From contig JBDLKA010000105.1 of assembly GCA_039714075.1 (NCBI GenBank), forward strand, positions 1 through 11,842: a stretch of 11,842 nt of DNA, read 5' to 3'. Below, piece by piece: positions 1 through 11,842 of this stretch. The position numbers and the translations under genes were made by a program. Under the pieces are notes generated by a model. It searched no databases and was not told where the DNA came from. It saw only the letters and a list, made by a program, of their open reading frames with translations. Each line of letters starts with the position of its first letter. Position 1 is the stretch's first letter. This DNA is from Candidatus Krumholzibacteriota bacterium. GTDB taxonomy: Bacteria > Krumholzibacteriota > Krumholzibacteriia > LZORAL124-64-63.

Positions 1-2
1 AC

Positions 3-1133
3 GAGATCATCGTCGGCACCGTCCAGCAGGTGGACCGGGGCAACGTCCTGGTCAACCTGGGCCGCACCGAGGCCCTGATGCCCTACCGGGAACAGATCCG
101 CGGTGAAAAACTGCACCAGGGCAAGACCGTGCGCGCGTTCATCACCGAGGTCCTGGACAGCGCCAAGGGGCCGCAGGTCATCCTGTCGCGCAGCCACCCG
201 GGTTTCCTGAAGTCGCTCTTCCACATGGAAGTGCCGGAGATCCAGGAGGGCATCGTCGAGATCAAGGCCGTGGCCCGCGAGCCGGGCACGCGTTCCAAGA
301 TCGCGGTGACCAGCAACGACGAACGGGTCGATCCCGTCGGATCGTGCGTGGGCATGAAGGGCAGCCGCGTGCAGGCCGTCACTCGCGAACTGGCGGGCGA
401 GCGGGTGGACATCGTGCCCTGGAGCGCCGAGGCCAGCCTCCTGATTTCCCGCGCCCTGAGCCCGGCCATCGTCAGCAACATCATTCTGCACCGGGACCGC
501 AACGAGGCCACCGTGGTGGTGGGCGAGGACCAGTTGAGCAAGGCCATCGGCAAGGAAGGCAAGAACGTCCGGCTGGCGGCCAAGCTTACCGAATGGAAGA
601 TCGACCTGGTCAGTTCGCGCGAGTACGCCGTCCGCCAGCGGATCACCGACGAGATGACCATGAAGCTGGGCGAGATGGAAGGTGTCGGCGAGGACCTGCT
701 GATCCTGCTGGAGCAGATCGGGATCCTGACCATCGAACAACTGGCCGACGCTTCACTGGAAAAACTGCAGGAGATCCCCAATCTGGAAGAGGAAGCCCGG
801 GAAAGCCTGCAGGCCACGGCCCGCGTCACCCGGGACGAACTGCGCAAGATGATCGAAAAGACCATCGCCGAGGAAATGGAGAAGGAGGCCGCCGAAGAAC
901 GGCCCCTCTTCGACGAGGATGCCCTCGGTGACGAGACGGCCGGCGCGGAAGAAGACGGCGAAGCCGCCGCCGAAGAACCCGCTGCGACCGAAGAGGACAT
1001 CTTCAAGGATTTCCCCGAGCAGGGTGATGGCGAAGACGCCGACGCCAAGTCCGGCGAAGACGGCCAGGCGGACGGCGATGATGACGAGGGCAAGAAAGTG
1101 GACCCGTTCGCCAACACCGAACTCGATGACTGA
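3..1133 (+). CDS. nusA: Transcription termination/antitermination factor NusA, 5'-truncated by the window edge
   Basis: The frame is open from position 3 (EIIVGTVQQVDRGN...). It contains the S1-domain end 'GPQVILSRSHP', KH motifs 'AREPGTRSKIAV', 'DPVGSCVGMKGSRVQAV' and 'LSKAIGKEGKNVRLAAKLTEWKIDL', then an HhH-like segment (EMEGVGE...LQEIPNL) and an acidic tail. It lies upstream of infB as expected. Confidence 0.98.
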   Translation, partial: EIIVGTVQQVDRGNVLVNLGRTEALMPYREQIRGEKLHQGKTVRAFITEVLDSAKGPQVILSRSHPGFLKSLFHMEVPEIQEGIVEIKAVAREPGTRSKIAVTSNDERVDPVGSCVGMKGSRVQAVTRELAGERVDIVPWSAEASLLISRALSPAIVSNIILHRDRNEATVVVGEDQLSKAIGKEGKNVRLAAKLTEWKIDLVSSREYAVRQRITDEMTMKLGEMEGVGEDLLILLEQIGILTIEQLADASLEKLQEIPNLEEEARESLQATARVTRDELRKMIEKTIAEEMEKEAAEERPLFDEDALGDETAGAEEDGEAAAEEPAATEEDIFKDFPEQGDGEDADAKSGEDGQADGDDDEGKKVDPFANTELDD

Positions 1134-1143
1134 CGGAAGTGTC

Positions 1144-1464
1144 ATGACTGAGGAAGCTACTCGAAGTCAGGCAGATAAGCTGCTCGGATTGTTGGGCTTG
1201 GCGCGGCGGGCCGGAAGGCTCGGCATGGGTGTCAGCGCGGTGGAAAAAATGGTCCACAAGGGTGAAAATCCCCTGGTGATCACCGCCGTGGACATCGGCG
1301 ACAGTCTCAAGGGCAGGGTTTCCCGTTGGGAGCCGGTGCGAGGCGTGGTGGCCGATGTCCTGACCGGCGAGGACCTGGCCCGGGCCCTGGGCCGCGAGAA
1401 GCTCGCGGTGGTCGGAGTGAGTGATTCCGGATTCGTCAAGGGAATCCGGAAGTTGGGCTACTAG
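1144..1464 (+). CDS. L7Ae/L30e-family (YlxQ-like) RNA-binding protein, ~106 aa
   Basis: 'LLGLLGLARRAGRLGMG...VITAVD...LARALGREKLAVVGVSDSGF' is the typical L7Ae/YlxQ pattern, in its usual position between nusA and infB. The start is taken as ATG 1144 (GGAAG upstream); an alternative in-frame ATG at 1126 overlaps the end of nusA. The track's start at 919 is an upstream extension inside nusA. Confidence 0.9.
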   Translation: MTEEATRSQADKLLGLLGLARRAGRLGMGVSAVEKMVHKGENPLVITAVDIGDSLKGRVSRWEPVRGVVADVLTGEDLARALGREKLAVVGVSDSGFVKGIRKLGY

Positions 1465-1531
1465 ATTGATATTCCGTTTGCTGTGCCGTCATACGGACGG
1501 CCCCGGCAGCGGATCCAATGGTGATGTCGGT

Positions 1532-1537
1532 GGAGGT
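1532..1537 (+). promoter_or_regulatory. Shine-Dalgarno site of infB (GGAGGT)
   Basis: GGAGGT lies 8 nt before the TTG at 1546 (in-frame GTG at 1549 is an alternative start). Confidence 0.8.
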
Positions 1538-1545
1538 AACCGATC

Positions 1546-4467
1546 TTGGTGAGGAAGCTGAGAGTTTACGAACTCGGTCGCCACTATGGTGTCGACAGTA
1601 AACAGATCATGACTCTTCTGCAGAAGATGAAGGTGCAGGTCAAGAGTCATATGAGCGTGGTCGAGGATGATGAAGTCGACCGCGTTCATTCCGTATTCCA
1701 GCGGAAACGTCAGTTGGCCCGGGAGAACTATGCCAAGGCGCATAATCTCAATCCCGACCAGTTGAAGAATGTCGCCGCCCTCAAGCCTCTGGAAAAGCCG
1801 GAAGCCCCCGAGGAGCCCAAAACCAAGAAGAAGCCGGCCAAGAAAAAAGCCGCGAAAAAGAAGAAGGCGCCCGCCAAGCCCAAGGTCGTGGTCATAAAGA
1901 AGGCCGGGCAGATGACCAAGGTGGCGAAAAAAGCCAAGGCCGCCAAGGACGCCGAAGACAAGGCCAAGGTGGCCGAAGCAGCGCGCAAGGCCGAGGAAAA
2001 GGAACGCCGGGAAGCGGAAATGGCTTCCAAGCGCGAAGAGCACGCCAAGTCCCGCATCGTCAAGAGCACGGCTGCCAAGCTGGTCAAGAAGGTGGATGTC
2101 GACAAGGCCCGGGAAGCCGAAGAGGCGAAAGCTGCTGAAACGGCTGAAGCTGTTGAAGCGGAGGAAATCGCCGACCAGATTGAAGATGCCCCCAAGGTGG
2201 ATCCCACCGCCGGTTTGGATGCCGAGGCCCCTGTCGCGGATGCCGAACCAACGGAAACCGAAGAGGCGGTCGATACCGGGGCGGCCGAGGAAACCGAAGG
2301 CGCCGCGGAAACAGCCGAGACTCCCGAGGAAGTCGCCAAGGCCGAAGCCGACGATCCCCTCGACAAGGTGGGAACCAAGAAAAACGACGGCTTCAAGGTG
2401 GGCGACATCATCAAGCCCGCTCCCAAAGTGAAGCGTCCCAAGCCCTCGAAACAGGAAAAGCCCCAGGCGGAAGTCAGCAGCGCTTCGGTGCGTGATTCCA
2501 TCAAGGCGGCCATCCAGCGCCGGCAGGATGAAGCGGCCGCGCGCGAGGAATCGACCTCGCGCCGCAAGCGGACCCGCAAGAAGAAGAAGAAGGTGGATCA
2601 GGCCGAGGTCGATCGCGCCCTGAAGCAGACCATGGCCGCGATGGACGGCGCCGGCGGCAAGAAGAAACGCAAGAAGGGTGAAAAGGCCGACGAAGAGGAA
2701 GTCGTCGTCGAAACCGCCGTATTGAAGCTGACCGAGTTCATCACGGTCCAGGAACTGGCCGACAAGATCGGGGTCAAGTCCCAGGAGCTGATCGCCAACC
2801 TGTTCTCGATGGGCATCATGGCAACCATCAACCAGCGCCTGGAGAAGGACAACATCGAGTTGCTGGCCGCCGAATTCGAGCGCGAGGTCGAGTTCCTCAC
2901 CGAAGTCGGCGAGGACGTGCTGGAAACCGAAGATGTGAAGGACGAGGACAAGACCGACCGCCCGCCGGTGGTGACGGTCATGGGTCACGTAGACCACGGC
3001 AAGACCTCGCTGCTGGACAGTATCCGCAAGACCAACGTCATTGCGGGCGAGGCCGGCGGCATTACCCAGCATATCGGCGCCTACACCGTGCAGACCGACA
3101 GCGGTCCGATCACCTTCCTGGATACCCCGGGTCACGCGGCCTTCACGGCCATGCGCGCCCGCGGCGCCCAGGTCACCGACCTGGTGATCCTGATCGTGGC
3201 GGCCAATGACGGCGTCATGCCCCAGACGGTGGAGGCCATCAGCCATGCCAAGGCCGCCGGGGTGCCCCTCATCGTCGCGGTGAACAAGATCGATCTGCAG
3301 GATGCGACACCCGACCGGGTGAAGCAGGAACTGCTGCAGCACGAGATCGTGGTGGAGGAATATGGTGGCGATGTGCTCTGCGCCGAGATTTCGGCCAAGC
3401 AGGGGATCGGCATCGAGAAGCTTCTCGAGCAGGTCCATCTGCAAACCGAAGTCCTGGAATTGAAGGCCGGCGCCACCGGTCCGGCCCGCGGGGTCGTGGT
3501 CGAAGCCAAGAAGGAGCCCGGCCGTGGAGTCCTGTTCACCGTGCTGGTGGACCAGGGCACCATGAAAAAGGGCGACAACTTCCTGGTCGGCATGACCGAC
3601 GGCAAGGTGCGGGCGCTGCTGGACGAACGCGGCAACAAGCTGACCGAGGTCAGGCCGGGCGAACCCTGCGAGATCCTGGGCGCCAACGACGTGCCCGAGG
3701 CGGGCGACCGCTTCTACGTGGTGGAGAACGAACGGCAGGCCCGGGAGTTGGCGGACAAGCGCCGCCGCCTCCAGCGCCAGCAGCAGATCGTCAGTCCCAA
3801 GGTCGTCATCGACCTGGACAACCTGGCCGAGCTGATGACCACCGGCGAGTTGAAGGAACTGCCCATCATCATCAAGGGCGACGTGGCCGGTTCGGTCGAG
3901 GCCCTGGCCGATCAGCTCATGGAGTTGAACACCGAAGAGGTCCAGGTCAAGGTCGTGCACAAGGCCGTGGGCGCGGTCAGTGAATCCGACGTCCTGCTGG
4001 CCGCCAACACCGGCGCCATGATCATCGGTTTCCACATGCGTCCGGGTCCGGCCATCCTCGAGAGGGCCAAGGCCAACAACGTGACCATCGAGGTCTTCGA
4101 TATCATCTACGAGGCCGTCGACACCCTCAAGAAGGCCATGGCCGGCCTGCTGGGTTCCATCCAGCGCGAGGTTTCGACGGGCAAGGCCTCGGTGCGCCAG
4201 GTCTTCCGGATTCCCAAGGTGGGGTCGGTGGCCGGTTCGATGGTCATCGAAGGCATCATCAAGCGCAACAGCATGGCCCGCCTGGTCCGTGACGAGGTCA
4301 TGATCTGGGAGGGCAAGGTCAACTCGCTGAAACGCTTCAAGGACGACGTCAAGGAAGTTAAGGAAGGCTACGAGTGCGGGATCGGGCTGGAGAACTTCTA
4401 CGAGATCCAGGAAGACGACGTCCTGGAGTGCTACGAGATTGAAGAAATCGAAAGGACCGAGCTGTAG
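1546..4467 (+). CDS. infB: Translation initiation factor IF-2 (973 aa, long low-complexity N-terminal region)
   Basis: IF2_N 'LRVYELGR', second IF2_N 'ITVQELADKI', G-domain motifs 'RPPVVTVMGHVDHGKTSLLD', 'GEAGGITQHIGAY', 'FLDTPGHAAFTAMRARGA' and 'NKID', and C-terminal 'SLKRFKDDVKEVKEGYECGI'. Confidence 0.99.
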   Translation: MVRKLRVYELGRHYGVDSKQIMTLLQKMKVQVKSHMSVVEDDEVDRVHSVFQRKRQLARENYAKAHNLNPDQLKNVAALKPLEKPEAPEEPKTKKKPAKKKAAKKKKAPAKPKVVVIKKAGQMTKVAKKAKAAKDAEDKAKVAEAARKAEEKERREAEMASKREEHAKSRIVKSTAAKLVKKVDVDKAREAEEAKAAETAEAVEAEEIADQIEDAPKVDPTAGLDAEAPVADAEPTETEEAVDTGAAEETEGAAETAETPEEVAKAEADDPLDKVGTKKNDGFKVGDIIKPAPKVKRPKPSKQEKPQAEVSSASVRDSIKAAIQRRQDEAAAREESTSRRKRTRKKKKKVDQAEVDRALKQTMAAMDGAGGKKKRKKGEKADEEEVVVETAVLKLTEFITVQELADKIGVKSQELIANLFSMGIMATINQRLEKDNIELLAAEFEREVEFLTEVGEDVLETEDVKDEDKTDRPPVVTVMGHVDHGKTSLLDSIRKTNVIAGEAGGITQHIGAYTVQTDSGPITFLDTPGHAAFTAMRARGAQVTDLVILIVAANDGVMPQTVEAISHAKAAGVPLIVAVNKIDLQDATPDRVKQELLQHEIVVEEYGGDVLCAEISAKQGIGIEKLLEQVHLQTEVLELKAGATGPARGVVVEAKKEPGRGVLFTVLVDQGTMKKGDNFLVGMTDGKVRALLDERGNKLTEVRPGEPCEILGANDVPEAGDRFYVVENERQARELADKRRRLQRQQQIVSPKVVIDLDNLAELMTTGELKELPIIIKGDVAGSVEALADQLMELNTEEVQVKVVHKAVGAVSESDVLLAANTGAMIIGFHMRPGPAILERAKANNVTIEVFDIIYEAVDTLKKAMAGLLGSIQREVSTGKASVRQVFRIPKVGSVAGSMVIEGIIKRNSMARLVRDEVMIWEGKVNSLKRFKDDVKEVKEGYECGIGLENFYEIQEDDVLECYEIEEIERTEL

Positions 4468-4641
4468 GGGCCGATGGTTCTGACGGCCCGACCATTGCCC
4501 TGCGGGGACGCCGGCCTGGAACATCGTGTTCCAGGCCGGCTTGGCTTCCGGCGCTCTCCGCCATCCATGGCTCCGAGCGCCTCCAGACACCCCGCAGGAC
4601 AACGGTCGGGCCGTCAGAATCATCTACTTCCTACAGCCCGG
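4457..4641. repeat. Branched palindromic element (REP/REPIN- or MITE-like): long terminal inverted repeats enclosing two hairpins
   Basis: 4473-4507 and 4590-4624 form a 35-bp inverted repeat with 3 differences. An outer arm, 4457-4468 / 4630-4641, matches 11/12 and contains GTAG (4464-4467) / CTAC (4631-4634). Inside are a perfect 14-bp hairpin (4510-4523 / 4527-4540) and a second hairpin GGCGCTC-tcc-GCCAT-cc-ATGGC-tcc-GAGCGCC (4550-4581). The structure is certain; the family assignment is inferred. Confidence 0.8.
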
Positions 4642-4677
4642 CACTCCCAATTTTCCCTTCCCAGTACTCCTTGAGTG

Positions 4678-4706
4678 TTTACCCGGACCTGTGGCGGGCT
4701 TATCCT
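4678..4706 (+). promoter_or_regulatory. Possible internal sigma70-type promoter for rbfA-DHH/truB/ribF
   Basis: TTTACC (4678-4683), a 17-nt spacer, then TATCCT (4701-4706), about 35 nt upstream of the ATG at 4741. Each hexamer matches consensus only 4/6. Confidence 0.35.
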
Positions 4707-4740
4707 GTGGGCAAGGAATCAATCAACTGTAAGGATGGAA

Positions 4741-6183
4741 ATGGATCCCTATCGCACGAATAAACTGAACCAGTCGATACTCGAAGTGCTCAGCCAGCTC
4801 ATCCAGGTTTCGGTCAAGGATCCGCGGGTGGGGTTCGTGACCCTGAATGCGGTGAAGCTGAACCGGGACCACTCCGTGGCGCAGGTCTTCTACTCCGTCA
4901 TCGGGGACGAGGAGGAGCGCAAGAAGAGCTTCCAGGGCCTGAAGAAGGCCAAGGGTTTCATGCAGAGCAAGCTGGTGCGTACGCTGGGACTGCGGCAGGC
5001 GCCGGAGCTGCGTTTCGCCTATGATGATTCGGTCGAGAAGGGTCTGGAGATGGACGACATCCTGGACGACCTGAAGCGAAAGGGCGAATTCCTGACCGAA
5101 GAGGAAAAGAAGCGCATGTTGTGTCTGGACGACATCCATCCTCCGGCTGAACTCATTCTCGGCCTGAGGGAAGCCAGGTCCGTCTGGGTGGTGCCCCATC
5201 ACAATCCCGATCCGGACGCCATCGGCAGCGCCCTGGCCCTGGGCGAAGCCCTGCGGACCATGGGGCGCGAGGTCCGGGTCATGGCCTATCCCGATCCCCC
5301 GCTCGGTTTGAAGGATCTGCCGGGTTACGACCTGGTGACCGTCAGCGACCAGGCCGAGGCGATCTACGCCGCGGAAAAACCGGAGCTGCTGGTTCTGGTG
5401 GACTGCCACCGCATCGACCGCACCGGACCGTTGGAAGACACGCTGGGCCGCTTTGAACAACAGCTCTGCATCGACCACCACCTGGTCAGCGGCCGCAAGG
5501 CCCCGGTGCCGGGCTGGGTCGAGGCGCGCTCCTGTTCCACCTGCACCCTGATTCACCAGACCATCACCACTTTGGGCAAAGGGGATGAGGAATTCGGCGA
5601 CGATCCCTTCGAACTGTCCCTGGACATGGCGACCAACCTGTACGCGGGCCTGATCAACGACACCGGCGGTTTCCGCTTTTCGAACACGTTGCCGTTCACC
5701 TTCGAAATCGCGCGCCGCCTTTCGGCAATGGGCGTCGATACCGCCGCGGTGGCCAACGCCACTTTGCATCGCTACCGCCGCGAAGGTGTGGCCATGCTGC
5801 AGCGCGTGCTGTCGACCTTCGAATACCACGCCGGCGGCCGGGTCCTGACGCTCAATGCCACCCTGGAGATGCTGGATGAAACGGACGGCAGCATGTCCGA
5901 TACCGAAGGGTTCGTTAACATCGCCACGGCGGTGGACGGGGTCTGCCTGGTCGCGTTCTTCAAGGAACTCGAAAAGGATGTCTGGCGCGTATCGTTGCGG
6001 GTCTGTGGTCAGGGCGACGTGCAGACCATCGCCGCCAGATACGGAGGCGGTGGTCACAAGATGGCCGCCGGCTGCACGGTCGAAGGACCCCTGGAAGAGG
6101 TCACCGCGATGCTGGCGGCCGACCTGTCGGTCGCTCTGCCGGAGGCCATGACCGATGGCCGGACGGGCAACCGACCGGGATGA
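4741..6183 (+). CDS. rbfA: Fusion protein: ribosome-binding factor A (N-terminal ~115 aa) plus DHH/DHHA1 phosphoesterase (NrnA-like oligoribonuclease/pAp phosphatase), 480 aa
   Basis: The N-terminus has RbfA motifs 'KDPRVGFVT', 'AQVFYS', 'LKKAKGF' and 'LRQAPELRFAYDDS'. It continues in frame, without a stop, into DHH motifs 'HHNPDPDAIGS' (5197), 'LVDC', 'IDHH' (DHH at 5473-5481), 'LINDTGGF', and DHHA1 'VSLR...YGGGGHKMAAG'. AAGGA at 4731-4735 favours ATG 4741 over the track's start at 4675. Confidence 0.93.
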   Translation: MDPYRTNKLNQSILEVLSQLIQVSVKDPRVGFVTLNAVKLNRDHSVAQVFYSVIGDEEERKKSFQGLKKAKGFMQSKLVRTLGLRQAPELRFAYDDSVEKGLEMDDILDDLKRKGEFLTEEEKKRMLCLDDIHPPAELILGLREARSVWVVPHHNPDPDAIGSALALGEALRTMGREVRVMAYPDPPLGLKDLPGYDLVTVSDQAEAIYAAEKPELLVLVDCHRIDRTGPLEDTLGRFEQQLCIDHHLVSGRKAPVPGWVEARSCSTCTLIHQTITTLGKGDEEFGDDPFELSLDMATNLYAGLINDTGGFRFSNTLPFTFEIARRLSAMGVDTAAVANATLHRYRREGVAMLQRVLSTFEYHAGGRVLTLNATLEMLDETDGSMSDTEGFVNIATAVDGVCLVAFFKELEKDVWRVSLRVCGQGDVQTIAARYGGGGHKMAAGCTVEGPLEEVTAMLAADLSVALPEAMTDGRTGNRPG

Positions 6184-7199
6184 TTGCCGTGGACGGCATC
6201 CTGCTGATCGACAAACCCGCCGGTGTGACTTCCTTCAAGGTGGTGAACCAGGTCCGCCAGGCCCTGGTGGCCGCCTTTCCCGAGCTGGCTCCCCGCCGGG
6301 GCCGACGTCCGGCTGGTGTTCCCAAACCACCTCGTTTCAAGTGCGGCCACGCGGGCACCCTGGACCCCTTGGCCACGGGCCTGCTGGTGGTGCTGGTGGG
6401 CAAGGGGTCACGCCTGGCTCCGTTCCTGCTGGGGCAGGACAAGACCTATGCGGCCACGGTCCGTTTCGGTTCCGTCACCGACACCCTGGACAGGGACGGT
6501 GAAGTGGTCGGCACTGCGCCCGCGCCGGCGAATCCCGAAGCCGTAGCCGACTGCCTGCCTTTGTTCCGGGGCGAAATCCAGCAGGTCCCCCCGGTCATTT
6601 CCGCCCTCAAGAAAGACGGACAGCCCCTGTACAAACTGGCCCGTTCGGGTCAGGATGTTCCCGAACCCGACGCCCGTCCGGTGACGATCCACCGGCTGGA
6701 CATGACCGCTTCGGCCTGGGGTGTGCCCCAGGATGATCCGGTATACGAGGTGGAACTCGAGGTGTCCTGCTCCAGCGGAACGTACATTCGTTCCCTGGCC
6801 CGGGATCTGGCCCGGGCCGCCGGCAGCGAAGGGCATATCCACAGCCTACGCAGGCTGGAAGTGGGGCCGTTCAAGGTTGCCGACGCGGCCAGCGGTGTCA
6901 TGGAAAAGGATGGCGATGATCTGGCGGCCTCTTTGCTTCGGTTGAGCGCCGCTTTGCCCCACGTGCCGGCGGTCACCTTCGATGCGACCGAAGCCGCCGC
7001 GATCCGGCAGGGACAGCAACCTGGGGAGGATCTGCTCGAACGTCTGGATGGTGAGCCCGTTGCCGCGGGCAAGGCGGGCCGCCTGTTCCGGATCCTCGAC
7101 GCCGACGGCGACCTGGTGGCCGTCGGTAAAATCGATGAAACGACGGGCCGGCCCGTGCTGGCTGCCGTCATACCGCGGGATGATGCTCCCGCCGACTAG
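6180..7199 (+). CDS. truB: tRNA pseudouridine(55) synthase TruB
   Basis: Motifs 'GILLIDKPAGVTSF', 'GHAGTLDPLATGLL' (catalytic Asp), 'KTY', 'TDTLDRDG', 'QVPPVISALKKDGQPLYKLAR' and 'CSSGTYIRSLARDL'. ATGA overlap with the upstream stop (6180-6183) suggests translational coupling. Confidence 0.97.
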   Translation: MIAVDGILLIDKPAGVTSFKVVNQVRQALVAAFPELAPRRGRRPAGVPKPPRFKCGHAGTLDPLATGLLVVLVGKGSRLAPFLLGQDKTYAATVRFGSVTDTLDRDGEVVGTAPAPANPEAVADCLPLFRGEIQQVPPVISALKKDGQPLYKLARSGQDVPEPDARPVTIHRLDMTASAWGVPQDDPVYEVELEVSCSSGTYIRSLARDLARAAGSEGHIHSLRRLEVGPFKVADAASGVMEKDGDDLAASLLRLSAALPHVPAVTFDATEAAAIRQGQQPGEDLLERLDGEPVAAGKAGRLFRILDADGDLVAVGKIDETTGRPVLAAVIPRDDAPAD

Positions 7200-7228
7200 T
7201 TTGTGCAGAGCGTGAAGGAGGTTCGTGC

Positions 7229-8314
7229 GTGCGACTGATCCGACTGACGGCCGACTACATCGGCGAGATCATCGCCGGAAAGATCGGCACCAACCGTCCC
7301 CAGCTGGAATCCTGCGCCCTGGCCCTGGGGTCCTTCGACGGACTCCATCGCGGGCATCAGGAGCTGATCCACGGGGTCCGGGCCTCCCGCGACCGCCTGG
7401 GCCTGGAGGCGGGTGCCCTGTTCACCTTCATGCAGCATCCCCGCCAACTGCTGGATCCCCGGGCCGAACCCTTTCTTCTGACCACCTGGCGCGCCAAGCT
7501 GGCCCTGCTGCAGGAGCTGGAATGCCAAGTCATCGTGGCCGCCGATTTCTGCCCGGAACTGTCCCGCCTGGGTTATGAGGAATTCGTGGAAAAGTTCCTC
7601 GTCGGCTACCTGGGCATGAAGCATCTGGTGGCGGGTTACGACACCCACCTGGGGTCCGACCGGCGGGGTACGGCCGCCACGCTGGAGGAACTGGGAGCCA
7701 AGCTGGGATACACGGTCGAGGTCATCCCACCGGTCAAGGCCCGGGAGCAGATCATCAGCAGTTCGGCCATCCGCCGGGCCCTGGCCGCCGGGGATCTGTC
7801 GCTGGCCAGTGCCATGCTCGGCCGGCCCTACGCCATCTGGGGCGAGGTGACGCCCGGCGACCGCCGCGGACGGGAAATCGGCTTCCCCACGGCCAACATC
7901 CAGCCCCTGGAAGCCATGAAGCTTCTGCCGGAAACCGGGGTCTACGCCGCCAGGGTCCAGGTGCCGGGTGACGTGGTCGCTCCGGGCACGCCCGGTGTCC
8001 TGGAACGCGTGACCGAATCCCTGCCCGAAGTCGATCTCCAGGGCGACATCCTGAGCGCCGCGCCCAGTGACTGGGCCATTTTCGGCGGGATGCTCAACTT
8101 CGGCCACGTACCCACCTTCCACGGCGAAGGGTTGGTCGCCCCTCGTGTCGAGGCCAACATGTTCGGCTTCGAGGGGGACCTGCGCGGCCGCAATGTGAAG
8201 GTCGAGTGGATCGAAAAGCTTCGTCCGGAACGGAAGTTCGGGGGGGCGGATGAACTGATCGCCCAGTTGAACAAGGACCAGGAACAGGCCCGTCGGGTTC
8301 TGGGCCTGGACTGA
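7229..8314 (+). CDS. ribF: Bifunctional FAD synthetase / riboflavin kinase
   Basis: 'GSFDGLHRGHQ' and 'ISSSAIR' (FMN adenylyltransferase), then 'GDRRGREIGFPTANI', 'GVYA', 'NFGHVPTF', 'VEAN' and 'LRPERKF' (kinase). GTG start with AAGGAGG at 7215-7221; usual position after truB. Confidence 0.96.
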   Translation: MRLIRLTADYIGEIIAGKIGTNRPQLESCALALGSFDGLHRGHQELIHGVRASRDRLGLEAGALFTFMQHPRQLLDPRAEPFLLTTWRAKLALLQELECQVIVAADFCPELSRLGYEEFVEKFLVGYLGMKHLVAGYDTHLGSDRRGTAATLEELGAKLGYTVEVIPPVKAREQIISSSAIRRALAAGDLSLASAMLGRPYAIWGEVTPGDRRGREIGFPTANIQPLEAMKLLPETGVYAARVQVPGDVVAPGTPGVLERVTESLPEVDLQGDILSAAPSDWAIFGGMLNFGHVPTFHGEGLVAPRVEANMFGFEGDLRGRNVKVEWIEKLRPERKFGGADELIAQLNKDQEQARRVLGLD

Positions 8315-8317
8315 CCT

Positions 8318-9283
8318 TCAGCCCGATCGGCGGGCGATCTGCTCGGCGATGGCCTCGTTGATATCGATCGCCACGGCCAGGGCGTCCCGGCCTTCGGCCC
8401 CCGTCACTTCGACGGGATGTTCACCCCTGACGGCCTTGATGAACGACAGCAGTTCCTCGCGCAGGTTGTCCGTCTCACCGTGTTGCATCACTTCAGGCAC
8501 GACCCGGGGTTCGCCCCCGGTGACAGGCACGCTGGTGGCGATGACGTTTTCCCTGGTGGCGCAATCCGCGGACAGATAGGTCCCTTCCTGGAAGATGCGG
8601 ATCTTGCGCATGTCCTTCAGGGAAATCCGGCTGGCCGTCAGGTTCACGGTGCAGCCGCCGGCGAAGGTCAGCCGGGCGTTGGCGATGTCGAGGTTGGGCG
8701 TCAGCACGGGCAGACCCGAGGCGCGGATTTCCTCGAGCGGTGATTTCACCAGCGACAAGACGATGTCGATGTCGTGGATCATCAGGTCCAGAACCACGTC
8801 CACGTCGGTGGCCCTGTTCTTGAATCCGCTCAACCGGTGGGCTTCGATGAACAGGGGGGTGCCGCATCTTTCCCTCAGAACGCGCACAGCGGGATTGAAC
8901 CGTTCGAGATGGCCGGACTGCAGGACGACACCCCGGTCGGCGGCCAGGGCGATCAGTTCGTCGGCCTGGGCCACCGTATTGGTCAGGGGTTTTTCCAGCA
9001 GGGTGTGGATGCCGGCCTCGAGGAGGGGCTTGGCCACCTCGAAATGGTAGGTGTTGGGCACCACCACGCTGGCGGCCTGGATTTCACCGAGCACCTCGCC
9101 CAGGTCGGTACAGGCCCGGCCACCTGATTCGGCGGCGACAGCCTCGGCCCTGGCGCGGTCGACGTCGACCACGGCGACCAGTTCGACGTCGTCCATGGCG
9201 GCGTATTTCTGGGCGTGGAAGCGGCCCAGGTAGCCGGTGCCGATGACGGCGGCCCTGATCTTGTTTTCTTTTGAATTCGGCAT
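8318..9283 (-). CDS. Gfo/Idh/MocA-family NAD(P)-dependent oxidoreductase, resembling UDP-GlcNAc 3-dehydrogenase (GnnA-type)
   Basis: Rossmann motif 'AVIGTGYLGRFHA', 'LEKP', 'GHLERFNPA', 'DVDVVLDLMIHDID', 'DIANARL' and 'NLTASRIS...RKIRIFQ'. The family call is confident; the substrate is inferred. Confidence 0.88.
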   Translation of the reverse strand: MPNSKENKIRAAVIGTGYLGRFHAQKYAAMDDVELVAVVDVDRARAEAVAAESGGRACTDLGEVLGEIQAASVVVPNTYHFEVAKPLLEAGIHTLLEKPLTNTVAQADELIALAADRGVVLQSGHLERFNPAVRVLRERCGTPLFIEAHRLSGFKNRATDVDVVLDLMIHDIDIVLSLVKSPLEEIRASGLPVLTPNLDIANARLTFAGGCTVNLTASRISLKDMRKIRIFQEGTYLSADCATRENVIATSVPVTGGEPRVVPEVMQHGETDNLREELLSFIKAVRGEHPVEVTGAEGRDALAVAIDINEAIAEQIARRSG

Positions 9284-9289
9284 TCCCGA

Positions 9290-9317
9290 ACTTTAACCCA
9301 TGGCCGCAAGCGGGCAA
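9290..9317 (-). promoter_or_regulatory. Putative sigma70-type promoter of the oxidoreductase (likely leaderless transcript)
   Basis: On the - strand: A7 tract (9320-9326), TTGCCC (9317-9312), 16 nt, TAAAGT (9295-9290), 6 nt, ATG (9283). Confidence 0.5.
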
Positions 9318-9349
9318 CATTTTTTTGGGGGATAAGCCCAGGCCGGGGG

Positions 9350-9378
9350 TTGACCGGGCGTAACCTTTGTTGAATAAT
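9350..9378 (+). promoter_or_regulatory. Putative sigma70-type promoter of the polysaccharide export gene
   Basis: TTGACC (9350-9355), a 17-nt spacer, then AATAAT (9373-9378). Both hexamers match consensus 5/6, in an AT-enriched divergent intergenic region. Confidence 0.6.
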
Positions 9379-9459
9379 CCTCCGGTAACCCCAGCCAGAT
9401 ACGATGCACCGAGTCGGGTGAATTCCCCGTGGGTTTTCCGGCCAGAGAGGGCCCCCTTG

Positions 9460-11842
9460 ATGACATTCAACTATAAGTTGCGCAGGGTCTTGACACTTTC
9501 CCTGCCTGCGGTTGCGCTCTTCGTCGTGGGTCTTGTCCTGCTGGCGCCTGTGGTGGTTTCCGCCCAGGGAATCACCCCGGAAATGCTGGAAGAGGCCTCC
9601 CGGCGGACGGGGCTGAGCAAGGAACAGCTGCTGCGCCAATATCAACAGGGGACGGATCAACCCGCCGCTGCCGCGGATACGGCGCAGGCTCCGGTACCCG
9701 GTCGAACCTCCCTCGAAGGAATCGACGACACCGTCCCCTGGCGCGATACCGACGTCCAGGTCACGCTGCCGATGTCCGATGTTGTCGGTTATGAGGAATC
9801 CCCGGGCCTGGTGGAGGAAGACCTGCAGGGGAATGACCCCGACACTTTTTTCGGTTCCGATTTTTTCCGGCTGGATGCCGGTGTTTTTCAACCGCCCTCC
9901 TTCGGCCCGGTGCCCGACGACTACCGCCTGGGCGTGGGGGACGAGGTCATCATCAACGTCTGGGGCGGGGTCGATCTCCAATTGACCCGGGTGGTGGACC
10001 GCGACGGTTCCGTCATCCTGCCCACCGTCGGCAAGATCACGTGTGCCGGACGCACCCTGAAGCAGGTGGACGAGTCCATCCGCAAGCGGCTGGCCACCAC
10101 CCACGCCAGCATCGATGTCGACGGGTACGACGGCGAGGACGACGGGGACACCTTCGTCGAAGTGACCATGGGGCACCTGCGGGCCGTGCGGGTTTTCGTG
10201 ATCGGACGGGCCACGCGGCCGGGCTCCTACGAACTGAGTTCGGCTTCCACGATTTTGACCGCGCTCTATGCCGCCGGCGGTCCCACCGACCAGGGTTCCT
10301 TCCGGGACATCCGGTTGGTGCGCGGCGACAAGACGGTCGCCAACCTCGATCTCTACCGGTACCTGATGGGCGGCGGCCGCGACATGGACGCCCTGCTGCA
10401 AGAAGGCGACACGGTCTTCATCCCCGAACGCGGGACCGGCGTTTCGATCGCCGGCGCGGTGCGGCGCCCCATGCACTACGAGATGAAGGACGGCCAGGGC
10501 CTGGCCGACCTGATCGGATATTCCGGTGGATTCACACCGACGGCGGCACCGGGGATCATTCACATCCGTCGGATTTTGCCCCTGGATCAAAGGCAGCCCG
10601 GTCAGCCCGACCATGTTTTCCTGGACGTGCCCTTCGATGTCACCGCCATGGCCGGCGACGACGGCCGGCCCGTTCCCCTGTTGGACGGGGACCAGATCAG
10701 CGTGGACGGGATCGAGGACCGGCTGGACAACTGGGTCCGCGTTTCCGGGGCGGTAAAAAGGCCCGGCGAGTACGAATTCAAACCCGGGATGACGGCGCTG
10801 GACCTGATCGAAGCCGCCGGCGGCCTGTGGCCCGACGCCCTGACCGAGCGGGCGGTGATCGACCGGACCAGCCCCGAGCGGCAATTGTCGACCGTGGCGG
10901 TGGCCCTGGATGAAATGCTGTCCGGGGCGGTGGCGCCCGTGGATCTGCAGGGACAGGATGTCCTGGAGGTATTCTACCGCTGGGACATTCAGGAACGCCC
11001 CCAGGTAACCATCACCGGCGAGGTGAACGACCCGGTATCCCTGGACTTCCGCGAAGGCATGACGCTGCGCGATCTGGTGCTCAAGGCCGGCGGCCTGCGC
11101 CAGAGCGCCAACCTGCTGGAAGCCGAGGTCTCCCGGTTGAATGTTGAAGCCCTGGAAAACCCGGACACCAGCCTGCGGCCGGACCGGACGGTCGATGCCC
11201 TCAAGGTTTCCCTGGGCAGTGATTTCCTGACCCGCGAAACCGGTTTTGCCCTGCAGCCACATGACCGGGTCGCCATCCGGCGCCTGCCCTGGTGGGAGAT
11301 GCAGCGGACGGTCACCATCCGCGGCGAGGTTTTCTACCCCGGCGTGTTCAGCCTCGAACGAAAAGACGAAACCATCTCTTCGGTGATTTCCCGGGCCGGG
11401 GGCCTGACGCCCGACGCCTACCTGGTCGGGGCGCGCATCATCCGCAGGCAGGATGGCGTGGGGAACATCGCCCTGGACCTGATGGAAGCGCTTTCGAAGC
11501 CCGGGTGCCAGTACGACATCGTTCTGCAGGCCGGTGACCAGATCGTCATTCCCGACCGCATGTACACGGTGAAGGTCATGGGGGAGGTGGGCTTCCCGAC
11601 CAGCCTGGTCCACGAAAAGGGCAAGGACATCAACTGGTATGTGAATCATGCCGGTGGGTATCTCAACAAGTCGGACAAGAAGCGGGCCCGGGTGGTCTGG
11701 CCCAACGGCATGTCCCTGCCGAACAAGGGTGGCAGCGAGGTGGTGGCCGGATCGACGATCATCGTGCCGGTGAAGCCGCCGCCGGAGGGGAAGACTAAGC
11801 TGGAGACGGCACGGGACATCACTGCGATCATAGCCAGTCTGG
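9460..11842 (+). CDS. Polysaccharide export (OPX; KpsD/Wza-related) protein with Poly_export domain and six SLBB-type repeats, >794 aa, 3'-truncated
   Basis: Manual translation gives no stop from ATG 9460 (GAGAGGG upstream) to the window end. It begins with a signal peptide, MTFNYKLRRVLTLSLPAVALFVVGLVLLAPVVVSA|QG, with no lipobox Cys. Poly_export motif: 'PVPDDYRLGVGDEVIINVWG...VDRDGSVILPTVG'. The repeated 'V.G.V..PG.Y...L.D.I..AGG...L..GD.I.IP' units begin at VFVIG, VSIAG, VRVSG, VTITG, VTIRG and VKVMG. The C-terminal helix 'ARDITAIIASL' starts at the window edge. Confidence 0.93.
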   Translation, partial: MTFNYKLRRVLTLSLPAVALFVVGLVLLAPVVVSAQGITPEMLEEASRRTGLSKEQLLRQYQQGTDQPAAAADTAQAPVPGRTSLEGIDDTVPWRDTDVQVTLPMSDVVGYEESPGLVEEDLQGNDPDTFFGSDFFRLDAGVFQPPSFGPVPDDYRLGVGDEVIINVWGGVDLQLTRVVDRDGSVILPTVGKITCAGRTLKQVDESIRKRLATTHASIDVDGYDGEDDGDTFVEVTMGHLRAVRVFVIGRATRPGSYELSSASTILTALYAAGGPTDQGSFRDIRLVRGDKTVANLDLYRYLMGGGRDMDALLQEGDTVFIPERGTGVSIAGAVRRPMHYEMKDGQGLADLIGYSGGFTPTAAPGIIHIRRILPLDQRQPGQPDHVFLDVPFDVTAMAGDDGRPVPLLDGDQISVDGIEDRLDNWVRVSGAVKRPGEYEFKPGMTALDLIEAAGGLWPDALTERAVIDRTSPERQLSTVAVALDEMLSGAVAPVDLQGQDVLEVFYRWDIQERPQVTITGEVNDPVSLDFREGMTLRDLVLKAGGLRQSANLLEAEVSRLNVEALENPDTSLRPDRTVDALKVSLGSDFLTRETGFALQPHDRVAIRRLPWWEMQRTVTIRGEVFYPGVFSLERKDETISSVISRAGGLTPDAYLVGARIIRRQDGVGNIALDLMEALSKPGCQYDIVLQAGDQIVIPDRMYTVKVMGEVGFPTSLVHEKGKDINWYVNHAGGYLNKSDKKRARVVWPNGMSLPNKGGSEVVAGSTIIVPVKPPPEGKTKLETARDITAIIASL

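Follow-up and report, generated by a model that had tools for sequence, protein, structure and literature searches.

Does an open reading frame that joins the ribosome assembly factor RbfA to an NrnA-type DHH/DHHA1 nuclease encode one genuine protein, and would such a protein reflect a task that the two modules share at the 30S subunit? The question is raised by a contig of a Candidatus Krumholzibacteriota bacterium (JBDLKA010000105.1), of which the whole stretch of 11,842 nucleotides (hereinafter the window) was analysed. The complete account put forward below, comprising a real fusion, its origin from two coupled genes and a proposed mechanism in which the nuclease would be tethered to the 30S subunit, is assigned a probability of about 0.45.

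The fused gene and its neighbourhood

The frame is free of stop codons from position 4675 to its end at position 6183 of the forward strand, and translation from the ATG at 4741 gives a protein of 480 amino acids (Table 1). This start agrees with the relatives, the residues M-D-P-Y being found in 108–120 of the 121 aligned members of the fused family, that is, the GTDB family to which the window belongs. As the preliminary description had it, a complete RbfA domain continues through a linker into a DHH/DHHA1 nuclease that retains all its motifs, and the three Pfam domains lie in one 480-residue frame; judged by its sequence, the segment 4741–6183 is almost certainly a true single-frame fusion of RbfA with DHH/DHHA1, and it appears bifunctional at that level.

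Table 1. Features of the fused gene and of its neighbours in the window
Feature	Position	Strand	Basis and remarks
nusA	3..1133	+	Profile match; 5' end cut by the window
infB (IF2)	1546..4467	+	Upstream gene in the same operon-like row
Shine-Dalgarno-like AAGGA	4731..4735	+	5 nt ahead of ATG 4741; from sequence
rbfA::nrnA' fusion gene	4741..6183	+	480 codons and TGA stop; single open frame; RBFA, DHH and DHHA1 by Pfam; kept family-wide
RbfA module (residues 1-114), type-II KH fold with A70-K71-G72-F73	4741..5082	+	Pfam, TIGR00082, PDB alignment, fold match
Linker (residues 115-135), GEFLTEEEKKRMLCLDDIHPP	5083..5145	+	Residue conservation, AF2
Relic of ancestral nrnA' start, ATG-TTG (codons 126-127)	5116..5121	+	Alignment to sister-family starts
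DHH catalytic domain (residues 148-303), motifs I-IV	5182..5649	+	Pfam, PDB and family alignments
DHHA1 substrate-binding domain (residues 382-458), S418/R420 and GGGGH 435-439	5884..6114	+	Pfam, alignments, fold
truB	6180..7199	+	ATG overlaps the TGA of the fusion (ATGA 6180-6183)
ribF (FAD synthetase/riboflavin kinase)	7229..8314	+	Pfam

The gene row, which runs from nusA through a small ORF and infB to the fusion and truB, fits the infB-rbfA(-nusA) neighbourhood of the NrnA' subfamily defined by Srivastav et al. (2014; PMC4081065), in which the mycobacterial member MSMEG_2630 is described as co-transcribed with infB-rbfA. A scan of positions 4300–8500 found neither promoter-like nor terminator-like sites, and no Rfam match was obtained within the window. 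The initial expectation that the NrnA-type gene is often a separate one between rbfA and truB was borne out in part: a separate gene beside rbfA is found in the relatives and is reported for mycobacteria (PMC4081065), whereas a single locus, in Cryptobacterium, showed such a gene lying between rbfA and truB.

The two modules and the linker

The RbfA half (PF02033, residues 5–108, 101.4 bits against a cut-off of 34.7; TIGR00082, 96.4 bits against 51.15) is the sole RBFA match in the genome, which is 92% complete; as the only RbfA of the genome, it would be expected to bind the 30S subunit and to function in 16S maturation. Its A70-K71-G72-F73 aligns to ...ASGF... of E. coli RbfA chain 7afl_V, where F73 corresponds to F78, the residue reported to stack on 16S A1534-C1535 (PMC8177701). 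In the fused-family alignment, A70 is present in 117, G72 in 118 and F or Y at position 73 in all of the 121 proteins; K26-D-P-R29, D43, A47, G66-L67, A70-x-G72-F73, R85, P88, F92 and D95 are invariant or nearly so. Residues 1–117 of the predicted structure match the 30S-bound S. aureus RbfA 8byv_A with a Z score of 15.0 (rmsd 2.5 Å, 115 aligned residues). The module shares with stand-alone RbfA (E. coli 7afl/7bog, S. aureus 8bxa/8byv, T. thermophilus 2dyj) the KH type-II fold, the AxG-F motif and the KDPR loop, and presumably also the site on the 16S 3' end that has been described for the stand-alone protein (PMC8177701). The latter, however, comprises 95–133 amino acids and lacks an enzyme, whereas in the fused family a 360-residue nuclease is carried on the C-terminal helix and four basic residues have been lost.

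In the nuclease half, Pfam recognizes DHH (53.3 bits, cut-off 28.1) and DHHA1 (35.5 bits, cut-off 25.9). Among the 121 aligned fused proteins, H153, D159, D245-H246-H247, D307, S418, R420 and G436-H439 are invariant, and D157 and D221 are invariant or nearly so; the motif letters D307-T308-G309 and G435 are present, and the catalytic and substrate motifs align with those of Rv2837c. The best solved relatives by sequence are Rv2837c (E-value 2.1e-30), MSMEG_2630 (1.1e-29) and TM1595, and the E-values of structures from the Bacillus side are weaker (5j21, 2.7e-13; 8iu7, 8.1e-17). Judged by these scores rather than by a tree of the respective chains, the nuclease half appears to be nearer to mycobacterial NrnA' than to Bacillus NrnA. 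By the NF053633 model (bifunctional oligoribonuclease/PAP phosphatase NrnA), which gives 82.9 bits where 350 are required, it is therefore no equivalog of the Bacillus-type enzyme.

The closest folds give Z scores of 34–36, and residues 133–472 of the model superimpose on TM1595 (5o4z) with a Z score of 36.3 (rmsd 2.2 Å, 320 aligned residues). Like mycobacterial NrnA' (MSMEG_2630, 4ls9; Rv2837c/CnpB, 5jju and 5cet), to which the model shows fold matches of Z 34.2 and 28.2 at an identity of about 29–31%, the protein has the DHH/DHHA1 fold, all the motifs and a location after rbfA; unlike it, since mycobacterial NrnA' is a separate polypeptide of ~340 amino acids, the nuclease is here covalently joined to RbfA by a conserved 21-residue linker. 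The same fold is predicted in comparison with B. subtilis-type NrnA (5j21, 5iuf; Z 28.4) and TM1595, which are placed in a different clade of NrnA, with different genes around them (PMC4081065). The direction in which B. subtilis NrnA degrades its substrate is disputed, published titles and abstracts giving it as 5'-3' or bidirectional.

From the intact motifs and the known relatives (PMC4081065), we infer that the nuclease half would hydrolyse nanoRNA, pAp and linear dinucleotides. The only other DHH protein in the genome is RecJ (TIGR00644, 440 bits), and no Orn model was matched by the two that were scanned of the four RNase_T-type proteins of the genome. The fusion is, as far as gene content indicates, the only NrnA-type enzyme and the only nanoRNase candidate of this genome and, being the sole enzyme of its type, would also have to serve bulk nanoRNA turnover.

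The linker, given in the preliminary description as ...KRKGEFLTEEEKKRMLCLDDIHPPAEL..., was recovered as a stretch of 21 residues. Among the 122 family proteins, G115 is found in all 122, E116 in 112, F117 in 114, L129 in 121, D131 in 114 and P135 in 117. In the AF2 model (mean pLDDT 94.2, pTM 0.81), the linker blocks have a pLDDT of 90–93 and a short helix spans residues 120–125. The linker appears to be built from the old tail of RbfA and the old N-terminus of NrnA'; it is strongly conserved and predicted to be ordered rather than a free tether. Purifying selection acts on both halves and on the linker.

Distribution and origin of the fusion

The fused family consists of uncultured marine bacteria of the Krumholzibacteria type and spans at least 29 genera, with identities down to 46–48%. 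Matches were found in 78 of its 86 genomes, 60 of them full-length in one piece and 13 more in a single piece across the junction, and no reversion is seen in these 73 junction-crossing genomes. A search of protein collections for the RBFA, DHH and DHHA1 architecture, which had been proposed at the outset, returned all three Pfam domains in 120 of 120 proteins among the relatives listed. The architecture is thus already present in public protein collections, labelled 'RbfA', 'RecJ-like' or 'NrnA', and a literature search for the RbfA-DHH-DHHA1 fusion found no paper on it.

In the other eight families of the phylum, matches were obtained in 111 of 114 genomes, in a single piece only in one (G142), a member of the sister family that fused independently and whose closest relative, G034, is unfused. 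Separate rbfA and DHH genes are adjacent in 10 of 16 class relatives; in two families (f4 and f5) they are unlinked in all six genomes examined, and tight coupling is therefore not universal in the phylum. Sister-family genomes have an ATGA in which the stop of rbfA and the start of the DHH gene overlap. Because of this overlap, one frame change sufficed to make the fusion: the event dates to the ancestor of the fused family, where a shift of frame abolished the stop/start ATGA between rbfA and nrnA', neighbouring genes that were translationally coupled.

The same partners have been joined elsewhere. An IQ-TREE tree built from 45 rows of the DHH-DHHA1 columns has starred branches that force four state changes or more, and a topology that unites all fused proteins in one clade is rejected (AU test, delta lnL 323, p 1.05e-5). 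Forty-eight fused clusters (at 90% identity), named Deltaproteobacteria/Myxococcota, form a second clade whose nearest relatives are unfused Geobacter-type proteins, and the fusion is also found in a Candidatus Hydrogenedentes MAG. The linkers of the separate fused clades differ in length and are unalignable. On this comparison of sequences, the fusion is recurrent, with independent origins in several lineages. The fusions of Myxococcota/'Deltaproteobacteria', Hydrogenedentes and G142 have the same three-domain order, derived from the same neighbouring genes, and differ from those of the fused family in their separate origins, their linkers and their retention of the basic RbfA positions discussed below. 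The 33 fused/split changes counted in a FastTree tree of 167 rows were set aside as a number in favour of the 45-row tree and the AU tests, given that the representatives may be the longest members and that many nodes are weak. Matches from Syntrophaceae, Cryptobacterium and Raoultibacter that seemed full-length proved to be unfused neighbours, with rbfA and DHH in different frames.

Other nucleases acting on RNA ends were also surveyed. YbeY is the usual candidate for the 16S 3'-end nuclease. Its presence in all 128 genomes searched, including 57 of 57 in the fused family, rules out that the fused nuclease has replaced it. A link between the fusion and loss of RNase R/II is not specific: RNB is found in 4 of 57 fused-family genomes against 9 of 9 in the sister family, but it is also scarce in unfused families (f3, 4 of 26; f4, 1 of 8; f7, 0 of 4; f8, 1 of 8) and is present in the fused G142.

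Possible coupling on the 30S subunit

Cryo-EM work places RbfA on the 16S 3' end, and its authors speculate on an unknown partner for positioning or trimming of that end (PMC8177701); MSMEG_2630 is reported to degrade 5-mers, to digest a 35-mer RNA 3'-5' as well and to hydrolyse pAp (PMC4081065). With RbfA placed at the 16S 3' end and 3'-5' exonuclease activity described for a mycobacterial NrnA', it is plausible that the fusion is a tethered enzyme for trimming or clean-up. On the late pre-30S subunit, the RbfA module would dock in the mRNA exit channel, holding the 16S 3' end as E. coli RbfA does, and the intact nuclease, tied by the short ordered linker to the C-terminal helix of RbfA, would be brought beside the single-stranded 3' end. 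There, it might degrade the short oligonucleotides released by 3'-trailer trimming or itself remove the last few nucleotides; off the subunit, the fusion would act as the general nanoRNase and pAp phosphatase of the cell. Real functional coupling of this kind at the 30S subunit is proposed tentatively, with a chance that we put slightly under even on the strength of sequence comparison. The conservation of the fusion hints at a shared job at the maturing ribosome and falls short of proof. NrnA-type enzymes prefer substrates of 2–5 nucleotides, a point against coupling; likewise, recurrence could reflect ease rather than benefit, because genes with an ATGA overlap need one indel to fuse.

Nearly as likely as a tethered trimming or clean-up enzyme is a neutral or tolerated fusion, a serious contender in which the modules would work independently, RbfA on the 30S subunit and NrnA' on bulk nanoRNA and pAp, with equal dosage as the only gain. 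Such a fusion follows in one step from the ancestral overlap and has recently been repeated in the single genome G142; the unlinked genes of f4 and f5, the retention of YbeY everywhere searched and the bulk nanoRNA turnover that must fall to the only NrnA-type enzyme also fit this reading. It accounts less readily for a fusion kept across the whole depth of the family with no reversion, for a strongly conserved linker that is predicted to be ordered, for the repeated fusion of the same two partners and for a gene pair that is co-transcribed and syntenic far beyond the phylum (PMC4081065).

A re-purposed RbfA module, which would have ceased to act in ribosome assembly and would instead serve the nuclease as a KH-type arm that binds single-stranded RNA and passes it on, is improbable. 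This reading draws on a family-specific loss of basic residues, which was assessed by comparing the 121 fused-family members with 15 class relatives (14 unfused and the G142 fusion). Position 14 is L in 106 of 121 fused-family proteins versus R in 14 of 15 relatives; position 75 (Q75 of GFMQ) is Q in 105 versus R in 13, with R or K in 41 of 46 other fused proteins; position 83 is G in 111 versus R in all 15; and position 103 is E in 63 versus R in 10. The earlier remark that several usually basic positions are neutral here accordingly stands for Q75 and extends to the replacements 14 R>L, 83 R>G and 103 R>E, but not for position 48 (AQVF), which is variable everywhere, and the core AxGF RNA-binding motif is kept. 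The four losses, conserved as basic in the unfused relatives, could weaken 30S binding. However, the module is the only RbfA of the genome, KDPR, AxGF and other key positions are invariant or nearly so, the other independent fusions retain the basic positions, and basic residues gained in the fused family (K68, K69, R/K71, K/R77 and R80) hold the mean net charge of the module near that of the relatives (+0.9 versus +1.8).

It is very unlikely that the locus still amounts to two genes, with internal initiation at ATG 5116 or TTG 5119 yielding free NrnA' as the main active form. The site aligns with the initial M of MSFVPY..PP.EL in the unfused sister-family genes and is preceded by GAGGA (5101–5105) 10 nt upstream; in all five genomes read in the genus of the window, a purine-rich GA(G/A)GAAAAG is followed by an ATG at codon 124, 126 or 127, and Met occurs within residues 122–128 in 70 of 122 proteins, an enrichment over its background frequency of 2.4%. 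Against this, codon 127 is ATG in three, TTG in five and CTG or CTC in eight of 16 family loci, so that half of the family would be unable to make a separate NrnA' from such a start, and the ATG is found at differing positions and at differing distances from GAGGA (4, 10 or 13 nt). The codon 127 and Met-position counts leave a kept internal start unsupported family-wide, and the site looks like a decaying relic rather than a retained start.

That the fusion was produced by faulty assembly or sequencing, or that a stop codon was lost only very recently, as might be suspected for a metagenome-assembled genome in 260 contigs, is a negligible prospect and is already refuted by the conservation of the fused frame across relatives, in about 73 family genomes and all 120 listed proteins from several sources. 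The two checks that had been advised gave concordant results. No stop was found at the junction, base by base, in 15 further family loci and G142, the only 'inside' stops (in 2 of the 16 loci so read) being the natural stop in the C-terminal tail; contigs from both sequencing runs cross the junction without an indel, in run X1 (depth 16.8) over positions 4600–5717 with 0 differences and in run X2 as two gap-free pieces (4649–5099 and 5070–5197), the two runs belonging to one study and X1 being possibly the source sample.

The tethered trimming or clean-up enzyme invites a comparison with eukaryotes. At the 18S 3' end, the companion of Pno1 is Nob1, a PIN endonuclease and a separate protein. 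For the fusion, Pno1-Nob1 offers an analogy only, as the proteins are not homologous and any cutting of rRNA by the DHH module would be hypothetical; the comparison between RbfA and Pno1 itself has been made (PMC8177701). A broader proposal, which we regard as rather unlikely, is that NrnA'-type DHH enzymes in general partner RbfA at the 16S 3' end and that an RbfA-NrnA' unit, the counterpart of Pno1-Nob1, would trim or proof-read the anti-Shine-Dalgarno end on the late pre-30S subunit, the unfused operon pairs of many phyla, mycobacteria included, doing likewise.

The question why many bacteria keep an NrnA-type nanoRNase next to infB and rbfA has stood open since 2014 (PMC4081065), and the cryo-EM work of 2021 left room for an unknown protein that positions or trims the 16S 3' end (PMC8177701). 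Even if genomic convenience alone were at work, the finding has annotation value, the names 'RbfA' and 'RecJ-like/NrnA' each hiding half of a protein that is the sole RbfA and sole nanoRNase candidate in this family. In comparative genomics, a conserved fusion with several origins classically points to a functional or physical link, and here it provides a ready-made single protein in which a link between RbfA and the nuclease can be tested. If the broader proposal is true, the fusion would document, in Rosetta-stone fashion, that RbfA and NrnA' form a physical unit.

Reading frame and locus of the fused gene

The gene is a single frame of 480 residues, stop-free from the ATG at 4741, and its RBFA, DHH and DHHA1 matches all lie above the curated Pfam cut-offs, which bears out the in-frame fusion of RbfA to a DHH/DHHA1 phosphoesterase proposed in the preliminary description; all the nuclease motifs listed there are present and the linker sequence is as it was written there. 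The protein scores above the cut-off of the NCBIfam RbfA equivalog TIGR00082 (96.4 vs 51.15 bits) and below that of the Bacillus-type NrnA equivalog NF053633 (82.9 vs 350 bits). In its own genome (92% complete, 260 contigs), RBFA is matched only in this gene, and RecJ is the only further DHH protein.

The window contains an operon-like row of genes, all on the + strand; a scan of the region between infB and ribF detected no promoter-like or terminator-like sites, and an Rfam search of the whole window returned no match. The 106-codon ORF matches Ribosomal_L7Ae weakly, below the cut-off (E 6.5e-4; 19.8 vs 22.1 bits), and presumably resembles the YlxQ-type gene of the L7Ae fold that is found between nusA and infB in Bacillus. 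A shadow ORF, in this G+C-rich DNA, is the likeliest explanation of the 888-aa ORF opposite the polysaccharide-export gene.

Features of the window (nucleotide positions, or residues of the fusion protein where stated)
Feature	Position	Strand	Remark
nusA	3-1133	+	5' end cut
NusA C-terminus	870-1133		tail of ~90 residues, strongly acidic, E/D/A/G-rich
small ORF, 106 codons	1144-1464	+	in 412-nt nusA-infB gap; begins MTEEATRSQADKLLGLLGLARRAG
infB	1546-4467	+	
IF2 N-terminus	1546-2700		~390 low-complexity K/A/E-rich residues ahead of IF2_N domain
rbfA::DHH fusion gene	4741-6183	+	
RBFA domain	residues 5-108		Pfam, E 4.2e-29
DHH domain	residues 148-303		Pfam, E 4.5e-14
DHHA1 domain	residues 382-458		Pfam, E 1.5e-08
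truB	6180-7199	+	start overlaps fusion gene's stop as ATGA
ribF	7229-8314	+	
GFO/IDH/MocA oxidoreductase	3' of ribF	-	
888-aa ORF	8983-11649	-	without Pfam match
polysaccharide-export protein (Poly_export/SLBB)	9367-11841	+	beyond oxidoreductase gene

The junction in relatives, databases and reads

A homologue search covered 201 genomes from the phylum, all in a single class, and matched the fusion protein in 78 of the 86 genomes of the window's GTDB family. By hand count from the search table, 60 of these matches are in one piece, from residue 1 (2 or 10 in three genomes) to at least residue 457, another 13 are unbroken across the junction and interrupted at other points (contig ends, an insertion, a frameshift in the DHH part), and 5 are cut by contig ends ahead of or past the junction; none of the 78 shows rbfA ending in its own stop and the DHH part beginning at its own start. 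The eight unmatched family genomes are 69-94% complete; five come from a single genus, of which four further members carry the fused gene. Two members of genus g2 (G008:C144:54205-55743 and G043:C6:103428-104921), give a two-piece match within a single open frame of 582-598 aa, the ~50-105 extra bases near query residue 285 being an insertion within the DHH domain. At one locus (G198:C5:391700-394500), the fused gene, whose RbfA part is 85% identical, falls into four or more fragments that lie in different frames, with three TGA codons; this genome is 68% complete in 20 contigs, and the cause is either a pseudogene or an assembly rich in errors.

A stop at the junction, the object of a test set beforehand, was encountered neither in the 16 further fused loci that were read base by base (15 of the family and one in G142, a genome of the sister family) nor in contigs of two sequencing runs. 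The 'TGA inside' flags (2 of the 16 loci) correspond to the natural stop in the C-terminal tail and never lie at the junction. The read check used Logan contigs from two marine-metagenome runs of one study, both of which cover the junction without indels: in the first, which may be the source sample, a single contig spans 4600-5717 with 0 differences, and the second, a strain variant, has contigs over 4649-5099 and 5070-5197.

The search for the RBFA+DHH+DHHA1 architecture, suggested in the preliminary description, recovered all three Pfam domains in 120 of the 120 best-matching proteins (~60-87% identity; sources JGI, ENA, NCBI and Logan) of a 5.8-billion-protein collection. Given the one-piece junction in family genomes, these proteins and the indel-free contigs, an assembly artefact is rejected. 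The architecture is already visible in public protein collections under half-names: one of the 120 is named Candidatus Krumholzibacteriia and the rest are annotated as 'RecJ-like', 'NrnA' or '30S ribosome-binding factor RbfA'. Our literature search found no paper describing an RbfA-DHH fusion.

Origin and recurrence of the fusion

Outside the window's family, the phylum has eight families, in which 111 of 114 genomes give a match; in all of these but G142, the match falls into two separate halves. Among 16 non-family genomes inspected for linkage, the genes are adjacent in 10, in the order rbfA, DHH, and unlinked in 6 (families f4 and f5). In the sister family (G076 and G034), the DHH start overlaps the rbfA stop as ATGA, which is the ancestral junction, and the DHH protein starts MSFVPY(A/P)PP(K/A)EL. 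The window linker, ...KKRM126-L127-CLDDIHPPAEL, aligns to this unfused N-terminus; therefore, the residues from ~127 on are the old NrnA' N-terminus and the ATG-TTG at 5116-5121 is a relic start. This start is decaying: codon 127 is ATG in 3 of 16 family loci, TTG in 5 and CTG/CTC in 8, and 70 of 122 proteins have a Met somewhere in residues 122-128 (background frequency 2.4%). In all five genomes read from the window's genus, an ATG at codon 124, 126 or 127 is preceded by purine-rich GA(G/A)GAAAAG, at an inconstant distance from GAGGA (4, 10 or 13 nt). Given the decay and this varying spacing, internal initiation is possible in the genus and is regarded as not conserved. In contrast to the relic start, the linker is strongly conserved as protein (of 122 proteins, G115 in 122, E116 in 112, F117 in 114, L129 in 121, D131 in 114, P135 in 117 and L138 in 121), and AF2 predicts it to be ordered (pLDDT 90-93), with a helix at 120-125.

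G142, G034 and G076 (L016 on G142:C70, L017 and L018) come from a single genus in the sister family. The fusion in G142, ...EEMRFIPYPPPPDL, is independent and retains the old start in frame; the other two keep the ATGA overlap, and the RbfA tail of G034 is ~60 residues longer.

A quick IQ-TREE phylogeny of 45 rows, built from the DHH-DHHA1 columns only, places the family's fused genes in a single clade (SH-aLRT 100), nested with the unfused sister family in a clade supported at 99, and puts fused G142 beside unfused G034. Six changes between fused and split states are required, at least four of them forced by strongly supported branches. In AU tests, with groups defined after inspection of a tree, one clade of all fused rows (delta lnL 323, p 1.05e-5) and a clade of the family plus G142 (delta lnL 47, p 0.009) were both rejected.

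When 1.84 billion cluster representatives were searched with HMMER, 19,186 matched at E <= 0.001; among the best 150, 55 have at least 400 aa, and these together with the query carry RBFA and DHH in 56 of 56 cases and DHHA1 in 55. Most of these long fused representatives are just 27-36% identical to the window protein, and their linkers are of unequal length and not alignable. A second fused clade was searched with the protein P0135: three domains are present in 61 of the 120 matches listed, including all of the first 48 rows (P0135 and 47 clusters at 51-63% identity to it). NCBI names in this clade are 'RbfA [Deltaproteobacteria bacterium]' and '[Myxococcota bacterium]', and its nearest unfused relatives among the matches listed are NrnA proteins of the Geobacter/Desulfuromonadaceae type (44-49% identity). 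One more remote fused protein comes from Candidatus Hydrogenedentes. Apparent fusions in Syntrophaceae UBA5761, Cryptobacterium sp. CAG:338 and Raoultibacter sp. (L036-L038, L040) were rejected because the DHH gene is in another frame; it lies directly 3' of rbfA, the pieces having been joined by the search only, and the order in Cryptobacterium is rbfA, DHH gene, truB.

The two halves and a possible role at the 30S subunit

The best solved sequence relatives of the nuclease half are Rv2837c (2.1e-30), MSMEG_2630 (1.1e-29) and TM1595, and its catalytic and substrate-binding residues are invariant. In an AF2 model from a 121-sequence alignment (mean pLDDT 94.2, pTM 0.81), the nuclease part (residues 133-472) fits TM1595 with Z 36.3 (320 residues, rmsd 2.2 A) and Rv2837c with Z 34.2, and the RbfA part (residues 1-117) fits 30S-bound S. 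aureus RbfA with Z 15.0. The RbfA half is alignable to RbfA of S. aureus, H. influenzae and E. coli and retains A70-x-G72-F73, where F73 corresponds to F78 of E. coli.

Usually basic RbfA positions had been described as neutral, and this applies to GFMQ but not to AQVF, where position 48 is variable everywhere. Position 75 is Q in 105 of 121 family proteins, R in 13 of 15 class relatives (14 unfused and G142) and R/K in 41 of 46 other fused proteins. Family and class relatives likewise differ at positions 14 (L 106/121; R 14/15), 83 (G 111/121; R 15/15) and 103 (E 63/121; R 10/15). The family gains basic residues at 68, 69, 71, 77 and 80, and the net charge is little altered (+0.9 vs +1.8 in relatives).

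The cryo-EM study of E. coli RbfA reports that F78 stacks on 16S A1534-C1535, and its authors liken RbfA to Pno1 (PMC8177701). MSMEG_2630 of M. smegmatis is reported to be co-transcribed with infB and rbfA, to degrade 5-mers with a preference for 2-mers, to degrade a 35-mer RNA 3'-5' and to hydrolyse pAp (PMC4081065); in other papers, Bacillus NrnA is reported to act 5'-3' or in both directions.

The fusion is confirmed: it is genuine, old (it occurs family-wide), subject to selection and recurrent. There is good reason to propose that its two functions are coupled at the 30S subunit, a hypothesis to which we assign a probability of about 0.4-0.45. A neutral fusion is a close rival, tentative in its turn: joining ATGA-coupled neighbours by one indel is easy, YbeY is present in all 128 genomes of 90% completeness or more (57/57 in the family), and two families of the phylum have rbfA and the DHH gene at unlinked sites; these points all count against a strong version of 30S coupling. 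An RNB-type exoribonuclease (RNase R/II) was not found in the window's own genome (92% complete), and across the 128 genomes this major 3'-5' RNase is patchily lost inside one phylum: it occurs in 4/57 genomes of the fused family f1, as short versions of ~500 aa, in 9/9 of the sister family f6, and in 3/3 (f2), 11/11 (f5), 4/26 (f3), 1/8 (f4), 0/4 (f7) and 1/8 (f8) elsewhere. A tie between RNB loss and the fusion is rejected, and the patchiness is treated as unrelated, because RNB is mostly absent in several unfused families and present in fused G142.

Under 30S coupling, the nuclease would be tethered to the C-terminal helix of the RbfA module, the holder of the 16S 3' end, and so would lie at the site of 3'-trailer removal, where it could clear short end products or remove the last nucleotides. 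Being the sole NrnA-type enzyme, the fusion protein would have to serve general nanoRNA and pAp turnover as well.
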